Shown here: positions 1 through 64,000 of the stretch, one piece after another
How the letters are laid out: each line of letters begins with the position of its first letter
Numbering within the stretch: the stretch's first letter is position 1
Source of the DNA: a virus
Lineage: Duplodnaviria; Caudoviricetes
DNA length: 64,000 nucleotides
IMG/VR virus record: IMGVR_UViG_2706796142_000001
Span: 11,148 to 75,147 of that record
Reading direction: 5' to 3' (one strand)
Translations under genes and position numbers: made by a program
Notes under the pieces: generated by a model
The model's database searches: none
The model's input: only the letters and a program-made list of their open reading frames with translations
What the model was told of the DNA's origin: nothing

Positions 1-107
1 AGCAACGTGTTGCCTTCAATATTCACTCTCGCCGTACAGCTTCCACTGGCTCATTGAGCGCACCGTTGCTGTCCTAACGATCCGTTTTTTGGGTTGTGAA
101 ACTGTGA

Positions 108-137
108 AAGCCCATCTCTTAGGAGGTGGGTTTTTTT
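108..137 (+). terminator. Rho-independent terminator
   Basis: GCCCATCTC-TTAG-GAGGTGGGT hairpin followed by a T7 tract. Confidence 0.75.
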
Positions 138-167
138 ATGGTCAATTTTTACTAATTAGGATCCAGA

Positions 168-554
168 ATGAGAAAGTTTATCCTGTCTGCACTGATTGCT
201 GTAGTTGCCATGACTGGCCTGTCCGGTTGTGACATTAACGATGCCGATGTGGTATCGAAGAACCTCAGTACTGATGCTGCGAACTTTAAGGTTAATCGCC
301 GTATCGTATTCACCAATCTGCGTACTGGTGAGTTCCTGCTGTCTATCGAGGGTCTGTGTGCTCGTGAGAACACATCGACTGAAATTCAGATCACCTGCCA
401 GACTGGCCCGAATGAATTCAAAAAGCATTTCATGGGCCTGACTACCGAGGTGTCTTACTTCGTTGAACAAACTGATCCAGTTCCATCAAACAAGTACCGT
501 TACACCGTGACGTTCAAACCGTCTGTAATTGTGCCGACTATCGAACTGCGTTAA
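168..554 (+). CDS. Conserved phage lipoprotein
   Basis: Signal peptide with lipobox LSG-C; DADVVSKNLS...RRIVF...IEGLC pattern typical of a widespread phage lipoprotein family. Confidence 0.8.
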   Translation: MRKFILSALIAVVAMTGLSGCDINDADVVSKNLSTDAANFKVNRRIVFTNLRTGEFLLSIEGLCARENTSTEIQITCQTGPNEFKKHFMGLTTEVSYFVEQTDPVPSNKYRYTVTFKPSVIVPTIELR

Positions 555-593
555 TCCCAATATTAAGATGCGTGCATAGCACAAGAGGCAAAT

Positions 594-1343
594 ATGTTAT
601 TTCCACAGCAAGAAAAAGTTGTACGTCAGATGACCCACATCATGACGGTGTTCAAAGAATCGGATGCTGCGATCCGTCCCCATTTCAGTCTTACTGGGCC
701 AAGTGGCTCCGGTAAATCCTATCTCGTGAACGAGGCTGCCAAAGAAGTTGGCCTGAAGTTCATGGAGATCAATGCAGCCCAGCTTACTGCTGAAGGGCTG
801 TCTGGTAACTCACTGTCCAAGTCTCTGCGTCAGTTGCGTGAGCACTGGAACGAGCCGAATATCATCTTCGTGGATGAGTTCGATAAGCTGTTTCAGAACA
901 ACGGTGAGCGTACTGAGAACTTCCGTTCACAGGTTCAGGATGAATTCCTCATGAACCTCGAAAGCAAATATGCCAGTGTCTTCACGGACTATGGCAAGTA
1001 CGAACCAGTGAAGATTGATAACTCGTTATTCATCTTCGCCGGGGCATACAGCAACCAGAAGATCCACACTCTCAGTGATCTGAAGGAAGCCGGTATGCGT
1101 ACCGAGTTTCTGGGTAGAGTTCCTTTGGTTCTGTATACAGAGGCAGTGCCTCTGGAGGAATTGCAGAAGCACATTCCTAAACTGGATCTGTATCGTAATT
1201 ACAAAGCTCTGTATCCGAATATTAAAGATGCTACTGCTGTGAAGCAGATCGTCAATATTATGATGAAGCAAAACGAAGAAACTCCAATAGGTATTCGTCT
1301 TATCAATACCTGTATTCACCTTTATTTCATGAAGGGAATTTAA
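594..1343 (+). CDS. AAA+ ATPase, ClpX/HslU-like core
   Basis: Walker A GPSGSGKS, INAAQLTAEG, Walker B IIFVDEFDK, EFLGRVP arginine-finger region. Confidence 0.8.
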   Translation: MLFPQQEKVVRQMTHIMTVFKESDAAIRPHFSLTGPSGSGKSYLVNEAAKEVGLKFMEINAAQLTAEGLSGNSLSKSLRQLREHWNEPNIIFVDEFDKLFQNNGERTENFRSQVQDEFLMNLESKYASVFTDYGKYEPVKIDNSLFIFAGAYSNQKIHTLSDLKEAGMRTEFLGRVPLVLYTEAVPLEELQKHIPKLDLYRNYKALYPNIKDATAVKQIVNIMMKQNEETPIGIRLINTCIHLYFMKGI

Positions 1344-1681
1344 TGAGTCGTCGTGACGAAATAATTGACCGTATCTATAAACAAGTAAAGGTTGTGGATA
1401 CTGGTTATGAAGTTGACGGTATTCCGTCTCCCTGTCATTTATGGCAGGGGCCAACATCTGGAAATGGACGTGGTAAAGGCTATGGTCGTATCTCGATTAA
1501 TAGCGTCACCTCGGCTGTACACCGTGTGTCATATACCCATTACAATGGTTATATTCCACTGAAAAAACAAATCGACCATCTCTGCAATGTCCGTAATTGC
1601 GTGAATCCAGAACATCTGGAGATGGTCACTCACCTGACAAACCAAGCACGTCGAGCCAGACGTGCAAAGGAGAAATCATGA
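1343..1681 (+). CDS. HNH endonuclease (N4 gp22-like)
   Basis: CHLWQG, GYGRI, VHRVSY, IDHLCNVRNCVNPEHL. Confidence 0.9.
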   Translation: MSRRDEIIDRIYKQVKVVDTGYEVDGIPSPCHLWQGPTSGNGRGKGYGRISINSVTSAVHRVSYTHYNGYIPLKKQIDHLCNVRNCVNPEHLEMVTHLTNQARRARRAKEKS

Positions 1682-1866
1682 GTAGCAGTGAAGGATCAGC
1701 TTTTACAGTGGGATTCCTTATTGGCCTCATAGTGATGGGATGCCTAGGTAATTGGGTAGGCTCATTTAATAAGGCTGACTTACGAGCTGCTCGTGAGCAA
1801 TGTGAGAAAGCACTGCCTCGTGACCAGCATTGTGTTTATCAATTCGTACCGGAGAAGAAACCGTGA
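1678..1866 (+). CDS. Small membrane protein
   Basis: ATG overlapping upstream stop (ATGA), GGAG RBS, one hydrophobic helix AFTVGFLIGLIVMGCLG. Confidence 0.7.
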   Translation: MSSSEGSAFTVGFLIGLIVMGCLGNWVGSFNKADLRAAREQCEKALPRDQHCVYQFVPEKKP

Positions 1867-2222
1867 AATACCTTCTGGCAATCATGTTATGTTTTTTGGG
1901 GTTTAATGCCTTTGCAGACAACCGTTATTATATTCCTGAAACAGATAGTCTGTTTATCGTCTCGAATGATTTCAAGACGATGACTGTTTATGTCAAAGGA
2001 CATAATGAAGGTTCTGCGTGGGGATCTGGTGCAACCAGTAATCACAAAACCTATGCTGGTAAACCTTATACCAGTGTGTCATTCAAATCCGATAAGTGTG
2101 ACATTGTTATGTCGTACTACGCATGGGCTAATAATACTCGCTTCAGTTATATCTGTGGCAAGAGTGTTAAAGCCGAAGCTATTGATATCCCCGATATCAA
2201 TTCACAGCACAATAACTTTTAA
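1863..2222 (+). CDS. Putative secreted/periplasmic protein
   Basis: GTG start overlapping upstream stop, GGAG RBS; signal peptide MKYLLAIMLCFLGFNAFA; two Cys in mature part. Confidence 0.7.
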   Translation: MKYLLAIMLCFLGFNAFADNRYYIPETDSLFIVSNDFKTMTVYVKGHNEGSAWGSGATSNHKTYAGKPYTSVSFKSDKCDIVMSYYAWANNTRFSYICGKSVKAEAIDIPDINSQHNNF

Positions 2223-2232
2223 AGAGGTTCGT

Positions 2233-2805
2233 GTGAAAGATAAATTACTTGCTGCAATCATGATGTCCCTGTTGGCTCACGAAGCTGAAAAAGCTGCTGA
2301 ACCAGAAGAGAAAGGTGATGAGCGTGGCTCAGGCCGTACCACCAAGCACGCTCTGATCGCTGCGAAAATCGCCATCGATAAAGCTGGCTCGATCATTGAG
2401 ATGCAAGACCACTCTAAAACCCATGAGGGTAACAAAGAGCTGGCTTCCAAAGTGTCTCAGATCCTGACCGTGCTGAACGTAGATCATGCGTTCGAGAACA
2501 ACATCATCTGCGTTAAGCCAATCGAAGAAGCCAAGCGTTCTGATGCTCAGGGGCCACTGCCTGAATGGGCTATTGGTCGTAACCCTATCCGTGAACTGGT
2601 GCCGGGTGCTCAGTTGTATACCCGTAACGGTTCCCGTGTGGGTAATGCCTACCTGCTGGACTTCGACGACACCACTGGCGTCTGGGAAGTGCTGACTGAC
2701 ATGGGTTCAGCCATGCATCTGACCGTGGACGAAGTGAACGAGTTATTCACCGTAGGCGAGTACATCGCTGACGTGAACGAAGTCGAATCTCGTCGTAAGA
2801 AGTAA
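2233..2805 (+). CDS. Hypothetical protein
   Basis: GTG start after GAGG RBS within ORF 1990-2805; strong phage-like codon usage. Confidence 0.7.
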   Translation: MKDKLLAAIMMSLLAHEAEKAAEPEEKGDERGSGRTTKHALIAAKIAIDKAGSIIEMQDHSKTHEGNKELASKVSQILTVLNVDHAFENNIICVKPIEEAKRSDAQGPLPEWAIGRNPIRELVPGAQLYTRNGSRVGNAYLLDFDDTTGVWEVLTDMGSAMHLTVDEVNELFTVGEYIADVNEVESRRKK

Positions 2806-2811
2806 GCCGCT

Positions 2812-3174
2812 ATGCAGTTCACTGCATACGAGGTGATCTGTGCCAGTGTTTACGGACACTGGCCGGAAGCCGTCACCACACTTGAGTTAGCTCAGGTGTG
2901 TGCTCTGATTGACGGTAGGGATCCAGATGATGCCATGCGTGCATGTGCAGCAAAGATCGCTTACCGAACCAAGGATAAACAGCTTCAAGGTATTCTGCTG
3001 ACCATGGTCATTGCTGAGTACCCAAGCAATATCCTTCTCTCTCTGGATCAGAGAGTGGGGGTCATGCTGAAGAATCTCCGTAAAAACGGTGGAGAACTCT
3101 TTGAGTATGACAGCCACGAAGCCATGAAATTGGCTTTGAAGAAACCCCGGCTCTCTCTGGTTCCGACTCGTTAA
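2812..3174 (+). CDS. Hypothetical protein
   Basis: 120-aa ORF tightly packed in operon. Confidence 0.7.
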   Translation: MQFTAYEVICASVYGHWPEAVTTLELAQVCALIDGRDPDDAMRACAAKIAYRTKDKQLQGILLTMVIAEYPSNILLSLDQRVGVMLKNLRKNGGELFEYDSHEAMKLALKKPRLSLVPTR

Positions 3175-3237
3175 AGTTTTTTTGGTTGTTAAATCTCTTA
3201 AATCCCAATTCGCCAAACTCTAAACAGGAAGAAAAAT

Positions 3238-4686
3238 ATGTCCCGTAATCTGACCCAAGCTCAGGAACAAGTTCAAGTAGCTGAAATTCGTTATCACAAC
3301 GATGCTCTGATGATCCCTAACGGTATGTCTACCTCTCAGGCCATCGAGCTGCTGGAACGCCAGCGTGACTATCTCGAAGAGAAAGTCTCTATCAACCGTA
3401 CCTTCGATGCATTCCCGTTCGATGGTGCTAATGCACTGTCTGAAGTGCTGACTGCACAGTTTGGCTGGGCTGCTGCCGAATCGACTCCGGGCTTCTTTGG
3501 TGATACTCCACCACAGATGCTGACCATCGAAACCGATTTCAACAAAACTCGCCGTGTACCGTGGGGCCGTTTCTCACTGCCGGGCGTGAAAGGCTACATC
3601 GAAACTGGCGTTCGTCGCAAAGACGGTCGTATCGCTTTTTCCATCAACGGTATGGTGAAGCGTAAAGACGAAGCGAACATTGAGCGTCTGCTGGACGGCG
3701 TTGCTGAATACCTGAAGGTAAACAGCATCTACGCGGGTAAAGCGATCAAGATCCGTTTCCTCGACGACGATGGCGATGTGCTGGATATGCCGGAACCGAA
3801 GTTCCTCGATACTTCGTTCATCTCCCGCGATATGCTGGTCTACAGCGCCGAAGTTGAAGCAAGCATCGAAACCAACCTGTTCACGCCGATCACCCGTATG
3901 GCTGACTGTATCGCCAACGATATCCCTGTGAAACGTGGTGTGCTGCTGGGTGGCCCATACGGTACTGGTAAAACCATGGCTGCAACTGTTGCAAGCCGTC
4001 TGGCTGTTGACGCAGGTATCACCTACGTGTACGTGCCACACTCTGACGAACTGGCTTATGCCATTGAGTTCGCCAAGCAGTACGACCGTACCGCTGCTGT
4101 GATCTTCTGCGAAGATATCGACCGTGCTGTAACTGGCGAACGCTCTGTTGCGATGGATGATATCCTGAACATTCTGGATGGTATCGATACCAAATCCAGC
4201 AAAATCATCACCGTTCTGACCACCAACCATCTGGAAAACATCAACCCTGCGATGCTGCGTCCGGGCCGTCTGGATGCGATCATTAACGTGAACGCACCTG
4301 ACGCCGAAGCTGTTGAGCGTCTGATCCGTCTGTACGGCAAAGGCACTGTTGCCAAAGACGAAGATCTGGCGAAAGCAGGTAAAGTCCTGTCTGGTTCAAT
4401 TCCTGCGGTAATCGCTGAAGTTGTTAAGCGTGCGAAGCTGGTTCAACTGGGTCTGCAAGAGCCGGGAACCAAAGTGGAAAGCATCTCTGGCGAAGCTATC
4501 TATCAGGCAGCACTGACCATTCAGGATCAGGTCGATCTGCTGAAAGAAATGTCTTCTAAGAAAGTGGTAGAACCTACTTTCAATCAGGTGATGGGCGGCG
4601 CTCTGGCTGTTGCTCTGAACGGCACGAAAGAACTGCTGAACGGTGTGGAATCGAAAGTATCCGAAATTCACGGCAACGTCTGCTAA
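3238..4686 (+). CDS. AAA ATPase with long N-terminal domain (FtsH/Bcs1-like AAA core)
   Basis: Walker A GPYGTGKT, Walker B VIFCEDID, second region of homology TTNHLENINPAMLRPGRLD. Confidence 0.85.
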   Translation: MSRNLTQAQEQVQVAEIRYHNDALMIPNGMSTSQAIELLERQRDYLEEKVSINRTFDAFPFDGANALSEVLTAQFGWAAAESTPGFFGDTPPQMLTIETDFNKTRRVPWGRFSLPGVKGYIETGVRRKDGRIAFSINGMVKRKDEANIERLLDGVAEYLKVNSIYAGKAIKIRFLDDDGDVLDMPEPKFLDTSFISRDMLVYSAEVEASIETNLFTPITRMADCIANDIPVKRGVLLGGPYGTGKTMAATVASRLAVDAGITYVYVPHSDELAYAIEFAKQYDRTAAVIFCEDIDRAVTGERSVAMDDILNILDGIDTKSSKIITVLTTNHLENINPAMLRPGRLDAIINVNAPDAEAVERLIRLYGKGTVAKDEDLAKAGKVLSGSIPAVIAEVVKRAKLVQLGLQEPGTKVESISGEAIYQAALTIQDQVDLLKEMSSKKVVEPTFNQVMGGALAVALNGTKELLNGVESKVSEIHGNVC

Positions 4687-4689
4687 TAG

Positions 4690-4721
4690 AAATCCCTCTT
4701 CTTCGGAAGGGGGATTTTTTT
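4690..4721 (+). terminator. Rho-independent terminator
   Basis: AAATCCCTCTTC-TTCG-GAAGGGGGATTT plus T tract. Confidence 0.85.
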
Positions 4722-4750
4722 ATTAGAACCAATCACTTTGAGGAAAGATA

Positions 4751-5794
4751 ATGGCAGATCCAGTTCTCTACCGTGCATCGCCACGTAAGACCAAGAAATT
4801 CATTATGCAGTGTCTCGACGCTGGCCGGGTGCCGTATGTACGTTCATCTCCGGGTATGGGTAAGTCGAGCCTCTGTGCTGAAATTGCAAAGCTGGCAAGT
4901 CTGGAGCTGATAGATCATCGTCTCTCTGGTTCCGGCCCTGAAGATCTAAACGGCCTACCTCGTTTCAATGAGGCTGGCATGGCTGAGTTCAGTCCATTTG
5001 AGGGTTTATTCCCGCTGGACACTACGCCGTTACCAGCCGGTATGAACGGCTGGCTGTTGTTGCTGGACGAGTTTAACTCGGCACCAAAAGAAGTCATTGC
5101 AGCGGCTTACAAGCTGCTTCTCGACCGTATGGTTGGGCAACGTAAGCTGCATCCTTCGGTATACATTGTCTGTGCAGGCAATCTGGATACTGACCGGGCT
5201 ATCGTTAATCCAATCGGTACTGCTATGCAGTCTCGTGTGATCCACATCGAGATGGAAGTTAATGCCTCTGAGTGGATGGAAGACGTTGCCATTAAGAAAC
5301 GCTACTCGAAAGAGATCATTGCGTTTCTGGGCCAGTATCCAAGCAAGCTGATGGACTTCACGCCGAACCATGTAGACAAGACATTCTGCTGTCCTCGTAC
5401 ATGGGAATTCGTGGATGACCTGATGAAAGCTGGTGGTATCGATGAAGACAACGTTGGCCTGTATGCAGGGACAATCACGTCTGGTGTAGCTGTAGACTTC
5501 TTCAACTTCACCAAGGTCTATAAGGATGTGATCACCGTATCTGAAATTGTTGCCAATCCCCTAACCTGTCGTGCTCCAACCAGTTTGAATATTGCGTGGG
5601 CCACAGTGTCAGGAATGATTGAAGCAATCAACACAGACAACTTCGATGCTCTATGCGGGTATGCTGAAGCACAATTGCCTCTGGATATGCGTATCTTATT
5701 CTTCCGGGCAATGCTGATCCGTGATCCGGCATTACGCCATCATTCAAGATTCCCGGCTGTAGCGAGTGCTGTTGCTAAGTATCTGAACGAATAA
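4751..5794 (+). CDS. MoxR-like AAA ATPase (N4 gp24-like)
   Basis: Walker A SSPGMGKS, Walker B LLLLDEFN, CPRTWEF; directly upstream of a VWA protein. Confidence 0.85.
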   Translation: MADPVLYRASPRKTKKFIMQCLDAGRVPYVRSSPGMGKSSLCAEIAKLASLELIDHRLSGSGPEDLNGLPRFNEAGMAEFSPFEGLFPLDTTPLPAGMNGWLLLLDEFNSAPKEVIAAAYKLLLDRMVGQRKLHPSVYIVCAGNLDTDRAIVNPIGTAMQSRVIHIEMEVNASEWMEDVAIKKRYSKEIIAFLGQYPSKLMDFTPNHVDKTFCCPRTWEFVDDLMKAGGIDEDNVGLYAGTITSGVAVDFFNFTKVYKDVITVSEIVANPLTCRAPTSLNIAWATVSGMIEAINTDNFDALCGYAEAQLPLDMRILFFRAMLIRDPALRHHSRFPAVASAVAKYLNE

Positions 5795-5806
5795 CGAGAG
5801 GCAAAC

Positions 5807-6901
5807 ATGGAATTTGATCCAGTAGAGCTGAATAAGCTCTTAGACCGGACAAAAGCAGCAGTCTTCATGGGGGACAATGCTCCATTTCTGGGGTCTGTGA
5901 TGTGCTCATTACTGTACGCGTGGAGTACGGATATCCCTACTGCTCAGGTGGATGGTACGTGCATGACGTGGAATCCAGAGTGGTTCCTGAAATTGCCTGT
6001 CCAAACCCGTAAAACTGTGTTTGTGCATGAACTATGGCATGTTGCCAGATTGCACATTCCACGCTGTGGGAAACGTAATTCAAAAGTCTGGAACTGGGCC
6101 TGTGATATCCGAATCAATAATGATCTGGAAGATGCAGGCTACACGTTTGAAGGAACTTCACCGTGGAAAGATCAGGCATACAGTGGCTGGGTTGAGGAGG
6201 ATATCTATGATGACCTCATAGCTAAAGGTATGGAGCCACCTCCGGGGCCGGAAGATCTAATCTACGGTGCAGATGAAAAAGCTCTGATTAACATCGTGAT
6301 CCAAGCAACCCACCAAGCTCGTCTTGGTCATGGCACTGTGCCGGGTGGCGTGGAAGAGACGATCAAAGCCTTTTTGACTCCTATCGTACCATGGGAAACT
6401 TATCTGTATAAATGGATGAGCGATTTGTGTGATACCAACCGATCATGGGCCAGACCCAACAGAAGGTATCAGCATATCTATTTGCCCCATCGTCGAAAAG
6501 ATGAGGGCAGGCTGACACATCTGATGTACTTCCTTGATGTTTCTGGTTCCATTACCCGGAAACAAATTGAGCGTTTTAACTCGGAAGTGAAATACATCAA
6601 GGACACATACAATCCAGCGAAGCTGACCATTGTACTGTTCGATGTGACTATCCGTGATGTACAGGTCTGGACGGACAGCGATCCGTTTGATGAGCTGGTA
6701 GTGACTGGTCGAGGTGGTACAAGCCTGCACTGTGTGAAGGATTATATCGACGAGCATCGGCCTACTGCTGCAATCATTTTCACCGATCTTAAAGTGACAC
6801 CAATGGAACCACTGATGTATGACATTCCCCTGTTGTGGGTATGTATCAACAACTTCAGTGCCGAGGTGCCATTCGGAGAAATCATCCATATCAGGAGTTA
6901 A
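5807..6901 (+). CDS. Metallopeptidase-VWA domain protein (DUF2201-like, N4 gp25-like)
   Basis: HELWH (HExxH), WNWACDIRIN, MIDAS-like DVSGS, GRGGT. Confidence 0.85.
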   Translation: MEFDPVELNKLLDRTKAAVFMGDNAPFLGSVMCSLLYAWSTDIPTAQVDGTCMTWNPEWFLKLPVQTRKTVFVHELWHVARLHIPRCGKRNSKVWNWACDIRINNDLEDAGYTFEGTSPWKDQAYSGWVEEDIYDDLIAKGMEPPPGPEDLIYGADEKALINIVIQATHQARLGHGTVPGGVEETIKAFLTPIVPWETYLYKWMSDLCDTNRSWARPNRRYQHIYLPHRRKDEGRLTHLMYFLDVSGSITRKQIERFNSEVKYIKDTYNPAKLTIVLFDVTIRDVQVWTDSDPFDELVVTGRGGTSLHCVKDYIDEHRPTAAIIFTDLKVTPMEPLMYDIPLLWVCINNFSAEVPFGEIIHIRS

Positions 6902-6902
6902 C

Positions 6903-7415
6903 ATGATCGTAAATGCTGGAGCACTTCTGCATAAAGCACCCATTGCTGACATGGCAGAAACCAAGCTGATTGAGCACGGCGTATCCTACGGCTTATCCGA
7001 AGCTGGGTACGATATTCGTATCAAACAGGATATTACGTTTTCACCTGCAAATGATAAATACCAAATCACTGTGAGTGAGATCGTTGGTGATACCAACCAG
7101 GTTCACTTCCAGAAAGGACGATTCACACTGGCATCAGCAATGGAGTTATTCCAGATGCCTGATGATCTGCTGGGCGTAGTACATGATAAATCAACGTGGG
7201 CCAGACATGGCCTGTCCGTGTTCAATACCGTTATTGAGCCGGGCTGGCATGGCTACCTAACGTTGGAACTTGTGTACAGCGGGCAGAAGGAATTATTCAT
7301 TCCTGCTGGTGCCGGTATCGCACAAGTGCTCTTTCATGAAGTCATGGTGCGAAGCCACTATGACGGTAAATATCAGAACCAAGAGGATAAGCCCATTCCT
7401 CCTCGGATGGTCTAA
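6903..7415 (+). CDS. dcd: dCTP deaminase (N4 gp26-like)
   Basis: GYDIRI, DKSTWARHG, VIEPGWHGYLTLEL, IAQVLF, YDGKYQNQ. Confidence 0.9.
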   Translation: MIVNAGALLHKAPIADMAETKLIEHGVSYGLSEAGYDIRIKQDITFSPANDKYQITVSEIVGDTNQVHFQKGRFTLASAMELFQMPDDLLGVVHDKSTWARHGLSVFNTVIEPGWHGYLTLELVYSGQKELFIPAGAGIAQVLFHEVMVRSHYDGKYQNQEDKPIPPRMV

Positions 7416-7470
7416 TCATCCATTTTTTGGTTTTAATCCCTTTTCATTCACTTAAATAAGCGAGTAATAA

Positions 7471-7695
7471 ATGTCCCTGATTAAATTAACTGTAGCGAAT
7501 TCTGGTCTGCGTCTGGAAGTAAACGCAAAGCACGTTGTATTCATCCGTGATAACGGTGAGAGCACTAATACCACTGTTGGCCTGTCAACTGGCGAAAGCG
7601 TTGATGTTAAAGAGTCCGGTCGTTCTGTCCGTGGCTATGTAAAAAAAGCTCTCGCTCCTGTCGGCGTTGCTGCTGCACCAGAAGTAGCTGAGTAA
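7471..7695 (+). CDS. Hypothetical protein
   Basis: 74-aa ORF with highly expressed-type codon usage; pattern resembles small beta-rich phage proteins. Confidence 0.7.
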   Translation: MSLIKLTVANSGLRLEVNAKHVVFIRDNGESTNTTVGLSTGESVDVKESGRSVRGYVKKALAPVGVAAAPEVAE

Positions 7696-7757
7696 TTTCG
7701 GGTAGGGCAGATATAATGTCTGCCCAATCTCTCCACTGAAACAAACAAAGAGGCTCT

Positions 7758-8552
7758 ATGTTACGTGCTCCCCTCAAATGGGTAGGCGGTAAAACACGCA
7801 TTATCGACAGACTGAAAGAGCATTTCCCGGCAGGAAATCGTCTGGTAGAACCCTTTGCTGGTTCCGGTGCTGTCATGCTGAATACCGACTTTCCTCGCTA
7901 TTTAATGGGTGATATCAATCCCGATTTGATGAACTTCCACATCGATGTAAGGGATAATACTGAGGAGTTATTGGATCATGCCAAATGGTTCTTTAGTACG
8001 GGTAATCATGAAAACATTTATTATCGTTATCGGGCTGAGTTTAACCAGCTCACTACTCCTACTGTTTATCGCTCTGCACTATTCCTCTTTCTGAATCGTC
8101 ACTGCTTTAACGGCCTCTGCCGTTACAATGCAAAGGGCGAGTTCAACGTACCGTATGGTCGTTACCCATCTCCGTATTTACCGGAGAAAGAGATAATGGT
8201 ATTTGCTGACAAAGCTCACTCTGCTCGCTTCGTAACACAAAGCTGGCTGGACACTTTGAAGCAGGTAAAGCACGGTGATGTTGTGTATCTGGATCCTCCG
8301 TATATACCAACCAGTGCTACTGCAAACTTCACAGCATATGCCAAAGAGCCATTCAATTTGACTCATCAAAGAGAACTGGCTGAAGCATTATTTGATCTGG
8401 GTAGCTACGGCATTCCGGTCATTGCTTCAAACTCCAATACTCCATTGGCAGTAGATCTTTACTCAAAATTTAAAGTAGAGAATATATACGCACCACGTTC
8501 TGTGGGCGGTGCTGCCGTGGCAAAAGAAATAATTGCTAAATTAAATTGCTGA
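7758..8552 (+). CDS. dam: DNA adenine methyltransferase (Dam/D12 class)
   Basis: LKWVGGK, VEPFAGSGAV, NRHCFNGLCRYN, catalytic DPPY. Confidence 0.95.
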   Translation: MLRAPLKWVGGKTRIIDRLKEHFPAGNRLVEPFAGSGAVMLNTDFPRYLMGDINPDLMNFHIDVRDNTEELLDHAKWFFSTGNHENIYYRYRAEFNQLTTPTVYRSALFLFLNRHCFNGLCRYNAKGEFNVPYGRYPSPYLPEKEIMVFADKAHSARFVTQSWLDTLKQVKHGDVVYLDPPYIPTSATANFTAYAKEPFNLTHQRELAEALFDLGSYGIPVIASNSNTPLAVDLYSKFKVENIYAPRSVGGAAVAKEIIAKLNC

Positions 8553-8559
8553 GGTATCC

Positions 8560-8946
8560 ATGAGTGCCGAAGAGTTAGGGAAATCAATTCACGAAACCAT
8601 TGAGTCAGGCTCCAGCGTAATGATGGTGCATATCGATGGTGAGTTTCGTCATGTGACCAAAGAAGAGTTTTATGAACGTATCTTCGGCGCAATGACAGAG
8701 AGACAGCGTATCTTTTTAAAGATGCTTGAAGCTGATTTCAGCAGTCTGGAAGAGAGAATCGCTGCTGTATGCTGTGATCGCAGTCGCAATAAAATATCCG
8801 GCTATGGCATTAAGGAGATCATCCTTGATGAATTAGCTGAAGAACCCGAAGCGGTTCCGAACAAACCCAACATCAAAACAAACAAGCGATCCAAGGGGAA
8901 AGGGCATCCGTTGCCATTCTACCTTGGCTCCAAAAGGCGGTATTAA
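8560..8946 (+). CDS. Hypothetical protein containing a PolA motif-A-like peptide
   Basis: GAGG RBS; contains LEADFSSLEERIAAV. Confidence 0.7.
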   Translation: MSAEELGKSIHETIESGSSVMMVHIDGEFRHVTKEEFYERIFGAMTERQRIFLKMLEADFSSLEERIAAVCCDRSRNKISGYGIKEIILDELAEEPEAVPNKPNIKTNKRSKGKGHPLPFYLGSKRRY

Positions 8947-9206
8947 TGGACATGGTATCTTTAGCGTTATCCGGTACTCAGGAACGTGGCAACACGGATC
9001 GAGAGTTCCATATCAGTATCACTCTTATCGGGCTGGCTAAACCTTTGCGTGGTGTCGTGGATGCTGACTCACATCCTCATGTAGCTTTCCGGGAATATGA
9101 ACTTTCCCGTAACGGTTCATGGGTTGCTGTCGAAGCTCCACCTCGCTACATTCTGCGTGAAGGCATCACCTCTGCACAGATTCTGTATCTTGATGGAGTC
9201 CCGTAA
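8946..9206 (+). CDS. Hypothetical protein
   Basis: 86-aa ORF coupled to upstream stop. Confidence 0.6.
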   Translation: MDMVSLALSGTQERGNTDREFHISITLIGLAKPLRGVVDADSHPHVAFREYELSRNGSWVAVEAPPRYILREGITSAQILYLDGVP

Positions 9207-9207
9207 T

Positions 9208-9435
9208 ATGGACGGAGAATTGGCTGACCTGCAACAACAGTATATGGATCTGGAGATTCACCAGATCTGGGCAACTTTAGTCATTGCTGTTGTTCTGTCT
9301 GTTCATCCAGAAAGCGATTTCTGGTTCTGGCTCAATACCTTCATAGGCACTGGTAGTGCTCTGTTTGGTATCTGGGCTTTTATTAAATCACGCAAAGTGA
9401 AGAGTAAAATCTATGCTCTGATCTCTGGGGGCTAA
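9208..9435 (+). CDS. Small membrane protein
   Basis: ATG at 9208 after GGAG; two hydrophobic segments. Confidence 0.6.
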   Translation: MDGELADLQQQYMDLEIHQIWATLVIAVVLSVHPESDFWFWLNTFIGTGSALFGIWAFIKSRKVKSKIYALISGG

Positions 9436-9612
9436 ATGGCAACTGTTAACGCCACTACTGAGCAATATGTAACGCTGGTTGTTACATTGAGCCAAGAAGA
9501 AGCAAGAACCTTGCAGGCGATGATGCAAAACCCTGAAGAGGATGATACAGAAATTGCTATCAACCTTCGGCATAGCCTCTTTGCTGAGTTAAAAAAGGCG
9601 GGTATTAAATGA
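9436..9612 (+). CDS. Hypothetical protein (58 aa)
   Basis: Read by hand: MATVNATTEQ...LKKAGIK; abuts upstream stop and overlaps thyX start. Confidence 0.65.
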   Translation: MATVNATTEQYVTLVVTLSQEEARTLQAMMQNPEEDDTEIAINLRHSLFAELKKAGIK

Positions 9613-10553
9613 CGATCTCTGTAAGGGTAATCGCGGATAGTATCAACGAGTTTGGGAATCGTATTACGACTTTCCAGCTTCGCTATCCTCGCTTTATCCA
9701 CGCTGAGTTAATGACTCATCGTAAATTCAGCCGTAATGCTTCCAGCAGCCGGGCTATTCCCGTTAAGCGTATCATCGCTGACATTAAGGAAGACCCGGCG
9801 ATCCCGCTTCACTGGGGAAAGAATCAGCCGGGTATGCAAGCTCATGATGAACTCGACGATAAGGTTATCATCCCTCTGGGGTTAACTGACTCTATCGAAG
9901 TGGACAAAGAGCAGGCATGGCTTACTGCCCGTGACCGTGTGATCAAAATTGCCGAAGGTTTCGACAATGCAGGCTATCACAAGCAGATCGTTAATCGTTT
10001 GCTTGAGCCGTGGTCACATATCAACGTGCTGGTGACTTCCACTGAGTTCAACAACTTCTATCACCTGCGTTGTCATCCTGATGCACAACCAGAGATTGAA
10101 GTGCTCGCTACGCAGATGCGGCTGGCAGCTCAAAACAGCAAGCCTGTCTTACTGGCTCCGGGTGAATGGCATCTGCCATACATCAAGAATTCTGCGGATT
10201 GGGCAGAAGCACACCTGTTCCTGAAGAAAGGTCGAATCACTCGTGATGAACCAAGTAAGAAGGAAGTTCAGGAGCTGCTGCTGAAAGTCTCTGTTGCTCG
10301 TTGTGCTCGTGTCAGTTATCTGCTGCACAGTGGTCGTCAGACTACCGTGGATGAAGACCTGATTCTGTATGCCAAGCTGCTGGGGTCTGCTCCGTTACAC
10401 GCTTCACCTGCTGAACATCAGGCAACGCCTGATACTAAGTCGTATTCAAATGATTACGGTGGTGAGCTGTGGGATAACGAATCCCTGCATGGAAACTTTA
10501 CTGGCTGGAACCAATACCGTAAGACATTGCCTTACGAAAACGTTCCCGGCTAA
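9609..10553 (+). CDS. thyX: FAD-dependent thymidylate synthase (N4 gp30-like)
   Basis: HAELMTHRKFSRNASSSRAIP ThyX motif, HKQIVNRLLEP, HASPAEHQA. Confidence 0.92.
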   Translation: MTISVRVIADSINEFGNRITTFQLRYPRFIHAELMTHRKFSRNASSSRAIPVKRIIADIKEDPAIPLHWGKNQPGMQAHDELDDKVIIPLGLTDSIEVDKEQAWLTARDRVIKIAEGFDNAGYHKQIVNRLLEPWSHINVLVTSTEFNNFYHLRCHPDAQPEIEVLATQMRLAAQNSKPVLLAPGEWHLPYIKNSADWAEAHLFLKKGRITRDEPSKKEVQELLLKVSVARCARVSYLLHSGRQTTVDEDLILYAKLLGSAPLHASPAEHQATPDTKSYSNDYGGELWDNESLHGNFTGWNQYRKTLPYENVPG

Positions 10554-10559
10554 CCCATA

Positions 10560-10626
10560 GGGGGGCTTCTCTTAAAACCTCGCAGGTGATCAGGAGACTG
10601 ATCAAGAGAAGTCACCCCACCTTTTT
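10560..10626 (+). other. Three-way-junction RNA/DNA structure after thyX
   Basis: CTTCTCT/AGAGAAG and GGGG/CCCC closing stem enclosing CCT-CGC-AGG and TGATCAG-GAGA-CTGATCA hairpins. Confidence 0.55.
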
Positions 10627-10642
10627 GCTGTGTGTAGTCTTT

Positions 10643-10666
10643 GCCCATCGTAAGGTGGGCTTTTTT
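10643..10666 (+). terminator. Rho-independent terminator
   Basis: GCCCATC-GTAA-GGTGGGC plus T6. Confidence 0.8.
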
Positions 10667-10674
10667 ATGGTGTC

Positions 10675-10758
10675 TTTATCGAGGGGATCTCTGAGGCAAA
10701 CTCAGCTAGATCACGGTGCCTCCGTAGTATGGCATGGGGCGGAGATCCCCACGATAAA
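10675..10758 (+). promoter_or_regulatory. Multibranch structured leader upstream of rIIA
   Basis: TTTATCG/CGATAAA and GGGGATCTC/GAGATCCCC closing stem enclosing two hairpins. Confidence 0.5.
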
Positions 10759-10791
10759 CTCATCAACCTACCCAAAAATCCGAGGTAAACA

Positions 10792-13281
10792 ATGCAAGTA
10801 TCCGATAGTGCAAAAGGGGCTAGTTCAGCCACTTTAGGTGCTCAACCAACCCGTAATGTTGCTATGGTTCAGGATGCCAGCTTCTTAATGATGCTGTCCT
10901 CTAACCTGTATTCCAACCAAACTCTGGCCTGTATCCGTGAACCACTGTGTAATGCATGGGATGCTCACATCGATGCAGGTACTACCGATTTACCAATCCG
11001 TATCACGATCACTGAAGACCATGAGTTAATCATAGCAGACAGTGGGCTGGGCATTCCCGATGATAAGATCGAGGCTGTCTACGGTACGTATGGTGCCTCT
11101 ACCAAAAAGAACGACAGCAAGACAACTGGTGGCTTCGGTCTGGGTAGTAAGGCTCCGTGGGCTTATGTAGAAACCTTCCGTGTGATCTCTGAAAACAACG
11201 GGATTAAAACCGTTTACAACATGGAGAAATCCACTGTTGAAAACGAAGGTATGCCGGGTATTACTCCGGTCATGTCTATTCCTACTGATCGCAGTGGTCT
11301 GACAGTTCAGTTCCGTCTGAACGAGGAAGACGTGGAAGAGGTGGTTCGCTACATCAAAGCAATCACACTGCACGGTGATATGAATGTCATTTTTGACAAT
11401 CAGTTATCCGGCGAAGGTGAACAAGTTCTGCCTAAGCTGAACCTCGAACCAGTAGTGGGGAACTATCTCGTTGGTGGTGACGCCTATGAGAACTGGTACT
11501 TCCGTTACATGGGCAAGTCCACCATCTTCATTCGTTACGGTGCCGTGGTCTATCCAATTCTGGAAACCGTTAAAACTGAGAAAGCTGTCAGCCTGCTCAG
11601 GGAATTCATGACGATGGTAGGCTTCCAGCGTCTTCTGGTTCAGGCTGCTCCAGATACTCTGGCACTGACTCCGAACCGTGAAGCGTTGTCCAGTAACCGT
11701 ATGACTGAGGACGGTATCACCGATCTGTGTGTGGCCCTCGTGAATCGCATTGAGGAGGATCTGATTGCTGCTATTCCCACTGCTGTAGCAAATACAGAAC
11801 GTATGCTACGTAAGGGTATGGATGGGTCTACCGTGGATAGCCGTATTAATCCATGGAGTCATATTCGTCCTGATGCAGTTAGTCGTTACCTTAACTGCTC
11901 AGTGGGTAGGCCATTCATGACTAAGTATGATCGTCACCTGAGACATGCTGAACATGCTGGCTTTAAGAAGATGCATCGGTTCAATAATGCCAAGGCAACT
12001 AGTGAGTTTCATAAGCTGCGTAATCGTAATAAAAATCGTCGTCATTACGTGAGTATGCCTGATTTGCGGATCGGCTTTGCTAAACGTTTCATCATGAAAC
12101 CACTGGCTAAAGTTTTCTTAGATAATCCGAAAATCCTCAAGCCTAAAAACCTGATGTTCTCTGAAGAAGAATACTGGGGTCGTAAGATCCACAAGAAAGA
12201 TATCCTTAGTACTCACATACGGGGTACAAAGTTCAACAATCTGAAGGTGCTGATCGACAGACCAACAGTCTTTATTGCTTCCAACATGTCCTGTCTGGAT
12301 GACAGTATTAATGACTGCCCACTCATCGATAAGAAGGATTCTGTCTGGATCTATCGTGTGAATAACCTCGACAAGAACCGTAAGGAAATTGTCAAAGCAT
12401 TTCAGGATGCTGGTTATCAGGCAATTGATCTGGGTGACAACCACAGTTGGGATGGCCCAGCTCAAGCCCGTAAAATGGCCAGAGATGAGAAAGCTGCAAT
12501 TAAAGCTGCACAAATTGCTGCTGGTAAAAAACCAAAAGTGAAGGTAAAGAACAGCCTGCTGTCTATCAGTAACGTCTATGTTAATCGTACTAAGCGTCTA
12601 ACTACTGATGCTATCCGTGGCTTACCACAGACGGCCTCTAAGACCGATAAACCATTGTTCTATGCTGAGATCCGCGACTGCAACAGCAATGGCACTATCG
12701 GGCATTACACGCATATTCTCGACTTGAGCCAAGAAGAGAAAGAGCATGGCGTGATTGCTCGTACTGGTACGGAAGTCAACATGGCGAAGAAACGTGGTGC
12801 AGTCCATGTTAATGCCTACTTCAAGGATCGTTTCATTGAACGTGTCTTCAGTGAAGAATACAAAACTTACATGACGAAAGAACGTAAGGTGGGTATCGCT
12901 GAGGACTTATGTATTAGGTCAGTGGACATGAGACTGTTCAGATTACTTGGCATTAAAATGCCGGGGCTGGACAAACTGAAGTACGATCCTTCTATGGAAC
13001 GTCTCCATCAGATGATCGATGGCATGTGGACTCATCTACGCTATACGCTGTTGAGTGATGATCCTGTTAAAAAGGATTTACTCGACGATGTGGTTCTGAA
13101 ATACCAGCTCCTCCCTACTCCAACAACTGAGAAGTTGATGATTCTCCAGACTGACAAAATCTTGAATAAGTTGGGGAATGGTAAGGGTGTTATGGAGTTA
13201 ATCCAACGTTATCCAGAGCGCAAAGCAGCTCTGAAATCCCTTGTTTTAATCGCGATCAAAACTGGAATAAAGAAACCATGA
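10792..13281 (+). CDS. rIIA: rIIA-like protein with N-terminal GHKL (Hsp90-like) ATPase domain (N4 gp33-like)
   Basis: CIREPLCNAWDAH, IADSGLGI, GGFGLGSK, LTPNREALS; precedes rIIB-like gene. Confidence 0.85.
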   Translation: MQVSDSAKGASSATLGAQPTRNVAMVQDASFLMMLSSNLYSNQTLACIREPLCNAWDAHIDAGTTDLPIRITITEDHELIIADSGLGIPDDKIEAVYGTYGASTKKNDSKTTGGFGLGSKAPWAYVETFRVISENNGIKTVYNMEKSTVENEGMPGITPVMSIPTDRSGLTVQFRLNEEDVEEVVRYIKAITLHGDMNVIFDNQLSGEGEQVLPKLNLEPVVGNYLVGGDAYENWYFRYMGKSTIFIRYGAVVYPILETVKTEKAVSLLREFMTMVGFQRLLVQAAPDTLALTPNREALSSNRMTEDGITDLCVALVNRIEEDLIAAIPTAVANTERMLRKGMDGSTVDSRINPWSHIRPDAVSRYLNCSVGRPFMTKYDRHLRHAEHAGFKKMHRFNNAKATSEFHKLRNRNKNRRHYVSMPDLRIGFAKRFIMKPLAKVFLDNPKILKPKNLMFSEEEYWGRKIHKKDILSTHIRGTKFNNLKVLIDRPTVFIASNMSCLDDSINDCPLIDKKDSVWIYRVNNLDKNRKEIVKAFQDAGYQAIDLGDNHSWDGPAQARKMARDEKAAIKAAQIAAGKKPKVKVKNSLLSISNVYVNRTKRLTTDAIRGLPQTASKTDKPLFYAEIRDCNSNGTIGHYTHILDLSQEEKEHGVIARTGTEVNMAKKRGAVHVNAYFKDRFIERVFSEEYKTYMTKERKVGIAEDLCIRSVDMRLFRLLGIKMPGLDKLKYDPSMERLHQMIDGMWTHLRYTLLSDDPVKKDLLDDVVLKYQLLPTPTTEKLMILQTDKILNKLGNGKGVMELIQRYPERKAALKSLVLIAIKTGIKKP

Positions 13282-15452
13282 ACAAGACCCTCGTGACAAT
13301 CGTAGCGTTGTCCGTGGATAACCGTACTGCAACTCTGTATTTGCAGGATGGAACCACGCTGACAATGAAGCAGGGTGACTCACGTCTCCCTAATATCGCA
13401 GCCGTTGCCAAAGAAGCATTTGGCAAAGGTCTGAAGAGTGTTGAGGTGGATGTTACCGTTCCGGTAGCTGAGAACACCGAATACGCTGACGCAGAGCGTG
13501 GAACCAAAGGAGCTGTTAAGTTCTTCCGTGTGGCTAAGTCGCTGCTGAAAAAGCTGCTTAACACTGATTCACCACAGGAAGTACCGGAAGAAGTGGCATA
13601 TGTATCACCACTGGATATCGGTACTTTCCCCGGTCGGGAACCTGAACCTGTACAGTTCGACTCTGCCGTATCAGCTCAATTGCTTGAGATGATTAAGGTC
13701 AGTGGTAACTGGCAGGTAATTCTGACCGACAACAGCAGCAATAGCTTGCAGAAGGTAGCTGCTATTAAGTTGGTTCGCACTGTCGGTAATCTGGGGCTGA
13801 AACAGGCCAAAGATCTGCTGGAACAGCCTGTGCCTGCTGTGATTCTCGGTGGTTACGACGAGAAGACAGCATTTACCATCTGTCAGTGGTTGAAAGAGTT
13901 CGGCTATAAGGCGGATATCGATTACGTAGAGGTTGCTTCATTGGAGCCATGGGGGCCAACCGCAGAGGAGCAGTTAGCTGAACCTGTGCAGGAAACGAAG
14001 GCAGAGCCGACTAACGATCAGAAACTGGATGCTGCTGGTGAGCGTATGCGTATGCTCATGGACGGTGGCAAGCAGACTTCTGATCCAGAGTTCCATAAGC
14101 CTCTCGATGAATCTGTGGAAACTATCGTTGCTGTACACCAGTCCAGCGGTATGGTCGTGCCGGATGCTCACAAGCTGTCTCGTCAGCTCAGGGCATCTGC
14201 AAAGTTGAAAGACTATGCTGGCTTTGAGAAGTTCCTCGAACGTCTGTCCTTGATCATCAATGACCGTGCTCACTCGGTTGAAGATCTGATGAAGTTCATC
14301 GAGAAAGGCGATCTGCCAATCGCTGACGATGGCTGCATTGTGATCTACAAACGTTTGAACCGTGCGATTAACGGTGTGATGACTGACGTTCACAGCGGCA
14401 GAATCAAACAGAAAGTAGGCTCGTATGTCTTTATGCGAGCTGGTCTGGTTGATCCTAACCGCCGTCAGGACTGCTCAAACGGTCTACACGTTGCGTCTCT
14501 GTCGTACCTCGGTGGTTTCAGTGGTGTAGAAACTGTTATCGCCAAGGTGCGTCCAGAGGATGTATTCGCTGTGCCGGAGTACAGTACCAACAAGATGCGT
14601 GTGTGTGGTTATCACATTCTGGGCATCCTGCCAGAGAACCTGCGTGTTCTGGTAAACGGTGGTGGTTCTATCTCCAGCGTTCCAGAAGGTGCAATCCTGC
14701 TGGGCAGTGTTCTGCGTGGGCATCATATCGGTATTACTCAGCACGTCGAGATCGGTGGTCAAAGCGGAACTAACGTGACCTACACCGATGTGGCTGTGGA
14801 CAGTGCCGATGATTTGGTTGTAACGGCAGCGACTGCACCTCGTGCAGAAACGCTGGATCTCGCTGAAGAGTTGCAGGCTAAAGTACCTGTGGCTCCAGAC
14901 GTAATGCCTGACGAACTGGTGGATAAACCTGTGGACAAAATTAAGCGTTCAACGCCAGTCAATCGCAAAGCGACTGGAACCAAGAAGAAAGGGGCTAAAT
15001 CCAAGCCTGCTAAAGCTGCCAAGCGTGCTGTGAGTAAGTCTCCGGCGTTTGCTGCTGCTTATGGCAATGTGGCTGGTGCATCAACCTCTGACGTAGCGAA
15101 CGATGCTGCCAAGAAGTTGTTGCAGATGAAGTCTGCTGCACGCAAAGGCTGGGACAAACTGGGCTTCACCAACGAAGAAGTTGCAATCGTGATGAACTCA
15201 GTGAGTAAAACAACCAATGCGAAAGCTGAAGGTATTCTGGAAACTCGTGCGAAAGCCGAGAAACGTAAAGACAGTGGTAAGGCGAATCCGAATTCTCCTG
15301 CCGGGCTGATTCGTGGAATGTTGGAGAAAGGCAACTTGTCTGTTGACGAGTATAAAGCCATTGTCCTTCTGAAGCGTAAAGCCAAGAAAGGCTGGCAGGC
15401 TCTGGGTGTATCCGAAGCGGAACAGGCAGAGATCGAAAAGCATACCAAGTAA
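13278..15452 (+). CDS. rIIB: rIIB-like protein with inserted ribosomal L7/L12 C-terminal domain (N4 gp34-like)
   Basis: LPIADDGCIVIYK, CSNGLHVASLSY, KVRPEDVFAVP, KMRVC rIIB core; KVAAIKLVRTVGNLGLKQAKDLLE insert. Confidence 0.85.
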   Translation: MNKTLVTIVALSVDNRTATLYLQDGTTLTMKQGDSRLPNIAAVAKEAFGKGLKSVEVDVTVPVAENTEYADAERGTKGAVKFFRVAKSLLKKLLNTDSPQEVPEEVAYVSPLDIGTFPGREPEPVQFDSAVSAQLLEMIKVSGNWQVILTDNSSNSLQKVAAIKLVRTVGNLGLKQAKDLLEQPVPAVILGGYDEKTAFTICQWLKEFGYKADIDYVEVASLEPWGPTAEEQLAEPVQETKAEPTNDQKLDAAGERMRMLMDGGKQTSDPEFHKPLDESVETIVAVHQSSGMVVPDAHKLSRQLRASAKLKDYAGFEKFLERLSLIINDRAHSVEDLMKFIEKGDLPIADDGCIVIYKRLNRAINGVMTDVHSGRIKQKVGSYVFMRAGLVDPNRRQDCSNGLHVASLSYLGGFSGVETVIAKVRPEDVFAVPEYSTNKMRVCGYHILGILPENLRVLVNGGGSISSVPEGAILLGSVLRGHHIGITQHVEIGGQSGTNVTYTDVAVDSADDLVVTAATAPRAETLDLAEELQAKVPVAPDVMPDELVDKPVDKIKRSTPVNRKATGTKKKGAKSKPAKAAKRAVSKSPAFAAAYGNVAGASTSDVANDAAKKLLQMKSAARKGWDKLGFTNEEVAIVMNSVSKTTNAKAEGILETRAKAEKRKDSGKANPNSPAGLIRGMLEKGNLSVDEYKAIVLLKRKAKKGWQALGVSEAEQAEIEKHTK

Positions 15453-15464
15453 GTAGCTACTTCC

Positions 15465-15502
15465 AAAATACCTCTAGTCTCTATAGACTAGGGGTATTTT
15501 TT
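15465..15502 (+). terminator. Rho-independent terminator
   Basis: AAAATACCTCTAGTCT-CTAT-AGACTAGGGGTATTTT plus T tract. Confidence 0.8.
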
Positions 15503-15518
15503 ATGGGAGTAACAAACT

Positions 15519-15839
15519 ATGTCACAAGTATTCCGTCCTAATCGCAAGGCAACTGACGGCGATATTATTCGTCTTAATAGTGTGGGTCTGTCTTTGTCCA
15601 CGATTGCAAAAGTTCTGGATTGTCATCCAACCACTATTACCCTGCGACTCAAGTCTCTGAATATAGCTCCTGCTGATACACGTCGAACCTTCATGGAAGA
15701 TGTGTTTACCTCGCTGTCTCAGAACCAACAAGAGTGGTTAGCTGATCAGCTAGGCCCACATATTTCCATTAAGGACTTTGTGCGAAATCTGTTAGTTCGT
15801 GCCTACCTTGATAAGAAACCGGATAACGACAATGCCTAA
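15519..15839 (+). CDS. HTH DNA-binding protein (N4 gp35-like)
   Basis: GLSLSTIAKVLDCHPTTITLRL helix-turn-helix; syntenic position after rIIB. Confidence 0.75.
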   Translation: MSQVFRPNRKATDGDIIRLNSVGLSLSTIAKVLDCHPTTITLRLKSLNIAPADTRRTFMEDVFTSLSQNQQEWLADQLGPHISIKDFVRNLLVRAYLDKKPDNDNA

Positions 15840-16290
15840 TCCACTTTACGATACTCTCCTGTGGTTCCAAAAAGCTGTACCGGAGCCGGGAACCAAGAAC
15901 ATCAACGTTCAGACTGGCGTCCACTTTGAAGAAGTGGTTGAGATGCTGGCTGAGATGGAAGGTACTGACCAGACGACTCGTACCATGATCTATCAGGCTG
16001 CTGATTATCTTGGCAGACTGGCAGAGCATTTGAAAACTTCAAATGCCGATCTGAAATTCACTCTGAAAGATGAAGTGAAGTTCCTCGATGCTCTCTGTGA
16101 CCAAGTGGTTACAGCCACTGGTACTGCTCACATGCATAACTTCCTTTTCCACGGTGCGATGATGGAAGTGAACAGCTCCAACTTCAGCAAGTTTGTGGAT
16201 GGTGAGCCTGTATTCGATGAGAATCGTAAAATCAAAAAAGGCCCAGACTATCGTCTGGCTAACCTCGAACCATTCGTGAAACCGCAGTAA
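15832..16290 (+). CDS. MazG-like NTP pyrophosphohydrolase (N4 gp36-like)
   Basis: HFEEVVEM, DALCDQVVTA, EVNSSNFSK, KIKKGPDY. Confidence 0.85.
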   Translation: MPNPLYDTLLWFQKAVPEPGTKNINVQTGVHFEEVVEMLAEMEGTDQTTRTMIYQAADYLGRLAEHLKTSNADLKFTLKDEVKFLDALCDQVVTATGTAHMHNFLFHGAMMEVNSSNFSKFVDGEPVFDENRKIKKGPDYRLANLEPFVKPQ

Positions 16291-16314
16291 TTTGTTTTTG
16301 CGGTCTGTTCATAT

Positions 16315-16339
16315 AAGCCACTGATTCTAGTGGCTTTTT
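16315..16339 (+). terminator. Probable terminator
   Basis: AAGCCACT-GATTCT-AGTGGCTT plus T tract. Confidence 0.65.
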
Positions 16340-16363
16340 AACATTAAATTGGAGAGTCTCTAA

Positions 16364-17671
16364 ATGCTTGAGTCACCCAAGACCGCACCGCTAAATGCTG
16401 GACAGCAGGCAGCGGCTGACGGTTTCTTTGCATTCCTGTTCGATCAGACACAGGAGATTATTATTTCCGGTGCCGGGGGTGTCGGTAAGACATTCCTGAT
16501 GGGCTATCTCATTGATGAGATCATGCCCCGTTATTTCAGTACCTGTCAGTTGATGGATATTAAGCCTGAATTCGATGAGGTCGTAATGGCTGCTACCACC
16601 AACAAGGCAGCAGAAGTACTGACCCTCAGCACTAGCCGTGGTTGTGGAACGATCCACTCCTTCATGAACCTCAAAGTTCGTGATGATTACGGTACTGGTC
16701 GAAGTATTCTGACCAAGAAAAACACATGGACTGTTCATCAAAACAAGATAGTTTTCATCGATGAATGCTCCATGATCGATAGTGCATTACTGGCAATGCT
16801 GAAAGAGGGAACCCATAAATGCAAAATCGTTTATGTCGGTGATCACTCTCAGTTGGCTCCAGTTATGGAAGCGATTTCACCAATCTACCGTAACAACATT
16901 CCGATGTTCGTACTGACGGAACCAATGAGGAACGCTGGTCAGCCAGCCCTGTTGGAAGTCTGTCAGCAACTTCGTGACACAGTTGAAACGGGTGTGTTTA
17001 ACCCGATTAAAATTGTGCCGGGTGTAATCGATCACATGACCAGCGAAGAAATGCAGGCTGAGATCGATAAGCACTTTGTAAGTGGTGAAACTGAATCCCG
17101 TATCCTCGGCTACACCAACAAACGTGTGCAGGATTATAACCAGTACATTCGTGAAGTCCGTGGTCTGCCTGAGCAGTTCACCGTGGGTGAGCACCTGATT
17201 AATAACTCTGGGATCCAGTTTAAAAACGGGATGCTGAGTGTTGAGCAGGAGGTGAAAATCACTTTCATGTCTTCCCAGACAGCTTCGATTCGTATCGAGG
17301 AAGGTGTGGAGATGGATGTGCATATCTGCACTCTGGAAACCATGCTGGGTGAGCGATACGAAAACGTGAAGATCCCGGCAAACCGGGAGCATTACGAAGC
17401 TCTGGTAGCCTACTACCGAAGGATGAAGAACTGGGAACGGTTCTATTTCCTGAAGAATAACTTCCCCGATCTGCGTCCTCGTGATGCCTGTACTGTTCAC
17501 AAAAGTCAGGGCAGCAGTTATGACACGACATTCATTGATCTGAATGACCTGTCCACCTGCCGTAACCCTGATCTGGCTGCCCGTCTGCTATACGTAGCAT
17601 TCACTCGTGCTCGTAATCGTGTAGTGCTGTATGGCGAACTGGCTGAGAAATTTGGTGGTCTGATCCAGTAG
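16364..17671 (+). CDS. SF1B (Dda/RecD-like) DNA helicase (N4 gp37-like)
   Basis: GAGGVGKT, FIDECSMI, VGDHSQL, TVHKSQGSSYD, YVAFTRAR. Confidence 0.92.
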   Translation: MLESPKTAPLNAGQQAAADGFFAFLFDQTQEIIISGAGGVGKTFLMGYLIDEIMPRYFSTCQLMDIKPEFDEVVMAATTNKAAEVLTLSTSRGCGTIHSFMNLKVRDDYGTGRSILTKKNTWTVHQNKIVFIDECSMIDSALLAMLKEGTHKCKIVYVGDHSQLAPVMEAISPIYRNNIPMFVLTEPMRNAGQPALLEVCQQLRDTVETGVFNPIKIVPGVIDHMTSEEMQAEIDKHFVSGETESRILGYTNKRVQDYNQYIREVRGLPEQFTVGEHLINNSGIQFKNGMLSVEQEVKITFMSSQTASIRIEEGVEMDVHICTLETMLGERYENVKIPANREHYEALVAYYRRMKNWERFYFLKNNFPDLRPRDACTVHKSQGSSYDTTFIDLNDLSTCRNPDLAARLLYVAFTRARNRVVLYGELAEKFGGLIQ

Positions 17672-17679
17672 GAGAGAGA

Positions 17680-18177
17680 ATGTCTAGTTCTACCGTTATG
17701 GGCTTAATTGACCGTATTCTCAATGACTTGTTTAAGGCTGAGAAGAGACGGTTAGCAACCGCAATCGATCAACTGGTTGAGGCCAACGAAGAGTATGTTC
17801 AGAGCCAAATGAGAGCCTTCATGTTCAATGGTGATATCTATACCCATAGCCAAAATGGGTACAGGGATCGTCCACCAATGTTGGCATGGGCTTTGACAGA
17901 CAGAATGGTTGCTCACATTAAAGACCAGAAGGCTGTCAACATGGACAAACAGCAAATAGGGCAGATGCTCTTTTCACTGTTTGGCACAAATCCTGACTGG
18001 CAACATGTACTTAACCATTTACCACCTTGTCTGGTTCCACTGGTTCCTGAGACGAATGCTTACCAGCGTTCTTTCGGTGTGGAAGATCACATTCAACACG
18101 ACGAGCGATTACTTCGGCAATACCGTAAGATACTTCCGAAAATCGAGATGTATAGTGTGACCGGGCTACTTTATTAG
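17680..18177 (+). CDS. Conserved N4-like protein between helicase and polymerase (gp38-like)
   Basis: 165-aa ORF with GGAG RBS; synteny. Confidence 0.7.
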   Translation: MSSSTVMGLIDRILNDLFKAEKRRLATAIDQLVEANEEYVQSQMRAFMFNGDIYTHSQNGYRDRPPMLAWALTDRMVAHIKDQKAVNMDKQQIGQMLFSLFGTNPDWQHVLNHLPPCLVPLVPETNAYQRSFGVEDHIQHDERLLRQYRKILPKIEMYSVTGLLY

Positions 18178-18188
18178 GCAGGTGATTA

Positions 18189-20807
18189 ATGAGGAATCTT
18201 ACGTTCGCAGAGCAGACCAATTATCCGGTCTGCCTGCTGGTATCCGATATCCGGCAAGACGAGATCAAACGGGCTTATTTCACCGACTATGGTGTTGAGC
18301 CAGAAGATGCCATTGTGCTGACGTTGCATCAGGCACCGGGCAAGAAGAAGACTCCTATGGGAGAAATGAGATCGTACATTGTGGACGAACTCGTACCCAT
18401 CTGGAAAGACTTCCAAGTCCAGTATGTCCTGTGTACTGACGCCGATTATTTCAAAGCATTGACCAAAGCGACAAAGGTTGATGCCAACTTAGGTTACGTG
18501 CTGGATACCGACTATGGTGTGAAAGCAATTTACGTACCAAGTTACAGAAGCATCTTCTATGATCCCCAGAAGATTACTGCAAAAATTGCACAGGGTATGA
18601 ATGCTCTTGTGGCTCATGTCACTGGTGAGTATAAAAAACCCGGCAGCAGTATTATTCATTATGCTGCTTATCCTACTCAGCTTCACGAAATTGAGGAGTG
18701 GCTGGTTAAGCTACTCGCAATGAATACCCCACTGGCTATCGATATTGAGGCATTCAGTCTCAAGCACGCTACTGCCGGAATTGGCACCATTACTTTCTGC
18801 TGGAACCAGCATGAAGGGGTGGCATTCCCTGTGGACTATCAGCCTATCGCTGGGGCAACAAAGGCACCATTTGGCAGGAACGTCCGTAATGAACCAGTGA
18901 GAAGAATGCTCCGTGCTTTCTTCGAGCAGTATATGTCTACAGCGATTTATCACAATATTGCTTATGACGTTTACGTGTTGATTTATCAACTCTTTATGGA
19001 TGACCTTCTGGACACATCCGGCCTACTTACAGGCTTAGATGTGATGCTCAGAAACTGGGATGATACAAAGCTGATCACTTATCTGGCGACGAATTCGTGT
19101 GCCGGAAACAAGTTAGGCTTGAAAGACCAATCACAGGAATTTGCGGGTAACTATGCTGAGGAAGGTATCAAGGATATCTGTAATATCCCTCTGGATCAGC
19201 TGCTGCAATATAACCTCGTCGATGGTCTGTCAACGTGGTATGTGCATAACAAACACTGGGATACGATGGTTGCTGACCAGCAGGAGCATATCTATGCCAC
19301 CCTGTTCCAGCCAGCAACCAAAGACATCATTCAAATGCAGCTCACTGGTATGCCACTGAACATGAAACGTGTTCTGGAGGTGGAAGCCATCATGCAGCAT
19401 GACAATGATCTCGCAGTCAAAGCTATGCGTAATACCCCAATCATCCAGCAGTACTCTTACCGGATGCTTGAGCAGTACATCGACAAGATGCACAAAAAGT
19501 GGAAGCAGAAGCGAACCACTATTGCCGAGGTACAAGAAGAAGCCAAGACGAACAGTAAGATATTGAAGATGATCACCTTCAATCCGAACAGCAACCTGCA
19601 ATTACAGGATCTGCTGTTTAACGTACTGCAACTTCCCGTGATCTCTCTGACAGACAGTAAGGAGCCAAGTACAGATGGGGATACCATCGATGCACTGTTA
19701 AACCATGCAACCGATCCCGAAGTACTGAAATTCCTGAAAGCTCTGAAAGAGTATAAGGCTGTCGATAAAATCCTGACCAGCTTCATTCCGGCAATGAAGA
19801 ATGCTGCTCTGGCAAATGATGGTTGGCATTATCTGTTCGGTAACTTCAACCTCGGTGGAACGTTATCCGGGCGGTTAAGCTCATCCGATCCAAACCTGCA
19901 AAACCTACCAGCGAAAGAGAATAAATACTCCAAGCTGATCAAGTCTTGCTTCCAAGCTCCACCGGGTTGGATGTTCTGTGGTCTGGACTTTGCAAGTCTG
20001 GAAGACAGGATCTCTGCTGTTACCACTAAAGACCCAAATAAACTGAAGGTGTATACCGATGGTTATGACGGTCACTGTCTTCGTGCTTATGCTTACTTTG
20101 GTGAGCAGATGCCAGACATTGTGGATACTGTAGAGTCCATCAACTCCATTGAGAAGAAGTACAAAGCTCTCCGTGGTGACAGTAAGGCACCAACATTTGC
20201 ACTGACTTATCAGGGTACTCATCATACTCTGATGAAGAACTGTGGTTTCCCTAAAGAGAAAGCTGTACTGGTTGAGAACCGTTTCAAGGAACTCTACAAA
20301 GTGAGTATCGACTGGGTTGATGCCAAGCTGCAAGAAGCCAGTAAGGTTGGCTATGTGACTGTTGCATTTGGTCTGCGTGTCAGGACTCCACTGCTCAAGC
20401 AAGTGATCCGTAAGACAAGTAAGACACCATATGAGGCAGAAGCAGAAGGTCGTACAGCAGGTAATGCACTGGGCCAGAGTTGGTGTTTACTCAACTCTCG
20501 TGCAAGTGTCGAGTTTATGGAGAAGGTTAGATCCAGTAAACACAGGCTTGATATCCGACCATGTGCTCACATTCATGATGCTCAGTACATGATGGTCAGA
20601 GATGATATCGATGCCTTGCTCTATGCCAATGAGCATTTAGTGGAAGCTGTTAAGTGGCAGGAGCATCCTGACATTGCCCACGACGATGTGAAACTGGGAG
20701 GTGAGTTCGGTATCTTCTATCCAGACTGGGGCCATGAAATAACGATCCCTAATGGAGCCAGTAAAGAAGATATCTATCAAGCGATTGATACTGCTTTAGC
20801 TGCTTAA
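18189..20807 (+). CDS. Family A DNA polymerase (N4 gp39-like)
   Basis: 3'-5' exo DIEAFSL, GRLSSSDPNLQNLP, motif A LDFASLEDRI, motif B KAPTFALTYQG, motif C HIHDAQY. Confidence 0.96.
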   Translation: MRNLTFAEQTNYPVCLLVSDIRQDEIKRAYFTDYGVEPEDAIVLTLHQAPGKKKTPMGEMRSYIVDELVPIWKDFQVQYVLCTDADYFKALTKATKVDANLGYVLDTDYGVKAIYVPSYRSIFYDPQKITAKIAQGMNALVAHVTGEYKKPGSSIIHYAAYPTQLHEIEEWLVKLLAMNTPLAIDIEAFSLKHATAGIGTITFCWNQHEGVAFPVDYQPIAGATKAPFGRNVRNEPVRRMLRAFFEQYMSTAIYHNIAYDVYVLIYQLFMDDLLDTSGLLTGLDVMLRNWDDTKLITYLATNSCAGNKLGLKDQSQEFAGNYAEEGIKDICNIPLDQLLQYNLVDGLSTWYVHNKHWDTMVADQQEHIYATLFQPATKDIIQMQLTGMPLNMKRVLEVEAIMQHDNDLAVKAMRNTPIIQQYSYRMLEQYIDKMHKKWKQKRTTIAEVQEEAKTNSKILKMITFNPNSNLQLQDLLFNVLQLPVISLTDSKEPSTDGDTIDALLNHATDPEVLKFLKALKEYKAVDKILTSFIPAMKNAALANDGWHYLFGNFNLGGTLSGRLSSSDPNLQNLPAKENKYSKLIKSCFQAPPGWMFCGLDFASLEDRISAVTTKDPNKLKVYTDGYDGHCLRAYAYFGEQMPDIVDTVESINSIEKKYKALRGDSKAPTFALTYQGTHHTLMKNCGFPKEKAVLVENRFKELYKVSIDWVDAKLQEASKVGYVTVAFGLRVRTPLLKQVIRKTSKTPYEAEAEGRTAGNALGQSWCLLNSRASVEFMEKVRSSKHRLDIRPCAHIHDAQYMMVRDDIDALLYANEHLVEAVKWQEHPDIAHDDVKLGGEFGIFYPDWGHEITIPNGASKEDIYQAIDTALAA

Positions 20808-20858
20808 CAGTAATGTATACTCTGGGGGAGTTTTCTCCCCTTGATTAAGGATTACACA

Positions 20859-21503
20859 ATGACCACCAGCAAGATCGCAGTAAACGTGCTTAACAACCAG
20901 AATGAACAAGTGAAGGTTGTGGCTGCTGTCCTCATCGATCCAGTAACAGGATTACCTTCTGATGGTGGTGGTTCCACTGGGTCAAACATCGACTTTGAAC
21001 TCCTGTTAATTCAGGACTCAACCGGTGCTACCGGTATTCGTCGTGAGGTAAATAACAACGGTACTATTACCGTGAATTATGAAACCCTCGACGGTGGTTC
21101 ATGGACACCAACTCCCCCAACAAGTCTGGTATCAGCAGCCTTGCCACCAAACGCAGCAACTGCATCCGCACAAGCAACCTTGCTTACTGTGGTTCAGAAC
21201 CTACTGATCGCAGCGAAGATGCCTACCTACAGTGCCGTCACCATTCTAAGTGTTGCTACTTCTGCTTCCGCAGGAGCAACTGCAACAGCGTTTGGTGCTC
21301 AGGCTTGTACTGGTCTGGATATCGTGAACAACTCCACTGTGGATATTGAATATCAACGTGGTGGTGCAGGACAGTTTATGACCATCTCTGCTGGTACTTC
21401 CCGTCTGGTGACAGGCATTACTAATGCCAACCAGATCAGTGTTCGCCGTGTGGATCAGGTAGCTACTGCCGTGACCATTAAAGCGGAGGCATTTGCCGTA
21501 TGA
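20859..21503 (+). CDS. Putative virion accessory/fibre-like protein
   Basis: AAGG RBS then ATG at 20859; T/A/G/S-rich beta-type composition, LPPNAATASAQ linker. Confidence 0.65.
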   Translation: MTTSKIAVNVLNNQNEQVKVVAAVLIDPVTGLPSDGGGSTGSNIDFELLLIQDSTGATGIRREVNNNGTITVNYETLDGGSWTPTPPTSLVSAALPPNAATASAQATLLTVVQNLLIAAKMPTYSAVTILSVATSASAGATATAFGAQACTGLDIVNNSTVDIEYQRGGAGQFMTISAGTSRLVTGITNANQISVRRVDQVATAVTIKAEAFAV

Positions 21504-22174
21504 TGCGTCGAGTTCCCTTCTTGGGTTCACGGTCATTCACTAGTTCTAATTCTTTCTCTCGAAGGGTTGGAACAGTCCTGCCCGTGTTTACCACACAGCC
21601 TGTTACGCAGTCTCTGTTTCAGGAGAATGGGCAATTACTGATCACAGGTGCTGTGGTCAGGAATGCTTCAAGCTACCAGTGGCAGCGATCTACTGACGGG
21701 GTAACATTCACCGATGTTGCCGGGCAAACAGCAGCAGTGCTGAACCAAGCAGGAGTAACTGGGGGTTCGGCTACGTATCGCCTGAAGGCTATTAACGACA
21801 AGGGCTTTACGTACTCAAACAATGTTCAGGTGCTGTCTGCTTACCTGTGGATCCAGAACGACTCCAGCTCTGCTGATGGAAGTGCTCTGGGTACGACTAA
21901 GGTAACGAACAGTACCTATACCTTCAATGCTCCTGCTGGAAATAGGCCGTTTTCTGCGTTCTACCGTCTCCTCAGTGACAACAGCATTTTCATTCCAGAG
22001 GGAACTACTTCTGGGCGTGCTGTACCAACTTGGGTATCGAGTAATACAGCGGTTCTGCCTCAGACCCCAGTGACAGCAACAGGTCAATTGAACTGTGCGA
22101 CCAAAGTAGGCAGTGCAACTCTGACTGCCTCAATTGGTAGATTGTCATCTGTGATGAGTGCGACGATTACCTAA
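21500..22174 (+). CDS. Ig-like domain protein (possible capsid decoration/adhesin)
   Basis: PVFTTQP...SYQWQRS...YRLKAIN I-set-like domain; PTWVSSNTAV...VTATGQL...GSATLTA Big_2-like domain. Confidence 0.75.
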   Translation: MMRRVPFLGSRSFTSSNSFSRRVGTVLPVFTTQPVTQSLFQENGQLLITGAVVRNASSYQWQRSTDGVTFTDVAGQTAAVLNQAGVTGGSATYRLKAINDKGFTYSNNVQVLSAYLWIQNDSSSADGSALGTTKVTNSTYTFNAPAGNRPFSAFYRLLSDNSIFIPEGTTSGRAVPTWVSSNTAVLPQTPVTATGQLNCATKVGSATLTASIGRLSSVMSATIT

Positions 22175-22197
22175 GCTATCAAAAGCCAATAATTAAT

Positions 22198-22222
22198 AGG
22201 CTACAGTGATGTAGCCTTTTTT
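22198..22222 (+). terminator. Rho-independent terminator
   Basis: AGGCTAC-AGTGAT-GTAGCCT plus T tract. Confidence 0.8.
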
Positions 22223-22301
22223 CTTTGGTACGTTTACCATTATCCACCCAACATATCTTTTATCTGGGGAACTCTCCCCGATCCCAATAGGAGCAGTCTG
22301 C

Positions 22302-22679
22302 ATGTCTGAACAAGCGGCAAAAACTAACTATTTCTTAGTGACGGGTAAGGTTATCTTTACCGTCAACATCCTGCCTGTACCAGAAAATCCTCAGATTGAG
22401 GAGATCGAACTGAACTCTCTGGTGAACCAGAATGCCTCTGTGCTAAGCCGTAAGAGCATCAGCAATGCTCAACTGGCACTACAGCAGCATTTCATTAAGC
22501 GTATCGGTGAGGACTCTCCTGTGTCCATTAACGATATCGTGATCACCAACATCGTTTCTCTGGGTCTGATGACCGAAGAAGAATTCAACGATGCCGCTGA
22601 TATGGCACATCTGGAAAAAGAGCCAGCCAAACCTAACCTGTCTGTGGTGCAGAATGAGCCGACCGAACCAACTGAGTAA
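22302..22679 (+). CDS. Conserved N4-like hypothetical protein
   Basis: GGAG RBS; 125-aa ORF in replication module. Confidence 0.7.
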   Translation: MSEQAAKTNYFLVTGKVIFTVNILPVPENPQIEEIELNSLVNQNASVLSRKSISNAQLALQQHFIKRIGEDSPVSINDIVITNIVSLGLMTEEEFNDAADMAHLEKEPAKPNLSVVQNEPTEPTE

Positions 22680-22944
22680 AGAAGAGTCGGGGGGCCGGGT
22701 AAACTATTACCTCGCTGCTGTACTACATCCCCAACGGGAAAGCCAGCCACCTTACACAGCCGAGTGTGAAGATATCATCGACGCACTGAATATGACTTTC
22801 GATGAGGCCAATATCTTTAAAGAGATCTGGCGTTCAGCGAATGAGCGTACTCACGGTGCTGGGAAGGTTGGTAACACTCCTATCCGTGCTGCACAGAAGA
22901 TGGTTCATTACTCCGGGCGAATCCTGCGTAAGCTGACTCGCTAG
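22654..22944 (+). CDS. DUF3310-like protein (start uncertain, may be CTG at 22672)
   Basis: GGRVNYY, ECEDIIDALNMTFDEANIFKEIWR. Confidence 0.65.
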   Translation: MSRPNQLSKEESGGRVNYYLAAVLHPQRESQPPYTAECEDIIDALNMTFDEANIFKEIWRSANERTHGAGKVGNTPIRAAQKMVHYSGRILRKLTR

Positions 22945-23015
22945 AGAAGTAAAACCAAAGCACTGTCAGTTTTTTATGGCAGTGCTTTACTGCTATTTCT
23001 CAGGAGATCTCCCCC

Positions 23016-24005
23016 TTGAAAATTACCAATAAATCCAATATCCCACTGGCCTTGGGTGTTTGGCTTTTACACGACGAGTACGATTACATCGACCGACCGA
23101 ATTACATTTCGGTTACGAAGATGATGAAGCCTCTGAAATCTCTCATTCTGGCTCAACGTGTTGAGAAGAAAGAGATTGAATGCGACCTTGAGGACTTTGT
23201 ATCTCGTGCTCTGGGCCACTCACTCCATGACTCAATTGAGAAAGCATGGACGTTGAGTTACCGATCTTCTCTGAAGAAACTGGGCTATCCAGAAAGTGTT
23301 ATCGAGAGGGTACTGATCAACCCGACCCAAGAACAACTGGCTAAGGTTCCTCACCCCATCCCGGTCTACATGGAACAACGTATGTTCCGTGACATTAAGA
23401 TCGGCAATGTGACATTCACTATCGGTGGTAAATACGACATGGTTGCCGAGGGTATTCCTCACGACAACAAGTCCACCACTGCCTATACGTGGCTGTTTGA
23501 TAGCAAGGATGATGACTATCGTCTTCAGATGAGTCTGTATCGTTGGATCGATGCAGGACAGGATCACCCTGTTATCACCGAGGACTTTGGCCGGATCAAC
23601 TTCATCTTCACCGACTGGCAGAAGATGCAGGCGAAGTCCAATCCAAACTATCCCCAGAAGCGTCTTGAGCAGAAAGAAATTATGCTCACGCCGGTAAGGG
23701 ATACGGAGAAGTGGATCCAGAATAAGATCGGGTTACTGGTTAAGTACTATCAGGAACCAGAAGAGAAGATGCCGGATTGCACACCAGAAGAACTCTGGAT
23801 GAGCGACCCCGTGCATAAATATTATTCTGACCCTACAAAAACTGAGGGCCGTTCCACCAAGAACTTTGACAACTTGCCAGACGCTGAAGCGTTCAAGGCC
23901 AGCAAAGGTGGAAAGGGTATTATCAAATCATCACGCCCTGAAGCGAAGCGTTGCGGTTATTGCGATGCGGAGCCAGTGTGCAAACAGAGACAGCGATACC
24001 TATGA
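23016..24005 (+). CDS. PD-(D/E)xK nuclease (N4 gp42-like)
   Basis: TTG start after GGAG; GGKYD...DNKST, QMSLYRW, C-terminal CGYC...C. Confidence 0.85.
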   Translation: MKITNKSNIPLALGVWLLHDEYDYIDRPNYISVTKMMKPLKSLILAQRVEKKEIECDLEDFVSRALGHSLHDSIEKAWTLSYRSSLKKLGYPESVIERVLINPTQEQLAKVPHPIPVYMEQRMFRDIKIGNVTFTIGGKYDMVAEGIPHDNKSTTAYTWLFDSKDDDYRLQMSLYRWIDAGQDHPVITEDFGRINFIFTDWQKMQAKSNPNYPQKRLEQKEIMLTPVRDTEKWIQNKIGLLVKYYQEPEEKMPDCTPEELWMSDPVHKYYSDPTKTEGRSTKNFDNLPDAEAFKASKGGKGIIKSSRPEAKRCGYCDAEPVCKQRQRYL

Positions 24006-26176
24006 TTGATTTGACTGGAGTCACTCATCATCCTGCCCTTGAGAGCATCGTAGAGGTGCTCTGTAACAAGACGCAGAACACGGATCGGGGATTCTTCCGA
24101 ACCGAGGTAGCTTACTTTTTAGGTAAGATTGCCAGTAATATGCGAGCCACCATTGTCACCAAAGACCGTGGTGAAATCCCGGTAAATATCTACGCACTGG
24201 CTCTGGCAACGTCTGGTTTTGGTAAAGGTCACTCTGTGAACATTATCGAAAACGAATTCATGAGAGGCTATAAAAAGCGTTTCATGGAAGAGACAATGCC
24301 AGTGATCGCAGAGAAATCTCTGTGGAACATTGCCAATGAACGTGCTGCCCGTAATGGCTCAGACTTGAACGATGAGTTTGAGAAAGCTGAGGGGGAGTAT
24401 CGTCGTGCCGGGGCATTCCCATTCACATTCGACTCAGGTACTGCACCTGCTGTTAAGCAGCTCAGAACCAAACTGCTGATCTCAGACATTGGTGCTATCA
24501 ATCTTCAGATCGATGAGATTGGTTCCAATCTGGTGAACAACATCGAAGTTCTGACGTTGTACCTTGAGCTTTATGATCAGGGTATCGTTAAGCAGAAGCT
24601 CACCAAAAATACGGCTGAGAGTTCTCGTGCCGAAGAGATGGACGGTAAGACACCTGCCAACATGTTGCTGTTTGGTACTCCTGCCAAATTGCTCGATGGT
24701 GGTGCTGTGGAAGACCAGTTCTATTCTTTCCTCGACACGGGTTATGCTCGTCGTTGCCTGTTTGGATGGGGTCAGCATGATCGTAAGGCGTTTAATACTC
24801 AGACGCCGGAAGAGATCTATAACAAGCTGATCGAACCATCGAACAATGCAGCTATGCAGCAGTGGGCAGCACAGTTCCACCGTCTGGCAGATCCAGCCAT
24901 GTACAACTGGTTAATGACCGTTGAACATGAAGTGGGTGTGAAGCTGGTGGAATATAAGATCAACTGTGAACGTGCAGCGGATCAGATGGCTGACCACGAA
25001 GAAATTCGTAAAGCTGAAATGTCTCACCGTTACTTCAAAGCTCTGAAGTTAGCCGGGGCTTATGCCTTTGTTGATGAAAGCAATGAAGTGGAAATGTCCC
25101 ATCTGCTATCTGCAATTCTGCTGGTAGAGGAATCTGGTGCAGCCTTCCAGAAGATCCTCACTCGTGAGAAAGCCTACATGAAGTTAGCCAAGTATATCGC
25201 TGCTGTTGATGGCGATGTAACTCATGCTGACTTGAATGAGGCATTGCCGTTCTATAAGTCTGGTCAGGCAGCTCGTAATGAGATCATGACCATGGCTACG
25301 GCGTGGGGCTATAAGAAGCACATCATCATTAAGAAGAAGTTCGATAGTGGTATCGAGTTCTTCCAAGGTGAGACGCTGAAAGAAACTGATCTGGATAAGA
25401 TCCGTGTCTCTTATAGCGATAACTGGGCTTATAACTACGAAGGTGTAGAAGCTCCGTTTGACCAACTCCACCTCATGACCCAAGGAGAAGATGAGAACGG
25501 TGGGCCTATCCACTGGGTGAATCATCACTTCAAGGGTGGACACCGAGCCACTGAGAATATAATCCCCGGATTTAACTGCATCGTCATCGATGTGGATCAT
25601 GGCATCCCCATTAAGACAGCTCATGAGTTGTTGGCTGGGTATAAGTTCATGACATACACGACCAAACGTCACCAGACGGAAGGTCACGGGGATCGCTATC
25701 GTATCATCCTGCCGATCAACTATACGCTGGAACTCGATACCGAGGACTATCGTAAGTTCATGAATGGTGTGCTCTCTTGGCTCCCGTTCGATGAACCAAC
25801 GGATGATGCTTCAGAGCAGATTGCGAAGAAGTGGGAGAGTTTCTCTGGTGGTTCATACCACTATAACCTCGAAGGTGAAATCTTCGATGCTCTGCCGTTC
25901 ATCCCTCGTACCAGCCGTAACGAAGACTTCCAGAAAGAATTCGCCAAGGTTGAGTCCATGGATAACCTCGAACGCTGGTTCGCTCAACGTATGGCATCCG
26001 GCAACCGGAACAAGCAGATGATTAAGTATGCTCTGGCTCTGGTTGATAGTGGTATGGATCTGGTGAGCGTAAGCAAACAGGTTCATGCCTTCAATGCCAA
26101 GTTGGTTAACGGTCTGCCAGAAGATGAGATCAACACAACGATTCTCGCTACTGTCGCAAAGCGTCTAAACAATTAA
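24002..26176 (+). CDS. DNA primase/helicase-like protein (N4 gp43-like)
   Basis: ALATSGFGKG P-loop-like, IDEIG; C-terminal prim-pol motifs IVIDVD, TTKRH, RYRII and PriCT-like GNRN. Confidence 0.85.
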   Translation: MIDLTGVTHHPALESIVEVLCNKTQNTDRGFFRTEVAYFLGKIASNMRATIVTKDRGEIPVNIYALALATSGFGKGHSVNIIENEFMRGYKKRFMEETMPVIAEKSLWNIANERAARNGSDLNDEFEKAEGEYRRAGAFPFTFDSGTAPAVKQLRTKLLISDIGAINLQIDEIGSNLVNNIEVLTLYLELYDQGIVKQKLTKNTAESSRAEEMDGKTPANMLLFGTPAKLLDGGAVEDQFYSFLDTGYARRCLFGWGQHDRKAFNTQTPEEIYNKLIEPSNNAAMQQWAAQFHRLADPAMYNWLMTVEHEVGVKLVEYKINCERAADQMADHEEIRKAEMSHRYFKALKLAGAYAFVDESNEVEMSHLLSAILLVEESGAAFQKILTREKAYMKLAKYIAAVDGDVTHADLNEALPFYKSGQAARNEIMTMATAWGYKKHIIIKKKFDSGIEFFQGETLKETDLDKIRVSYSDNWAYNYEGVEAPFDQLHLMTQGEDENGGPIHWVNHHFKGGHRATENIIPGFNCIVIDVDHGIPIKTAHELLAGYKFMTYTTKRHQTEGHGDRYRIILPINYTLELDTEDYRKFMNGVLSWLPFDEPTDDASEQIAKKWESFSGGSYHYNLEGEIFDALPFIPRTSRNEDFQKEFAKVESMDNLERWFAQRMASGNRNKQMIKYALALVDSGMDLVSVSKQVHAFNAKLVNGLPEDEINTTILATVAKRLNN

Positions 26177-26221
26177 CCAGTTAGCCCTTACTCCGGTGAG
26201 GGCTGACATTGAGGAACTTAA

Positions 26222-26953
26222 ATGTCTCAGGCAAATAAAAAGATTGTAATGATCATGGGTAAGCCGAATACCGGCAAGTCCACTTCATTACGCAACATGA
26301 ACCAAGAAAGCATGATCTACCTGAACACGGATCTTAAAGATGTTCCGTTTCGTGATCGCTTTCTGATGAACGTGGAAGTGTCTAATGCAACTGATATTCT
26401 GGGCTTTATCGATGATATTGAGCACAGTGATGAGTGTTCTGGTGCAGCGTTGGATACGATTACGTTTCTGATGGCAATGTACGAACGGCAGTATGTTACG
26501 CCGTTCGCTGGAACCAAAACAGGCCAGTCAGCATGGGGTGACTACGGTAACTTTTATCGCAGCTTCATCCATGCCATTAAGTCCGGCAGCAAAAGCTACG
26601 TGATTCTGGCTCATGAAGATGAGTCGCTTAACGAGCAGTCCATGCAAATGGAAAGCCGGGTTCCTGTTAAGGGTGCCGTTGGTAAGATCGGCGTTGAAGC
26701 CGACTTCACAACCATCCTGCGTACTCTTCAAATTCCGGTTAAGAAACTGGAAGGTCATGAAAATGATCTGTTGACCATCACCGACGAAGAACGTGAAGAC
26801 GGTGTGAAATACGTCTTCCAGACTCGTATAAATAAAGAGTCTGCTGGTGCAAAGATGCGCTCTGCAATGGGCCTGTGGAGTCGTAACGAGCTGTATATCG
26901 ATAATGATATGGCTCTGGTTTATAAGCGACTGGAAGACTACTACGGTAAGTAG
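26222..26953 (+). CDS. Sak4-like AAA ssDNA-annealing protein (N4 gp44-like)
   Basis: GKPNTGKST, LDTITFL, VILAHE, IGVEADFTTI. Confidence 0.85.
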   Translation: MSQANKKIVMIMGKPNTGKSTSLRNMNQESMIYLNTDLKDVPFRDRFLMNVEVSNATDILGFIDDIEHSDECSGAALDTITFLMAMYERQYVTPFAGTKTGQSAWGDYGNFYRSFIHAIKSGSKSYVILAHEDESLNEQSMQMESRVPVKGAVGKIGVEADFTTILRTLQIPVKKLEGHENDLLTITDEEREDGVKYVFQTRINKESAGAKMRSAMGLWSRNELYIDNDMALVYKRLEDYYGK

Positions 26954-27024
26954 TCAGGTACTTTGAAATGTTCCACGGTGGTTGTTCACCGTGGATCCAA
27001 TCTGTTAAAAAAAGCGAGTTGAGA

Positions 27025-27792
27025 ATGACTAATTTATTTGGAAACCTGAACAGTGAAGGTCTGGAAAAAACCAAAGACGTAACTGGTGGTGGCTTCACTC
27101 TGGAAACTGGTGTTTATCAGGGTAAAGTTAAAGTGGCTTATGCTGGTAAATCAGCTCAGGGTGCTGCTTCAGTTACCGTTATCTTCGTAAGTGATTCCGG
27201 TAAAGAACTGCGTGAAACCGTGTATGTGACCAGCCGTACTGGTCAGAATTACTACCATCCGAAAAACAAAGATGGTAGCCGTGACACCACTAAAAAAGTG
27301 CCACTGCCGGGCTTCACCATCATCGACGATCTGTGTCTCGCCATTACTGGCAAGCCGTTGTGCGAACAGTCCACTGAAGAAAAAGTGGTCAAGATGTGGG
27401 ACAAAGATGCCAAGGCCGAGCTGCCTAAGAACGTACAAGTTCTGGACGAGCTGACCGAAGGCGTTGTGACTCTGGCTATCTGGAAGAACCTCGAAAACAA
27501 ATCCGAGTTGCGTGGCAATGATTATGTGCCAGTTGCAGATACCCGTGACACCAACAACATCGAAAAAGTGATCCACACTGCCAGCGGCATGACCATCGTC
27601 GAAGCCCGTGACAATCTGGATGCATCTTTCGCTAAAACGTGGGGTGAAAGAAACACTGGCATCACCCGTGACAAGCGTGAGATCAAAGACGGTGCAGGTG
27701 CGGCAGGTGCTCCTACCAAACCAGCAGGCGGTGCTCCAGCAGCAGACGCTGGTGGTGCTCCACGTAAGTCTCTGTTCGACAAAAAGAGCTAA
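27025..27792 (+). CDS. ssb: Single-stranded DNA-binding protein / late transcription activator (N4 gp45-like)
   Basis: LETGVY, LRETVYVTS, LPGFTIIDDLC, C-terminal RKSLFDKKS tail; synteny. Confidence 0.85.
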   Translation: MTNLFGNLNSEGLEKTKDVTGGGFTLETGVYQGKVKVAYAGKSAQGAASVTVIFVSDSGKELRETVYVTSRTGQNYYHPKNKDGSRDTTKKVPLPGFTIIDDLCLAITGKPLCEQSTEEKVVKMWDKDAKAELPKNVQVLDELTEGVVTLAIWKNLENKSELRGNDYVPVADTRDTNNIEKVIHTASGMTIVEARDNLDASFAKTWGERNTGITRDKREIKDGAGAAGAPTKPAGGAPAADAGGAPRKSLFDKKS

Positions 27793-27795
27793 CGG

Positions 27796-28350
27796 ATGCT
27801 CATTCCAGTAGCAGGTTTTGATCCCAGCTTAAATAGCTGGGGTATTGCCGAAGGCAAATTAGATCTGACTACTGGGATACTCGACGGTCTGGTACTGGAA
27901 ACAATTGAACCAGAAAAGAAACAGGGTAAGCAGGTTCGACAGAATAGCGTTGACCTGCAACGTGCTGAAGACCTTGCAGCTAAAGCAATTGAAGTTGCCA
28001 GACGCTGTAAGGTCGTCTTTGTTGAGTGTCCCGTTGGTTCTCAGTCTGCTAACGGTATGAAAGCCTACGGCATTGTCGTGGGTGTATTGGGAGCCATTCG
28101 AGCATTAGGCATCCCGGTTATCGAAGTCACTGCTATGGAGTCGAAGAAGATCTTCACTGGAGATAAGAACGCCACCAAGCAGAAGATGATCGATACGGCA
28201 GTAAGGTTGTATCCCGAAGCTAACTTCCCTATGTATCGTGGGGCAGTGGCTGTCAAAGCAGAACATGTGGCAGATGCAATTGCTGCAATTCATGCCGGGG
28301 TACACACCCCGGTATTCAAAAATTTAATGCGATTATTCGCAGAGGTTTAA
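27796..28350 (+). CDS. RuvC-like Holliday junction resolvase (N4 gp46-like)
   Basis: GFDPSLNSWG, VFVECP, EHVADAIA. Confidence 0.85.
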   Translation: MLIPVAGFDPSLNSWGIAEGKLDLTTGILDGLVLETIEPEKKQGKQVRQNSVDLQRAEDLAAKAIEVARRCKVVFVECPVGSQSANGMKAYGIVVGVLGAIRALGIPVIEVTAMESKKIFTGDKNATKQKMIDTAVRLYPEANFPMYRGAVAVKAEHVADAIAAIHAGVHTPVFKNLMRLFAEV

Positions 28351-28353
28351 TAA

Positions 28354-28827
28354 ATGCAAGTTACCCTGACCCAAGCAGAAATCGAACAGGCTCTGAAGAA
28401 CTTTATCAATGACCAGATCAACATCAAAGAAGGCATGGAAATCAATATTGATATCCGTGCTACCCGTGGTGCTGATGGTACTACTGCTGTCATCGATATC
28501 GTTCCTGCTGGTTCTAGCACTCAGGTTGCTGCTGCCCCAGTTAAAGCTGTAAAGGCTGAAACTAAACCAGTGGCAAAGGAAGAAGCTCCTAAGCCAGAAG
28601 TGAAAGCGGAAAAAGCAGCCACTGTCGTAGCTGATGCAAAGGCCGAAGACACGCAGGATGTAGCACAGACCAATACTGGTGCTGTAGCTGGATCTGCGAC
28701 TGTTGCTGGTGAAGAAACTGCTCAGGCAGCAGAACCAGTACAGGAAACTAAGGCTGAGGTAGCTCAGGAAGCTGCCCCACGTCAGAGCCTGTTTTCCGGC
28801 CTGAAAAAACCAACCCCTAACGAGTAA
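28354..28827 (+). CDS. Hypothetical protein: small N-terminal domain plus A/E/K/P-rich tail
   Basis: 157-aa ORF with strong codon bias; ends APRQSLFSGLKK. Confidence 0.75.
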   Translation: MQVTLTQAEIEQALKNFINDQINIKEGMEINIDIRATRGADGTTAVIDIVPAGSSTQVAAAPVKAVKAETKPVAKEEAPKPEVKAEKAATVVADAKAEDTQDVAQTNTGAVAGSATVAGEETAQAAEPVQETKAEVAQEAAPRQSLFSGLKKPTPNE

Positions 28828-28835
28828 GGCAGCCT

Positions 28836-28976
28836 ATGAGGATACTGATCTACGGTATCCTCACGGTAGCTGTCGTACTCGCAATCACTTCAGCTATCGT
28901 GTCGATTGCTCCATACGTAGCGATAATCATCGTGATTGCCTTAATCGGCTGGTTCGTAGACAGACCTCCTAAGTAA
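28836..28976 (+). CDS. Small membrane protein (46 aa)
   Basis: Read by hand: MRILIYGILTVAVVLAITSAIVSIAPYVAIIIVIALIGWFVDRPPK. Confidence 0.65.
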   Translation: MRILIYGILTVAVVLAITSAIVSIAPYVAIIIVIALIGWFVDRPPK

Positions 28977-28992
28977 TGGGAGGTCTTTTTTT
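28962..28992 (+). terminator. Rho-independent terminator
   Basis: AGACCTCC/GGAGGTCT stem plus T7. Confidence 0.75.
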
Positions 28993-29073
28993 GGATGGTT
29001 ACTCATAACCTCCTGCTGAAGTTCCTCCTGTTAATAGGCAGGAGGCGTGTTGGCGCACAGTGAGTAATCATCC
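28993..29073 (+). promoter_or_regulatory. Multibranch structured element
   Basis: 13-bp stem GGATGGTTACTCA/TGAGTAATCATCC enclosing a CCTCCTGC/GCAGGAGG stem. Confidence 0.5.
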
Positions 29074-29086
29074 ACAAGGAGATCCT

Positions 29087-29476
29087 ATGCTAATTGATCC
29101 AGAAGAGAATGAAGAAGTTCTTGTCTCAGGAATTATGCTGTTTGACTGTAATGAACGTTTGATGTGTCCTGACTGTGGCACCATTAGCAACAAGCATCTG
29201 TGCTCTGCACCATTCTTTTACCAGTACAAACACAGTCCATTTATAGGCCCACAGTTTGTCTGTCATCACACCTGTCATCGTTGTGGTTACAAAGATGATG
29301 TGGGAAGTGGCTTCACTGACTCAGGTAACTATGAGTCTGAAGAAACAGATGGTATTCAGGAATGGGAAAAAGAAATCGATGAACTGGAAGATGAGCTTGC
29401 TATCTTAAAGCAGAAGTTGGAAAACGGTAAACGCCGTTGGGCAATGTTATGGCATGTTGATCATGATGCAACATAA
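29087..29476 (+). CDS. Putative zinc-ribbon protein with C-terminal coiled coil
   Basis: AAGGAGA RBS; CPDC, CHHTCHRC; acidic coiled coil. Confidence 0.65.
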   Translation: MLIDPEENEEVLVSGIMLFDCNERLMCPDCGTISNKHLCSAPFFYQYKHSPFIGPQFVCHHTCHRCGYKDDVGSGFTDSGNYESEETDGIQEWEKEIDELEDELAILKQKLENGKRRWAMLWHVDHDAT

Positions 29477-29490
29477 CGTAGGAGTTTACA

Positions 29491-29691
29491 GTGGAACATA
29501 TCCCTAAAGAAGAATTGATTGTTGGTAAGCGTTACAAGGGTCGTTGTCGTAACGCTACAGAAGCAGTATGGGATGGTAAACAATTCGAGTATACCCGTAG
29601 TAAGTTTGGGCATACATTTCAGGAGAAGATCTATTGTCCTGAAGATGATGATGTTTACGATGTGTTCTATGCTCAACAAGCTATTGACTAG
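29491..29691 (+). CDS. Hypothetical protein
   Basis: GTG start after AGGAG; YKGRCRNATEAVWDG...F.Y.R.KFG conserved phage pattern. Confidence 0.7.
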   Translation: MEHIPKEELIVGKRYKGRCRNATEAVWDGKQFEYTRSKFGHTFQEKIYCPEDDDVYDVFYAQQAID

Positions 29692-29720
29692 CAACATAAG
29701 TTGGTAGTAGTATCATTTTC

Positions 29721-29796
29721 GACGGGTTAGCTCAGTTGGTAGAGCGATTGACTGTTAATCAATTGGTCATCGGTTCAAATCCGGTACTCGTCGCCA
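29721..29796 (+). tRNA. tRNA-Asn(GTT)
   Basis: Cloverleaf; ATTGA-CTGTTAA-TCAAT anticodon arm; GGTTCAAATCC; encoded CCA. Confidence 0.95.
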
Positions 29797-29802
29797 AATT
29801 AT

Positions 29803-29879
29803 ATTCCCGTAGACAAATTGGTACAGTCACCACACTTTCACTGTGGAGTTTGTGGGTTCAAGTCCCATCGGGAATGCCA
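29803..29879 (+). tRNA. tRNA-Glu(TTC)
   Basis: ATTCCCG/CGGGAAT acceptor; CCACA-CTTTCAC-TGTGG; GGTTCAAGTCC; CCA. Confidence 0.9.
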
Positions 29880-29885
29880 AACAAT

Positions 29886-29961
29886 AGTCCTATAGTTCAG
29901 TCGGTAGAATACCTCCCTGTCACGGAGAAGGTCACGGGTTCGAGTCCCGTTAGGACTGCCA
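29886..29961 (+). tRNA. tRNA-Asp(GTC)
   Basis: AGTCCTA/TAGGACT acceptor; CTGTCAC loop; GGTTCGAGTCC; CCA. Confidence 0.93.
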
Positions 29962-29964
29962 AAT

Positions 29965-30040
29965 TGCTTCATAGCTCAGTGGGTAGAGCAACCGCCCGAT
30001 AAGCGGTAGGTCACTGGTTCAAGTCCAGTTGAAGCAACCA
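29965..30040 (+). tRNA. tRNA-Ile(GAT) with C33
   Basis: TGCTTCA/TGAAGCA acceptor; ACCGC-CCGATAA-GCGGT; GGTTCAAGTCC; CCA. Confidence 0.9.
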
Positions 30041-30042
30041 GT

Positions 30043-30123
30043 TTAGAGGTATTCAAGGTCGTTGGTCATAGTGGTTTTCGGTATAGCCCCGAACAACGTA
30101 AAATGATCCCTTGCCTCTAATCA
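30043..30123 (+). ncRNA. Candidate structured ncRNA A
   Basis: TTAGAGG/CCTCTAA, CAAGG/CCTTG, GTTG/CAAC, TTCGG/CCGAA nested stems; non-coding; inside tRNA array. Confidence 0.45.
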
Positions 30124-30124
30124 A

Positions 30125-30192
30125 TTCCGATTCGCTACCGGAAGACCTGTCAACCAGACACTAACTGGTCAATTGGGTGAGAAGCCCATTCA
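30125..30192 (+). ncRNA. Candidate structured ncRNA B
   Basis: TTCCG/CGGAA hairpin, ACCAG/CTGGT hairpin, TGGG-TGAGAAG-CCCA T-loop-like hairpin. Confidence 0.4.
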
Positions 30193-30198
30193 AATTAT

Positions 30199-30293
30199 GG
30201 AAGCTACAAACACAAGTAGGTCAGGTATTCCTTGGGGCAGTGTCTGACGTGAAAGTGGAATTGTGAGTGGTGAGAACCCACGAGCTTCCTGCA
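30199..30293 (+). ncRNA. Candidate tRNA-like ncRNA C
   Basis: 7-bp acceptor-like stem GGAAGCT/AGCTTCC plus TGCA tail; GTGG-TGAGAAC-CCAC T-arm; GTCAG/CTGAC arm without a 7-nt anticodon loop. Confidence 0.55.
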
Positions 30294-30298
30294 AATTA

Positions 30299-30380
30299 GG
30301 GGGATTAGTCAAGCGGTCGAAGACGGCAGACTGTAAATCTGTTATCCCACACGGTAGTTCGAATCTATCATCCCCCACCA
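30299..30380 (+). tRNA. tRNA-Tyr(GTA)
   Basis: GGGGGAT/ATCCCCC acceptor; GCAGA-CTGTAAA-TCTGT; variable arm; CCA. Confidence 0.93.
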
Positions 30381-30384
30381 ATTA

Positions 30385-30461
30385 CGGCATTTAGCTCAGT
30401 TTGGCAGAGCATCGGCTTTGGGAGTCGAGGGTCGAAGGTTCAAATCCTTCAGTGCCGACCA
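30385..30461 (+). tRNA. tRNA-Pro(TGG)
   Basis: CGGCATT/AGTGCCG acceptor; TCGGC-TTTGGGA-GTCGA; GGTTCAAATCC; CCA. Confidence 0.94.
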
Positions 30462-30466
30462 AATTT

Positions 30467-30558
30467 GGAAGATTGGCTGAGTGGCTAAAGGCGTCCGGTT
30501 GCTAACCGGAAGGCGGTGTAACAGCTTCCCACTGGTTCGAATCCAGTATCTTCCTCCA
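30467..30558 (+). tRNA. tRNA-Ser(GCT)
   Basis: GGAAGAT/ATCTTCC acceptor; TCCGG-TTGCTAA-CCGGA; long variable arm; CCA. Confidence 0.93.
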
Positions 30559-30563
30559 TCTTC

Positions 30564-30640
30564 AGGTCGTTAGCTCAGTTGGTTAGAGCACCGGACTTTT
30601 AATCCGGATGTCATTGGTTCGAGGCCAATACGACCTACCA
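30564..30640 (+). tRNA. tRNA-Lys(TTT)
   Basis: AGGTCGT/ACGACCT acceptor; CCGGA-CTTTTAA-TCCGG; CCA. Confidence 0.94.
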
Positions 30641-30642
30641 AA

Positions 30643-30759
30643 TTACAGTCCAGCTTTCTTCTAAATGAAACTCTATTGTGAGTGACAAATAGATCCCCTT
30701 AGGGGTAAGGGAAGTTGATAACAATATGCAGTACCCAACTACTGCTGGACTGTAACCCA
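30643..30759 (+). ncRNA. Candidate CCA-ended ncRNA D
   Basis: Perfect 12-bp terminal stem TTACAGTCCAGC/GCTGGACTGTAA followed by C-CCA; internal hairpins. Confidence 0.6.
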
Positions 30760-30866
30760 TTTCGGCTCGCTAATCCGAAAACTTGATGTGCTGCTTAACT
30801 GGGCTATCCCCCCATCCAAAAGGTTAACTGCACATCGCCTGCCTCGATTGGTTCCCGTAAGGAACT
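30760..30866 (+). ncRNA. Candidate structured ncRNA E
   Basis: TTTCGG/CCGAAA hairpin, GATGTGC/GCACATC with TTAAC/GTTAA, GTTCC/GGAAC hairpin. Confidence 0.4.
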
Positions 30867-30869
30867 ACT

Positions 30870-30905
30870 AAACCCCTGCATACACAACTATGCAGGGGTT
30901 TTTTT
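30870..30905 (+). terminator. Rho-independent terminator ending the tRNA array
   Basis: AACCCCTGCATA-CACAAC-TATGCAGGGGTT plus T tract. Confidence 0.9.
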
Positions 30906-30930
30906 ATATCTGAACCAAGAGGAAATACCA

Positions 30931-31428
30931 ATGAAGTTGAACCAACTGACTGATGAAATCCGTCACATGGTACTGGGTGCTGCACAGCATGTGCTGGCTA
31001 CTCAAGACGACCATGCATCGATGGATCGCTTCCTGACTAAAACCCATAAGCTGCTGGAGCATGAATTTCCTGAACCAGTAGAAGATGATGAGGCAGAGAT
31101 CACCATGATTGCCCGTCTGTGTCACCAAGCGAATAAAGCCTACTGTGAATCGCTGGGGGACTTCTCTCAGCCAGACTGGGAAGATGCACCTTCTGAGATC
31201 CGTGCGTCTGCCATGTTCGGAGTTGAGTTCCATCTGGAAGCTGATCGTACTCCTGCTGAGAGCCATGAAAACTGGATGAAGCAGAAGATACTGGATGGCT
31301 GGATGTATGGCCCGGTTAAGAACTTTGAAACCAAAGAACACCCTCTGCTGGTTGATTACGACCAGTTACCACAGGAACATAAATCGAAAGATTATATCTT
31401 CCGTGGTATCGTTAACGCCTTCAAATAA
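30931..31428 (+). CDS. RyR-domain protein
   Basis: IARLCHQANKAY, ESHENWMKQKILDGWMYGPVK...KEHPLLVDYDQLP...KD. Confidence 0.8.
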   Translation: MKLNQLTDEIRHMVLGAAQHVLATQDDHASMDRFLTKTHKLLEHEFPEPVEDDEAEITMIARLCHQANKAYCESLGDFSQPDWEDAPSEIRASAMFGVEFHLEADRTPAESHENWMKQKILDGWMYGPVKNFETKEHPLLVDYDQLPQEHKSKDYIFRGIVNAFK

Positions 31429-31437
31429 GGGGCAGTT

Positions 31438-31629
31438 ATGGCAAAGGTTGTAGCAGATGAAATGACCTACGAGAATACCAGTTGGGAAAGTTGGCTGGTC
31501 ACTTTAGTAGGTCTGGCAGAGGCACTGGGAGCTGATGTTACTGGTTCTGAGGATGCGTGGTTTAGTGACTACAAATCCGGTCTTACTCCGGTAGAATCGA
31601 TCCGAATGTTTTCACCAAAGTCACAATAA
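31438..31629 (+). CDS. Hypothetical protein
   Basis: 63-aa ORF with AAGGGG RBS, ends at the convergent terminator. Confidence 0.65.
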   Translation: MAKVVADEMTYENTSWESWLVTLVGLAEALGADVTGSEDAWFSDYKSGLTPVESIRMFSPKSQ

Positions 31630-31632
31630 AAG

Positions 31633-31657
31633 AAGCCCCTCAAATGAGGGGCTTTTT
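31633..31657. terminator. Bidirectional terminator between convergent middle and late modules
   Basis: AAGCCCCTCA-AA-TGAGGGGCTT with A tract before and T tract after. Confidence 0.85.
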
Positions 31658-31659
31658 AT

Positions 31660-34600
31660 TTAGTGAGCCAAGATGTTAACCCAAGGGTTTAGCATCGGTG
31701 ACTGGAGTGCTTGCCCAATACCAAGGGAATAACTCATTCGACCATCGCCCAATACAGTGAACATGTTATCTGTGATCGGTGAACCAATGGTGCCGAACAG
31801 TGTAGGGTGAGGAGTCATTGCACCTACCAGAGCATGTACCGGGTTGTTACGCAGCATGGACATAGCCACTTTTGCGGAACGGATCTTAAAGTTATAGAAC
31901 CAGAGAAGACCCGTCTTTTCCATGTATCCACGGAAGCGACCCGGCAGTCTGTCATAGTTCACATACTCTTCTGTGATACGAGACAGAGCATACTCAGTTG
32001 TCTTCTGCTGACGCTTAGTCAGGTGGTCAAACAGGATTGCTTTGGAGATGAAGTCACCATAGTCCATGGCTTTCTCCAGTCCTTTAAACAGAGCAGTATC
32101 CTGAGTGATCAACGCATAACGACCCATGTCACGAACTTCTTTCGGCAGCTTATCAACCTTCTCTTCAAGGTATGAGTAGAGCTTTCCTGAAGTCAGTGCA
32201 GTCTCTTCACCTGCCAGAGAAGCATCGTTAATTGCTGAGAATTCACCCGCCTGAATCAGAGGCCAGATACTCATTCTTGAATGGCTATCCAAGATGGTCT
32301 GGATCTCAGCTTTCAGTTTACGTGTCTTCACCACATCCCCATTGGCTGCACGAAGTTCTGCTTCGGCTTCGATCTGACGTACACGAGACTTAGTGTACTT
32401 GTCGATCTCTGCCAGTTTACGTGGCAGGCCACGAGCAATATCAGCAATCGGAACACCACGGCTAATCAACTGGTACACGTTACCCAAGGCATTCGATACC
32501 GGTACGATAATCGACTTAACGATGATCATGGTACGGGCATCATGAACCAAGTTCTGAGTAAAGCGTTCAGCATTGGTAGCGTACTGGTACGCCTTGTTGC
32601 CAAACATAGCCAGTGCCACATTCTTGGCAGTGTCTAAGGCTGATTTATTCCAGCGACTATTACCAGTCCAAGCATCACCAATTGAAGCATCGCGGTAGCC
32701 GAAAGCATCAGCCAACATATCACGGCGTACATAGAACTCTTTTCCGAACGTGTCTTCGATGTGCTCCTGTACTTCAGGGGTGAACAACGAGACTGCATCC
32801 GAGAGGACTTTATCCTTAGCCAGTTCCCTTGGATCCATGATGTTGATATACGCTGCTTTGTTGCTCGGATCATTAACCATGTCCTTTTCGTACATGCGAT
32901 GCAGTGAGTCCACCAGTGCTGTGTTTACTGCACCAGCCCGGATCTCTTCGACCTGACGACCACGCCATACACCGATCATCTTCGCAAGGTTAGTTTCCTT
33001 GTTCAGACGAGCTGTCTGCTGTGGAGCCAGGGAACGCTCGTAAGCGATTACAGTACCCTTGTTGTTATAGACGGGTAGCAAATGCTCTCCAGTCTCACCA
33101 CGGGCCATACGCTTCGTAATATTACGGATCTCAGTTGGATCAGTAATACGTCCGGCAACCATAGTGTGAACAGTGTTACCACTGTTAACGTCCACACCAT
33201 TCACGGTCTGACGAATGTTCTGCATGATACCTTGGTTGAATACAGCACGACCGGATACCGGAGCATAGTAGTAACCGTGTTTACCACGATTACCCTCTGC
33301 ACTGGATCCCTTGTAGTCACCCACACGGACATAGCTCATTTTGCTCAGACGATCGTACTCAGCATCGCTGGCAACAATCAGGGATACTCCCTGCTGGTTC
33401 TCAGAAGGAATGTAACCCTTGTACTGGTTGAACTTAGCAGCAGAAGATTTATCAGCTTTACGCTTTTCTTCTACCTGCTGACCTTTCAGATAGGCCATGG
33501 CAAAGTCAATACCTTCGGCTTCGTTATCGACCAGAGTAGACAGGTCATAACGCTCTTTCAGGTTCAACATGTCCAGTGCATACAGACTGGTCAGTTGGTC
33601 AACCATGGCAACAAACTGCTTGTCCTTCAGCTTGAATCCCTTCGCAGGTTTCTCACCCAGCAGACGGGAGATAGCCTCAGCATTACGCAGCAGGTTCTGA
33701 CCGTGTTCACCATTCATCATGTAGCCAGCCAGTTGCTGCATCTTGGCTTGGTACAGATCGAAGTTATCTGGATCAGCATTCTTCAACTGAGTTTCAAGGT
33801 GCTTAACGGCACGTTTGAATTCAGACGGCTTGCTTATCAAAGTGTGGATCTCATCATTGGACAGAGACTGACCCAATGAAGCCAGATCAGCTTTACCCAG
33901 TGACTTATGCAGTAATGTCCATTCTGCTTCGGTCAGGTCACGGCTGAACTTGTCTGCAATCACAGTCGGCAAGTGCTGACGGAATTGCTGACGATCTTGC
34001 TGAACCAGAGCATGAACAGCTTTAATCATGTCGTAAACACCAGCATTGGATTCGGTACGACCAACCATATCGTTGACCAAATCGAACCAAGGCTGTAGGC
34101 CACGACTACGGTTCAGAGCAGTCATCACACCATCAGCAACGTGAGCACCATTCTTCTCAGTAGCAATGGCACCGATCAGTTTGGCAGAAGAAGCCAACGC
34201 CTTAACATACTTGTTGTTGGACTTGTTCTTAACCTTCTCTGCTTTATCGATCAGACCAGAAGACAGGTCATCCATTGCCTGAACAATGTAATCGTTGGCC
34301 CGGTCAATGAAGCCACCAGCTTTAGAAGCGTACTGGTCAAAGAAGGTTTCACGGTTCTGAGCGATATCCAGAATGTGACCAGTCAGGCTATCAACAGCAG
34401 CCTGTACTGAATCACCACGCTCACCAGCCATGGTATTGGACAGTTTGTTAATCAGACGAGTACCAGTGTTTTCCAGCACAGCATCCAGAGTTTTGTCACC
34501 ATTCAGATCCAGTTTAGGAAGTGGCAGTTTCGCCAGTACCTCACGCAGACCATCGTTGACAGTAGCCAGAGCCAAGAAAGAAGGCAGCAGCGAAGAACGA

Positions 34601-37600
34601 CCTGCTGTATCAGTCTCGGTCAGATAGTTACCCATCAGTACGTTGTATTTCTCCTGAGCGTAGTAACGCTCAACATCCTGATCAGCAGCATCTGGATTCA
34701 TCAGATCTTCCACCTTCAGTGTTTTGGTCACATGAGCATAAAGCTCCTGAGCACGAGACATTGAAGCTGGGTCGATTTTAGCCTGAGTCATCAAGGCACC
34801 AACCATTGCAGAGTAGGCAGTACCTTCTTGCATAGACATTGGGAACCCATGAGCATTAACAGATCCCTGTAAACGAACCACTGACATAAGAGCATTGTTC
34901 AGCTCGTTGTCACGTTTGGCACGAGTCAGTACATCTGGTGCGTCATTCAGATACTGAGCAACAGTCTTATCGAAGCCCTCAATCACTTCCTGAAGACGAG
35001 GATTATTCCCGTACTGTGAGTTGTGCATCAGTACTGTGTCTTGGTGAGTACTCAGTGTGGTCGGCATAGACCGCACGAATACAGCCGTGTTGAATGACAC
35101 GTTAGAGAACAGATCTTCACCCGGTTGTTCCGGGAAACGCTTACGTCCAAATGCCAGTTGTTTGATCCAACGAACAGCATCTTTAGCAATGCGAACCAAG
35201 AAGGAAGCTGGGGTGTTTCGGGTCACTGTTTCCAGATTCTGGTTAGCCAGAGTCCATGCCATGAACTCATTCAGAGCATAGGTTTTGGCCTTAGCAGTGT
35301 CCTGCATGATGTACTCAGAGATTGAGTTATAAGCATCGTTGTAAGCACGTTGCTGATCACGAGTCATATCTGATTTGTCCATCTGCATGAACTGGTTCAT
35401 TGACTCTTCCAGTCGCTCTACTGCTTCATCGATCACACCAGACAATGGCCCCATGTCCTGACCACTGTAGTGGGCAAACAGATTATCCATTGTTGCTGAG
35501 TGGATCATCTCATGCAGCACAACTTCCGGTGAGGCGTTAACCAGATAAATCACACCATCCAACGGAGAGTAGAAACCGTTTACAGATGGATCATTGAAGT
35601 ACTCGGACTTCAGCTCAGAGCCGTTATCTTTGTTCCACTGGATCAACTGTTCTGGTGTACCTGTCACCACTTTAAAGTTCTGTGGGCCAACGTTACGCAT
35701 CAGGAAATTGAACATTTTCTTCTGCGTGTCAGTGCCGGTACGGAACAGATTAGTCAGGGCATAACGAGTCATCAGCTTGGCACCAGAAGGTGTTTTAGCT
35801 GCAACCGTTTCAACCTGCTTGGCCTGCTCAACAGTAGCTGGCTTGAAGGTACGTTTTACCGGAGCACGTTTGTTCTCCAGACGAACTGCCAGATTCTTAT
35901 TCAGGGCATCCAGTTTTTCTGCATTGGTAGTTGGTACAGCAGTCTTGTCTCCCACAACATACGGGGAACCAACAGCAGCCATCTGATCAACAGAGATATT
36001 ATGGTTGTCCAGCACAGAGTGTCGGGCATCGATAATGTCAGCAGAGTAATCCAGTGTTGCTTGTAACTCTTGTAGCATATTCATAATGCCAGCATCAGAG
36101 ATAGAAGCAGCATCTTCTTCAGAGATAAACTCTGGGGAGATGGAACGAACAAAGGCTACCCGGCTTGCTTCCGGCATATTGTCTGCAACGTGTTTCATCA
36201 TCTGGTCGAAGCTGTCTTTCACAACACGGATCGGGTTATTCATCCAGCTATCGAACACACCTTGGTTCACTGTGGTGCTGTCCTGAGACAAGCGATCCAG
36301 TGCCATATTCATACCATCAAATACGTACAGGTTGTTCTTCGGTGCTTTAGGAGAGGTGGCAGTGTTCTGCACCATCTGCCCATCACCCATACCAATGTTG
36401 ATGAATGGGATACCGGATACACCGGAATCACTCGGAGCATCTACCGTTGCTGGCATACGCAGTTTGTCACTGAAGGTACGGCTAAAGTCTGTGTTGGCAA
36501 CCTCAGAAGACTGGGAGCCTGCAACATAGAAGTTCTGGGTTCCGGTCTGAATGAACGGAGCCAGTTTAACCAGTCCTTTCTGGATCTCGTTCAGGTCGTT
36601 TTGGGACAGGAACTCTGTACCAACATTACCTTTCTCGTCCAGACGTGCCTGCACTGCTTTCATGTAAGCATCCTGCAACACGATACTCTGTGCCTGAGTT
36701 GCCATGCGAACCAGTGTGGCTGATTGCAGTACTGAATCACCAACGACAGTACGGATCGCATTGTTCATCGGGGCGACGAACAGCGTTTCCATGTTGTCAC
36801 GGATGTTCTTCAGTTCATCCCGACCCAATGTGAATTCCTGAATGGACTTCATAGGGTTAGGCTGAGTAACACGCTCATTCAGAGTCATTGGCTTATTGCC
36901 TTTCTGAACAGCAACACGTTCAGTCAGGTTAGACAATGCACGCTGGAAGAATGCCATCTTAGCCGGATCACCGGGGAACATAGCATCAGCCAGAGTCAGG
37001 CTTGGATCCTGATCCATTGCCTCAGCAGCCAGTGACATACGCTGGTAGATTGAGTCAGCAATAGCCTTAGTCATTTTGCCAGCGATACCAGCAGAGCCGG
37101 AACCATACAGGGTAATGGTCAGTGGGTTCTTAGCGATACCACGTTTCATGTCTGTGATGTTGCCAGACTTGTCCGTGTTGATATCGTCGTTGAACTCACC
37201 CATCAGCCATTGCAGAGATGAAGACTGTTTCAGCAGATCACCTGTCAGCGACTTACGCAGACTTGAGATGTTCTGAGACAATACATCGGTAGTGGCTTGA
37301 TACATATCACGGCTAACCTGATCACCACGGGAACGCAGTTCATTGGCAGTCGTTGTTGCATCACCACCAATTACCACACCACCACGACCGAGGTTATCCA
37401 TCTCGTTCTGGGTGAATGGGCCAGTGGTCATCAGTGCAATTGCGTTAATAACACCGTTGGTCATGCCGTCAGCTTCAACGTACATAGGCGTTTTGAATGC
37501 TGCACGTTCTTCAGGAGTAGCCTGATCCAGACGAGCATATTCCAGCAGAGCCTGCATCTTCATGGCTGAGAGTTTACGGCCACCATTGTCAGACAGCAGG

Positions 37601-40600
37601 GTAGCAGTAATGTCATCAGACAAAGTGCCGGACTCATGGAAGTCACGCATAGCCTGAACAGAGTCAGCGAACTGGTTATTAAACAGTTCCTGTACCTGAG
37701 CCACAGAAGAATCTCTGTCCTGATTGTGGATCTTGATATCCATCATCTGAGCAGCAGCAACCATGAAAGCATCACGGTTCTCTTTCTGGTTCATATCCAG
37801 TGTTGACCACGTTGGCAGGATAGCTTCACGCATCAGTTTGCTGGACTGAGGATTCTGTTTACCCAGCATCTGCAAACGGTTAACACGGGTCATGGCATAG
37901 GCATAACGATGTTCAACCTGATCCAGAGGAATCCCGTTCTGATTACTGTGCAGAGTCGCAGCACCAACAATGTTCTGGAGCTGGTCATAGGCAGCAGTGA
38001 TCGACAGGTTACGTCCTTTCAGAGTCTCCAGATAATTCTTGTTCAGCAGTTCTTCACGGCTGGACAAGTCACCCTCACCGTACACATCAACCACGTTATC
38101 CCGGCCTAACTGAGTCAGGAAATTGACCATAGGCATGTGGAAATAAAACGGTTGATCCTGAGCATTCTTAACAGTGGCTTTCTGCTGGGCAGTCAGTTGC
38201 ACTGAAGCATTGTTCAGTTGGGTTCCGGTTACAGGCAGAGTGTTACCACCGAAGTGGAATGTCTCTTCTGGGTCAACCATCACAGAACGTTCAATAGCGT
38301 CAGGTGCAGCATGTACCGGGCTGTCAGAAGCCAGCAGCTCAACAGGGAACTTACTCTGAGCAGTTGGATTACCGGCAACGATACGGTTGATCTCTTTTAC
38401 ACCGGCACCAGAAGACTTCTCGCCATCATCCAGTAAACGACCCATGCCAATATCGTAACGGCCTTTCTGGATCTGGAAGATACCCACTGAAGGATCAGTC
38501 ATTGCTTCAATGATTTCACCAGCCATAGCCAGTGGGATCCCTTTGGTGTAACCCAGAGGTGCATCATTGTTTTCAGAGACTCCCCAGTACTGCTGGATCT
38601 TCTGAGCCAGTGAAGAGACAGCTTCCACTTGAGACAGGCCACTGTTCAACAGGTCAACCATATCGTCAGTTACGGCAGACTCATCGATACCAAAGAACTT
38701 CGCTGCACCTTCAACATCGGTAGCAGTGGTGTAGTTATTGGCAATCAGAGTCCACTGCATAGCAGCGAGAATGGCATTCTGTAACAGAGCAGGATTATAA
38801 CTGATCTTACCGTCAGCACTGGCTTCAGTCAGGTTAAGCAATTTACCAGCCAGATAAGTATTGGCCTTGGTCTTACCTGAGAGGAATGCCTGTCCTGCGG
38901 TCAGGTCAGACTTACCTTTTTTGTTAGCCCAAGTGTCTAACTGGTTCTGCATCTGTGCAGCAATAGCACGAGCACCATTCAGGAAGGTTCCATACGCCTG
39001 AGTAGTAGCACGAGGCATATCGTAGCCAGCCACGGCATTGCCCTTGATCATATTACTGACCAAAGCAAATCCGTTGGATACCTTAGAGATACGAGACTTC
39101 TCGGTCTTAGGCAGTTTGAATGCTTCGTGGAACTTGTTCCCGGCTACAGGCTGAACCAAAGAAGGATACACCTCAGCAACAGTGGTAGGCTCAGTAACAG
39201 CTTCTTTCACTGGTTCAGGTTTAGTTACTTCTTCTTTAGGAGCAGTCTTAGTCGTTTCTGTGTTTTCTGCTTTATCCTGTTCAGTAACAACAGCTTCTTC
39301 ACGGTTAGTCATTTCGTCAGACATACGTGAGAAATTGTCATTAGTTACAGCGTCATAGCCATCAGTACGCAGACGGTCATGAGCATCATTCATTTGCTCA
39401 TTCAGTTCTGCATCAGACATAGCAGAAATCTGATCATCAGATAATGGGGTAGGCGAGGTGTTCACCACTTCACTATCATTAGATTGATTAACTGATTTAT
39501 CTACCTTACGGGTTCCATCACGGAATGCTTTAGCAATCTCGCTAGGCGTACCCTGAACCAGTAAAGGATTCAGAGGAGTGTTCTCCAAATGCCTTACACC
39601 AAGCTCTGGGAAAGCCGTACCCAAACTGTTCGCCATGTTGGTAACAAACTGGGCTTCAAGCCCTACTTGTTTCGCAAGCGCAACCGAACGAGCATTCTGG
39701 GGATTGACGAAGAGTCCCTTGCTGCTGGTAGCCCAAGTCCGGTCGGGCATGAGGGCATCATAGTTGACCGTACTATTCGTATTCGGATCCGCCGTGACGA
39801 GATGGGTGTTCAACGCACCAACCTTGTTCTGCATGTGCTGGGCGAACTGCTGGAGATCAACAAGCAGATTCCGGGCCAGTTCGAGATTACCCGCCATGTA
39901 CGCAGACCGAATACCCTTCGCATGTTGCAACGCAGATTTTGTGCCTTCTGCACTTCGTGTCTCGTCCGTTTTAATCTGGGCTGACACTACGTCTTGCGGC
40001 TGCATCCCCTGAGCTGCTGCTTCTGCATCATATGCTTTAGCAGAATTCAGGAGAGCTGCTGCGGTTTGTAAGGCAGCACGCTGGGTATCGTTGAGTTGGA
40101 TCTGACCTGTCTGAGCGTGCTTGAGGATCTGATCCACTGCATCCACATTTGCTTTCTCCGGTGCGTATTCCGCAATCGCAATGTGGTTCTGTGCATTCTG
40201 CTGACCCTCTGGAGTAGCAATGTTCTCATCAGTTACAGGCTGAACCAGTCCAGAAGATTCAGCAGTGTTCACCAGATTATCCATGACCTTACCTGCCCGG
40301 CGTACAGACGGGGTATTAGTCACGTTGGCAATCACATCACCCACACCATTGGCAAACTGTACTGCTGGATGATCAGCAGGCAGATCGTCAAGTGCTTCTG
40401 GTGAAGTCTGAATAAACGCAGCCAGTTGACCCAAGTAAGCATTCAGCACCTGCATAACATTCATGCGATCCTGCTGGCTGTTCTTTGGATCAGTCATGAA
40501 GGTAGCCATCTGCTGCAAGGCTTGCACACGGTTAGTGGCACCCTGAACAGCACGACCAGCAGCTTCTGGCATCTGTGGAGCTTCTTCCTCAGCATTGAAG

Positions 40601-42231
40601 TTGAAGGTATCAGCCAGAGCGTTGATGTAATCGTTTGTGGCAGCTTTCTGATCATCAGGTAGTGCTGACTCAGATACAGCAGAAGTCGCTTCCTGTGCAG
40701 CCTGTGGAGCGTTCTGTTGTGCTTCAGCAGCAGCTTGTGCAATCACACTGTCAGCAACAGGTGAAGCCTGTTCATTGGCCTGAGTCACTGCATCCTGACG
40801 GCGTTGGATCAGAGTCTTAGAGGCTTTGGCAGCATTGATAGCAGCCATTGAACCAGTAGAAAGAACAGAGCCTGTTTTACCTGCTGCTTGTAAAGCACCA
40901 GCAGCACCCATTCCATACAGGCCACCAAGACCAGCTTGCTCACCAACACCTTTGGTCAGATCCAGATTAGGATCTACAGTGTTCTGCAATCCAATGTTCT
41001 GGGCAGTCTGCCCGGTAGCTGATTGCAGAGTTTCTTCCACACCTTCTTTCAGTGTGTTCTGACCCAGTTGACGAAGGGAAGATACTGCAAACGGGTTGGC
41101 TTCAAAGCCAGATGCAATACGTCCAGTCAGTGCAGCAGCCGGGCCTTGAATCAGAGCAGCCTGAAGACCAGCACTATGAGCCAGTGAAGTACGGGCATCT
41201 TCCTGTGACATACCCTGACCACCTTGAGAAACAGGTTTAGTCATCTGTACGAAATCAGGAGAGTTTTTGGTTAAGTCAGCAAAAGACATACCAGAAACTT
41301 CAGCAGAGTTCTGCTGGTAAGCCCCACCACCTTCCATCAAACCGATACCGGCAGCGGTAGAACGTTCAGCAGTAGCCAGACGTGACAACGCCGGGATCGC
41401 TTCTGAACCAGCTTTGATTGCTTTACCCAGTGGGCCAGCAGCCAGAATAGAACCGACACCCTGAGAGATACCATCAGCAACGATCTGCCCTGAGTCAGTA
41501 GCATTACTTACTGCATCAATAGCATCACGACCGATACGTTTCAGGCCAGCCATAAAGTTGCCATCGTTGCCAATGTCTTTCTGGTACTGAGCTGTGTTGT
41601 CACGGTAGTCGAGTGTGTTCTCTGTCTGGTTCAGACGGCGACGAGCATTAAGGGAATCAGACTCTGAACCAGTAATGGCATCATTGAGACTTTGGATCTG
41701 AGAAGAAGCCCACTGGCCTGCTTTGTCATCAACCATTCCCAGACCGAATGCAGCAATACCACCCAGACCATTTGCCAGACCTTGACCTACACCCAGTGCA
41801 GAATCACCCAGCATCTCACCAGTGGATCGAGGATTTACTGCATCGTTACGAGTCTGAGTTTCTGCCAGTGCTTGTCCGGCAATAATTTTATTCGCATCGG
41901 TAGTGCCATATTTGAGCATCAGGCTCAATGGATCCAGATTACGAATATCGGCTTCTAAACCAGTGGCACTTGCAGCCCCGGCACCTGTTTGTTTACCAAC
42001 CTGTGCAGAGTAATAGTCAGGCTGTCCAAAGGCAGCAACTTTACCCACAGCAGCATTAGCAACATCGTCCTGCTTCTGGCTGGAGACTCCTGCTACAGCA
42101 TTCATAGTCTGTGCAGGTACACCCGTAGAAGAGTCAGGAGCGATATTAGGAATGAAACTTTCTGGCGATGCTGGCTGGGATACGTTCCCATTTCCAGCAT
42201 ATTGATTTAACAGGTCGATAGGACTTGCCAT
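31660..42231 (-). CDS. Virion-encapsidated RNA polymerase (N4 gp50, vRNAP)
   Basis: 3523 aa; motif A YVEADGMTNG, motif B KRGIAKNPLTITLYG, motif C LYVFDG; hallmark of Schitoviridae. Confidence 0.97.
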   Translation of the reverse strand: MASPIDLLNQYAGNGNVSQPASPESFIPNIAPDSSTGVPAQTMNAVAGVSSQKQDDVANAAVGKVAAFGQPDYYSAQVGKQTGAGAASATGLEADIRNLDPLSLMLKYGTTDANKIIAGQALAETQTRNDAVNPRSTGEMLGDSALGVGQGLANGLGGIAAFGLGMVDDKAGQWASSQIQSLNDAITGSESDSLNARRRLNQTENTLDYRDNTAQYQKDIGNDGNFMAGLKRIGRDAIDAVSNATDSGQIVADGISQGVGSILAAGPLGKAIKAGSEAIPALSRLATAERSTAAGIGLMEGGGAYQQNSAEVSGMSFADLTKNSPDFVQMTKPVSQGGQGMSQEDARTSLAHSAGLQAALIQGPAAALTGRIASGFEANPFAVSSLRQLGQNTLKEGVEETLQSATGQTAQNIGLQNTVDPNLDLTKGVGEQAGLGGLYGMGAAGALQAAGKTGSVLSTGSMAAINAAKASKTLIQRRQDAVTQANEQASPVADSVIAQAAAEAQQNAPQAAQEATSAVSESALPDDQKAATNDYINALADTFNFNAEEEAPQMPEAAGRAVQGATNRVQALQQMATFMTDPKNSQQDRMNVMQVLNAYLGQLAAFIQTSPEALDDLPADHPAVQFANGVGDVIANVTNTPSVRRAGKVMDNLVNTAESSGLVQPVTDENIATPEGQQNAQNHIAIAEYAPEKANVDAVDQILKHAQTGQIQLNDTQRAALQTAAALLNSAKAYDAEAAAQGMQPQDVVSAQIKTDETRSAEGTKSALQHAKGIRSAYMAGNLELARNLLVDLQQFAQHMQNKVGALNTHLVTADPNTNSTVNYDALMPDRTWATSSKGLFVNPQNARSVALAKQVGLEAQFVTNMANSLGTAFPELGVRHLENTPLNPLLVQGTPSEIAKAFRDGTRKVDKSVNQSNDSEVVNTSPTPLSDDQISAMSDAELNEQMNDAHDRLRTDGYDAVTNDNFSRMSDEMTNREEAVVTEQDKAENTETTKTAPKEEVTKPEPVKEAVTEPTTVAEVYPSLVQPVAGNKFHEAFKLPKTEKSRISKVSNGFALVSNMIKGNAVAGYDMPRATTQAYGTFLNGARAIAAQMQNQLDTWANKKGKSDLTAGQAFLSGKTKANTYLAGKLLNLTEASADGKISYNPALLQNAILAAMQWTLIANNYTTATDVEGAAKFFGIDESAVTDDMVDLLNSGLSQVEAVSSLAQKIQQYWGVSENNDAPLGYTKGIPLAMAGEIIEAMTDPSVGIFQIQKGRYDIGMGRLLDDGEKSSGAGVKEINRIVAGNPTAQSKFPVELLASDSPVHAAPDAIERSVMVDPEETFHFGGNTLPVTGTQLNNASVQLTAQQKATVKNAQDQPFYFHMPMVNFLTQLGRDNVVDVYGEGDLSSREELLNKNYLETLKGRNLSITAAYDQLQNIVGAATLHSNQNGIPLDQVEHRYAYAMTRVNRLQMLGKQNPQSSKLMREAILPTWSTLDMNQKENRDAFMVAAAQMMDIKIHNQDRDSSVAQVQELFNNQFADSVQAMRDFHESGTLSDDITATLLSDNGGRKLSAMKMQALLEYARLDQATPEERAAFKTPMYVEADGMTNGVINAIALMTTGPFTQNEMDNLGRGGVVIGGDATTTANELRSRGDQVSRDMYQATTDVLSQNISSLRKSLTGDLLKQSSSLQWLMGEFNDDINTDKSGNITDMKRGIAKNPLTITLYGSGSAGIAGKMTKAIADSIYQRMSLAAEAMDQDPSLTLADAMFPGDPAKMAFFQRALSNLTERVAVQKGNKPMTLNERVTQPNPMKSIQEFTLGRDELKNIRDNMETLFVAPMNNAIRTVVGDSVLQSATLVRMATQAQSIVLQDAYMKAVQARLDEKGNVGTEFLSQNDLNEIQKGLVKLAPFIQTGTQNFYVAGSQSSEVANTDFSRTFSDKLRMPATVDAPSDSGVSGIPFINIGMGDGQMVQNTATSPKAPKNNLYVFDGMNMALDRLSQDSTTVNQGVFDSWMNNPIRVVKDSFDQMMKHVADNMPEASRVAFVRSISPEFISEEDAASISDAGIMNMLQELQATLDYSADIIDARHSVLDNHNISVDQMAAVGSPYVVGDKTAVPTTNAEKLDALNKNLAVRLENKRAPVKRTFKPATVEQAKQVETVAAKTPSGAKLMTRYALTNLFRTGTDTQKKMFNFLMRNVGPQNFKVVTGTPEQLIQWNKDNGSELKSEYFNDPSVNGFYSPLDGVIYLVNASPEVVLHEMIHSATMDNLFAHYSGQDMGPLSGVIDEAVERLEESMNQFMQMDKSDMTRDQQRAYNDAYNSISEYIMQDTAKAKTYALNEFMAWTLANQNLETVTRNTPASFLVRIAKDAVRWIKQLAFGRKRFPEQPGEDLFSNVSFNTAVFVRSMPTTLSTHQDTVLMHNSQYGNNPRLQEVIEGFDKTVAQYLNDAPDVLTRAKRDNELNNALMSVVRLQGSVNAHGFPMSMQEGTAYSAMVGALMTQAKIDPASMSRAQELYAHVTKTLKVEDLMNPDAADQDVERYYAQEKYNVLMGNYLTETDTAGRSSLLPSFLALATVNDGLREVLAKLPLPKLDLNGDKTLDAVLENTGTRLINKLSNTMAGERGDSVQAAVDSLTGHILDIAQNRETFFDQYASKAGGFIDRANDYIVQAMDDLSSGLIDKAEKVKNKSNNKYVKALASSAKLIGAIATEKNGAHVADGVMTALNRSRGLQPWFDLVNDMVGRTESNAGVYDMIKAVHALVQQDRQQFRQHLPTVIADKFSRDLTEAEWTLLHKSLGKADLASLGQSLSNDEIHTLISKPSEFKRAVKHLETQLKNADPDNFDLYQAKMQQLAGYMMNGEHGQNLLRNAEAISRLLGEKPAKGFKLKDKQFVAMVDQLTSLYALDMLNLKERYDLSTLVDNEAEGIDFAMAYLKGQQVEEKRKADKSSAAKFNQYKGYIPSENQQGVSLIVASDAEYDRLSKMSYVRVGDYKGSSAEGNRGKHGYYYAPVSGRAVFNQGIMQNIRQTVNGVDVNSGNTVHTMVAGRITDPTEIRNITKRMARGETGEHLLPVYNNKGTVIAYERSLAPQQTARLNKETNLAKMIGVWRGRQVEEIRAGAVNTALVDSLHRMYEKDMVNDPSNKAAYINIMDPRELAKDKVLSDAVSLFTPEVQEHIEDTFGKEFYVRRDMLADAFGYRDASIGDAWTGNSRWNKSALDTAKNVALAMFGNKAYQYATNAERFTQNLVHDARTMIIVKSIIVPVSNALGNVYQLISRGVPIADIARGLPRKLAEIDKYTKSRVRQIEAEAELRAANGDVVKTRKLKAEIQTILDSHSRMSIWPLIQAGEFSAINDASLAGEETALTSGKLYSYLEEKVDKLPKEVRDMGRYALITQDTALFKGLEKAMDYGDFISKAILFDHLTKRQQKTTEYALSRITEEYVNYDRLPGRFRGYMEKTGLLWFYNFKIRSAKVAMSMLRNNPVHALVGAMTPHPTLFGTIGSPITDNMFTVLGDGRMSYSLGIGQALQSPMLNPWVNILAH

Positions 42232-42265
42232 CTCTGGTTCCCTTAATTCGATATAAGTTTGAGAG

Positions 42266-42294
42266 AATTTACACTAATAGGGAGGCTGAAACAA
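42266..42294 (-). promoter_or_regulatory. Possible sigma70-type late promoter for vRNAP
   Basis: Minus strand TTGTTT-17nt-TAAATT upstream of the AGGGA RBS. Confidence 0.35.
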
Positions 42295-42322
42295 GAAAGC
42301 CCCATCGCAAGGATAGGGCTTT
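42291..42322 (-). terminator. Probable terminator after gp51-like gene
   Basis: Minus strand AAGCCCTATC-CTTGC-GATGGGGCTT then TCTTGTTT. Confidence 0.65.
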
Positions 42323-42338
42323 TTGAGGTTAAAAGATA

Positions 42339-44417
42339 TTAAGGACGTTGGCTTAACGCATTCAAATACGCAGCATTTTGAGTAATACGGCTGCGATTCT
42401 CTTTCTCGTTCTGAGCACGTCGAGCAGCAGCAGTCAGAACAGCAGCATCATTAGCCTGCTGTGCTCTTGCACCAGTAGGATCCGCATCCATTGGAATGTT
42501 GGACGGATTACCTGCTGTCTGCTGCAAAGCATTTTGATATGCCTGTTGTGCAGCCTGAGCCTGCTGGGTGTACTGCTGAACCAAAGGAGCCAGAGCAGGT
42601 TGGCTACGAACGCGTACCTGCAATTGCTGGAGCTGCTGGAGTGCAGCATCAGCCTGAGCTTTAGCCTGACTAACAACCTGAGCCTGAGCACGGTTCTGTT
42701 GGTTCTGAAGCACCTGTGGGATGAATCCACTGGACTTCATCTTAGTGATATCGTCACGGACACCAGAGTCATCCAGACGGATACCATTAGCCAAGTTCGG
42801 TGTGCTATCTCCATTACCCAGTGGGTTGCCAAGATAACGCATCACCTGACCAACAGTACCACTGTCAGACTTACGAACGTTACGGGCCATAATCGCACCA
42901 GCAGTGGCTGCGTTATAACCAGTCTGCTGCATAATCTTCTGGATCTCACCAACGAGGAAACCATTGTCAGTTCCCTTGAAGTCACCAGAAGAACGCAGCT
43001 TACTTGCTACCTGTTGAGTGGTAGAAGTATCGTTCAGACTGTCAGACAGATCAGCAGCAAGGCCAGTACTGTTCTGAGCCAGACGAGAATTCAGCAGTAA
43101 CTGAGAGGTGTTCTGAGCTGTGGTGTTATCCCGTTGTACTCCCGGAATACTCTGTGGATCCGTAGCATCAGGAACACGCTGACCAGTTTCACCCTGAGCA
43201 ATCATCTGGCGAGCCTGTGACCACGGTACATTTTTAAATGCACCCGGCACATTGGCACCCGGCAGGTTAGATAACCCTTTCCAAGTCTGAGTCAAATCAC
43301 CGTTATTACGGTCATTATAAATAGCCTCAGCTACCTTATCTTGGTTCTCCTGAGTGTTCGGAATGTTCTTCCAATCAGCACCAAACACTTTAGGAGCATA
43401 GTCGTTATAGGTTCCAGCAGTGATCTGGTATGCACCAGTTGCTGAGGTTCCCATATCTGGCCCAGCACCCACTTTACCTCTGGTGTTAGGGATCAGTGTG
43501 TTGTTGCCGAAGTCTACGACTTCGCCCATTGTCATCTGGTCAACAGGTTTGCTCGGCGTACCGAACTGACCGTTACCATAAACAGTACTTGAAGCTGAAC
43601 CAGAAGGAGCTGCACCACCTCCACCACCGGGAGCACCACCACCATATAAGCCGGGGTTAGCAGCACGGAGTAATGCAGTCACAGCAGGATCAGCACCCGG
43701 TGAAGAGTTATACTGTTCAATTTTTGCCAGCTTATCTGCCGGGCTGAAAGTAGAACTGATCAGGTCTTGCTGGATCCGGTTAGCCGTTTCCTGACGACCA
43801 TAGTTGGTCATGTCTTTGCCAAGTTCAAACTGGCTTGCACTGTTACGCAACTGCTGACCGGTATCACTCAACTGACGAGTGTTCAGACCAGCATTGTTGT
43901 TGTTCAGTGTCTGAGTCTGTTCCGGTGTTAACCGACCCAGTAAAGCCTGATTCGAGTTAGTGAGTTGATCACCTAATCCACGATTGCCCTGTGCATAAGC
44001 AGCATTGATCTGAGCAATAATTGGAGCTGCTGCATCACTGTTAGCATCCAATGTCTTGGTTCTGTCCAGACCGTAGTTACGGTAATCCAGAGTCGATTGC
44101 TGAGTTGCATTGTTCAGCAAGTCAGTAGAGCGAGCACTCAGATCCCGTAATGCTTCAGGAGTCAGATTGGTTGGATCAATACCCTGAGTAAGAGCACCAC
44201 TCTGTAAAGCCTGCTGATACGAAGTGGGATCGGTGTAACGCAGAGCATTCTGCAATACAGCAGCAGTAGTCTGATCCTGTTGAGCTTTACCAAACCCAGC
44301 TAATCCCTGAGACAGAGAGTTAGCAGCATTCCCAAACAGAGCAGCCGTATCACGGATGCCCTGCTGAGAAGCGGATCCAGAGGGAGCATCAACATTACGC
44401 CATGTAAGCTGTGCCAT
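42339..44417 (-). CDS. Ejection/internal virion protein with lysozyme-like domain (N4 gp51-like)
   Basis: MAQLTWRNVDAP N-terminus; SATGAYQIT...TY, ENQDKVA lysozyme-like motifs; synteny. Confidence 0.8.
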   Translation of the reverse strand: MAQLTWRNVDAPSGSASQQGIRDTAALFGNAANSLSQGLAGFGKAQQDQTTAAVLQNALRYTDPTSYQQALQSGALTQGIDPTNLTPEALRDLSARSTDLLNNATQQSTLDYRNYGLDRTKTLDANSDAAAPIIAQINAAYAQGNRGLGDQLTNSNQALLGRLTPEQTQTLNNNNAGLNTRQLSDTGQQLRNSASQFELGKDMTNYGRQETANRIQQDLISSTFSPADKLAKIEQYNSSPGADPAVTALLRAANPGLYGGGAPGGGGGAAPSGSASSTVYGNGQFGTPSKPVDQMTMGEVVDFGNNTLIPNTRGKVGAGPDMGTSATGAYQITAGTYNDYAPKVFGADWKNIPNTQENQDKVAEAIYNDRNNGDLTQTWKGLSNLPGANVPGAFKNVPWSQARQMIAQGETGQRVPDATDPQSIPGVQRDNTTAQNTSQLLLNSRLAQNSTGLAADLSDSLNDTSTTQQVASKLRSSGDFKGTDNGFLVGEIQKIMQQTGYNAATAGAIMARNVRKSDSGTVGQVMRYLGNPLGNGDSTPNLANGIRLDDSGVRDDITKMKSSGFIPQVLQNQQNRAQAQVVSQAKAQADAALQQLQQLQVRVRSQPALAPLVQQYTQQAQAAQQAYQNALQQTAGNPSNIPMDADPTGARAQQANDAAVLTAAARRAQNEKENRSRITQNAAYLNALSQRP

Positions 44418-44426
44418 TATTTTCCC

Positions 44427-44891
44427 TTACTTGGAGAGGCTATTTTTATTGATATAGTCCTGAGTCTGAGCATCATCCCAACCTTCCACTGAAGCACGGG
44501 AAGTAGCACGGTCACTCAGAGCAGTATTATATGACTTCATCTGGTTCGCCAGATTGGTATCACTCACCTGCTTGGCATAATTAAACTGACTGTTTGCCAG
44601 TTTATTGGACTGGAATGCACCCCAGAGATTTCCAATAGATGCCAGACCAGAGAGGCCCAATTGAGCTGTTGGCAGGTTAAGACCTAAACCCTGTGCTCCA
44701 TTGCCACCAACACCGTTACCCAGACCGAACGAACTCTGCTGCTGTTGTCCTGTATTAAAAAAGGAGTTGTTGTTGGTAGCCAGTGAACCAGTAAAGTCAG
44801 TTCCGGCTGTATTCCCCATACCAAAGTCCATACCCTGCAAACTCCCATATGGGGAAGATTGGTAATTGAAGCCCGTATCAAAGAGACTCAT
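44427..44891 (-). CDS. Small internal virion protein (N4 gp52-like)
   Basis: G/N/Q-rich, LGLSGLASIGNLWGAF helix; synteny. Confidence 0.8.
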   Translation of the reverse strand: MSLFDTGFNYQSSPYGSLQGMDFGMGNTAGTDFTGSLATNNNSFFNTGQQQQSSFGLGNGVGGNGAQGLGLNLPTAQLGLSGLASIGNLWGAFQSNKLANSQFNYAKQVSDTNLANQMKSYNTALSDRATSRASVEGWDDAQTQDYINKNSLSK

Positions 44892-44893
44892 GT

Positions 44894-47572
44894 CTAACCC
44901 TCATTCGTTAAATTAGTGCTGGTCGTTACATCGACAAAATTATAAATCAGAGTACGTGAGAGTTCAGCAACATCAGAGCCAACCATGAGTGTGCGTTGAA
45001 TGAACGATGTTGCCGTCTCATATACTACCTGAGAAGCCTCTGTAATTCTCAGTGGATCAATGACTTCAGTACCGGAACCAAATACATCAGAATATTGCTC
45101 GGCAATGGACTTCGCTTTTGCTGTGTAGTCTGCATAAAGCTCTTGGGTTTTAGCAACAGTTTCCTGTGCAGCAGCCTGCATATATCCAGCATAACCATTA
45201 CCAGCAGCAACGGTAAGCTGCATGATATTGGCAGCATTTGCCATGCCACCCAGTGCAGTTACCCCACCAGAGAAACCACCACCAGCATAGATAGTTGCTA
45301 CCACTGTACCGATCACAGCAAAGACAGCACCAATCTTTTCACCGAACAATTTGGTGCCAACCAGTTGCAGAAGTTTCAGCAGGATCATTGCTGCTAAGGC
45401 ATTCAGTATCGTACCAACGATAATCGCTGCCACCCCCGTAAGACCGACAGCCGTACCCACACCAATAGCAGTCCCCAATAGTCCAGAAGCCGTACCTGCC
45501 GTATAGAACGAGACTACGATGATCACAATGATCAGAACTATCTTGAATATGCTGGATTGATACCACTTCTGTTTCACTACCTGATAGCAGTTAAACACAA
45601 TGAACATGCAGGCTGTAGCCATCTGAGTGGAATCCACCAGAGACATAGCAGAGTAGATATCCTGCTGAATTGGGATCACGAACCCCGATTCTTCATCGTC
45701 ATTAATTGCTGACTTAGCTGAAGTCGATACCGACTTACCACCGTAGATTTTATTGTTGTGGTTCAGGCCAGTAGCCTTCATTGCTTTCCATTGGGTCTTT
45801 GATACCTGCCAGAACAGGGTAACGCTATCCACAGTAGAGGTGTTCTGTGTGAATGGTTCACTACCAGCACCGGTATAGATAACCTCATCGAACACATCAG
45901 AGACGCCCACTACGAACCAGAGATCACCCACTTTATGAGTGCTATCATACATGCCTGAACCAATGACCTCATCAAATGCTGACCAGCTAATCGTCATGTT
46001 GTAATTCATGAGACTGTTAGCCTTAATCTGAATAGCTGAAGTCGGCAATGGTGGAGAGCTGATTACTTTTGGAGGTTTAGTCCTGTTCTTACTGTCCTCG
46101 TTACGGTTCGCTTTATACCACTCTTGGTAGGCTTTCTGGCTTGCAATAGCAGCAGCCATTTGAGTCTGGTAAGCCTCATAATCAGCACCCAGATTCTTAT
46201 TGATCGCATACAGTGACTCAAAGAATTTATAGAGGTATTTCTTACAGGCATTCTCTTTAACGTTCAGTGAGACACCAAAGACGCAATAGGCATAGTCAAT
46301 GTCACCTAAATTATCGTTGGTCTTAACGATATCGATAATCTCGGTGAACTTCTTATTGGTGGCTTTCTTATATGCCTTGGTTGCCATTGGGTAATAGGCA
46401 TCAAATCTGTCATCGGTAATCATATCGTTATCGACACGAATAGGGATGAAAGGAGCGAAGTGAACTTCATGAGCCTCAGTGTTAAACATGGCATCCAGTA
46501 CAGCGTTACCAGACAGGTGACGGTAGATGAATACCTTGGTTCCATAGAAGGTGTTGTTCACCACTCGCATAGTATCAGTCCGATACTTACGGTTAATCCG
46601 TACCGACTGGTTAGTCGTTACTGTAGTTGTGGTGATTACTACTCCTTCTGGATCAGTCTCTGTATCAGTGTCGGTTACAGGGTTGCCTGTAACAACTGAC
46701 CCGGTTTGGTCTTGATACTGTGTGCTGACAATGCTGACGTATTCTTCAACGCCACCAACAGGAATAATGCCTTGATACTCAGTGTCACTGTACACCCCAT
46801 GGCTTGTTTCATAAGAGGATGAAGTCGGTATTACCACAGTATCAATTTCATCAGGACGACCATCAGAGTAGGACTTAGTGGTCTTAACAGTCTTGTTCAG
46901 AGTCACTGGAGTTGGAGTACTGGTAAACGATTCAGTCTCCCAGTCACTCACATCCGGGAAAGGTGCAGTACCCAAATCAATCACCGGGCCGGGAATGAGA
47001 GGATCAGAAGATCCTTCACCAGTCAGGGTGTATGAGCAATAGATATACTGACCATTCTTGGCAAAGTTGGACGGCACAAATGCATAAAGAGAACCGTCTT
47101 CATAGGTGATAACAATCTGTCCTGTGGCTTCATTGAAGTCAGCAATCCAGTCTGTATCAACCAATTCAGGGTGGTTTTCCAGCATGTACTGATCAGCCCA
47201 CCAAGTGTAATCACCCAGATCAATAGTGGCATTCTGGACGTTTACCGTTTGGTCAGATGAATGGGGAATCTGAGCAGCAAGGGTATTGTTGTTCAGGTCA
47301 TTACCCAGAGCCAATGAGACAGGCTGAACTCCCAACAGGTCATTGTATCCAGAAGACTCACCCCATTTAATAAAGGATCTGAGCCGGATACCCGGCCCAT
47401 TTATATAGCTACTCTGGAGAGTGTCAGACAATGACTGAGAGGGATCAGTGTCAGCAATCAGTTTACCTGTGATTGTCGTCTTCAGATAATCGGGACGGTC
47501 ATCCTCATCCCCTGCCAGATTGTAGAGGACAGAGGACACATAGGTTTTCTTCTTACTTCCAAATAATCCCAT
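44894..47572 (-). CDS. Structural protein (N4 gp53-like)
   Basis: Start MGLFGSKKKTYVSS; YQVVKQKWYQ followed by hydrophobic G/A-rich C-terminus; synteny. Confidence 0.8.
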   Translation of the reverse strand: MGLFGSKKKTYVSSVLYNLAGDEDDRPDYLKTTITGKLIADTDPSQSLSDTLQSSYINGPGIRLRSFIKWGESSGYNDLLGVQPVSLALGNDLNNNTLAAQIPHSSDQTVNVQNATIDLGDYTWWADQYMLENHPELVDTDWIADFNEATGQIVITYEDGSLYAFVPSNFAKNGQYIYCSYTLTGEGSSDPLIPGPVIDLGTAPFPDVSDWETESFTSTPTPVTLNKTVKTTKSYSDGRPDEIDTVVIPTSSSYETSHGVYSDTEYQGIIPVGGVEEYVSIVSTQYQDQTGSVVTGNPVTDTDTETDPEGVVITTTTVTTNQSVRINRKYRTDTMRVVNNTFYGTKVFIYRHLSGNAVLDAMFNTEAHEVHFAPFIPIRVDNDMITDDRFDAYYPMATKAYKKATNKKFTEIIDIVKTNDNLGDIDYAYCVFGVSLNVKENACKKYLYKFFESLYAINKNLGADYEAYQTQMAAAIASQKAYQEWYKANRNEDSKNRTKPPKVISSPPLPTSAIQIKANSLMNYNMTISWSAFDEVIGSGMYDSTHKVGDLWFVVGVSDVFDEVIYTGAGSEPFTQNTSTVDSVTLFWQVSKTQWKAMKATGLNHNNKIYGGKSVSTSAKSAINDDEESGFVIPIQQDIYSAMSLVDSTQMATACMFIVFNCYQVVKQKWYQSSIFKIVLIIVIIVVSFYTAGTASGLLGTAIGVGTAVGLTGVAAIIVGTILNALAAMILLKLLQLVGTKLFGEKIGAVFAVIGTVVATIYAGGGFSGGVTALGGMANAANIMQLTVAAGNGYAGYMQAAAQETVAKTQELYADYTAKAKSIAEQYSDVFGSGTEVIDPLRITEASQVVYETATSFIQRTLMVGSDVAELSRTLIYNFVDVTTSTNLTNEG

Positions 47573-47576
47573 CAGC

Positions 47577-48440
47577 TTAACCCAATTGGTTGTTGGTTTT
47601 GATTGTCTGAAGCACGGTGTTGATGCTGTCATTGCTGAAGTTAGTAGGTGCAGCCAATCCTTCATCAATGGTCTTCATCGTGATCCACGCATTGGTGAAC
47701 AGGGTAGCCGACTTAACTTCTGCATCACGCTCATAGGAGACGATCTGCTGTTGGTACAGGGCTTTCTGTTTACCCACTGAACCAGCAACAACAGAGCCGT
47801 CAGTACGAGTATCCAAGGTCTGAGCACGCTGGGCTTCTTTCTGCTCAAGTACCATCTGGTTCTGGGAACCAAGTAAGGTATTCTGCAAGCCAGCCGCAGC
47901 AAGCTGGAGAGGAGCCATACGGTCAAGGTTATAGACAGCCTGTCCATATGCCACAGACTCGGTAGCGATCTTCGCCTTAGTCAGTGCATAGGTTGCCTGC
48001 TGGGTCAGAGCTTCCATCTTCACAGCAGTGAGCTGAACTTTGGCAGTAACCAACTGAACCTTCGCAGTAACGGCACCAATCTGAGCTTGTACAGCAGCCC
48101 AATAAGCCTGATCTCGACCCAAGAGGAACTGGGTTGCATTGGACATTGCACCTGCTACCAGAGCCGTATAGGTCTTACTGTACTCAGCACCAGTGATACG
48201 GTTCTTCTCATACTCTTGTTGAAGCTGCACTTTGAAAGCATTCATCAACGAGGTGAAGGTAGTAACCAGATCAGCATCATCGATTTTATCGACGGGCTTA
48301 TACAGCTCAGAGTCATCACCACCGGGAATTTCATATTCCGGGCCAGAGATATCAACGTCTGGGAAGGTGAAATCGACACCATCCATCAGTGCATCAAAGA
48401 CCGGATTCGCTTCTAATTCTAAGCCGTGGGTAGTTGCCAT
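47577..48440 (-). CDS. Structural protein (N4 gp54-like)
   Basis: EYEKNRITGAEYSK, GSVGKQKALY...YERDAEVK; synteny. Confidence 0.8.
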   Translation of the reverse strand: MATTHGLELEANPVFDALMDGVDFTFPDVDISGPEYEIPGGDDSELYKPVDKIDDADLVTTFTSLMNAFKVQLQQEYEKNRITGAEYSKTYTALVAGAMSNATQFLLGRDQAYWAAVQAQIGAVTAKVQLVTAKVQLTAVKMEALTQQATYALTKAKIATESVAYGQAVYNLDRMAPLQLAAAGLQNTLLGSQNQMVLEQKEAQRAQTLDTRTDGSVVAGSVGKQKALYQQQIVSYERDAEVKSATLFTNAWITMKTIDEGLAAPTNFSNDSINTVLQTIKTNNQLG

Positions 48441-48457
48441 CGGTATAACCCTCAAAT

Positions 48458-48482
48458 AAAAATGGCCCAATTAAGGGCCATT
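48458..48482 (-). terminator. Rho-independent terminator
   Basis: AATGGCCC/GGGCCATT stem with T tract on the minus strand. Confidence 0.7.
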
Positions 48483-48498
48483 GTTTTGTTTCTCAACG

Positions 48499-49095
48499 TT
48501 AGTCAATGCTACCAGCAGCAATCTGTGCAGTCTTCAGATCAGCAATCTGTGCAACAGTCAGTGGGGGCAGAACAGCAATTGAGAACTCTTTTAGCCAGTT
48601 CGATTCTATACGAGGAACACCGGTACGGCGATCTTTAACGCTACGGATGTTCAGGAACTTACGAGCTTCGAGAGCACGGTAGATACAGTACGGTACGTGG
48701 AAACCTTCATCGGTGGCTTCACCATACGGTACGAATTTCTTCACAGTACCCAGATGTTCGTTGGCTACAGTGAAAATCTCACCCGGCAGGTTCGCTTTCT
48801 TTGGATCCATGCAGGTGATACGAATTCGGATCAGCTTCATCTGTTCGTCATGTAATTTCTGACGCAGAGTACGCTTCTTGGTGACAGGCTTCTCACCCAT
48901 AGCAAGAGGGTTCACCTGTGGTTCAACTGCTTCAGCCGGAGCCAGCTTCTCGTTGATACGATTACGCAGAGTGTCCAGACCGATACTGTTACTGAATTCA
49001 ATACCCATTGCTTTGGCACGGGATTTCAGTACAGACATTTCATCAACGGTGTTTTCTTCAGCCCCGTTAGCTTGGCTTTCATCAAGGGTGCTCAT
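48499..49095 (-). CDS. Conserved protein downstream of major capsid (N4 gp55-like)
   Basis: LKSRAKAMGIEFSNSIGLDTLR, RIRITCMDP, KFVPYGE. Confidence 0.8.
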   Translation of the reverse strand: MSTLDESQANGAEENTVDEMSVLKSRAKAMGIEFSNSIGLDTLRNRINEKLAPAEAVEPQVNPLAMGEKPVTKKRTLRQKLHDEQMKLIRIRITCMDPKKANLPGEIFTVANEHLGTVKKFVPYGEATDEGFHVPYCIYRALEARKFLNIRSVKDRRTGVPRIESNWLKEFSIAVLPPLTVAQIADLKTAQIAAGSID

Positions 49096-49127
49096 ATAAG
49101 CGTGTCCTGTTTTCTTGGTTCAATTGA

Positions 49128-49155
49128 GAGAAGTAGGGGAGGATTTCTCCTCCCC
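49128..49155 (-). terminator. Hairpin after major capsid gene
   Basis: GGGGAGGA/TCCTCCCC stem, weak T tract. Confidence 0.55.
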
Positions 49156-49162
49156 ATATTAC

Positions 49163-50392
49163 TTAGATTGGAGCAACGGTTTTGATCAGGCCAAGACGTT
49201 CTGCACGCTTAACCAGAATACCGTAGTACCACTTGATGGAGCTGAAACCAGTCTCACCGTATGGATCGTTACGGTCAGCAGTTTCTTTACCCGGCATCTT
49301 GGTCATGATGGTGAAGTTCACAGTCTTACCGTTGGTCTGGAAACCAATGGTAGAGAATGCGTCATCACCAACAACCAGCATTGGATACACGTCATAGTGC
49401 TCAGTGCCGTTAACCATAGATGTACGGAAGCCCGGATTCTCATCCACGGCTGCACCAGCACCTGCCCAATGCAGCATCTCTGGAACCTGAATGATACGGA
49501 ACTTATCGATAGAACCGATTTCGCCGTGCATCAGAGTACCAGCATCAGCGTAGTGCTGAACTTCGATGAATGCCTTGTTACCGAACAGGTCTTTCATGCC
49601 TTTCAGCAGTGGAACCAGTTCAGAACCAACGAACATCACACGGGTAGCACCGACAACACGAGTGTCAGTACGCAGAGAACCAGTGATGATAGTGGTGGAG
49701 GTTGGTGTACGCAGGTCAGTCAGAGTCTGATCCAGACGCATCAGGTTGGCGTAGCTGATAATAGAAGCTGGGATTTCTGGATCTGCACCAGCAGCAGCAG
49801 TAACTTCACCAGTGATTTCATCATCGGCAGTTGCAGCACCTGCATACAGAACAGTACCAGCAGCAGCCAGCAGGTCTTTTTGCAGAACAGCTTCGGTCAT
49901 CTGTACAGCACCGTTCATCAGCTCGGTAGACAGGTGATCCATCAGGCCATCATCAGAGTCGAAGTCCATAGACTCTTGAGTGAACTCATGGAAGAAACCG
50001 AACTTGTGAATTGAGCCTTCACGTTCCAGACGGGTGAAGCCAACACGGTTAACACGACCACCATTTTCGGTCAGCAGTGGCAGCTTGTTGGTGATAGTAC
50101 CAATGTCTTTACTGGAGCCATACAGGTTCCCATTAGCAATGGTCACACCAGAAGCATCGATGCCCTGATCGTTAATGTTACGGTCGTCCAGCAGTGGTAC
50201 GTATTCGTACACTTTGATGGTTTTACCGTAGTTCTTCGGCATGTTCGTGACGTTAGCCAGTGGCATGAAGAACTGTTCTTTACGGGAAGTGATGATCGCT
50301 TTCTTCAACCAGAAGAAGGTATTCATCTGGTCTGAACCGTCACCATCAATGGTAGACTTCTGACCGTCAATAGGGGCGTTGTAGTTTAACAT
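49163..50392 (-). CDS. Major capsid protein (N4 gp56-like)
   Basis: [45 protein letters not shown]. Confidence 0.95.
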
Positions 50393-50404
50393 TTACTGTT
50401 TTCC

Positions 50405-51640
50405 TTAATGGCGATTTTTGAACTGCTTCATGAATTCGTCATCACTCATGGCGAGTGGATTAACTGACTTACCAACCTGTTTAGTAGTGGTGCTACGTGT
50501 CGCAGCAGCAGCAGCTACTTTTGGGTCGTCCACAACATCGCTTTTAGGTTTCGCAGCTTTAGTCGCCAATGGTTGAGCCGGAGCAGTAGTGGTTGCTTTC
50601 GGTGCAGCCTTTGGAGCCAAGTCAGCAAATTTACCCTGCGAGTCCATGAACTGGCCCACTTGCTGATATGCCGACAAGAACGGTGCATTTGCTGGAATCT
50701 GCCCAAGAGTTTTAAGACGGTCAACCTCGGCACTGATACGGTCATAAATACCGTTCTCACGCTGGGCATGTACTACGTCCATTACCTCTGGGTTATTCCA
50801 CAGCATCTCCTTACTCGCCTGATCCCAAGAGTTAGTAATCAGGTTGATAGTCTCTTTCCCCTCTGGGTTAGACACAAGGTCGTCCAGATGGCTACGGAAA
50901 GTGGCTTCCTGATCAGTAACCTTGTGATTGCCACCAAGGTAATTAACCGGTTCTGCTGGGTCGAGATCCATAGGATCCATACCAGATTCTTTAATGAGCT
51001 TCTTAATAGCGTCCGGGTTTTTCTTATCCAGATCGACCAGATATGAAAGTTTGCCCTCGTCCAGAAGACCATTATTTTCGAGCATGATGAGAACTTTGCG
51101 GTGTGGTGCAATGTCCTGCATCTTACGAGTGTAGTTAGCTCCCATCTTCATCAGGGCAATGGCTTCTTCAGGTGACTGAAGCTGAACCGTTTTGCCGTTG
51201 GCTTTGAATGGACGCATCACCTCATCGTGAAACGATTTATAGTCGAGAGCAGGTTTCTCCGTCTCAGGTTTAGGCTTCTCGTCAGTAGACGGTTCCTTAT
51301 CACCCTTCTCGGCTTTCGCCTTATCTGCTTCCGTCGAACCAGTAGGAGATGAGCTTAGAGATTTCTCAGGAGTATTAGTGCCTTTTTCGACATTATTATC
51401 TTCAGAGTTATTATCGCTATTTTCTTCAACATTACCAGTAGGAACTTCAACTTCAGGTTCTACTTTAGCTGGTTCAGTTGGCTCATTCTCAACTTTAGGT
51501 TCTTCAGCAACAGGAGTCTCTACAACTGGAGCAGCTTCTTTCTTAGCTGGAGGTGCAGAGAGTTTCATGAAATCTTCGTCGGACATACTAAAGATGTCCG
51601 ACTGATCTTCAATTTCTTGGTTCTCAGTCGGATTAGCCAT
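50405..51640 (-). CDS. Scaffold/tape-measure-like protein (N4 gp57-like)
   Basis: Acidic N-terminal half, PFKANGK, LMKMGANYTRKMQ, NPLAMSDDEF; upstream of capsid. Confidence 0.8.
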   Translation of the reverse strand: MANPTENQEIEDQSDIFSMSDEDFMKLSAPPAKKEAAPVVETPVAEEPKVENEPTEPAKVEPEVEVPTGNVEENSDNNSEDNNVEKGTNTPEKSLSSSPTGSTEADKAKAEKGDKEPSTDEKPKPETEKPALDYKSFHDEVMRPFKANGKTVQLQSPEEAIALMKMGANYTRKMQDIAPHRKVLIMLENNGLLDEGKLSYLVDLDKKNPDAIKKLIKESGMDPMDLDPAEPVNYLGGNHKVTDQEATFRSHLDDLVSNPEGKETINLITNSWDQASKEMLWNNPEVMDVVHAQRENGIYDRISAEVDRLKTLGQIPANAPFLSAYQQVGQFMDSQGKFADLAPKAAPKATTTAPAQPLATKAAKPKSDVVDDPKVAAAAATRSTTTKQVGKSVNPLAMSDDEFMKQFKNRH

Positions 51641-51975
51641 TAGATATTATCCTCTTCTGCACGAGCCATATCGATAGCTGCTTCGATATTCACAATGTCG
51701 CGTTCATGGACATTACCTTGGGTAATGCAGATTTCCATGAATCGACGAAGATGGCCTGCTGCCTGAGCCATTGCCAGAGAACTCTCACGAGCTTCAACTG
51801 ACATATCAAAATCAGCAGAGAGCTGGGCATATTTAGCACACTCAGTTACGCAGAACTGCTCCATAATTAACTTACGGAAGTCAGGGTTCTTCGACAGTTT
51901 GAGTGCTAAATCACGCCGAGCGACGAGTTGTTTAGCATTTTCCAATTGCTGTTCGAGTGCAAAAACTTGCGACAT
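51640..51975 (-). CDS. Conserved protein (N4 gp58-like)
   Basis: LALKLSKNPDFRKLIME; synteny between portal and gp57. Confidence 0.8.
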   Translation of the reverse strand: MSQVFALEQQLENAKQLVARRDLALKLSKNPDFRKLIMEQFCVTECAKYAQLSADFDMSVEARESSLAMAQAAGHLRRFMEICITQGNVHERDIVNIEAAIDMARAEEDNI

Positions 51976-51984
51976 TGTGAATCC

Positions 51985-54294
51985 TTAAATATTTATTGCC
52001 GGGTTAAGTGCCGGATCCTGTGCTGGGTCAAAGTACTGAGATCCCAGAGAAAGCTGAGGATTACGGCCTGCTTGTTGGTCACGGGAGATGGTAGTCGGAA
52101 CAGCATTACCTTGTCCAGCGTTATCCAACTTATCACTAAGTTGGTTGTAGCCGATGGCTGCTGGAATATCAGGTTTAGATTCCCCACCATTAGCTTGCTT
52201 CGTTGGTTTGAGCAATGCCTTGGTGACTTCCAGATCCTGATTACCTTGTGCCTGTCCTTTCTGTTTCTCCATATCTCGTGCGTGTTTGGTTCCTGTTTCC
52301 TGCTCAACAAAGTTGAGGTTAGCCAGATCTTTATTGGCTGCGGATTCTGCTGCCTTGGCCTGATTAAGTTCAATCTCAGATTGTGTTTTCTGGTTCTCAA
52401 GCTGCTGTGCTTGTAATTCCAGTTGCTTCATCTGTTCTGCCATTGGATCAGGCTGAGGTTTCCATGTGGCTAATTTATGAGCCAACTCAGGCATACGTTT
52501 TAATTCAGCAATCTCAGACAGAATCATCATGCTAATTGCCGGATCCATACCGGGGCCAATAGTTTGCAGCATGAAGCCCAGATCTTTAGCTTTCTGGTCA
52601 TCGACTTCAGCAGTGGCAATATCCACTTCTAAATCGAAATTACCCTTCAGATCTTCACGATTTACGGTAATAAACGTGCTATTTGTGACCCGTACCACCT
52701 CTTTTTCAGAGAGGAATACGGCATTCATAGCGATGATTTTATTCCCGATATCGGTCATACCCTTGGCTAAACGGCGTAAAATAGCCATTTCACGCTTACT
52801 TGCAGCGTCCAAAGTGCCACGAATACCAGCAGCCACATCACCATAAGCATTACCAGAGATGCCACCAGCAAATGACTTAACACCTGTCAGTGCTTCTGCT
52901 TCTTGGTTCTGCAATGTGAGCATGGTAATAGCAGACTGAGGAATCTCAGGGTACTTGTGCTCAACAACCTGCTGCTGTGGGTTCTGGTTAGGGTTATATT
53001 CGTAATCCTCACCATCTTCATAACGACGTTTGTTTAGAGCATCCAGCATTCCCTTAGCAAAACCACGCTGACTATTGGCTGAACGGCCTAACAGGTCAAT
53101 CATGCCTCGTGAAGTAGCACCGAGGATTGCTTGGTTATCACCGAGAAGTTCTGCATCTGGCTGACCATACAAGTCACGTTTAACTGGCAGATATGGAACC
53201 AGTACAAAGGGAAGTTTCTCATCCGGGAATGGGTTCTCTTCCATTCGGATCATCGTGCTGCCGATCCAAGTAGCAACGATTGGAACCAGAGTACCTGTAC
53301 CGTGAATATCGTAGAAACCCCAGTATTCATAGGCCACTACTTTTCGACGCATCTCATCGTTAAATTCAAACGTCTGAGGTGTGTTAGTGGCGTGATCCGG
53401 GTTGGTGGTTGGGCCATTGCCTTTCCAGTCCACAATATCCAGATTCTTATAACGGCCTTCTTTCTTCAGATCTGCATGGTTAGTCTCAAACGAGATAATC
53501 ACAAACAGGGCTTTATCCAGATCACCATTACAGGAAGGGTCAATAAAGACGTTCTCTGGGTTCATCATCTCTACAGTAGGACGGTTCTCCAGTACCTTCT
53601 GTACAGTTGTGATTTCGGTTCCAGTCTGCTGTGCAATGACAGGAGTACCTTCTTCCTCATAGAATTCGATAGCAGCCTGTACATCAGGTGGCACACTTTC
53701 TTCATACATGCGTGGGTTGTCTTGCTTCAGCTCCATGGCCTGCTGCAAGATCTGCATGTGTTGTTCATCCTGAAGTGGGTAATACGACCACACAGGAACT
53801 TCCTGTTGAATAGGAACAGTGACACGCTTCCAACCCAGACGGACAATACCAGTACCCTCATCCACAACTGAACGAACATAGTTATCGATGAAGTTGATCC
53901 GGTTCAGTTTGGTTCGGAATTGCCAGTTAAGCAGCAATTCATTTTGACGAGCAGCATCTGCATCTTCAAAAGTAACCGGACTGATGTTGAACAGCTTGTT
54001 TGAACCAAGGAAGGGTTCGGTCAGAGCTGAGTAACGCCATTCTGCCTGACGACGAATCAGCTTAGGCTGAACACTGGAACGACCTTTCACCTTTTTAGGC
54101 TTGGCCTTACCAGTCACATTCATCAGGTCATTCCACTCATTGATCTTACCGATCTGAGCATCGTGAGCTGGCTTGGCTTGGTCATAGTCGCCCTTCAATT
54201 GACGCATGGAAGGTTCGTTTTCCCACTCCGTCAACTTCTGAGCAATGTCCTCACTGGTACGTGGGATAATTTTATTATCGTCCATCTGGTTCAT
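51985..54294 (-). CDS. Portal protein (N4 gp59-like)
   Basis: [38 protein letters not shown]. Confidence 0.93.
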
Positions 54295-54811
54295 CCAAAG
54301 TTAGGAGTTGTCTGTCAGCCAGTAATTTAGCACTTACTGCCCTGAGTTGCTCGTCACGGAATCTAAGAGTTTCCCTGAGTTCACGTACCAGAGATCTGCC
54401 CTGTTCAAGAGATCTGTCGAGTTCGGCTGCATGGCTTGCGAGAGCTGAACACTGAGCGGATCCAGATGAGGCTTGACGTTTATAAATTGCTGCTCTGGCT
54501 TCTGATTGCTGCAACCTGCCAGATAAATCGTACTTAGCAGCATCAAGCTCACTCTGGTGAGATACGTTTTGTGCAGCAAGTTCATCTGTAAGCCTCTGTG
54601 TTGTTGCCCTATTACTGGCCTCAGCTACGGCATAACTGTCTTTGGTAGCCTGTATTGCTAAGGCATATAGCTTTTGCTGCCGATCCCAGTCAGTCTGCAC
54701 AGCATTCCTGCCGTGAGAGTTACCTGCCGACCAGATCCAGTAAAGGAAGCCGAGCAGCAAGGCAACAATCAGACCAATGACTACGTATCGCAGTACATTG
54801 GATAAAGGCAT
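54275..54811 (-). CDS. Rz-like inner-membrane spanin
   Basis: N-terminal TM helix then coiled coil; downstream of endolysin. Confidence 0.8.
54334..54585 (-). CDS. Rz1-like outer-membrane spanin embedded in Rz
   Basis: Different frame inside Rz; lipobox LAG-C; Pro-rich mature part; start may be the ATG of MLLSTIY. Confidence 0.7.
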   Translation of the reverse strand: MNLLHKTYLTRVSLMLLSTIYLAGCSNQKPEQQFINVKPHLDPLSVQLSQAMQPNSTDLLNRADLWYVNSGKLLDSVTSNSGQ

Positions 54812-55414
54812 TTACTTTTCCTGTTGGCAATTAGAATAGGGAACATTACCGATACGGTTATCAATCCAGCCCACAGTGTACTGAGACAAATTCGTCAGTG
54901 ACATGTAGTAGCTCAGTTGCTGACCGTCCAAGGATTTAAGCATAAGCTCACAGGCTTTTACTTTACCCCTCAGTTTTTGCAGAGATTTGTAGGCTGCTAT
55001 GGTTCCTGATCCAACTTTACCATCAACATTAATTTGAGGGTAGTCCTTGCCTCCACGAGACAGGGAATTTAGCCCAGTCTGGAACCAACGAGAAGGGCGA
55101 GCAGTTCCGGTATTTACTCCGGCATCCACCAGCTTCCAAGTGACATTGGGGGATACATCAATCATCGGAACAAAGCCCGGTTTCTCAATGTAATCCTTGT
55201 AATAAATAGAACCTGCCATTTCTGTGGTCAGGTCTTTCATGGCTCCAGTATAGCCATTCTGTTTAGCAACCTGCTTAGTGATACCGTGGTTAGTTTCGCC
55301 ACCGGGGTCTTTGGGATCATTGACGTATCCCCCCTCAACAGCAAAAACCGCTGCAATAATTGCAGCGGCTACACCACCAATACCACCAACAGCTTTTTTA
55401 TTTACTGCTGGCAT
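54812..55414 (-). CDS. SAR endolysin, GH108 N-acetylmuramidase (N4 gp61-like)
   Basis: G/A-rich SAR helix; EGGYVNDPKDPGGETNHGIT; PG-binding C-terminus GWIDNRI. Confidence 0.93.
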   Translation of the reverse strand: MPAVNKKAVGGIGGVAAAIIAAVFAVEGGYVNDPKDPGGETNHGITKQVAKQNGYTGAMKDLTTEMAGSIYYKDYIEKPGFVPMIDVSPNVTWKLVDAGVNTGTARPSRWFQTGLNSLSRGGKDYPQINVDGKVGSGTIAAYKSLQKLRGKVKACELMLKSLDGQQLSYYMSLTNLSQYTVGWIDNRIGNVPYSNCQQEK

Positions 55415-55418
55415 TGGC

Positions 55419-55649
55419 TTATTCCTTATCAGGTTTCACCCAGTTAATAACGCGAGCAATGGCTACGCAAATGAACAGCACAAGGCTGACTACTGAGGCA
55501 TTTGGGAGTTTTTGCTGAATGTCATACGGAAGAGAGAACCAAGTAGAATTCAAAACTTCTAAAACAGAGAAAAGAATACCTGCCAGAGTCCACCATAAGG
55601 AACCAAACTTGTGTGCTCTACGCCAGTTATCGATCACTTTGATAGCCAT
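55419..55649 (-). CDS. Holin-like membrane protein
   Basis: MAIKVIDNWRRAHKFGSLW; two TM helices; lysis cassette position. Confidence 0.7.
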   Translation of the reverse strand: MAIKVIDNWRRAHKFGSLWWTLAGILFSVLEVLNSTWFSLPYDIQQKLPNASVVSLVLFICVAIARVINWVKPDKE

Positions 55650-55969
55650 CGAATGATCTCCATACGCATCGTGAAGATGATGCCTAATAGCCCACCCACA
55701 AATACCCATACCCATTTACCCATCATCCCAGCACCGACTACACGGTGTTTAATAGTGATGAATTCCTCAATGGTAGGGGCATTTCTTGCCAGACTTTCCT
55801 CGATGGACTTAACACGGTTATCCATTGCGTTCATGGTCGTATTAAGGGATTCGGCTCGCTCATATTGTTGCTTACGAGACTCCCGATCCTGAATTAGTCC
55901 TTCAGAGATGATACGAAGGCGTTCTTCCAATCGTGCCATTTGAACTTGAATTTCCACATTATCCGACAT
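55634..55969 (-). CDS. Lysis-cassette membrane protein (N4 gp63-like holin/antiholin)
   Basis: Coiled coil plus C-terminal TM GKWVWVFVGGLLGIIF. Confidence 0.7.
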   Translation of the reverse strand: MSDNVEIQVQMARLEERLRIISEGLIQDRESRKQQYERAESLNTTMNAMDNRVKSIEESLARNAPTIEEFITIKHRVVGAGMMGKWVWVFVGGLLGIIFTMRMEIIRWLSK

Positions 55970-55996
55970 GGCTCAAATCACCCTGTTAATAGAACC

Positions 55997-56026
55997 AAAA
56001 AAAGAGGGATCATTGTCTGATCCCTC
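55997..56026 (-). terminator. Rho-independent terminator
   Basis: GAGGGATCA-GACAA-TGATCCCTC plus T7 on the minus strand. Confidence 0.8.
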
Positions 56027-56105
56027 CTGTTAGCGCAACGTTCAGAACGTTCTTAGTTTAAGTCAGTATCTAACCTATTAAAAGGTGAAATACTGCCATT
56101 TTATA

Positions 56106-56837
56106 CTACGGGGCAGTTACCTGAACGGCTGATCCAGAAAGAGGCAGGAAGTATGCTCCAATTCCATCATGCTGAATTGTAAGAGTACCTGACTTTTTCT
56201 CTGCTGCTGACGGTGTGTAGACGATGTTCAGTACAACTGCGGCATTAGCCACAAGCTGCACCGGCAACCCGGAAGAGGTTGTTACTGTAAAGTCTTTGGT
56301 CATATCCAAAGCACTGATAGTCAGTGTTTGAGTACCAGTATTGGTCAACGTCACCTGCTGAGTTTCACTGGATCCAAGAGGAACATATCCGAAGTCGATA
56401 TTTTCCACAGAGAGGGCCAGATTTCCAACATTTGACGGTACGCCAAAGCCAGACAGAACGATGAACTCTTCACCACGGGAATCACCCGTGTCTACGTAGA
56501 TACCACCTTGACGTGAACCAGTGGCAGCAGGGTTAAAATTGACTGTAATATTACAGGTTTTCCCTTCAGCCAGAGTCCCACCAATTGGGCAGTCAGTTGT
56601 CATGGTAAAATCGCTGGTTACACGGATATCCTTAATAGGCAGATCCCGAAAACCTTCATTGATGAGGGTAGCATTCATGCTCCGGCCTTGTTTACCAACA
56701 AGAACAGAGCCAAAAGTCAGTGAGTCAGGTACAAGACTCCCCTTAAAGGGAATCCTGTACGGGTTTTTCTGAATCACACGACTTGAATACTGGTCACTCA
56801 ACTGAAAATCGCTGATATCCCGGTATTCGTTCGGCAT
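56106..56837 (-). CDS. Protein with two ASH/choice-of-anchor-D Ig-like domains
   Basis: Two repeats of (L/I)xFG.V..G......TL.N.G...L.I....S/KDF...........C.I.V.F.P...G...G.L.I. Confidence 0.75.
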   Translation of the reverse strand: MPNEYRDISDFQLSDQYSSRVIQKNPYRIPFKGSLVPDSLTFGSVLVGKQGRSMNATLINEGFRDLPIKDIRVTSDFTMTTDCPIGGTLAEGKTCNITVNFNPAATGSRQGGIYVDTGDSRGEEFIVLSGFGVPSNVGNLALSVENIDFGYVPLGSSETQQVTLTNTGTQTLTISALDMTKDFTVTTSSGLPVQLVANAAVVLNIVYTPSAAEKKSGTLTIQHDGIGAYFLPLSGSAVQVTAP

Positions 56838-56839
56838 TT

Positions 56840-57220
56840 TTATGCTCCAGTAGCAGGCTGTTCAGCCGCATCATCAGTAGAGGAAGCATCAGCAGTAGTA
56901 TCAGCCGGAGTTTCAGCTTCAGTTGCCGTAACAGCCGCTGCATTTTTGGCATCAACACCGTCGAAGTAGGCTTGCAGGGCTGGTTCTGCCTGATCCAGAG
57001 GATTACCGTTGCCGTCATAAGCAAATGAGAACCGGAAACGCTCAGTAGAAACCTGACCAGCGATGCTCACAGTGAATACACCAGTAGCATTCTTACCGTC
57101 AAAGCCATCCAGAGACTCAATGGCGTAGGTTACGTCAACGGCTGAGGACTTATTCTCCACGATGATACCGTTGTCATAGGTGACGACTGAGCCAATTACC
57201 TGATTTTTAGTTACGGACAT
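56840..57220 (-). CDS. Tail-associated hypothetical protein
   Basis: 126-aa ORF directly after tailspike; beta-rich with acidic tail. Confidence 0.7.
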   Translation of the reverse strand: MSVTKNQVIGSVVTYDNGIIVENKSSAVDVTYAIESLDGFDGKNATGVFTVSIAGQVSTERFRFSFAYDGNGNPLDQAEPALQAYFDGVDAKNAAAVTATEAETPADTTADASSTDDAAEQPATGA

Positions 57221-57242
57221 TTTGATCCCTTACTTTGATGAG

Positions 57243-57264
57243 AAAAACTGCCCTTTCGGGCAGT
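57243..57264 (-). terminator. Rho-independent terminator
   Basis: ACTGCCC-GAAA-GGGCAGT plus T tract on the minus strand. Confidence 0.75.
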
Positions 57265-57278
57265 CATAGAGCTACTGG

Positions 57279-59876
57279 TTAAACACTACCAGAACCAAAA
57301 CTGACTGAACCATCAGCAAGATACCAGAATTCCCCATCACAGAAGCACAGACGCTTTTGCGTCACACCATTACCCGTTACTGCATCAGTAACAATGATGA
57401 AGCTCCATGGGTTATTCACAGCTCTTGGTAACGTTGCCACAGTACAGTGCTGTACACGGGTACTTTGCGTACTTGGCTGGGTAGCCAAGAAGATATCTGT
57501 ACCGTTGTACTGGATCGGCAAGTGTGGACTGGCATTTGTTGATTGCAGAGCCGGGCCATCTATAACCACTTTACCATCAGTCAGGTTCATACCCAGACCA
57601 CTAGAGGAGTTGTTCACACTCCAATGAGCTGGAACCTGTACAGCAGCAGGAACAGTAGCCATATCAATGGTAGCGAACACAGGAGAGAGGTAGAAGTGCT
57701 GACCACCCTCAAAGTTTGACTTGTCATTGGTGTGGAACGTGGTAGCAACACCACCAGTATAACCACGCAGACATACGAACAGACGTGGACGGTTCTTGTT
57801 ACCCAACAGAATACGAACATCTGAAATAGGCGAAGCCTGTTCACCATACCAAGATGCTGCCATTTTGGTATCGCTGTCTTTCTGCTGAACACGAATTACG
57901 GCTTTACCACCACCGTAGTTGGTACTTGCAGGACGAGCACCAGCGACTGCTGAGTCAAAGTGACCAGTACCCACCAACTCGATATCACAACTAACACCAG
58001 TGGCTCCAGAAAAACCAAGTGTACCGACTTCGAACCAGACAGCATTCTCAGTCATATTCGCCATTTTGTACTGAGATGACTCATAGCCGAAGCTCATGCT
58101 TCCTGTGTTAATGAAGCCCAGTACATCAAGGTTTGCTGTACCACGTTCATACACTGAGTTCACCCAAGAAGGCATTGAACCAGAGGGATCCTGTGATGGG
58201 TCATAACCAGATACGTCAGCACTCAGACCAGCACCCTGTGCAAAACGACACTTGATCAGGATGACCTTCGCATACTGAGAAGCCGATGGCAGAACGGAGT
58301 TTTCTTGGGTCACGTTTTTCAGTAACCAGCCGCCCTGTGAAATATCGAAGCCCTGATTACAGTGGTCAAACCAAACGTCTTCCATAACCGACTGACCAGC
58401 ACGAATGGCACTGAAGGCATATTCGCCAGTGTGTCCTTCGAAGTTGGCATCCGTCAGCTTGATAGCAGTTGGGTGATCCCATGCACCGGGGTTTTCATTC
58501 GACCAGTCTGTACGGAAGAATGATCCTCGACCTTGAGAAGAGTAAATCTGATCCAAGGTAGTATCGATGGTGTCGTATACATGGAATGCACGAGCACCCC
58601 AGCTACGTGCCTGAATGCAAGACAGACGGCAGTAGTCACCACGAGTCACAGTGTTAACCATAAATGGTTGAACGCTTGTGTCAGTACCAATTACCGCAAT
58701 GTTACTTACGCTCATACGACGAGCTTTGTAACTGAACATTGGAGTGGTGGACAGCGGATTAACACTGACAATTCGGGAAGACGGTAAACGCCCGTATACG
58801 TTAAAAGCACCAGTCATAATGAATGACGGAATTTCAGTCGTACCATTATCAAAAGAACTTAACGCTGTTGGGCCTGCTGGTAATCTGATACCGGGGTTGA
58901 ACGTAACATCGATGGATCGACTCCAAGCGAACATACGTTTAACCGCAGGCATGTCATCTGTTACACCATCGGTCACAGCACCGAACTGGGTGATCGTCAT
59001 TTCATTGACGCCCAGATCTCGACGCCAGTGCCAGTTAGCATTTACAGATGCACGGTAGCCACCATCTTCAGTACCCGCTGCATTTACTGCAATCAGAAGA
59101 CCACCACCACGTCCGGTGCCTGCCGCATACTCTTTCAGGAAGACACGTTGACCAGCAACAGTGGGGACGGTAGTAGCCAGAGCTGCCCACGTTGCAACCT
59201 GACCCACATTCTTCAGGCCATCCGGTGCAGCGAACTTGGCATAAATACCAGTCTCAACGGCAGCGATCTGAGCAATCAGTTCGTCTACTTGGTTCGCTAC
59301 CTGATTAATCAAAGCAAGTTCAGCTTCAACATTCAGGATACGTTCCATGTTGTCAGAGACATTTTTCACAGAAGCAATGTTATCGCCTACTGCTACTACC
59401 TGAGCCAGATTGGTATAGACCGCACCGATCTCATTCAGCTTTGGAACCAGAGCAGCAATATCCGGCAACTGAGCATACACAGCCAGAATCTCAGCTTGGT
59501 GTGAATGCAGGTCTACCAGTGCAGGCGTATTTGCTTCGAGATCCAGTAAAGCAGGAAGGTTGTCATGCAGAGTCATCAGCTCTTGCAGTTTGGCTGCGAG
59601 GTCAATCAGACCTTGTGCCTGTGCTGCCAGAGTAACCACATCATCTGCAATCCCGGCAACGATATCAATGTTACCCAGATCAGCAGCTACCCGAACCAGT
59701 TCATCCATGTGGTGAGCCACATCGTAAACTTCTTTCAGGTGGAAGGAGACGTGCTTAATGAAAGACATGTTCAGTGCCACAAAGCGTACAGTGTCGTATG
59801 CGTTGCCAATGAACTTGTCTACCAGTAAAGCGTTGCCGCCCGGTGAGACATTGTTATTTACCGTTCTCATATTCAT
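57279..59876 (-). CDS. Tailspike / EPS-capsule depolymerase
   Basis: N4-type anchor LVDKFIGNAYDTV, coiled-coil stalk, ITQFGAVTDGVTDD pectin-lyase-like beta-helix start, ENPGAWDHPTAI. Confidence 0.85.
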   Translation of the reverse strand: MNMRTVNNNVSPGGNALLVDKFIGNAYDTVRFVALNMSFIKHVSFHLKEVYDVAHHMDELVRVAADLGNIDIVAGIADDVVTLAAQAQGLIDLAAKLQELMTLHDNLPALLDLEANTPALVDLHSHQAEILAVYAQLPDIAALVPKLNEIGAVYTNLAQVVAVGDNIASVKNVSDNMERILNVEAELALINQVANQVDELIAQIAAVETGIYAKFAAPDGLKNVGQVATWAALATTVPTVAGQRVFLKEYAAGTGRGGGLLIAVNAAGTEDGGYRASVNANWHWRRDLGVNEMTITQFGAVTDGVTDDMPAVKRMFAWSRSIDVTFNPGIRLPAGPTALSSFDNGTTEIPSFIMTGAFNVYGRLPSSRIVSVNPLSTTPMFSYKARRMSVSNIAVIGTDTSVQPFMVNTVTRGDYCRLSCIQARSWGARAFHVYDTIDTTLDQIYSSQGRGSFFRTDWSNENPGAWDHPTAIKLTDANFEGHTGEYAFSAIRAGQSVMEDVWFDHCNQGFDISQGGWLLKNVTQENSVLPSASQYAKVILIKCRFAQGAGLSADVSGYDPSQDPSGSMPSWVNSVYERGTANLDVLGFINTGSMSFGYESSQYKMANMTENAVWFEVGTLGFSGATGVSCDIELVGTGHFDSAVAGARPASTNYGGGKAVIRVQQKDSDTKMAASWYGEQASPISDVRILLGNKNRPRLFVCLRGYTGGVATTFHTNDKSNFEGGQHFYLSPVFATIDMATVPAAVQVPAHWSVNNSSSGLGMNLTDGKVVIDGPALQSTNASPHLPIQYNGTDIFLATQPSTQSTRVQHCTVATLPRAVNNPWSFIIVTDAVTGNGVTQKRLCFCDGEFWYLADGSVSFGSGSV

Positions 59877-59880
59877 CGTT

Positions 59881-60585
59881 TTATACCCATCCTCGCTTTC
59901 TAAAGCAGGAGTTAGTTGTGGAGATGCTGGAGTTTACTAAGTCGTGCTGCTCCACTTCATCACAGACGCTGGCATAAACACTCATGTGTTCCTGAGCCTT
60001 TGCCGTGCTCACATCCGTGTTCATGTGGCTAAACACTTTATACGCGATGAATGCTACGAGTGCTCCTTCCAGAACTTGAGGAAGATGAATATCTTGATCC
60101 TCATCGTTCGGTAAGAGTTCGGGATGTTTTGCCTGATACAGAACGCTAAGAGATACACCAGTCCTTGGGTTCGGAACCTGAAGGATTTTCCCTGTTGGAG
60201 TAAACAGTGAGTCCGACCGTTCGTTATCGTTTAATGGCAACTTCTGTCCGACGCCATTATAGACTGATAAGATCTTAATAACATCTTCCGTAAACGGTTC
60301 ATTAAACAGATCTTTAATGTATGGATACCCTACTACTTCTGGGTCAAAGTAGGACTCAGCATACATCCGTAACAGATGATAATTGGTGATGTGATCCACC
60401 AACTCAATCATCACATCTTTCTCTTTCAGGATGAACCGACCATAGAGTCGAGTCAGTCCTTCATTGGCGTAGTGGAGGATACGAGGCTTCGCATCTTCCA
60501 GAATGGAACCAACACCATCCATCCCAATAGATAGGTTGCTCAGTTCCCCATAGGACAACGTTTTATACAGTTCAGAAATTTTCAT
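59881..60585 (-). CDS. Head-tail adaptor (N4 gp67-like)
   Basis: LSYGELSNL, NEGLTRLYGRF, YQAKHP; follows terminase. Confidence 0.82.
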   Translation of the reverse strand: MKISELYKTLSYGELSNLSIGMDGVGSILEDAKPRILHYANEGLTRLYGRFILKEKDVMIELVDHITNYHLLRMYAESYFDPEVVGYPYIKDLFNEPFTEDVIKILSVYNGVGQKLPLNDNERSDSLFTPTGKILQVPNPRTGVSLSVLYQAKHPELLPNDEDQDIHLPQVLEGALVAFIAYKVFSHMNTDVSTAKAQEHMSVYASVCDEVEQHDLVNSSISTTNSCFRKRGWV

Positions 60586-60592
60586 CTGGCCC

Positions 60593-62197
60593 TCAGACAA
60601 TGTAGCTGGATAGTGCCGTTACTGGTGCTGCTCTTTCGTCATCATCCCAAACGGAAGTCTCTTCTGAGCCAACAAAAGAAGACTCTGAGGGTTTCCACGG
60701 GGTGAGATATCCGAGCATTGAAACGCCGTCAATACAGTCATCTTTCCCTTTGATGCCACTCTGCGTAGCAAGACGCAGTTGACCCAGAGCAATCTGTAAA
60801 TAGTTCTGGTGCTTGTGCTCATTAGGGAAGTAGATTTTTCCTGCCTTGAACCAAGGAACAACAATATTAAATCGTGTCAATTTATCGGTGACTGGACGGA
60901 TGCCCGGCTCACCAGATTTGGACGATGAAGCAAAGTTGAACCAGACATTCCTGATCATCATCTCACGCTGAAGCCATTGTATAAACGCATTTTGTTGTCC
61001 GGTGACTTCGATACCGACAGCTTGTGGTTTGTACTGCTGGCACAGTCTGAACAGGTCATTAATATTCTTGTCCATAGTCTGGCGTTTAACAATGCCATCG
61101 ACCAAGAACCAGTCACCATTGGAGTTAAAGCCCCACACAAAGATAACCGAGTAGTCGGCTGTCTGTTTGGCTGAGGTGGCAAAGTCAGTGGTGATATAGA
61201 AGTTGAATGTCTGCTGATTCTCGATTAACAGTGACCGGTCATACCAACGCATATCCGAATCCTGAACCAGACGTTCTTCTTCAGAGGTAATGCGCAGCAT
61301 CAGCTCTTGCATGAAGCCAGATACCTTACCTGTCTTGACTGCCATTTCCCACTGAGCTTCGATGTACTCATAAGGGAAACGGTCTTCCCATGCACCGACA
61401 AACTCTTCACGGCTACAAGGCCAGCGTTCACAAACAGGCCACACGTTCACATCCCATGCACCTGACTCAACGGCTTCAATAAGAATGTCGTCTTTGTTAA
61501 ATGGCGTACCATTGAAGATTACCTTTCTCTTCGTTGGATCCATTGCGTGGTTCACACCTTTATATACGGTGTCCTTAATGGCTTCCATTGAGACACGGGA
61601 TTTGGAGTCATCATCTGATACCAAGTCATCCAGCACACAGAGCACAGGACGCTTACCAAAAATCTTCGTACCACGAAGACCTGTCTTGGCACCGAACATC
61701 TTGATACCCAGTCTGTGGTTTCCTTTATTGGCAAACTCAATGTAGTTGTCAGTGAACTTGGCAACCGGGAGCCACTCCTGAAGAAACTCAGAACTGTTGT
61801 ATCGGAACTCAATGTTCTTTCTTGCAGACTTAACGCCGTTATCCATTGAGTCTGAAACATAGATCATTCCAGTAATGTCACCGAAGTTTGGAAGTCCACC
61901 GAACATAGCAATGAATGGTGCAAAGTATTCCATAAACAAAGTTGTCTTTGCTGCACCACGAAAACAGAGATTGGCAATATACTCACTACCACTAATCACT
62001 TTGTCTAACATGGCAAGGTGTACAGGTGGAGTAACGTTAGACTCTCCTGTTCCACCATTGACCAGTTTAATAAAGTTCATGAAGATAAGTGAGAACTCTG
62101 AAGGTACATAACCACTAGAGTTCAAGTAAGAGTAACTTACATTGTCTAACCACTTATCCAACTCTTGTTTAAGCAGGGTCTTCTTAGCTGTTGTCAT
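60593..62197 (-). CDS. Terminase large subunit (N4 gp68-like)
   Basis: FRGAAKTT, LCVLDDL, FNGTPF, nuclease TTDFA, KDDCIDGVSM. Confidence 0.95.
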   Translation of the reverse strand: MTTAKKTLLKQELDKWLDNVSYSYLNSSGYVPSEFSLIFMNFIKLVNGGTGESNVTPPVHLAMLDKVISGSEYIANLCFRGAAKTTLFMEYFAPFIAMFGGLPNFGDITGMIYVSDSMDNGVKSARKNIEFRYNSSEFLQEWLPVAKFTDNYIEFANKGNHRLGIKMFGAKTGLRGTKIFGKRPVLCVLDDLVSDDDSKSRVSMEAIKDTVYKGVNHAMDPTKRKVIFNGTPFNKDDILIEAVESGAWDVNVWPVCERWPCSREEFVGAWEDRFPYEYIEAQWEMAVKTGKVSGFMQELMLRITSEEERLVQDSDMRWYDRSLLIENQQTFNFYITTDFATSAKQTADYSVIFVWGFNSNGDWFLVDGIVKRQTMDKNINDLFRLCQQYKPQAVGIEVTGQQNAFIQWLQREMMIRNVWFNFASSSKSGEPGIRPVTDKLTRFNIVVPWFKAGKIYFPNEHKHQNYLQIALGQLRLATQSGIKGKDDCIDGVSMLGYLTPWKPSESSFVGSEETSVWDDDERAAPVTALSSYIV

Positions 62198-62873
62198 CGT
62201 GAACTGCCTCACCTTCGATAATCTTGGTAGCAGCAATCTCTTTAATAGACACACCACTACCAATCAAATCACGTTGTTGAACAGCCATCTTGCCCAGCAA
62301 GTCCTGCAATTCGTTGATACCGGACTGTGGACGCATATCGATATTCAGCAATGGCCCCACTTCTTTTGGTCTGCCCAGATGGGTCAGGATAGAGTTGGCA
62401 GCAGCCACTCTGTCTCGTGAGCACACGTTCGGGTCATTCATGATAAGTGCTTGGGTGTTGATCGCCTTTTGATGGATATCTTGGTTCAGTACCCAAGTCG
62501 GAACCAAGGACTGTTCCATAATCAGGTTTACCAGTTTGCCCTTGGCATACATGGAAACGTAGGCACGCATATCCTTATCACTGGTTCCTTTTACCAGCAT
62601 GTTCTGGTATCGGTCAGGGAAGGTTTTGAAATAGGCATCCTGATTCGAGTCACCCATCAGCTTGTAACTGACATAAGTCACAGCCCGGATGTAATCCTCA
62701 ATCTTAAACTTGCCGTCCTTCATGACGCCACTGTACGCTACAAAGTTATCTCTAACCTGTTCAGCAATAATCTGGTCAGTGGTGATATTGTTGAGCAAAT
62801 CTACCATCTGATCCGTTACTGCACCTTTAAGGTTGGCAGGTAACGCCCTGACCACTACGTCTTTACTCAGCAT
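62184..62873 (-). CDS. N4 gp69-like protein (probable terminase small subunit)
   Basis: YIRAVTYVSYKLMG, YAKGKLVNLIMEQ, AAANSILTHL; directly upstream of TerL. Confidence 0.8.
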   Translation of the reverse strand: MLSKDVVVRALPANLKGAVTDQMVDLLNNITTDQIIAEQVRDNFVAYSGVMKDGKFKIEDYIRAVTYVSYKLMGDSNQDAYFKTFPDRYQNMLVKGTSDKDMRAYVSMYAKGKLVNLIMEQSLVPTWVLNQDIHQKAINTQALIMNDPNVCSRDRVAAANSILTHLGRPKEVGPLLNIDMRPQSGINELQDLLGKMAVQQRDLIGSGVSIKEIAATKIIEGEAVHDDNS

Positions 62874-62892
62874 ATTTGTATCCTATATATAG

Positions 62893-62913
62893 AAAGGGAG
62901 GCCGAAGCCCCCC
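62893..62913 (-). terminator. Rho-independent terminator
   Basis: GGGGGGC-TTCG-GCCTCCC plus TTT on the minus strand. Confidence 0.7.
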
Positions 62914-62936
62914 TGTTTGGAACCAGTAAAGAAGGG

Positions 62937-63284
62937 TTAAATCTTGCAGCCTTCACAGTCATCATCCGCCAGACCAGACACTAAGTCATTGGCCTGTTGC
63001 TCTTTATAACGAGCCTCGCAGATACGGAAGCCTAAGAAAGCTCCAATCTGACGCTTGGCATCACGGTAGGCAAACTGCTCACCGAACTCTTTATTGTAGT
63101 TTTCTGCCGAGGCACATGCACTCTGGCCTACAACCTTGAACCCATTATGGAACGTCAGAGCACAGATAGTCAGCAGACCCAGATAGGCATACTCGACTGT
63201 CTTAATCTCTGCTGGGATTTCTTCCTCGGCTACACGAGGTGCTACGGCTGCTGCTTTGAGTTCTTCTTCGGTTGGTGCTGGCAT
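62937..63284 (-). CDS. Phage N4 Gp49/Sf6 gp66 family protein
   Basis: LTICALTFHNGFKVVGQSACASAENYNKEFGEQFAY matches the family pattern TxCxLxLxNGFxVxGxSACxxxENFxxxxG. Confidence 0.8.
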   Translation of the reverse strand: MPAPTEEELKAAAVAPRVAEEEIPAEIKTVEYAYLGLLTICALTFHNGFKVVGQSACASAENYNKEFGEQFAYRDAKRQIGAFLGFRICEARYKEQQANDLVSGLADDDCEGCKI

Positions 63285-63303
63285 TTTAATATCCTGGTTA
63301 TGA

Positions 63304-63343
63304 TTGACGATTTAGAATATAACCTGTATATAACTTTAGTCAA
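63304..63343. promoter_or_regulatory. Overlapping divergent sigma70-like promoters
   Basis: Plus: TTGACG-17-TATATA; minus: TTGACT-16-TATATT. Confidence 0.55.
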
Positions 63344-63664
63344 GTCTAAATCCTTATGGAAATGGAAGCATCCCCCTATTGTGCTTCGCACAGGAGGAAG
63401 GAAGAAAAACCAATACAATCAACTACATACAAATTCCATTAGGAATGTTCTTAGTGCCATGCTATAACGTTCCTACGACAGCATTAACCCAAGCCGATAG
63501 TGGGGATGTAACATCGGCAGCTAAAGCAGATTCGCCTCCTGTCATGATACAAGTGACAAACAACATAGAAGCTGTGATTTAGTGATACAGGAAACAGGGA
63601 ATGCTTGCAGGCATTCCTTTTTTCTTACCCTTATTCTTTCCTCAAACTTATATGCAGGTCATAT

Positions 63665-63955
63665 ATGAAACTCTCAGAAATTAAGCAGATAGACCTTACC
63701 CCCGGTAAAGGTTCAGGAACGGTACACACTAAAACTGGAGCCAAGGAAAGAGAATCTCGATGCTTGAGAGTTATCAAACAACATGAACTTGTTTACTCAG
63801 AAGAGTTTGGGGTTCTCATTACTATCGCTCCGGGTAAGTACCAACGTGGACTTCCCAATGGAACCAGATACCAAGGGATACCTGTTAAGCCAGCTACAGT
63901 GATGCAAGTAAGAGAATCATGGATTATATATTTTTATCCAGAAGTTGCTAGGTAG
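63665..63955 (+). CDS. Hypothetical protein
   Basis: ATG at 63665 after CAGG, MKLSEIKQIDL; AT-richer right-end gene. Confidence 0.55.
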   Translation: MKLSEIKQIDLTPGKGSGTVHTKTGAKERESRCLRVIKQHELVYSEEFGVLITIAPGKYQRGLPNGTRYQGIPVKPATVMQVRESWIIYFYPEVAR

Positions 63956-64000
63956 CTTCCTCCTATTTATATCGTATTAACAGTACTGATTTTTGATATA

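Follow-up and report, generated by a model that had tools for sequence, protein, structure and literature searches.

The locus lies in the genome of an N4-like phage of Erwinia amylovora, of the genus Johnsonvirus. There, the window (the whole stretch of 64,000 nucleotides that was analyzed) contains eight tRNA genes between positions 29721 and 30640 (Asn, Glu, Asp, Ile, Tyr, Pro, Ser, and Lys), for which the calls by ARAGORN and Rfam agree. CCA is encoded in 8 of the 8 genes, the spacers between them are AATTAT, AACAAT, AAT, ATTA, AATTT, and TCTTC, and a promoter-like site, the tRNAs, and a terminator are all found on the same strand (Table 1). Two inserts, 30041-30298 and 30641-30869, house discrete modules, designated M1 to M5, which are 65-115 nt each and are encoded on the tRNA strand within the tRNA unit. 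The earlier note on this DNA had described eight tRNAs with short spacers and two long ORF-free inserts, and both descriptions were borne out: the sole ORFs in the inserts are short and overlap tRNAs or are antisense. For instance, an antisense ORF of 41 aa across M4 is disrupted by 1-nt indels in phiEaP8. The ORF listing showed no nuclease gene in the tRNA operon, and a Pfam search with seven nearby ORFs detected a RyR domain, downstream only, and no tRNA-repair or RNA-binding enzyme. In our judgment, the eight tRNA genes are probably interleaved with at least five others, which encode small, structured RNAs that are not tRNAs.

Table 1. Positions in the window of the tRNA operon, its modules, and their parts.
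Feature	Position	Strand	Basis
Sigma-70-like promoter (TTGACT-18-TAGTAT), directly 5' of tRNA-Asn	29684..29713	+	Consensus match only
tRNA-Asn(GUU), tRNA-Glu(UUC), tRNA-Asp(GUC), tRNA-Ile(GAU); CCA encoded, 3-6 nt spacers	29721..30040	+	ARAGORN, Rfam
M1, 83-nt long-stem RNA, end UCA then AUU	30041..30123	+	Fold z = -3.3
M2, three-hairpin RNA, end UUCA then AAUU	30125..30191	+	MFE fold, conserved block, model R1
M2 hairpin H1, loop AUUCGCUAC, then GACCU	30125-30143	+	
M2 hairpin H2, ACCAG/CUGGU	30153-30169	+	
M2 conserved block CAAUUGGGUGAGAAGCCCAU; hairpin H3 at 30174-30188	30170-30189	+	
M3, possibly tRNA-shaped RNA, end UGCA then AAUU	30199..30293	+	MFE fold, z = -1.6
tRNA-Tyr(GUA), tRNA-Pro(UGG), tRNA-Ser(GCU), tRNA-Lys(UUU)	30299..30640	+	ARAGORN, Rfam
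M4, branched RNA of ~115 nt, end AACCCA	30645..30759	+	Fold z = -3.9; phiEaP8 homologue
M5, 3' external spacer RNA	30760..30869	+	Hairpins; comparison with Rexella, Kuerle, Fifi450
M5 H1-type hairpin, loop CUCGCUAAU	30760-30780	+	
M5 long hairpin, hypervariable tip	30784-30837	+	
M5 conserved unpaired stretch CGCCUGCCUCGAUUGG (outside these positions, a small hairpin and CUACUAAA follow)	30837-30851	+	
Intrinsic terminator, 13-bp stem and U run, operon end	30870..30907	+	Stem and U run

No tRNA was detected on the + strand of either insert by ARAGORN under relaxed settings (80% thresholds), and no Rfam family, including RF00005, matched 30041-30298 or 30641-30869 at E<=10; across the whole window, Rfam returned tRNAs only, both at the gathering score and at E<=10. 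In nine related loci searched at E<=0.1, Rfam also gave tRNAs only, besides sub-threshold tmRNA matches of 19-20 bits to a tRNA-like module in Tellus and Kc304 that is absent from the window. M1 to M5 have no conserved ORF and are not pseudo-tRNAs; the relaxed ARAGORN and Rfam searches found none of the degenerate tRNAs that the earlier note had named as a possible objection to its proposal. Reading of the sequence confirmed that the modules end in NCA, usually followed by ATT/AATT spacers: M1 ends in ...CCUCUAA UCA AUU, M2 in ...GCCCA UUCA AAUU, M3 in ...AGCUUCC UGCA AAUU, and M4 in ...GGACUGU AACCCA UUU, and every module is flanked by AU-rich spacers like those of the tRNAs. This supports the view that the inserts consist of discrete structured modules arranged in the manner of tRNAs, with a terminal stem, a ..CA end, and an AU-rich spacer. 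The predicted folding energies give mixed support to structure in the inserts. Taken as a single unit, insert 1 is no more stable than its shuffles (z = -1.0), the value for insert 2 as a whole is -3.8, those for M2, M3, and M5 are ~ -1.6 to -1.9, and those for M1 and M4 are given in Table 1.

M1 has a 7-bp terminal stem (UUAGAGG/CCUCUAA) stacked on a 5-bp stem (CAAGG/CCUUG), which gives a continuous 3' strand of 12 nt. Its homologue was found in Rexella only, and in other relatives the M1 slot is filled by unrelated RNAs whose ends (UUUGAG...CUCAAUCA) are similar. In M3, GGAAGCU (30199-30205) and AGCUUCC (30283-30289) form a 7-bp stem, and a T-arm-like hairpin (GUGG-UGAGAAC-CCAC) is present with no anticodon loop. 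The first 46 nt of M3 are 96% identical to a spacer of the T4-like Kosakonia phage Kc304, and its 5' part may form a local hairpin as an alternative to the acceptor-like stem, a fold that is forced in Kc304. Because the sole homologue, in Rexella, is nearly identical, the folds of M1 and M3 are predictions from energy alone. M4, which Johnsonvirus has in common with the genus Yonginvirus, has a 10-bp closing stem (30645-30654/30744-30753) and an internal hairpin (CCCUUA-GGGG-UAAGGG). Its homologue in phiEaP8 ends in AACCA AAUU and differs from it by three compensatory double changes, and M4 is 97.9% paired in a comparison of three distinct sequences; a search of IMG/VR with a 14-nt M4 pattern yielded chance matches only. 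In M5, the base of the long hairpin changes in a compensatory manner in Rexella (GAUGUGC/GCACAUC to GGUAUG./.CAUACC) and the tip is replaced, and the unpaired stretch is also retained in Kuerle and Fifi450. Compensatory changes, for which the earlier note had asked, are thus present for M4, the M5 hairpin, and, as described below, M2-family helices 1 and 2.

Stable RNAs other than tRNAs have been known from the tRNA cluster of T4 since the 1970s, and both rnaC (species 1 RNA, or RNAC) and rnaD (species 2 RNA, or RNAD) are sited there, which makes the comparison with the two stable T4 RNAs an apt one. T4 RNAD resembles the modules in being a non-tRNA RNA within a phage tRNA cluster, beside tRNAs and with AAUU spacers, and its 5' hairpin, with the loop GUCGCUA followed by AAGUC, corresponds to the H1 motif of M2 and M5. 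Both TCGCTA hairpins noticed earlier proved to be real (UUCCG/AUUCGCUAC/CGGAA in M2 and UUUCGG/CUCGCUAAU/CCGAAA in M5) and to be this same motif. They are the only UCGCUA-loop hairpins in the 64-kb window. Since the background was 34 in 3.5 Mb of unrelated DNA (the chance matches from the IMG/VR scan with the 14-nt M4 pattern), i.e., ~1 per 100 kb of strand, two such hairpins, both in sense orientation and within an operon of 1.2 kb, are far above chance. A further UCGCUA hairpin, on the opposite strand of L015, falls within a coding region and was dropped. The stems covary among T4 rnaD, its homologues, and the modules (ACCGG/CCGGU, GCCGG/CCGGC, UUCCG/CGGAA, UCUUCAG/CUGAAGA), and AAG(A/U)C follows the hairpin. 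M2 (UUCCG-AUUCGCUAC-CGGAA-GACC) has the arrangement of the T4 hairpin (ACCGG-GUCGCUA-CCGGU-AAGUC); M5 has the UCGCUA hairpin, but it is followed by AACU. Sequences complementary to the two loops or to the unpaired part of M5 are no more frequent in the window than chance predicts.

The likeness to RNAD does not extend to the whole molecule. RNAD and M5 both have conserved ends and a hypervariable central hairpin; however, rnaD has a long closing stem and a CACCA end, whereas M2 consists of three hairpins without a closing stem and ends in UUCA, and M5 continues into the terminator. In the rnaD consensus, columns 27-33 pair with 115-120 and the end is CACC(A), and neither M2 nor M5 has such a stem. 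A covariance model of rnaD (R2; T4, PSTCR6, LQ5, and BCPShso), which scored its own members at 121-137 bits, gave no match in the window at E<=10, and it scored the H1 hairpins of MIF8 and Ea9-2 at 12 and 8 bits, respectively. M2 and M5 were therefore rejected as rnaD homologues, and the UCGCUA hairpin is a shared motif rather than a sign of family membership, because the full rnaD model misses both.

M2 belongs to an unnamed family of three-hairpin RNAs in phage tRNA arrays that is outside Rfam. Its 3' part is a near-invariant hairpin block of 20 nt (CAAUYGGGUGAGAAGCCCRU), and in the MFE fold it has the family architecture H1 - linker - H2 - CAAU - H3, located in a tRNA array and in the same orientation as the tRNAs. 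The block was found in 64 phage records, comprising Erwinia Schitoviridae, Salmonella UTK0001, ~45 Ackermannviridae, and Pantoea TacPo2, as well as in IMG/VR and metagenome phage contigs from uncultured lake and marine phages. In the latter contigs it is always on the tRNA strand, 4-11 nt 5' of a Tyr, Leu, Gly, Ser, Val, Met, or Gln tRNA. A specific association with tRNA-Tyr, at which the enterobacterial phages hinted, is refuted by the lake phages, where the block precedes Leu, Gly, Ser, Val, and Met tRNAs. Exact matches to the block in 596 Gb of bacterial genomes numbered 95, a chance-level count (~69 expected), and just 1 of the 95, a true member, was within a tRNA array; the block is essentially absent from bacterial genomes and is specific to phage tRNA arrays. 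R1, a covariance model derived exclusively from lake-phage copies and including no Schitoviridae sequence, matched the window at 30140-30191 with 30.6 bits (E = 5.8e-6), its sole significant match there, a score that derives mainly from the invariant 3' block; M2 is unlike the lake-phage form in the sequences of its H1 and H2 loops. The compact lake-phage form is 99.3% paired, with double changes in 5 pairs (16 cells), as compared with 27-44% paired in slid controls; helices 1 and 2 covary and helix 3 is invariant. Most copies have U-A as the outer pair of H3; in Ackermannviridae this pair is C-G. Among Schitoviridae, the H1 and H2 stems differ in a compensatory manner. Members of the family are found in no fewer than three phage lineages and in many uncultured phages.

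Comparison with relatives indicates that the modules are exchangeable gene cassettes on a par with tRNAs. The same slots are occupied by other modules in Rexella, Ea9-2, Tellus, phiEaP8, and Kuerle; tRNA-Pro, present in this phage, is absent in Rexella; and relatives have oversized tRNA-like elements with canonical T arms. Annotations in Tellus, Ea9-2, and Fifi450, which place ORFs or an odd tRNA-Cys over these RNAs, should be corrected. Such exchange could also suggest that the inserts stem from the decay of tRNA genes, or are scars that recombination left during cassette turnover, and evolve neutrally: turnover of the array is clear from the tRNA-Pro difference and the slot content of each relative, the oversized elements could be tRNAs in decay, and M3 and the Kc304 spacer look chimeric. 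However, no tRNA remnant was found on the + strand, the M2 block is near-invariant across phage families and the stems around it covary, and M4 was retained between Johnsonvirus and Yonginvirus with compensatory changes. Decay is accordingly disfavoured for M2 and M4, and as an account of the inserts we regard it as quite improbable. It is also conceivable that the elements act at the level of DNA, whether as promoters, as sites for homing endonucleases or recombination, or as inverted repeats of the MITE type, in view of the terminal inverted repeats (consensus UUUGAG...CUCAA) around otherwise unrelated inserts in the M1 slot and the homing endonucleases that live in phage tRNA clusters, e.g., T4 segB and in PSTCR6. 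This we consider highly improbable: all elements keep the orientation of the tRNA strand, RNA helices are preserved via G-U pairs and compensatory changes, the same block occurs despite unrelated transcription systems (N4-like, T4-like, ViI-like), and the operon itself has no nuclease gene.

Other known RNAs resemble the modules in part. RNAC and RNAD are produced in T4-infected cells, for RNAC as seen by Northern blot (PMC9697503), and their roles are still unexplained (PMC3014915, PMC9697503). RNAC is like M3 in concept, as a tRNA-shaped stable RNA without an anticodon in a tRNA cluster, and is also comparable to the oversized tRNA-like modules of Kuerle, UTK0001, Ea9-2, and CRW-SP2; however, its T arm is canonical (CCGGG-UUCGAAU-CCCGG) as opposed to the UGAGAAC loop of M3, and no sequence similarity between rnaC and M3 was found. 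The modules probably belong to the loosely defined kind of RNA that RNAC and RNAD exemplify. In LUZ7, an N4-like Pseudomonas phage, the sRNA1-3 hotspot (orf69/orf70) occupies the same genomic position as the operon, between the replication genes on the SSB side and the gene for the virion RNA polymerase, which is convergent. Late in infection it gives rise to abundant RNAs of <250 nt, of which one seems to be a processing product (PMC9163698), and it is strongly structured (z = -6.2); unlike the operon, it has no tRNAs, and no sequence similarity, M2 block, or UCGCUA hairpin was seen in it. According to the account of Lalaouna et al. (2015) given in PMC6191717, the 3'ETS-leuZ of E. coli is the 3' external spacer of a tRNA operon and acts in trans as an sRNA sponge. 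As described there, it is like M5 in its origin as a 3' spacer with the operon terminator and unlike M5 in being a host RNA that base pairs with RyhB and RybB; the search of the window found no partner for M5. Bacterial Y RNAs such as YrlA (RF02553) are tRNA-mimicking non-coding RNAs, some of which are phage-encoded (PMC4201824), but the best YrlA scores here, 25 bits against a gathering score of 69, fell on true tRNAs and not on the modules.

We consider it likely that the eight tRNAs and M1 to M5, as small RNA genes, form one late transcription unit whose products undergo tRNA-like processing and probably act in trans. The AU-rich (A)AUU spacers would be the sites at which the polycistronic precursor is cut, with RNase E as the likeliest enzyme, and M1, M3, and M4, with an acceptor-like stem of 7-12 bp, would be cut on the 5' side by RNase P and trimmed by exonucleases to their ..CA ends. 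If the spacers are cut and the ends matured in this way, the modules would build up beside the tRNAs as stable RNAs, and M5 would come off as a terminator-bearing 3' external spacer RNA. Maturation of the 3' ends in the manner of tRNAs is not assured, because they are NCA and not CCA, and UUA or AGA in relatives. Alternatively, the modules might be punctuation acting in cis, i.e., leaders and trailers that guide RNase E or RNase P, block 3' exonucleases, or aid pre-tRNA folding and are then discarded. The M2 block is always 4-11 nt 5' of the 5' end of a tRNA or tRNA-like element, the AU-rich spacers are identical in type around modules and tRNAs, and M5 is literally the 3' external spacer with the terminator, all of which would agree with this possibility. 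On the other hand, an invariant sequence of 20 nt across unrelated phage families and hosts is needless for generic processing, an H1-type hairpin is found in Erwinia phage MIF8 in an RNA locus without a tRNA, most tRNA junctions of the operon lack any such element, and M2 in the window precedes M3 and no tRNA. A role confined to cis is therefore unlikely in our view.

In our opinion, the modules most likely act in trans as folded RNAs. Their conserved loops, namely the UCGCUA loop common to M2, M5, and T4 RNAD and the hairpin GGGU-GAGAA-GCCC, which is invariant in M2, would contact a widely conserved host component in tRNA, RNA-processing, or translation biology. The earlier note had suggested tRNA mimics or decoys for tRNases, toxins, or other tRNA-binding defence proteins; such mimics might divert or inhibit PrrC, RloC, PARIS, retron-associated tRNases, or toxins acting on the acceptor end. 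Anticodon nucleases commonly strike isoacceptors for Asn, Asp, Tyr, Lys, and Glu, all of which are among the tRNAs of the operon; M1, M3, and M4 have acceptor-like terminal stems and ..CA or CCA-like ends, M3 has a T-arm-like hairpin, and the M4 homologue of phiEaP8 ends in ACCA. However, a 7-nt anticodon-type loop with U33 is present in none of M1 to M5, and therefore no module can mimic the substrate of an anticodon nuclease. In addition, M2 and M5 lack any acceptor stem, only M3 is tRNA-shaped and has a local alternative fold, the tRNA model is silent in the inserts even at E<=10, and the occurrence of the M2 family in phages of very different hosts favors a universal partner over a strain-specific defence protein. 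The anticodon-nuclease decoy is thus unsupported, decoys in general appear improbable, and a role directed at acceptor-end toxins or at further tRNA-binding proteins is no more than conceivable.

Action in trans is consistent with the invariant loops, whose presence in phages of unrelated hosts points to a conserved cellular partner. In one form, which we put forward as improbable, RNAs of the M2 family would act in trans by docking on a host RNA or protein that belongs to the tRNA pathway and is conserved universally. The invariant hairpin of M2 contains a T-loop-like UGAGA, and a GUGAAAG motif is besides found in the compact lake-phage form and in M3. The docking target could possibly be the tRNA elbow, as it is for the double T-loop modules found in RNase P and in T-box leaders, and the UCGCUA hairpin that T4 RNAD also has would serve as another recognition element of equal generality. 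If this is true, the modules would be a tool by which the phage redirects host tRNA processing or use, and they would offer a testable handle on the 50-year-old question of T4 RNAC and RNAD. Non-tRNA RNAs in phage tRNA clusters are not an oddity of T4, and the UCGCUA motif ties the modules of N4-like phages to T4 RNAD.

The window was assigned to an N4-like phage on the basis of a minus-strand ORF of 3,523 aa (31660-42231). Its tRNA region is 95% identical to that of Erwinia phage vB_EamP_Rexella (Schitoviridae, Erskinevirinae, genus Johnsonvirus) and, in parts, 93-98% identical to those of Ea9-2 and Tellus. ARAGORN and Rfam made the same eight tRNA calls within 29721-30640 (Asn, Glu, Asp, Ile, Tyr, Pro, Ser, and Lys), CCA is encoded in all eight, and the spacers of 3-6 nt are AU-rich. 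Together with the promoter and terminator matches that bracket the tRNAs and modules, these calls bear out the earlier note's description of eight tRNAs with short AU-rich spacers in one transcript that ends at a terminator. Directly past the terminator lies a gene for a 165-aa RyR-domain protein (30931-31428; Pfam PF02026, E = 6.5e-11), and Rexella, Kuerle, and Fifi450 carry the same gene 3' of their own tRNA/RNA operons.

The inserts 30041-30298 and 30641-30869 hold five structured modules, M1-M5. No Rfam family was matched in these inserts even at E<=10, none of M1-M5 has such a family, and no pseudo-tRNA was found on the + strand of either insert under relaxed ARAGORN settings. Their ORFs are all short and either antisense or overlapping tRNAs. 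Folding energies were clearly better than those of shuffled sequences for insert 2 (z = -3.8), M1 (z = -3.3), and M4 (z = -3.9), and merely marginal for M2, M3, M5, and insert 1 taken whole. The claimed module 3' ends and AU-rich spacers could be read directly in the sequence, with UCA, UUCA, UGCA, or (C)CCA followed each time by AUU, AAUU, or UUU. Some annotations in relatives are probably erroneous, namely the 115-nt 'tRNA-Cys(aca)' of Fifi450 (L009:1786-1900), called on a tRNA-like module, and the 'hypothetical proteins' of 30-43 aa within the Tellus inserts (L003:981-1170, 1861-1992).

Coordinates of the modules, UCGCUA-loop hairpins, and transcription signals in the window
Feature	Position	Remark
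Sigma-70-like promoter	29684-29713	5' bracket of the tRNA/module unit
M1	30041-30123	
M2	30125-30191	
UCGCUA-loop hairpin of M2	30125-30143	
M3	30199-30293	
M4	30645-30759	
M5	30760-30869	followed by terminator
UCGCUA-loop hairpin of M5	30760-30780	
Strong intrinsic terminator	30870-30901	3' bracket of the tRNA/module unit

Comparative evidence indicates that M2 is a member of a genuine RNA family of phage tRNA arrays. The final 20 nt of M2, CAAUUGGGUGAGAAGCCCAU, are found nearly unchanged in the Erwinia phages Ea9-2, Tellus, phiEaP8, Kuerle, and the Fifi phages, in Salmonella phage UTK0001 from a different Schitoviridae subfamily, in about 45 Ackermannviridae of Klebsiella, Serratia, and Escherichia, in Salmonella CRW-SP2 and Pantoea phage TacPo2, and in uncultured phage contigs from lake and marine samples. 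In every true case this block lies inside a tRNA array, on the tRNA strand and 4-11 nt 5' of a tRNA, which is Tyr in the enterobacterial phages and Leu, Gly, Ser, Val, or Met in the lake phages. When 596 Gb of bacterial genomes were scanned for the exact pattern, 95 matches came up against approximately 69 expected by chance; only one of the 95 fell within an array of tRNAs, and the MAG contig that carries it is of phage-derived appearance. Therefore, the block is phage-specific rather than a trait of host tRNA operons. The lake phages carry the family as a compact three-hairpin RNA of 62 nt, for which nine distinct copies are 99.3% paired (27-44% in slid controls), with both-side changes in five pairs (16 cells). 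A covariance model built on five lake-phage copies found M2 as the sole significant match in the 64 kb (30.6 bits, E = 5.8e-6), a score that comes mostly from the invariant block. Furthermore, the stems of the first two hairpins vary in a compensatory manner among Schitoviridae (H1, UUCCG/CGGAA or CUUCAG/CUGAAG; H2, CGUAG/CUACG, GCCAG/CUGGC, UCCAG/CUGGA, or ACCAG/CUGGU), and the outer pair of H3, the hairpin within the block, is C-G in Ackermannviridae and U-A in most copies. At 67 nt, M2 of the window is the shortest Schitoviridae version; those of its relatives have 100-117 nt with an additional domain between H2 and H3, and the Ackermannviridae version has approximately 211 nt.

The window contains exactly two UCGCUA-loop hairpins, one per insert as previously noted; in 3.5 Mb of DNA unrelated to it, such hairpins turn up roughly once per 100 kb of strand. 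That of M2 reads UUCCG-AUUCGCUAC-CGGAA, then GACC. T4 species 2 RNA (rnaD) opens with the same hairpin, ACCGG-GUCGCUA-CCGGU followed by AAGUC, and its homologues show compensatory stem changes (e.g., GCCGG/CCGGC in BCPShso). M5 also resembles rnaD in layout, with the UCGCUA hairpin, a long hairpin with a hypervariable tip, and then conserved 3' sequence; between the window and Rexella, the base of the long hairpin is changed compensatorily and the tip is replaced. However, a full-length rnaD family model had no match in the window, and the hairpin is therefore taken as a motif in common rather than as a sign that M2 and M5 are rnaD family members. In Erwinia phage MIF8, a gap of approximately 400 nt with neither ORF nor tRNA (L010:1691-2075) ends with the exact M2-type hairpin and GACC, after which come CUACUAA and a terminator; the CUACUAA(A)-terminator ending is common to this gap and the operons of the window and Kuerle. 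In T4, rnaC adjoins rnaD and contains GUAGCG twice, a perfect complement of the rnaD hairpin loop CGCUAC (L014:1409-1672, minus strand); one of the two copies could sit in a hairpin loop. This hints at a kissing contact between RNAC and RNAD, for which the invariant loop allows no covariation signal. The unpaired stretch CGCCUGCCUCGAUUGG of M5 (30837-30851) immediately precedes the final hairpin and the terminator; Yonginvirus phages keep it as AGCCUGCCUCGUUG after the last tRNA-Ser, with different flanks (L005, L009). It looks like an sRNA seed in which CCUC is the anti-Shine-Dalgarno element; the window yielded no target for it.

A comparison limited to three distinct M4 sequences shows that both the 10-bp closing stem and the internal CCCNNA-GGGG-UNNGGG hairpin are preserved in the phiEaP8 homologue, the former with one double change plus one G-U and the latter with two double changes; this homologue ends in AACCA AAUU. 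Homologues of M1 and M3 were found in Rexella only. M1 is predicted to stack a 7-bp on a 5-bp stem with an unbroken 3' strand of 12 nt, in the manner of a tRNA acceptor/T minihelix. GGGCUAU (30801-30807), close to the tip of the long hairpin of M5, is complementary to the apical loop of M1, UAUAGCCC (30082-30089), and is retained by Rexella despite replacement of the remaining tip; taken alone, this complementarity is about what chance would give. M3 can pair a 7-bp acceptor-like stem beside a GUGG-UGAGAAC-CCAC hairpin, whose loop is similar to that of M2 H3, and a tRNA shape for M3 is plausible but unproven. Over its first 46 nt, M3 shares 96% identity with a spacer in Kosakonia phage Kc304, which is T4-like; in Kc304 this piece is joined to a different, tRNA-like module and must fold locally. 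The chimeric spacer (L006:1503-1654), which takes the first ~40 nt of M3, sits after tRNA-Asp; its other half, a module of ~95 nt (GGGCAGG...CCUGUCC ACCA) with a canonical T arm and sub-threshold Rfam tmRNA matches (19-20 bits), lies 3' of tRNA-Tyr in Ea9-2 and Tellus (L002:1219-1321; L003:1286-1390).

The same operon slots are filled by different RNAs from relative to relative, and tRNAs and modules thus act as interchangeable units. For example, five unrelated inserts 3' of tRNA-Ile or tRNA-Asp all have UUUGAG...CUCAAUCA-like ends, Ea9-2 has a 103-nt tRNA-like RNA in place of the tRNA-Pro of the window, and Tellus and phiEaP8 have additional modules. Pieces are also transferred between phage families. 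In Serratia phage IME250, the 884-nt gap from tRNA-Asn to tRNA-Tyr (L012:742-1625) is full of modules with (C)CA AAUU at their ends; among its contents are several tRNA-like RNAs that are oversized and have canonical T arms, the 211-nt M2-family form, and an RNA of the GCUACAGUAG type that is also in Ea9-2 and UTK0001, with covarying stems.

The comparisons establish the genes, conservation, helices, and tRNA-array specificity of the modules. As in the established processing of E. coli tRNA operons, RNase E would cut the AU-rich spacers; RNase P may cleave at acceptor-like stems and exonucleases may trim the 3' ends, and every module would thereby come free as its own small RNA. In the case of M5, this would be a 3' external spacer RNA that includes the terminator, as for E. 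coli 3'ETS-leuZ, an RNA of this type from a tRNA operon (PMC6191717). Release as small RNAs has indirect experimental support, because T4 RNAC and RNAD were detected in infected cells (PMC9697503) and the syntenic intergenic region of the N4-like phage LUZ7 yields abundant, partly processed RNAs of <250 nt late in infection (PMC9163698). The LUZ7 hotspot, the orf69-orf70 gap (L248:845-1242), is syntenic to the tRNA/RNA operon of the Erwinia phages, contains no tRNA, and is far more stably folded than its shuffled versions (z = -6.2). A serious rival is that M2 is a purely cis-acting processing element. We favor a model in which the modules bind a conserved host factor involved in tRNA or translation biology, because their loops do not vary among phages whose hosts are unrelated; the anticodon-nuclease decoy proposed in the earlier note is disfavored, since none of the modules has an anticodon-type loop. 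We found no published description of M1-M5. T4 RNAC and RNAD, the closest known RNAs, are of the same kind, with one motif in common between the modules and RNAD, and two sharply defined conserved motifs now open the old RNAC/RNAD question to experiment.

Follow-up and report, generated by a model that had tools for sequence, protein, structure and literature searches.

We found that the tRNA cluster of this phage contains a 95-nt stretch, unit C (positions 30199-30293 of the window, by which we mean the whole 64,000-nt stretch of DNA that was analysed; all window features given below are on the plus strand), which has the acceptor and T-arm layout of a tRNA, sits in the context of a tRNA operon, lacks decoding features and shares modules with other phages. 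Direct reading, folding and shuffling lead us to predict that it is a tRNA-like non-decoding RNA. On the reading which we prefer, at a probability of roughly 55%, unit C is a cassette-borne RNA of the same kind as the species 1 RNA of phage T4, though not a sequence relative of T4 rnaC; it would be transcribed, excised by RNase P and RNase E and stable, and may have a role.

The closest relatives of the window are the Johnsonvirus phages (Schitoviridae, N4-like) of Erwinia amylovora, at 95-99% identity. The nearest of these is vB_EamP_Rexella, which is 98.7% identical around the tRNA cluster, followed by Ea9-2 and Tellus. Unit C is present once in the 75,147-bp virus record. ARAGORN and Rfam identified eight tRNAs, all on the plus strand and split by a 258-nt gap into tRNA-Asn, Glu, Asp and Ile (29721-30040, with spacers of 3-6 nt) and tRNA-Tyr, Pro, Ser and Lys (30299-30640). 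CCA is encoded in all eight, and behind each there is an A/U-rich spacer, mostly AAUU. The gap is made up of units A, B and C, each of which ends in xCA followed by AAUU or AUU. The only promoter-like site across 29400-31000 is a putative sigma-70-like promoter, recognised by its match to the consensus (TTGACT, 18 nt, TAGTAT; 29684-29713), which lies 8 nt 5' of tRNA-Asn, and a strong intrinsic terminator consisting of a 13-bp stem and a T run (30870-30901) marks the end of the operon. The tRNAs and unit C therefore appear to belong to a single putative promoter-to-terminator operon. It should also be noted that tRNA-Pro(UGG), at 30385-30461 in this phage, is missing in Rexella despite the 98.7% identity there; this difference is a recent gain or loss of one cassette.

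The sequence 5' of unit C is CAAAUUAU, and no plausible ORF was found over the unit. Its acceptor-like stem is formed by seven Watson-Crick pairs between 30199-30205, which begins at G+1 with a U at -1, and 30283-30289 (pair probability 0.73-1.0). Beside this stem there is a hairpin in the position of a T arm (GUGG-UGAGAAC-CCAC, 30267-30281, P 0.62-0.80), which is separated from the acceptor 3' strand by a single nucleotide (G30282), so that the unit has the 7 + 5 position layout of a tRNA (30266-30282), with an A.G mismatch at '49-65'. A central arm of 12 bp with one bulge, three G.U pairs and the loop UUGG (30220-30248, P about 1.0) stands in place of both the D and anticodon arms; the GUCAG/CUGAC pairing is part of this helix, and GUGAAAG follows it at 30249-30255. 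The tail is UGCA (30290-30293) rather than CCA, and together with an AAUUA spacer it fills 30290-30298, directly 5' of tRNA-Tyr, where cleavage would be expected. The AATT-type spacers around unit C match those at the true tRNAs. Direct reading and folding here agreed with the initial annotation, which had described the stem, the T-arm-like hairpin, the arm replacing the anticodon arm, the GUGAAAG, the tail and the spacers from the letters of the sequence. It had also described a D-like CUAC/GUAG hairpin, but a cloverleaf-like reading with this hairpin fails on the folding ensemble: the hairpin has a pair probability of 0.00 and overlaps the acceptor stem, with which it cannot coexist because it uses acceptor C6 and U7. 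In the ensemble ACAA/UUGU lengthens the acceptor stem instead, giving a predicted three-way junction, and the stems of unit C also form when the whole gap is folded. With the exception of the D-like arm, the anatomy of unit C is real and non-random.

We compared this anatomy to chance expectation using dinucleotide shuffles of the 258-nt gap. The free energy of unit C (-30.0 kcal/mol, z = -1.62) is ordinary, which counts against our preferred reading, and a 7-bp stem alone was found in 44% of shuffles. The combination of the stem with a directly adjacent hairpin of 4 bp and a 7-nt loop was found in 125 of 20,000 shuffles (0.6%), and when U1 and A5 were also required in the loop this fell to 12 of 20,000 (0.06%).

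We also compared unit C to known RNA families. ARAGORN called no tRNA in unit C at its default settings, at thresholds of 70-80% or with introns allowed, and no tmRNA in tmRNA mode at a 70% threshold; in mitochondrial mode at a lowered threshold its calls were scattered across the gap and were disregarded. The Rfam covariance models for tRNA, tRNA-Sec, tmRNA and YrlA were all negative on unit C at E values up to 10, even on 116 nt, and no other Rfam family matched it at the gathering threshold or at E values up to 10. Weak matches to YrlA (RF02553) fell on true tRNAs only, and no rsr-like gene is annotated in the flanks of the tRNA cluster. Global alignments of unit C to the eight resident tRNAs were not significant, the best being to tRNA-Lys (z = 2.4). 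Descent of unit C from a resident tRNA is thus unsupported by the alignments. Of the properties of a canonical tRNA, unit C has the 7-bp acceptor and, stacked directly on it, a T stem of five positions (one of them an A.G mismatch) that carries a loop of 7 nt, and it lacks the cloverleaf arms, the UUCRANY T loop and the NCCA end. The negative ARAGORN and Rfam results and the non-significant alignments uphold the view in the initial annotation that this is a non-decoding RNA, and unit C does not have the appearance of a tRNA that broke recently.

We consider it very improbable that unit C is a decayed class II tRNA, such as a paralogue of tRNA-Ser. There are likenesses to the resident tRNA-Ser, as the acceptor strands have two adjacent differences in seven positions, the 3' end of unit C (CUUCCUGCA) is one base apart from that of tRNA-Ser (CUUCCUCCA) and the lengths are similar (95 nt for unit C and 92 nt for tRNA-Ser). 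However, the alignment to tRNA-Ser reached only z = 1.9, which like that to tRNA-Lys is not significant, neither ARAGORN nor the tRNA model gave any signal under relaxed settings, no remnant of a D arm or an anticodon loop can be seen, and BLAST gives no tRNA relatives. The loop of the T-arm-position hairpin also speaks against decay, since it matches a family of UGARARN loops better than an altered UUCGAAU.

This loop family is represented next to unit C by the hairpin which ends unit B (30125-30196). Unit B contains three hairpins. The first, on its 5' side (30125-30143), has a CGCUA loop; the third, UGGG-UGAGAAG-CCCA (30174-30188), is on its 3' side, 11 nt upstream of unit C, and the unit ends in UUCA and AAUU. 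Hairpins of this B type recur at a distance of 5-11 nt before a tRNA (Tyr, Gln, Gly, Leu, Ser, Pro or Arg) or a tRNA-like unit in phages of the Schitoviridae (Ea9-2, Tellus, phiEaP8, Fifi067 and UTK0001) and the Ackermannviridae (IME250, 0507-KN2-1 and CRW-SP2), as well as in Pantoea phage TacPo2, the record of which does not give a family, a T5-like phage and uncultured phages, including freshwater ones. Most have the form GGG-UGAGAAG-CCC, and there is a compensatory U-A to C-G change in the stem. We scanned for such hairpins with U fixed at loop position 1 and positions 2-7 left free, and sought a tRNA start within 15 nt downstream. All 11 matches with a downstream tRNA start have the loop UGAGAAG, UGAAAAG or UGAGAAU, and a UGAGA loop was found in none of the 107 remaining matches. 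The loop UGAGAGG occurs in two more members of the family, giving the consensus U-G-A-R-A-R-N, in which positions 1-5 are invariant UGARA and positions 6-7 are variable. No Rfam family matched the B-type hairpin. It seems to form the 3' end of RNAs that make up a widespread and so far undescribed family in the tRNA arrays of phages. The seven nucleotides behind the hairpin are in several phages able to pair, in tRNA register, with a strand 126-206 nt upstream, the cases including phiEaP8 (locus positions 1280-1472, where the pairing abuts the end of tRNA-Ile) and spans of 139 (two loci), 183 (EP_H11) and 126 (three loci). B-type RNAs may therefore be acceptor-closed themselves, although the pairing strands are A/U-rich, some of the 5' partners are implausibly placed and about 1-2 matches are expected by chance.

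The hairpin of unit C, with its loop UGAGAAC on a stem of 4 bp, fits the UGARARN family, whose stems have 4-5 bp, which argues against a decayed UUCGAAU T-loop, and its upstream AAUUG context is also similar to that of the B-type hairpins, save for a 5-nt duplication. It differs from them in that the hairpin closes the unit in B-type RNAs, whereas in unit C it is internal and the acceptor 3' strand comes after it. The hairpin of unit C is better explained as a copy of the B-type motif than as a mutated UUCGAAU T-loop. As B-type hairpins always stand before a tRNA, in enterobacterial phages mostly tRNA-Tyr, and unit C has a hairpin of this kind before tRNA-Tyr too, we also considered whether unit C could be part of the tRNA-Tyr 5' leader rather than a separate RNA, with the UGAGAA hairpin aiding the maturation or protection of neighbouring transcripts. 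This is quite improbable: the hairpin of unit C ends 17 nt before tRNA-Tyr (30281 to 30299), outside the 5-11 nt of the family, the relatives already receive such a hairpin from unit B, and the terminal stem and tRNA-type flanks mark unit C as a self-contained unit.

The initial annotation interpreted unit C as a mimic of the tRNA elbow, or docking module, in which UGAGA and perhaps UGAAA (30250-30254) would act as T-loops in tertiary contacts. The pattern of variation in the hairpin family, with UGARA invariant and positions 6-7 variable, is compatible with a T-loop (U1-A5, R4 and free positions 6-7), and the hairpin lies in exact T-arm register. However, a GNRA tetraloop (GAGA or GAAA) closed by U-A or U.G, with the seventh base bulged, would fit the same variation equally well, unit C is without a D-loop of the GG type with which an elbow could be made, the proposed D-like hairpin does not form, and the YrlA and tmRNA models were without match. 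Its positive support being the compatibility of the loop, we regard elbow mimicry as improbable.

In order to find relatives of unit C we searched 50,697 phage records with blastn, and the only matches were a full and identical copy in Rexella and a 46-nt piece in the T4-like Kosakonia phage Kc304. The copy in Rexella is uninformative because the background identity is already 98.7%, and the fact that a full copy is found elsewhere only in the Rexella lineage counts against our preferred reading. Scans for exact patterns from both halves of unit C gave no matches in IMG/VR or in metagenome contigs, a scan with the 5' half gave none in genome contigs, and patterns independent of the acceptor, taken from the hairpin region and from the central arm, returned nothing beyond chance matches in coding DNA. 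A covariance model built from unit C, R1, was run on the window, on 13 tRNA-cluster loci (14 sources in all) and on the whole 75,147-bp record, and matched nothing but unit C.

The segment shared with Kc304 (30191-30236, 95.7% identity) places the region of the first 46 nt of unit C in the tRNA cluster of that phage, where it is joined at a GGGCAG microhomology to another unit, X. Kc304 keeps the 5' strand of the perfect stem of unit C without the 3' strand. The simplest reading of these sequences is that Kc304 carries a truncated unit C, and as a 5' strand without its partner implies an intact predecessor, the C-type cassette would be older than the Rexella lineage. In that case C-type cassettes are, or once were, in circulation in intact form among the phages that infect Erwinia, Kosakonia and related hosts.

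Unit X is itself a tRNA-like RNA of 89 nt. Its acceptor stem has 7 bp, its T arm is canonical and it ends in ACCA, and it has no recognisable D or anticodon arms. It lies at positions 1104-1196 of the tRNA-cluster locus in Ea9-2, 1171-1263 in Tellus and 1544-1636 in Kc304, and is 98% identical between the N4-like Erwinia phages (Ea9-2 and Tellus) and the T4-like Kc304. In Ea9-2 and Tellus it is found between tRNA-Tyr and tRNA-Ser, the slot which is taken by tRNA-Pro in the window. Unit X has a weak match to the Rfam tmRNA model (19.7 bits, E 3e-4).

In comparison with Ea9-2 and phiEaP8, unit C is a 101-nt insertion (30197-30297) with CAAATT direct repeats at both edges. Ea9-2, Tellus and phiEaP8 are without unit C and have unit B joined straight to tRNA-Tyr, which counts against our preferred reading; since close relatives do without it, unit C is dispensable and accessory at best. 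Units A, B and X and tRNA-Pro vary among close relatives as well, and the tRNA cluster acts as an array of exchangeable cassettes. The main rival to our preferred reading follows from this, namely that unit C is a neutral mosaic of cassette pieces joined by recombination at CAAAUU repeats, which would be transcribed and perhaps processed but would have no role. We consider this a possible, if somewhat unlikely, account. It would explain the insertion between direct repeats, and it is in keeping with the swapping, gain and loss of units among close relatives (tRNA-Pro being present or absent), with modules that N4-like and T4-like phages share at 96-98% identity, with the resemblance of the 3' part of unit C to the hairpin region of unit B with a 5-nt duplication, and with the great rarity of unit C, of which the 5' piece is also found in Kc304. 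On the other hand, judging from the shuffles, random joining would hardly be expected to yield a perfect stem of 7 bp which coincides with the ends of the unit and stands in exact tRNA register to the hairpin, and the fragment in Kc304 points to an intact element of greater age.

Further non-tRNA units accompany unit C. Unit A (30043-30123) is a hairpin RNA with a 7-bp terminal stem, followed by UCA and AUU, and its slot is occupied by different A-type units in Ea9-2, Tellus and phiEaP8. Two more structured units, D and E (30643-30840), come after tRNA-Lys; unit D has a closing stem and a CCA end, and unit E begins with a second hairpin with a CGCUA loop (30760-30780). Unit D (30643-30759) has compensatory differences between the Johnsonvirus phages and phiEaP8. 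Units closed by a terminal stem and ending in NCA or CCA and an AAUU-type spacer are numerous; units A and D of the window are of this sort, and IME250 and 0507-KN2-1 carry a long series of them. A tRNA-framed RNA in Escherichia phage EP_H11 (locus positions 610-694) has normal acceptor, D and T arms, but a closed region of larger size replaces the anticodon loop; it scores 52 bits with the Rfam tRNA model and receives no ARAGORN call.

On our preferred reading, in which unit C is a processed cassette RNA, it would be co-transcribed with the eight tRNAs from one promoter. The terminal stem would stack on the 5-position hairpin to give a 12-step acceptor/T minihelix of tRNA size, and with G+1 paired with C and a U at -1 this stack would direct the host RNase P to cut at G30199. 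RNase P recognises the coaxial stack of acceptor and T arms and cleaves many substrates which are not tRNAs (PMC11143913). As the acceptor/T stack has the dimensions of that in a tRNA, a cut at G30199 is to be expected, and because unit C begins 11 nt after the hairpin of unit B, the usual place of a tRNA, it lies at the position of an RNase P substrate. The UGCA tail weakens the contact of RCCA with the RNase P RNA, and this counts against the preferred reading. In the A/U-rich spacer after UGCA, a cut by RNase E followed by trimming would leave an RNA of about 95 nt. Such an RNA could not decode, since one long arm replaces the D and anticodon arms, and its charging would be unlikely with GCA instead of CCA. 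These features support the idea that the cell treats unit C as a tRNA-like processing unit. Its role, if any, would most likely be to engage a factor which reads the acceptor/T half of tRNAs. In a more specific form of this idea, the UGARA hairpin would be a recognition module of undescribed phage RNAs with a tRNA frame, and unit C a dedicated non-decoding decoy or adaptor directed at host or defence factors that read the acceptor/T half, the candidate partners being RNase P, the CCA-adding enzyme and toxins which target the acceptor end. We regard this more specific form as unlikely.

Taken alone, unit C is a variant from a single lineage, as read from its sequence. It suggests, however, that the design of an acceptor/T minihelix without decoding arms extends to N4-like phages, that tRNA-like RNAs of this design are assembled from exchangeable cassettes which move across unrelated phage families, and that such RNAs can carry a non-canonical UGARA loop, a motif which many phages conserve immediately before their tRNAs. 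Should RNAs of this kind prove to be decoys or processing devices, the compact unit C, with 95 nt and three helices, would lend itself to use as a minimal model.

Among known systems, the tRNA-like domain of tmRNA (RF00023) and the Y RNA-like YrlA of bacteria and phages (RF02553) are like unit C in being non-decoding and in having the acceptor/T half of a tRNA. Unit C differs from them in being without CCA, a tag reading frame, a Ro-binding stem or an rsr neighbour. In mascRNA/MALAT1 and in tRNA punctuation, a tRNA-like fold is a signal for RNase P, and the cut also defines where the RNA upstream of it ends, which in the case of unit C would be unit B. This is a functional analogy only, mascRNA/MALAT1 being a eukaryotic nuclear system which is not homologous to unit C, and since the Johnsonvirus relatives use tRNA-Tyr itself for punctuation, unit C is not needed for such a role.

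The tRNA clusters of phages have been known since the 1970s to contain tRNA-like "stable RNAs", such as species 1 and 2 of T4, and a literature search turned up no paper that deals with such tRNA-like RNAs in N4-like phages. The species 1 RNA of T4 (rnaC; 139 nt, NC_000866 70908-71046) is, like unit C, non-coding, located within a phage tRNA cluster and co-oriented with it, and it likewise has a 7-bp acceptor-like stem beside a T-arm hairpin, no anticodon arm and a body of long helices. Unit C thus shows the features of T4 species 1 in its position and strand in a tRNA operon, its tRNA-type boundaries, its acceptor and T arm and its want of an anticodon arm. It is shorter than rnaC (95 vs 139 nt) and has one arm instead of two, and its loop is UGAGAAC on a stem of 4 bp and a mismatch, whereas rnaC has the canonical UUCGAAU loop on a 5-bp T stem. 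There is no sequence similarity between the two, either by model R1 on the T4 locus or by BLAST. A descriptor scan of tRNA clusters found at least eight other units with an acceptor and an adjacent T arm which ARAGORN does not call as tRNA, including the 3' tRNA-like domain of T4 rnaC, unit X (Ea9-2, Tellus and Kc304) and units in Fifi067, UTK0001, IME250, 0507-KN2-1 and CRW-SP2.

The two T4 RNAs, RNAC and RNAD, are stable RNAs which have been seen on Northern blots and whose function is unknown (PMC9697503; PMC3014915; PMC12685909). The loop CGCUAC of rnaD and of unit B is complementary to GUAGCG, of which there are two sites in T4 rnaC and one in unit X (at locus position 1161 in Ea9-2, 1228 in Tellus and 1601 in Kc304), so that loop-loop pairing between neighbouring units is possible for rnaD and rnaC in T4 and with unit X. 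We rejected such a pairing for unit C, as neither GUAGCG nor UAGCGA occurs in the operon of the window. T4 rnaD is like unit B in starting, just after a tRNA-type end, with a hairpin whose loop contains CGCUA and which is followed by an AAG-type motif; this 5' hairpin motif alone is shared, the remainder does not align, and the link between unit B and T4 rnaD therefore appears to be at the level of a motif. The CGCUA loop is found on four different stems, always at the start of a unit, in T4 rnaD, in unit E and in the B units of the Erwinia phages and of UTK0001. In the locus of the Salmonella phage UTK0001 the hairpin is at positions 1110-1129, and in the T4 locus it is on the minus strand. 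In the T4 tRNA cluster rnaD comes first and then rnaC, an order which parallels that of units B and C here, each rnaD-type unit standing beside a tRNA-like unit; with the CGCUA hairpin in unit B, the gap upstream of tRNA-Tyr can be read in the T4 manner, with a unit that resembles rnaD standing before a tRNA-like one.

Follow-up and report, generated by a model that had tools for sequence, protein, structure and literature searches.

The stretch of DNA analysed here (the window, 64,000 nt or 64 kb, from a full viral record of 75,147 bp) belongs to an N4-like Erwinia phage, whose tRNA region is 93-98% identical over its aligned part to those of the phages Rexella, Ea9-2 and Tellus (Schitoviridae, Erskinevirinae, Johnsonvirus). 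The window carries on its minus strand an ORF of 3523 aa (31660-42231) which, judging from its size and from how its counterpart is annotated in Kuerle and Moo19, is the gene of the virion RNA polymerase. It also carries eight canonical tRNA genes recognised by ARAGORN (29721-30640), all eight with an encoded CCA and separated by spacers, mostly of 3-6 nt, that are rich in A/U. These eight genes, together with a 117-nt unit that follows the last of them and is the subject of this study, lie between one promoter-like site and one terminator (Table 1). The tRNA-Pro gene at 30385-30461 is missing from Rexella, Ea9-2 and Tellus, where the site is empty, is marked by a gap of about 100 nt or is taken up by a tRNA-like gene plus another module, so the operon is a mosaic of cassettes even inside one genus. 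Phages of other families, a 111-kb coliphage and a T4-like Kosakonia phage, also share other non-tRNA modules with the operon.

Table 1. Features of the tRNA operon and of the 117-nt unit, in window coordinates
Feature	Position	Strand	Basis
Sigma-70-like promoter match	29684-29713	+	Upstream of first tRNA; consensus match only
tRNA-Lys(UUU), last canonical tRNA of the operon	30564-30640	+	ARAGORN; Rfam tRNA model, 70.9 bits; encoded CCA
Spacer AA (2 nt), tRNA-Lys CCA to unit	30641-30642	+	Sequence
Unit: closing helix, 5' arm	30643-30654	+	Exact complement of 3' arm; 12/12 pairs kept in phiEaP8
Unit: variable arm with hairpin 30672-79 / 30685-93	30655-30694	+	Folding and alignment; alternative pairing with 30660-63
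Unit: hairpin 2, 6-bp stem 30696-30701 / 30706-30711, invariant GGGG loop	30696-30711	+	In phiEaP8, two compensatory pairs and one mismatch (C-A)
Unit: conserved tract, mostly unpaired	30711-30743	+	Comparison with phiEaP8
Unit: closing helix, 3' arm	30744-30755	+	Exact complement of 5' arm
Unit: unpaired C (30756) and CCA (30757-30759)	30756-30759	+	tRNA positions 73-76 by analogy
Structured non-coding operon tail, outside the unit	30760-30869	+	Folding
Tail hairpin with TCGCTA-type loop	30760-30780	+	Folding
Long tail hairpin	about 30784-30837	+	Folding
Small tail hairpin	30850-30866	+	Folding
Strong intrinsic terminator closing the operon	30870-30908	+	Inverted repeat; terminator predicted at 30870-30901

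A sequence-only reading of the window had described the unit as closed by a perfect 12-bp stem followed by C-CCA and as starting 2 nt past the CCA of tRNA-Lys, and both statements hold: the two arms are exactly complementary, and tRNA-Lys ends at 30640 where the unit begins at 30643. In the whole window this is the sole perfect inverted repeat of at least 12 bp with a long spacer, the others being palindromes or a terminator, and by estimate only about 0.02 occurrences per window are expected by chance of a perfect 12-bp helix whose arms are 40-200 nt apart and which is followed by NCCA. A looser pattern (at least 10 bp, G-U allowed, NCCA) is common, with 15 occurrences in the window against 0-10 in shuffled sequences; the helix and NCCA pattern by itself is therefore weak, and the case rests on position, folding and conservation. 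The unit folds by itself into a two-armed junction that is closed by the 12-bp terminal helix (-38.5 kcal/mol, z = -4.6, none of 200 shuffles being as stable), and the closing helix is retained when a context of 347 nt, comprising tRNA-Lys and 150 nt downstream, is folded as a whole (z = -5.3).

Conservation and distribution of the unit

Within Johnsonvirus, the Rexella copy of the unit is identical to that of the window, while 25-80 nt further downstream the two phages differ by many substitutions and by a 23-nt insert. The Ea9-2 and Tellus copies differ only by a replaced loop patch (30679-30686) and by the change of the terminal CCCA to CCTA. A diverged homologue was found in the Yonginvirus phiEaP8 (L014 2960-3059), with a near-twin in Fifi051; it is 63% identical to the window unit with five indels, scores 92 bits (E 3e-19) against our covariance model R1 and has a fold z of -4.0.

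Conservation of the stem with covariation in relatives was one of the checks that the sequence-only reading had set, and it came out in favour of the unit. Between the window and phiEaP8 all twelve pairs of the closing helix are kept, three of them by compensatory changes and one by a change from A-U to G-U, the other eight being invariant; this count was read directly from both sequences, the automatic alignment hiding one compensatory pair behind a gap. Hairpin 2, the GGGG-loop hairpin already noticed in the earlier reading, gains support from two further compensatory pairs, with one mismatch. Altogether, six of 22 pairs are changed on both sides in phiEaP8, a count reached by none of 500 shuffles, and 95% of the cells of the alignment are paired, as against 27-40% when the partner is slid. 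We consider the covariation support as good but not overwhelming, as it comes from two diverged lineages only. As regards the other hairpins that had been proposed for the interior, the one at 30672-79 / 30685-93 stands in part, its inner pairs being found in the consensus but competing with a pairing to 30660-63, and the competing hairpin at 30728-33 / 30740-45 lacks conservation, its 5' half being part of a 12-nt insert (30727-38) that only Johnsonvirus has and phiEaP8 does not. Three blocks of the mostly unpaired tract, 30711-15, 30718-26 and 30739-43, are common to the window and phiEaP8.

The tail shows a similar mixture of constancy and change. The tRNA-like arrangement of terminal helix, discriminator base and CCA is present in the window, in Rexella and in phiEaP8, in the form of 12 bp, C and CCA in the first two and of 12 bp, A and CCA in the third, where a 13th pair (U-A) is possible using the discriminator base. 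Ea9-2 and Tellus have C-CUA instead of C-CCA, that is, CUA in two of the six genomes, and an encoded CCA is consequently not strictly required. The first pair of the unit is U-A; as the tRNA-Ile of the operon likewise starts with U1-A72, a U at position 1 is not odd in this operon.

The strand of the unit can be read from the same comparison, since the G-U pair of phiEaP8 would correspond to mismatched C and A in a transcript of the opposite strand, which points to an RNA of the plus strand. A 41-aa ORF on the minus strand (30635-30760) has an extent that nearly coincides with that of the unit, but its ATG is ATA in Ea9-2 and Tellus, its frame is broken in phiEaP8 by stops and by indels that are not multiples of three, and the G-U pairing suits only a plus-strand RNA, an objection that applies equally to a hairpin or cruciform acting at the level of DNA; we find it scarcely credible that the unit is either of these. 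A decaying and functionless relic, whether it came from a tRNA gene or from a mobile cassette of the tRNA cluster, would agree with the gain and loss of cassettes in the mosaic tRNA clusters of these phages and with the mutated CCA of Ea9-2 and Tellus. Such a relic is nevertheless very improbable, given that compensatory changes preserve two helices, that the Rexella unit is identical where the adjoining sequence has diverged, and that no similarity to a tRNA is left over in the unit. Judged from these comparisons, the unit is a real, conserved and folded non-coding RNA unit with a tRNA-like end, and is not a tRNA.

The flanks of the phiEaP8 homologue are different from those of the window, with another closing-helix module upstream instead of tRNA-Lys and with unrelated sequence and a different gene downstream. 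As the homology starts and stops at the ends of the helix, the unit behaves as a cassette, like the surrounding tRNA genes. This bears on the idea of a passive processing or insulation element, in which the helix would be a signal for folding or for cutting by RNase III, RNase E or RNase P that parts tRNA-Lys from the structured RNA downstream and the excised piece would have no function. Other closing-helix units do lie between tRNAs and other RNAs in these operons, and the unit directly abuts another structured RNA; but the whole unit is kept in phiEaP8 although both neighbours differ, parts of the interior without a role in end formation (hairpin 2 and the unpaired tract) are conserved or covary, and a helix of 12 bp is short for RNase III. 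A purely passive element thus seems unlikely to us, although it is the alternative to which we give the most weight.

The distribution of the unit is limited. A distant blastn search of 50,697 phage records gave matches only in Johnsonvirus or in phiEaP8 and Fifi051, and three degenerate patterns run on IMG/VR, JGI metagenomes and GTDB genomes returned only phiEaP8 and chance matches, the latter being rejected by the model and located away from tRNAs. Model R1 found no copy in the whole genomes of five other schitoviruses (Kuerle, Moo19, Pastis, TacPo2 and MIF8) or in other loci, and the loci reached via the downstream RyR-domain protein contained no comparable tRNA clusters. The unit is missing from Kuerle, a close Yonginvirus, and from Fifi067. 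By these searches the family appears narrow (Johnsonvirus and part of Yonginvirus) and dispensable, and since it is narrow and absent from close relatives, any function of the unit would be accessory.

Comparison with known RNAs

A search of Rfam over positions 29000-31500, at E up to 10, placed no family on the unit. The absence of a cloverleaf, already remarked upon in the sequence-only reading, was confirmed: ARAGORN makes no call, the Rfam tRNA model (RF00005) has no match in the unit even at this threshold, and there is no conserved 7-nt loop of the anticodon type. A tmRNA was rejected as well, ARAGORN finding none in the window and Rfam giving no match.

Two RNAs of phage T4 were considered as candidates by homology. 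For species 2 RNA (rnaD), a covariance model of T-even sequences (R2, built from rnaD of T4, VR20, RB14, HP3 and JS98) has no match on the unit, its best matches anywhere being unrelated ones with E of about 0.7-5. For species 1 RNA (rnaC), which has a T-arm-like hairpin, the matches of blastn-short are T-arms of true tRNAs only. Blastn with rnaC and rnaD returned nothing in the unit; outside it, the matches with rnaD were limited to one 10-mer of the neighbouring hairpin and, near 30849-64, to two 8-mers lying side by side, all with non-significant E values. The bacterial Y RNA YrlA (RF02553) gave no match overlapping the unit, and its matches of 20-25 bits (gathering score 69) fall on true tRNAs. 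The resemblance of hairpin 2 to Erwinia type I-E CRISPR repeats, compared by eye, was too weak for a CRISPR-repeat mimic, and a search for a base-pairing target of the conserved tract found no other site within the window.

In its layout the unit is closest to the T4 tRNA cluster, where 1 nt separates tRNA-Arg from rnaD (species 2, 119 nt) and 6 nt separate the latter from rnaC (species 1, 139 nt); both rnaD and rnaC are stable RNAs of unknown role (PMC3014915, PMC9697503). In both cases structured non-coding RNA of 117-139 nt stands after the last tRNA, with spacers of 1-6 nt in T4 and of 2 nt here; both are presumably freed by tRNA-processing enzymes, and both are accessory. There are also differences: no homology is detectable between rnaC or rnaD and the unit, rnaD carries at its 5' end a hairpin that stands apart from the long helix, it is not closed by a terminal minihelix of 12 bp with NCCA, and its TCGCTA-type hairpin loop has counterparts only in neighbours of the unit (30125-43 and 30760-80) and not within it. 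The unit is non-coding, constrained and placed inside a tRNA transcription unit, which are features of stable RNAs of phage tRNA operons, and by analogy it belongs with the unexplained small stable RNAs of the T4 tRNA cluster, these RNAs being a functional class and not a homology family. What is new is apparently this RNA family, the kind being already known from T4 rnaC and rnaD.

Other non-tRNAs recruit tRNA enzymes by means of a tRNA-type end, such as the tRNA-like domain of tmRNA, the 3' tRNA-like structures of plant viruses and mascRNA; these have retained defined identity elements (G3-U70 in the case of tmRNA) together with a T-arm or T-loop, whereas the unit has neither a T-loop nor a conserved identity set. 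The YrlA class, which has been linked to tRNA mimicry and to phages (PMC4201824), resembles the unit in the pairing of its 5' and 3' ends in a long stem and differs from it by its tRNA-like domain, and no Ro60 gene is present in the region examined. In the N4-like Pseudomonas phage LUZ7, the orf69-orf70 intergenic region yields abundant small RNAs late in infection, which are partly processed, and is a small-RNA hotspot in the published Nanopore transcriptome (PMC9163698). This region (L054 12645-13042) occupies the same neighbourhood as the unit, following SSB and gp46-like genes and preceding that of the virion RNA polymerase, but it contains no tRNA and no match to the model. The small RNAs from this syntenic region of LUZ7 show that the locus type is an RNA-producing site, with no sequence relation to the unit.

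Possible maturation and role

We consider it reasonably probable that the unit is a gene for an accessory stable non-coding RNA of the tRNA operon, which would be cut from the tRNA precursor by tRNA-processing enzymes, the helix-plus-CCA end serving maturation and stability and the conserved interior being the working surface. Cutting in A/U-rich spacers is the typical behaviour of RNase E on E. coli tRNA operons, and the polycistronic precursor would be opened in such spacers here. RNase P would then cut the 5' side of the helix and 3' exonucleases would trim the other end to an N-CCA overhang, which the host CCA-adding enzyme could repair; for the CUA of Ea9-2 and Tellus, this enzyme might carry out the repair after trimming. 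The tRNA-like end would in this manner provide excision and stability. The part acting in trans would be the conserved junction, made up of the GGGG-loop hairpin 2 and the unpaired tract, and its binding partner would be some protein or RNA of the infected cell, with no charging by an amino acid.

That tRNA-processing enzymes would carry out the excision is suggested by the T4-like layout and by the acceptance of hairpin models by RNase P. The E. coli enzyme cleaves hairpin models of the acceptor and T stem as well as pre-4.5S RNA and pairs with the 3' RCCA, and a helix of about the length of acceptor plus T stem with a 3' N-CCA suffices for cleavage (PMC11143913). A minihelix-type substrate of this kind needs a 5' leader, some 12 bp of helix and an overhanging RCCA at its 3' end (PMC11143913). 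The unit has these features and shares with the model substrates a continuous helix of about this length and a single-stranded 3' N-CCA. It differs from them in that its helix closes a multi-branch junction and not a T-loop and in that its first pair is U-A; the U as first base and the missing T-loop are less favourable for RNase P and point against this model of maturation.

The sequence-only reading had proposed a minihelix-type tRNA mimic that might be aminoacylated or act as a decoy. One part of this proposal stands, the unit being a discrete and constrained one that copies the acceptor end, with 12 bp, N and CCA in a homologue of 63% identity. The other part, aminoacylation, has nothing in its favour. 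Aminoacyl-tRNA synthetases read positions 73, 2:71 and 3:70 on minihelices, and across the two lineages these are C versus A, U-A versus C-G and A-U versus G-U, respectively; the occurrence of CUA in two of the six genomes and the dispensability of the unit also argue against charging. G3-U70 with A73 is the alanine identity set, and it is present in the phiEaP8 copy only, the window having A3-U70; we therefore treated it as a chance occurrence.

An action on the tRNA-handling machinery can be conceived more broadly, as a natural CCA-ended minihelix RNA that works against or through this machinery, either as a decoy or sponge for a host defence enzyme (a toxin, for example) recognising acceptor ends, or as a mimic that is charged or bound by EF-Tu or by the CCA-adding enzyme, the hairpin and the unpaired tract adding specificity. 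The exact 12-bp helix with N-CCA in two lineages despite turnover of the sequence speaks for such a mimic, as do the alanine-type end of phiEaP8 and the nature of the neighbouring tRNAs (Lys, Tyr, Asn and Asp), which are of the classes hit by known anticodon nucleases and thought to be replaced by phage tRNAs (PMC10264068, PMC11464382). However, the identity positions vary between the lineages, with 73 either C or A and no G-U at 3:70 in the window, Ea9-2 and Tellus end in CUA, close relatives do without the unit, and the unit lacks an anticodon arm, unlike the countermeasures known from phages, which are real tRNAs altered in the anticodon loop. We hold a mimic of this kind to be doubtful, with a probability somewhat below that of the passive element and well below that of the accessory stable RNA.

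The small stable RNAs of the T4 tRNA cluster have been known for about fifty years and no function has been assigned to them. The unit is a compact and well-delimited example, with its 117 nt, its clean end of 12 bp and NCCA and its short conserved unpaired tract. Because it is compact and belongs to a 75-kb phage of a culturable plant pathogen with relatives that have or lack it, deletion, swapping and mapping of the ends should be straightforward. An interaction with tRNA enzymes or defence nucleases would make the unit a phage counter-measure of a new type; otherwise, it would be a further member of an under-annotated class, the members of which are missed by annotators or mis-called as small ORFs.

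Other structured modules of these clusters

N4-like phages, T4-like phages and the 111-116-kb coliphages (EP_H11, IME392) of enterobacteria exchange RNA cassettes of this sort, and several other modules were observed in the course of the analysis. In the window, an 81-nt module (30043-30123) with a closing helix of 7-9 bp and an end in TCA directly follows tRNA-Ile; this site is occupied in phiEaP8 (L014 about 2584-2650) and in Kuerle (L015 about 2297-2381) by units with unrelated interiors, the closing helices of which differ by paired changes. Both this module and the 117-nt unit are followed by a hairpin in which the stem varies and the loop is of the TCGCTA type (30125-30143 and 30760-30780). 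Such hairpins are also found at L014 2651-2672, L015 2384-2405 and L055 about 1501-1520, in Erwinia phage MIF8 in a non-coding stretch free of tRNAs before a terminator, and at the start of T4 species 2 RNA (L021 2165-2145, minus strand), where an exact 10-mer is common; the rnaD covariance model reached significance on none of them. The long tail hairpin (30784-30837) has in Rexella an outer helix with paired substitutions and an apex with the 23-nt insert.

Another module of the window (30199-30293) has a 7-bp acceptor-like helix, a stacked hairpin with a 7-nt loop and a tail reading T-GCA. Over its first 46 nt it is 96% identical to a part of the tRNA cluster of the T4-like Kosakonia phage Kc304 (L039 1501-1546), in which this stretch is joined to a different, tRNA-like gene. 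This unannotated gene of about 95 nt is found in Kc304 (L039 about 1546-1640) and in Tellus (L003 about 1188-1283) and has a 7-bp acceptor helix, a canonical T-arm, an encoded A-CCA and an aberrant middle, with no call by ARAGORN. A short hairpin with a 7-nt UGAGAAG or UGAGAGG loop (30172-30189, L014 about 2750-2770 and L017 about 1212-1232) is shared by N4-like phages and coliphage EP_H11, a tRNA gene beginning a few bases downstream of it.

A 98-nt module with a closing helix of 12-13 bp is present in phiEaP8 (L014 2858-2956), EP_H11 (L017 1501-1597) and IME392 (L018 1501-1597); it is 83-86% identical between the N4-like Erwinia phage and the 111-116-kb coliphages, its helix shows one compensatory and one wobble change, and its tails are TACA or TCTA and not CCA. 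In Escherichia phage EP_H11, about 2.4 kb (L017 150-2600) is almost free of ORFs and has three called tRNAs only, together with several remodelled tRNA-like units (acceptor helix, T-arm, CCA and large insertions) and other structured modules. Finally, a unit of about 75 nt with an 11-bp closing helix and T-CCA lies at 28996-29070, just past a terminator (28962-28986), and is conserved in Ea9-2 and Tellus (L002 and L003, 43-117), with a change from G-U to A-U in the helix between those copies.
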